This document shows positions 1-8,094 of a DNA stretch of 8,094 nucleotides, in pieces. The translations under genes and the position numbers were made by a program. Numbering within the stretch: the stretch's first letter is position 1; every line of letters begins with the position of its first letter. The notes beneath the pieces are model-generated. The model was given only the letters and a program-made list of their open reading frames with translations. It was not told where the DNA came from and did no database searches. Source of the stretch: Amoeboaphelidium protococcarum X5 (taxonomy: Eukaryota; Fungi; Aphelidiomycota); NCBI GenBank assembly GCA_023515725.1, contig JALDTO010000296.1, positions 1-8,094 of the forward strand. Reading direction: 5' to 3'.

Positions 1-170
1 CTTCGTCGTTCTCGGGAGAGACGCGACGAGAGCTTGGCAGCAGACACCGAGAGGGAGTTGAACCCAGCCGCTCTTTGTGGCTCTATAGTTCTAAAGTTGC
101 AAAACAAAAAATGTTTACGAATTAACTTTTGGTTGAGCTACTTAAGCCGTACAAGTCCGCTTACATACAA
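1..170 (+). ncRNA. Possible 3' portion of a structured RNA (RNase P RNA-like, tentative)
   Basis: GC-rich start with two GNRA-capped stems (loops 14-17 and 49-52), further stems at 93-129 and 131-148, and motifs loosely matching RNase P conserved regions in the right order. The 5' half would lie outside the window. Confidence 0.25.
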
Positions 171-246
171 AATATTACATCTCCTTTTAACATCACTCAC
201 TTATTCGAATTTAATTCAACACATTTGTAAAACCATCACATCTTCA

Positions 247-1773
247 TCAAAAGTTCTCCTTATGGAACTTAAACAGCGTTCCATTAGAAATGTCCGGCAT
301 CTTCTGCTTAGGATCAGACGGCGGCAGGGTGGACTTAGGACGCTTGACAGAATTCTTTTTACATGCCACAGCCAATTCCTTAGCAATAGCGTTAGGACCA
401 CACAAGAATACGCCCACATCTTCACCGGCGTGCTATTGAGCCTTCTCCTTGAAAATTCTGTTCCAATTTGGCTTACCAGAGAACTGATTGTATCTCTCAT
501 GCTTGATCTTCTTCAAGTCCAGCTCACCAGTTACGTACATGTTAATTTCCAAATGGTTCTGCATTTCGCTCATTGTGCACAGATCATCGAACAGATCCTT
601 GAATGAGTTGAACTCTTGCAGATCGCGACAGATCCAGTAAAAGTACAACTTCTTGGACACTTGCTGCAAACCAATCTTGGCCTTCATACGGATACTAATA
701 GACTTAAGTATACTAATAAAAGGCGTAACTCCTATGCCCGCACCTACTAATACAACGGTATCATAATCAAAGACTTCTTCACTCGCAGAACCGTAAGGTC
801 CATCAACACGAAGCATTGGCGCCTGCAAATCCAAAGCGTTCTCTTCAGTAATAGTCACATTGCGAGCTGGTATGTCCTTACCACTCGTTCCTGTGGAATC
901 TGCGAATCCAAGACGCTGTCTCAGGCGGTAAGTCCAATCCATATCAGATCTGCATCTGATGTGGCAACTAAAATCGGAGTCTTCGGGAGCACTCGTGATC
1001 GTGAATGGATGATACTCAGATGGCGAAATATCAGGACAGTTGAGAAACAGATACTAACCGGCCTTATAGTGAAACTTCTTGGTCTTCTTGCTAGCCAGAG
1101 CCATCTTAAGAGATAGCACATCCTTACCGACCATTTTAGCCTCCACAATCTTTACATCCAATCTGGTGTGACGATACTGAATGTACTTCTCCAGACACAT
1201 GAAAGCCAGCGGAAACATTGAGTATGAAAAGAATAGACTGCCATGAATCCACAGCAGAGCATAGCAAGGAATCCACAAGTTGTGCAGCTTCAAAAATATC
1301 TTATAAGCATCAAATCTTCTACCAAAAACGGTAAAAATCTTTCTCTTAATAAGCGCAGTTGCATACATGATAAAGAACATACCGGTAATAAACTATCCAG
1401 TAATACCAGGCCTCGTAGCCAAAGCATTAACATACACCGGCACAGCAATTGTGGTGCGATAATATTCAAAGTCCAAGTAGTGACACGTGATATGTCCAAT
1501 AGCACAGAATGCGATAACATAGGCACTTCTGCGATGAATCTCCAGGTTCTCATCCAGCGGCAACACTTCATTCAGTGGAGTGGTGCGTAGAAAGGATAGC
1601 AAATTACGCATAACCGGAATCAAGATGAAGGATAGATTAAAATCGAGCATCTTACCGAATCCCTTAGCGAATACAAAATATGGTGCAGAATCAACACCGA
1701 CACTAATAAAGTATCCGTACAGGAACATCACAAGATTACACAGCGTATACAAAGTATTAAACCAGATGGACAC
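247..1773 (-). other. NADPH oxidase catalytic core (6 TM di-haem domain + FAD- and NADPH-binding dehydrogenase domain)
   Basis: B-loop RNLLSFLRTTPL. Haem His pairs HRRSAYVIAFCAIGH (14 apart) and HNLWIPCYALLWIHG (13 apart), matching NOX2 H101/H115 and H209/H222. Also AGQYLFLNCP, FAD motif HPFTITSAP, HIR..DWT, VDGPYG, LVGAGIGVTPF, YFYWICR, VGVFLCGP, FHKENF. Confidence 0.95.
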
Positions 1774-3735
1774 CTAATTCCACTCATAGTAATCAACCAT
1801 ACGTCCAATCAGTGGATATCGCTCAGACATGGGCGCCTTTACAGTATTAAGTGCGTGTGCAGAACCAGCCACATTCTCATCATCATCAAACTCGGCCGTG
1901 ATGATAGCTTTATTCGTACCATAGACACGATTAAGCAGTTTAGCCTCTGGATGCTTCTTGGCATAACGGAAGCCTAGTAGGCCGATGAAAGCGAAAGCAG
2001 CAACACCAACCACAGCAACTCCAATACCAGCTCCCACAGTGACGGCATCCTCCGTCACAATGATCAGACCCTTCTACTCCCGATTGGTGAAAGCATTATT
2101 ACGAGTGCTCATTATATAAAACTTGCCAGTATTATCCACTCTCACCAATCCAACATCATAATACGCAGGCGCTGCATTCAACACTTTACAATTGTTCTCA
2201 GCATTCTGGTCATTGGTGTTGATATCACAGCCAGTCTAGTTCAGGAAGGCCATACTGATGATAGCATTAACATCATTGGTGAAATGAGTAGGTGCCTACT
2301 GGTTAACAGGATTCAAGTTCAAAGGATAATTCTTGGCCCAGTTGGACATCAGCACCAGATTATTACGATCAGTACCATCTTTACCATTACCAGCATTACC
2401 TGCCTGGTTGGCATCAGATCCGACAAACTGAACGTGCAAATAATCACCACGAGATACATTTACCACCGTTGGGATGAAATCATACTCGACACTTGGATAA
2501 GTTTACTGGATGTTTCCTCTGCGACCGCGAACATTCAAATTGACAATTCTACAGTTAGGAGAGCGGAGTCCACAGCTCAGATTATTCGGTCTCTTCCTAA
2601 TAATAAACTTGTGACTTCTATCTTCAAAGGTGCGGCCAAACTGAGCGGTATTAATGGCCAATCTCAACGGACCGGAGACATTAGTACCATATCCGAGGAA
2701 ATCTGCAGTAGGATTAGTCTTGATGGGGGATGCGCCTGAATTAGATTTGGAATCCGTATTCCATCCGTCATAGTCGGCAGTACTGATGTTGTAGCGGATA
2801 CGAATCACACAGCTAGCACCATCCTTATGGACACCCTGAGGAACAACCCAGTTGAAGGTTGGCGGCTAAGATCCATAAGCATTACCATTATTGTTATTTC
2901 TGGTGACGGGACAAGCTGAACACAGAGGAGGTGGCTGGTTCCATGGCTCAACCTGAGTCCAAGTGCCTTTGTTGTAAGTGCAATCATACTGATTGTTGTA
3001 CTCTGGCATGGAACAGTTACCTTTACTCATCACATTCTGACTCTCGCTCTGATAGTACGGACACATGGATGGCGTGTTGGTACAAACAAACACATCTCTC
3101 CACGGAGATGGATGCCAGTAAGGATAATAGTCCCTCTCCTCAGGACACTCATAGCCATATCTCTCGCCATTACTACCTTGGCGTGTATATATAGCAGATT
3201 AGCCTTGCAGGTTCTAATCAGCCGTGAACAATCTCGTATTTCTCTGACGCAATGTGCACAGATTGTAATACTTGAAAGATTCGTGCTGACCAAAAGAGAG
3301 CAGATTAGGATTATTCTGGTCCAGTGGAATAGTCTATGTGGTGGTACCGTCTCGAATGTTATCAGACATTTCATTGTCATCGCACATGTACTAAATAATG
3401 ATCTGAGAGTTTAGCTTGGCATCTTATAAGCCGTGTTAATTGTACCATTCGATGGGAATCTCGGAGCCTTCATAAAACTGCATCACACCCTGTCCAGCAC
3501 CTTCATACCCAGGCTGGTACTGATTATTATCATCCAGACAATTGGGGATACACTTGTCACCCACCTGATAGCCAGCATTTCCATTGTTCTACGAATCGAA
3601 CAGGCGGTTATCATTGTTGACATTATTGCTCTGCTCATTCAACTTATTGTTTGAACCACGAGGATTGTTCATGTAACAATCGCCGCCAACTTTGCTGACC
3701 AACAGCAACAGGGACAGAGAAAGAAGAAGTTTCAT
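247..3735 (-). CDS. DD3-3-like ectodomain / NADPH oxidase (gp91phox/NoxA-type) fusion protein, ~1162 aa
   Basis: Six supplied minus-strand ORFs (2866-3093, 2503-2808, 1774-2058, 1393-1773, 1054-1380, 433-942) share one frame. I translated the gaps and found only TAA/TAG (12 TAG, 4 TAA) and no TGA. The start is ATG 3735 (MKLLLSLSLLLLVSKVGG, signal peptide), with an in-frame alternative ATG at 3744 and an upstream TGA at 3757-3759. It ends FKFHKENF-TGA (247-249), the canonical NOX C-terminus, followed by a second TGA at 244-246. Confidence 0.93.
1969..2037 (-). other. Extra transmembrane helix between the ectodomain and the NOX core
   Basis: Uncharged VGAGIGVAVVGVAAFAFIGLLGF followed by RYAKK (positive-inside rule), implying N-out/C-in orientation. 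Confidence 0.85.
2056..3681 (-). other. DD3-3-like extracellular domain (~540 aa) of the fusion protein
   Basis: Motifs I recognise from the Dictyostelium DD3-3 family, in order: YMNNPRGSNNKLNE, NRLFDSQNN, IEWYNQHG, QYMC, IRDGT, LFTADQNL, GYECPEERDYYPYWHPSPW, CVIRIRYNIST, LAINTAQFGRTFEDRSH, NLNVRGRRGNIQQTYPSVEYDFIP, MSTRNNAFTNREQKG. Confidence 0.85.
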
Positions 3736-3888
3736 ATTTAACATCCTTATCACCGATCAATAGCCTTATCTTTAGTATACTCAAGAGTAAACTTTACAGA
3801 GGAGAGGACAATGACAGAGAGTAGCTGGGAGTGCAGGGAAGTGTTATCGCCGTCTATGGTTTGTTTGCTGTTTGATTGCTTTGTCGCT

Positions 3889-3920
3889 CGTCCGTTCGTC
3901 CGTCCGTTCGTTCGCCCGTC
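3889..3920. repeat. Imperfect tetranucleotide repeat (CGYY)x8 in the divergent intergenic region
   Basis: cgtc cgtt cgtc cgtc cgtt cgtt cgcc cgtc, read directly. Confidence 0.8.
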
Positions 3921-4204
3921 AACTTCCGTGAACAATCTCCGTTTTGAAACAGAATCGATCAAACAGTGGAATAGAATTTAGATGACGAGTACGCTATTCG
4001 GTTCTTTTGTACCATTATAAGTTATGTGAAAAATTCATTTTAATTGTAGCTTTTTTCATGAGAGTCGTATTAAAGACCGCGGTCTGTTGGAATTCGGATC
4101 TAGTTCTTTTGACTCAAAGTCCGTTTCGAACTTCTTTTTGTAATCTTTAAAAGGTGCACAGTGGGAGAGGGAGAGCTAAACGTCATTATTTAGCAGAACG
4201 AGGA

Positions 4205-5224
4205 ATGTCTTCGTAGATACCGACGCGTAAAAGGCGCAAGATTGACATTCAGATTGAGGAAGAATAACATTCTGCTGTGGTATAATCCAACTCGAAATCT
4301 ATCGTCATCAAAGATTAAAAGATTACCAATACTCAAGTCAGTGATGTAATGCTAATTAAGAAGAGTCCTCAGAAAATAGTCAGAGCATTGAATGACTTTG
4401 TACCACCCAGCGAGAAACAATGGCGAAACTTGTACGTGAAACTGAGAGACTGGCGGTTTAATTATCCTACATCTCCGTACACTGATTATATTGATCCCGC
4501 TAAGGAATAGTATCCATCCTAGCCGCCTGTTGATACTGTTGGATGTTCATCGCTGAATTTAGATAATGTCCCGGCCAATGTTAGACGATATCAGATACTG
4601 GTTAGCCTCTTACTAAGCAGTCAGACGCGAGATGAGTTGACAGCGCAGGCTATAGGTAATCTGCATCAGTTGTGTAATAAATAGATTGGTCTCAACATTT
4701 CAGATCTGTTAGCAAGCTCTGAAGACCAAGTTCATGAGGCGATCAAGATGGTTGGATTTCATAACGTGAAAACTAAAAATCTCATTCGATTATCGTCTAT
4801 TTTGGCTTCTGATTATGATAATGATATACCAGCTACGGCCGAGGATATGATGAAACTACCAGGTATAGGCCCCAAGATGGCTTATCTAGCAATGTCCCAT
4901 GCATGGAACAATTGTGTGGGTATCGGTGTTGACACTCACGTCCACAGGATCTCGGCGCGTTTTAAATGGAGTCCATATAAGTCTAGCAGTAGCAACATCA
5001 ATGGCGGTGAACTTGTACCAAAATTTGATGATCCTGAAGTGACGCGAGCGTGCCTGGAATCGTTCGTGCCTCAAGAGTTCTGGACTGAAATAAACACCGT
5101 GCTGGTTGGACATGGTCAAGTAGTGTGTCTTCCCAAAGCATCTATGCGCAAGTGTGATATTTGTATACTGTCTTCTGAATGTCCTTCATCAAAGTTATTG
5201 AATTCTAAAAAGATTAAAAAGTGA
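4205..5224 (+). CDS. NTH1: Endonuclease III homolog (HhH-GPD DNA glycosylase/AP lyase), 339 aa
   Basis: ATG 4205 is in frame with the supplied ORF 4748-5224 across 7 TAA/TAG codons, ending in TGA. Motifs: NLS-like RKRRK, PVDTVGC, RYQILVSLLLSSQTRDE, VGFHNVK, HhH LPGIGPKMA with catalytic Lys, GVDTHVHRIS with catalytic Asp, LVGHGQ and a four-Cys Fe-S cluster motif. Confidence 0.95.
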
Positions 5225-5337
5225 TTTAAATGCGCGATTACACTATTTATTACTTAAAATGTATATGTATTAGATCTCGTTTCATATCTATATAACTTTC
5301 AATCGAATGGTTAAAGATAGATTACACCATCATAAGT

Positions 5338-6345
5338 TCAAACGTTGATCGACATTACATTGTCGGTGGTCGCAAACTTGTTAACCACGGGAACATCACG
5401 ATCATTTCCCGCATCTTCCACAGTAATAATAGAAGAACAGACACCTTCAGCAGCAATACTTTTATTTTGATGTCCTTGAGCGTATGGCTAGGTGGAAGGA
5501 ACAAATTTGGACCTGTTCTGAATGTTACTGATCGCCTTCTTCATCTAGACGATAATCATTATGAAAGAGAACACTATGCAACATCCAATAGTTTTTATCA
5601 CGTATTCCATCGCTACAGACGGCGCCAATGATGATAGGCCAACAGTGAGGCCACCCAATAGAGACAGCGACACGGTATATCTATTATGCCGCGCTATAAC
5701 GATGTACGTTGCTGAATTGGGTGACTCTACTGCTTTTTACAGTTTCTTCAGGTACACAATGATGCTTACCAGGTACGTGAAGTCCACCGAAAACAAAAGA
5801 ATTCCATTTATAGAGCTGCATGCAGTCAAGATATCACTAAGATATTATGGCAAAGATGGTAAAATGAACAGAGCGACCTGAAGCATGCAACTCAAGATGC
5901 CCAATACAAAGCTCAATTGCGCCAGAAACAACACAACGCATGCGACTACGCGATTCTCGACAAACGCCTGACTGCGAAGGGTGATGTAGACAATATAAGA
6001 CAAGTTGACGCCAAACATTGACACATATGACAGGCACCGTAGAGTGATGAGATCTGCAGATGTGGCGGTAGTAATATCTATCGGAGGATTATAATTTTAG
6101 GCATCCAAGTACCAGTCATAGAGGAGACCATTACTGATAACAGCCAGTAATAGCGACAGATGCATCAAGATAATCAGCTTGTCAAATACGGTGCGGAAAA
6201 TTGAACGCCATGACTTGGTTGTTGTCGTTGCCGTTGTAGATAGGCACTAATCAGTTTACTAGAGATGATGGACGCGACAGAATCTCGCGAAATGCACCAC
6301 TATAGCCAGCGAAAATATAGTAGCTACACAGATTGTCCAGTACAT
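5338..6345 (-). CDS. Uncharacterised multi-pass membrane protein, ~335 aa, about 7 TM helices (GPCR-like topology)
   Basis: Absent from the supplied track. With TAR=Gln, the frame is open from ATG 6345 (MYWTICVATIFSLAIVVHF) to TGA 5338-5340, with about 8 TAA/TAG. Seven hydrophobic segments are followed by a polar C-terminal tail. The nearest upstream in-frame TGA is 6415-6417, so the exact start is somewhat uncertain. Confidence 0.8.
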
Positions 6346-6650
6346 TTTGCCGACAATAGAATAGATGTCCGAATTTCTGTCAGGTAATAAGGTACACTTA
6401 ACAAAATAGACATCTCAAATTTCCGCAAATCCAGAAATAGATCTGTCGCCATATTCCTAAAAATAGATAAGCCAATGTAAATCAATGCTTTTGATTGACT
6501 TGAGCATTCCAATCAGCCTACTATCAACAGCCTAGTGCTTGGTTCTACAATGAATTTTAATTAGCTTCATCGAGTATATATTTTATATTGATTGAAGGTT
6601 GAAACAATGCGCGCGTCATCACTTTGACTGCGATCGCGTGTTGAGTAAGT

Positions 6651-6668
6651 GAGAGAGAGAGAGAGAGA
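6651..6668. repeat. (GA)9 microsatellite
   Basis: Nine perfect GA units, read directly. Confidence 0.95.
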
Positions 6669-6822
6669 TCGTTTGTGAGAAACTTTCCTCCAGCGCAGTC
6701 TAATAATTCCTTCAGACGATGTGCGCCTAAACTTTTCTCTTTACTGTACTCCTACATTGAGGCTTTGAGATTAAATTACAGCATAGATCTGACTGATTTA
6801 TCATTATAAAGACAATTAAAGA

Positions 6823-7065
6823 ATGCTTGCGAGGAAAGAACTTATTACTAAATTGGCTTAGAATATTGCAAAGATGCCTGAAGGTTATGCATACCGAAGC
6901 GTTATGGGCAAGTACGTGAAGCAGTAGGCGGAAACTGCCGCTTTATCTGACCTGTAGGATGAAGTGACGTTGAGTGAGATTATTCTGGAAAACAAATGCT
7001 TCTAATCTGATAGTTCCCAAGCGCCTCTCCCTGAACAATGGAAGTATTTTAAATCTGAATAATGA
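6823..7065 (+). CDS. NDUFA5: NADH:ubiquinone oxidoreductase accessory subunit NDUFA5 (B13/NUFM)-like, 80 aa
   Basis: MLARKELITKLAQNIAKMPEGYAYRSVMGKYVKQQAETAALSDLQDEVTLSEIILENKCFQSDSSQAPLPEQWKYFKSEQ-TGA, with 5 TAR read as Q. MPxxxAYR, the ExxL helix and C-terminal PxPxQWxYF resemble NDUFA5 (human IPKNAAYR...EHELNL...PPADQWKW). Confidence 0.7.
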
Positions 7066-7296
7066 ATTATAATTACTATTGTTATTATTTTATTATTTGA
7101 TTGACTTCTATATCATTTTACAAAGACTTTATCCTACTTTATGGGTTCTCAGTTTAAAGCCGCGCTATTTGTCCTTCTCTTTCATTCTGCTTTGACGAGT
7201 AAAGTAAATTCCTTTTACTCTTATTCTGGTGTCTTTACCCATCATCATCAAACTAAAATATTTTAAAACTTGTGGAAGTATATATAATTTAAGAAT

Positions 7297-8094
7297 ATGA
7301 CTTCACTGTTAAAAGATTCTGAACTTTGCTCATTCTATCGTTTGAGTAATGTTAATGATGTTCAATATTGGTCTGAAGCAGTGCCTGAAGCTGATGCTGC
7401 AATTGTCCCAACTATTTCCAATGCTGCCATGCCGAGTCTAGATAACAATAACAATAGTAATAATAATAATAATAAGAATGAAGGTTTATAGCTAGTAATG
7501 GAGTCTGTAAGTGACTATAAAGAGTATACGTATGAGTAAATGTTCACAGAGTTGGTGGAGAGACTGGAGTTGGAGACTAGTAAGCAGGAGATTTCTCTGC
7601 GTGAACTTGTCAAGGATTGTTTCGATGAATTTGTGATGGCCAAAGGCTCTGTAGATTCAGTTTACGCTAATATTTTGAGTAAATAATAATAACAATAATA
7701 GTAGCAAGTAAAAGGGCGTCTAGTACAACCATAATCATAATCATCATCTATTAGGAGTGGTGAAAGTGAGCTGTCTCATGCGTTGCTGGATGTCAATTCT
7801 AGTGTCACCGCCACTTTGTAGTATATGAGTGGTATGTATAGTCCTATAATAGATCGCCGTCTCAAGGTGAGATCTCTCCGTCACAGTATTGGCACTCTAT
7901 CCAAGTACTCTTATCTATTCAATCTGCCCATTGTGATTTAAAGTTTTATTTAAAGTGGTTACAAATCTTCATCTTTATTCGGTAATGTTGAATTGCAGCG
8001 ATTGGAACTATTGATTAGTGATATCGCGAGAGGTGAGGAGTAAATTTCCGCTAATGAAGATGCATCATTGAAGTGTGTTTATAGTCAAGTCGGG
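7297..8094 (+). CDS. SEC5: Exocyst complex component Sec5/EXOC2, 5' part (runs off the window end)
   Basis: Frame open from ATG 7297 to the window end with no TGA. It contains LRELVKDCFDEFVMAKGSVDSVY (Sec5 LKxLVxxNFxxFVxxKxxID-like) and YSPIIDRRLKVRSLRHSIGTLSKYSYLFNLP. The N-terminus DSELCSFYRLS..W resembles fungal Sec5. Confidence 0.8.
7444..7473 (+). repeat. AAT/AAC-rich tract encoding poly-Asn (NNNNSNNNNN)
   Basis: AAC AAT AAC AAT AGT AAT AAT AAT AAT AAT in the Sec5 frame. Confidence 0.9.
7684..7707 (+). repeat. Poly-Gln (Q8) tract written in mixed TAA/TAG/CAA codons
   Basis: TAA TAA TAA CAA TAA TAG TAG CAA in the Sec5 frame. Confidence 0.9.

Follow-up and report, generated by a model that had tools for sequence, protein, structure and literature searches.

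Positions 247 to 3,735 of a contig from the alga-eating aphelid Amoeboaphelidium protococcarum X5 (genome of 23.6 Mb in 346 contigs) raise the question of whether a DD3-3 ectodomain and an NADPH oxidase (NOX) are made there as a single protein and, if so, what such an ectodomain would do on an oxidase. The window that we analyzed is the whole stretch of 8,094 nucleotides from this contig. A sequence-only reading had proposed one frame with TAR codons as Gln, holding a signal peptide, a DD3-3-like ectodomain, an extra transmembrane (TM) helix, a cytosolic linker and an intact NOX core, and had regarded this as a new architecture.

One frame across both halves

Translation with table 6 gave a single minus-strand frame from 3735 to 247, with 1162 codons followed by TGA and no need for an intron. 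It contains 16 in-frame TAR codons (12 TAG, 4 TAA). The code is supported in three ways: TAR and CAR codons are exchanged between strains at 4 sites, 28 of the 29 strain variants listed are silent when read with table 6, and 7 of the 16 TAR codons align to columns with Gln in 45-56 of 56 homologues. The uninterrupted frame was thus borne out. The accompanying expectation of a fragmented annotation was not, since NCBI holds a full-length model for the same contig (P0296; ATG at 3744, 1165 aa, 3 codons further N-terminal and identical in the rest) and homologues from standard-code genomes are annotated whole. To A. protococcarum MP228_007104 the protein is 99.7% identical. For our analyses the ORF was searched as separate pieces, and the public 99.7%-identical protein P0180 served as its stand-in for alignment and folding. 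All elements of the proposed layout were found in the sequence and the structure model, in which a TM helix (564-594) and a 60-aa linker precede six NOX helices:

247..3735, minus strand: whole ORF, 1162 aa (table 6), with the in-frame ATG at 3744 as alternative start
3682..3735, minus strand: signal peptide, aa 1-18; Leu-rich hydrophobic run, V-x-G before Asp, predicted cleavage just before Asp19
2590..3681, minus strand: DD3-3 N-domain, aa 19-382; a weakly LPMO-like beta-sandwich that carries large insertions stapled by Cys; Asp19 at 3679-3681, His101 at 3433-3435, His375 at 2611-2613; acidic residues at aa 196-203 form an invariant motif
2053..2550, minus strand: DD3-3 C-domain, aa 396-561; derived from a cupredoxin, with other residues at the type-1 copper positions (N458, S543, Q554)
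1954..2046, minus strand: extra TM helix (TM0), aa 564-594; hydropathy peak 2.49, helix in the model, hydrophobic in all members
1777..1953, minus strand: cytosolic linker, aa 595-653; low confidence in the model, no EF-hand pattern
1168..1776, minus strand: NOX six-helix dihaem domain; haem ligands H734, H748, H818 and H831, T779-G780, and O2-site positions H752 and K691 (NOX2 H119 and R54)
781..1161, minus strand: FAD-binding domain; HPFT at aa 909-912, GPYG; Pfam PF08022, E 9e-12
250..780, minus strand: NADPH-binding domain; GAGIGVTP at aa 998-1005, CGP, C-terminal E-x-F; Pfam PF08030, E 1e-19

We consider the chance negligible that two adjacent genes or a misassembly were joined here under a wrong code: no recorded RNA contig bridges the whole junction in this organism, but the junction is crossed by a 5353-nt contig from an independent biofilm metagenome of 2013 (spanning 150-3726 with 26 substitutions and 0 gaps) and by a second A. 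protococcarum assembly, in which the same intronless 1165-aa gene lies between the same neighbours on a 2.2-Mb contig, and more than 100 full-length homologues are known, many of them from transcriptomes and standard-code genomes. The arrangement is therefore real at the DNA level. On the RNA side there is little for this organism: short metatranscriptome pieces come from both halves of the gene, and run X6 (kind of run not known) has mostly even depth over the ORF and ends ~40 nt past the stop codon, a pattern that fits RNA while falling short of proof. Many homologues are complete ORFs from transcript assemblies, which places the fusion on one mRNA in these relatives.

Three other frames lie in the window. 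An Endonuclease III/NTH1-like HhH-GPD glycosylase gene (4205-5224, plus strand) stands head to head with the oxidase gene at a distance of ~470 nt; as A. occidentale and Spizellomyces do not share this gene order, it was rejected as a functional clue. An ORF of 335+ aa (5338-6414, minus strand) has several hydrophobic segments and is possibly 7-TM receptor-like, with no Pfam recorded for the model of the other strain. A long Asn/Gln-rich frame (7105-8094, plus strand) runs off the contig end, and the gene syntenic to it in the other assembly probably encodes, judged by position only, the exocyst subunit Sec5.

The oxidase core and the DD3-3 ectodomain

The core carries the combination of ferric reductase, FAD and NADPH domains with six TM helices that characterizes the NOX group. 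FAD_binding_8 and NAD_binding_6 match it directly, and Ferric_reduct, which was weak on the ORF piece, rises above cut-off once read across the stop. According to Zhang et al. (PMC3591440), NOX are told apart from ferric reductases (FRE) by H101, H119, T/S178 and G179. This signature (here H734, H752, T779 and G780) was present in 57/57 members, with T or S at 178, as were a basic residue where NOX2 has R54 and the other haem histidines; the haem spacings of 14 (H734/H748) and 13 (H818/H831) were likewise kept in 57/57. No EF-hand pattern was seen in the 57 members and no EF Pfam model matched the fused proteins, in line with the proposed difference from DUOX. The best PDB sequence matches of the core were NOX5 (1e-54) and NOX2 (2e-53), with DUOX1 at E 2.5e-37, and fold comparison returned the same three as closest solved relatives. 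By every sequence test the protein is an intact NOX, as had been claimed, and not a DUOX.

NOX enzymes release superoxide or H2O2 outside the cell or into a lumen. Topology and residues, as seen in the sequence and the model, suffice for transmembrane electron transfer, and from the conserved residues and what is known of NOX, electrons of cytosolic NADPH very probably reach O2 at the outer (or lumenal) face by way of FAD and the two haems. The DD3-3 ectodomain lies on this O2-reducing side of the membrane. Searches of the genome for p22phox and DUOXA were uninformative, as their controls gave no signal either. The only other NOX-like genes in the genome form a near-duplicate pair of ~625 codons (L003 G000:C235 and L004 G000:C192), which has the NOX signature, lacks EF-hands and sits on a very long branch in no clear class.

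The N-terminal half is homologous over its full length to proteins named DD3-3 (~40-45% identity), which agrees with its proposed identity. DD3-3 has no model in the Pfam version searched; Pfam searches with ectodomain pieces and 60 N-domain members, PDB sequence-profile searches with four ectodomain alignments and a search of a viral structure library gave nothing relevant. Neither Pfam nor PDB returned a haem-peroxidase (peroxidase-homology) match, and the ectodomain was modeled as beta-sandwich. A Foldseek comparison, one of the checks that had been suggested, placed cupredoxin/multicopper folds in all top rows, none of them with E < 0.001. The C-domain has the cupredoxin fold, in a register backed by profile alignment, and its type-1 copper positions His/Cys/His/Met read Asn/Ser/Asn/Gln in this protein (N458, S543, an Asn and Q554). 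No fused member has Cys at the Cys position of this site. Eight unfused members (P0025, P0029, P0040, P0052, P0117, P0141, P0145 and P0282) retain both His and Cys and are the best candidates for metal binding.

In the N-domain, the predicted cleavage site has Asp at +1 and a small residue at -1/-3 in 140/143 proteins, so that the N-terminal His1 of LPMOs is replaced by Asp. Model residue 3 (Asp1) aligns in VIA with residue 1 of the AA15 structure 5msz and the X325 structure 6ibh over 130-146 residues; HHalign of the N-domain against a narrow AA10 set was null, and a gut-metagenome contig with a bacterial LPMO (L064) was not included. His101 is kept in 42/42 fusions, and His375 in 42/42 fusions versus 40/54 unfused members. 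Fused ectodomains carry a diagnostic Cys-pair insert at aa 60-83, and the ectodomain is as conserved as the core or more so, for example 44% versus 27% identity to dinoflagellate members.

Unfused DD3-3 proteins are cell-surface glycoproteins tied to recognition, such as the ascidian self-marker HrSMLP1 (PMC6916515); a sponge DD3-3 gene is induced by microbial patterns, and in Dictyostelium a knockout changes cAMP signalling as well as aggregation (PMC6208332). FN3, WSC and TPR domains occur as further partners of unfused members. Among individual proteins with other partners (P0238, P0256, P0041 and P0176) we saw TPR (Planoprotostelium), WSC, DUF7495 and, in a 1424-aa protein from Picozoa, a long C-terminus without annotation. 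Giant-virus MAG contigs encode a signal peptide, a DD3-3 domain and one TM, with no NOX, at 36-37% identity. Five such copies (L007:3959-5824, L008:2386-4188, L009:1918-3702, L010:3914-5764 and L005:3822-5513), one of them on a viral-looking contig binned in a Bacteroidetes MAG, form one clade (100).

Distribution and descent of the fusion

A 110-aa ectodomain piece used as query returned 749 clusters at 50% identity, and a full NOX core was found in 9 of the best 150 of these. After three further searches the proteins with both halves numbered at least 139, close variants and fragments included. As suggested by the sequence-only reading, the search extended to aphelids, chytrids, amoebozoans and other protists, and fused members were found in aphelids, Ceratiomyxa, Gefionella, Nephroselmis, Cymbomonas, a pelagophyte, four diplonemids, many dinoflagellates and the chytrids Spizellomyces, Rhizophlyctis, Borealophlyctis, Phlyctochytrium, Gorgonomyces, Boothiomyces, Globomyces and Gonapodya; no animal, land-plant or dikaryan fusion was among the matches listed. 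Bacterial occurrence was rejected: of 2 matches in 185,579 genomes, one grouped with the giant-virus copies and the other was fragmentary in a mixed-looking contig. In Gefionella okellyi the fused member (P0175) has an SH3 domain inside the linker between TM0 and core; an unrelated EF-less NOX (P0399) has an SH3 domain too.

In a quick mixture-model tree of the cores, 33 fused cores formed one side of a branch (SH-aLRT 99) relative to RBOH, bacterial EF-hand NOX and EF-less NOX, and were placed outside the EF-less clade of NOX1-4, NoxA and NoxB (SH-aLRT 99). In the ectodomain tree, 30 fused ectodomains grouped at 99 against the unfused ones, together with two members whose chains stop at TM0 or shortly beyond it. 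Both trees are unrooted, come from quick searches and are without DUOX, animal NOX5 or true ferric reductases. The ectodomain tree repeats the subgroups of the core tree (fungi with aphelids, dinoflagellates, diplonemids, chlorophytes, and Ceratiomyxa with Gefionella). The apparently ectodomain-less close cores that we examined start in the ectodomain tail, TM0 or the linker, and look like truncated models. The core tree joins A. protococcarum to Rhizophydiales (92) with A. occidentale excluded, which conflicts with the species tree, and the ectodomain tree leaves the placement of A. protococcarum unresolved. The simplest reading would be a single old fusion that was inherited mostly vertically and lost many times, with transfer between lineages as a possibility; the fused class is widespread and probably very old.

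The claim of novelty stands in one sense: in the literature outside subscription titles we found no description of DD3-3 together with an NADPH oxidase, and the papers found to mention DD3-3 deal with animals, with Dictyostelium or with unrelated uses. The fusion is not among the architectures of PMC3591440, nor was it seen in the part of the PMC9421330 dataset available to us. The unclassified chytrid NOX of Massari 2022 is another Spizellomyces protein (XP_016606104, not XP_016607795). As a novelty of this lineage the claim does not hold, since the class is widespread. The sequences are public under generic names (hypothetical protein, Protein DD3-3, FAD-binding FR-type protein), and this class-level NOX variant therefore seems to have gone unrecognized.

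Possible roles of the ectodomain and known systems

Our first, still tentative choice is that the protein belongs to a separate class of NADPH oxidases, with seven helices and no dependence on calcium, derived from one early fusion, and that its ectodomain is a binding module that places or gates the output. This module would consist of two copper-protein-like folds whose canonical copper sites have been lost; it would bind a surface, a glycan or a partner, and so place local superoxide or H2O2 output, which might be switched on via TM0 and the linker in lieu of EF-hands or cytosolic activators. We rank it first because the copper sites are gone, a calcium regulator is missing and unfused relatives act in surface recognition. 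Against it stand the 40-60% identity across eukaryotes, the conserved mature Asp1 and the invariant acidic and His residues, which resemble a metal or catalytic site more than a simple adhesion domain. Moreover, TM0 and the linker are poorly conserved, with no common gating motif visible across the family, and the full-length model leaves the domain arrangement unfixed (pTM 0.61).

These same residues (Asp1, His101, His375 and the acidic motif) put second, not far behind, a metal-dependent catalyst fed by the oxidase that would oxidize, cut or cross-link outside polymers. The free amine and carboxylate of mature Asp1, joined by His101 and perhaps by His375 or the acidic motif, would form a modified brace on an LPMO-like sandwich, fueled by H2O2, superoxide or electrons, as a one-chain equivalent of an LPMO and its donor enzyme. 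The alignment of Asp1 with residue 1 of 5msz and 6ibh, the near-constant Asp after cleavage, the two histidines invariant in the fusions, possible chelation by an N-terminal Asp (PMC12537917) and the descent of the C-domain from a copper electron-transfer fold speak for it. A bolder form, rather unlikely in our judgment, would have the oxidase class date to the last common ancestor of eukaryotes, with DD3-3 as a novel type of N-terminal-aspartate metalloenzyme, built on an LPMO-like scaffold and driven directly by its own NOX; if true, a role as redox enzyme or ROS sensor would extend to the unfused DD3-3 proteins that invertebrates, amoebae and giant viruses have. Host-wall attack, which the sequence-only reading had offered as an example, is argued against as a general role by members in photosynthetic algae and free-living grazers; it may be this parasite's own use.

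A constitutive or cytosol-regulated (kinase, small GTPase) NOX, with the ectodomain as a mere tether, oligomerization or trafficking module, is improbable. The peroxidase-homology domain of human DUOX is non-catalytic, the copper ligands here are lost, and the lineage-specific basic or acidic linker, with its SH3 domain in Gefionella, points to regulation from inside, but an ectodomain conserved at least as well as the core exceeds the needs of a passive tether. More doubtful still is the earlier suggestion of metal reduction, that is, a reductase for Fe/Cu uptake whose ectodomain catches metal or chelates, as in DOMON-fused ferric reductases. Both ectodomain folds do resemble copper-handling proteins, automatic names label some members ferric reductase, and yeast Yno1 illustrates that family and activity can be uncoupled; the invariant NOX signature (H119 and T/S178-G179) nevertheless disfavours it, as do the best solved relatives, in a comparison whose tree is without true ferric reductases.

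Surveys of NOX count eight classes in eukaryotes, and a single design with an ectodomain, that of DUOX. The fused proteins add a further class found on both sides of the eukaryote tree, and, as it lacks EF-hands and yet lies outside the EF-less clade, this class bears on the origin of NOX regulation. Its members in dinoflagellates (coral symbionts and bloom formers), diplonemids and chytrids are named candidate genes for extracellular superoxide, with a tractable one in Spizellomyces punctatus SPPG_05133. For DD3-3, which is conserved at the cell surface and associated with ascidian self-recognition, the fusion gives a first structural reading and a redox link.

DUOX1/2 share with it the signal peptide, an ectodomain (~550-600 aa), a seventh TM, a cytosolic linker and the NOX core. 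They differ in that the ectodomain here consists of two beta-sandwiches instead of a haem-peroxidase fold, EF-hands are absent, the linker varies between 32 and 230 aa, and DUOX1/2 occur in animals whereas the fused class occurs in protists and zoosporic fungi. The proposed convergence with DUOX is thus upheld for the ectodomain, with a core tree that is without DUOX or animal NOX5. The cores of NOX5, NOX2, fungal NoxA/B and RBOH have all the haem, O2-site, FAD and NADPH residues in common with it but neither ectodomain nor TM0, and the fused class branches apart from RBOH, bacterial EF-hand NOX and EF-less NOX. Dictyostelium DD3-3, HrSMLP1 and invertebrate DD3-3-like proteins match the ectodomain (~40-45% identity), including the mature Asp1 and motifs, whereas their C-terminal part is FN3 and/or one TM, an oxidase is absent, and they fall outside the clade of fused ectodomains. 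DUOX had been called the only NOX class with an N-terminal ectodomain, which holds for NOX classes and not beyond them: DOMON-fused ferric reductases with a signal peptide, of Naegleria and oomycetes (PMC3591440), also place an N-terminal outside beta-sandwich on the ferric-reductase/FAD/NADPH triad, although they belong to the reductase group and DOMON, a proposed haem or sugar binder, is unrelated to DD3-3. Finally, the N-domain may weakly resemble in fold the LPMOs (AA10, AA15, X325), and the C-domain resembles the cupredoxins (plastocyanin, azurin); they differ from LPMOs in having Asp for His1, in a link without sequence support, and from cupredoxins in the replaced type-1 copper ligands.
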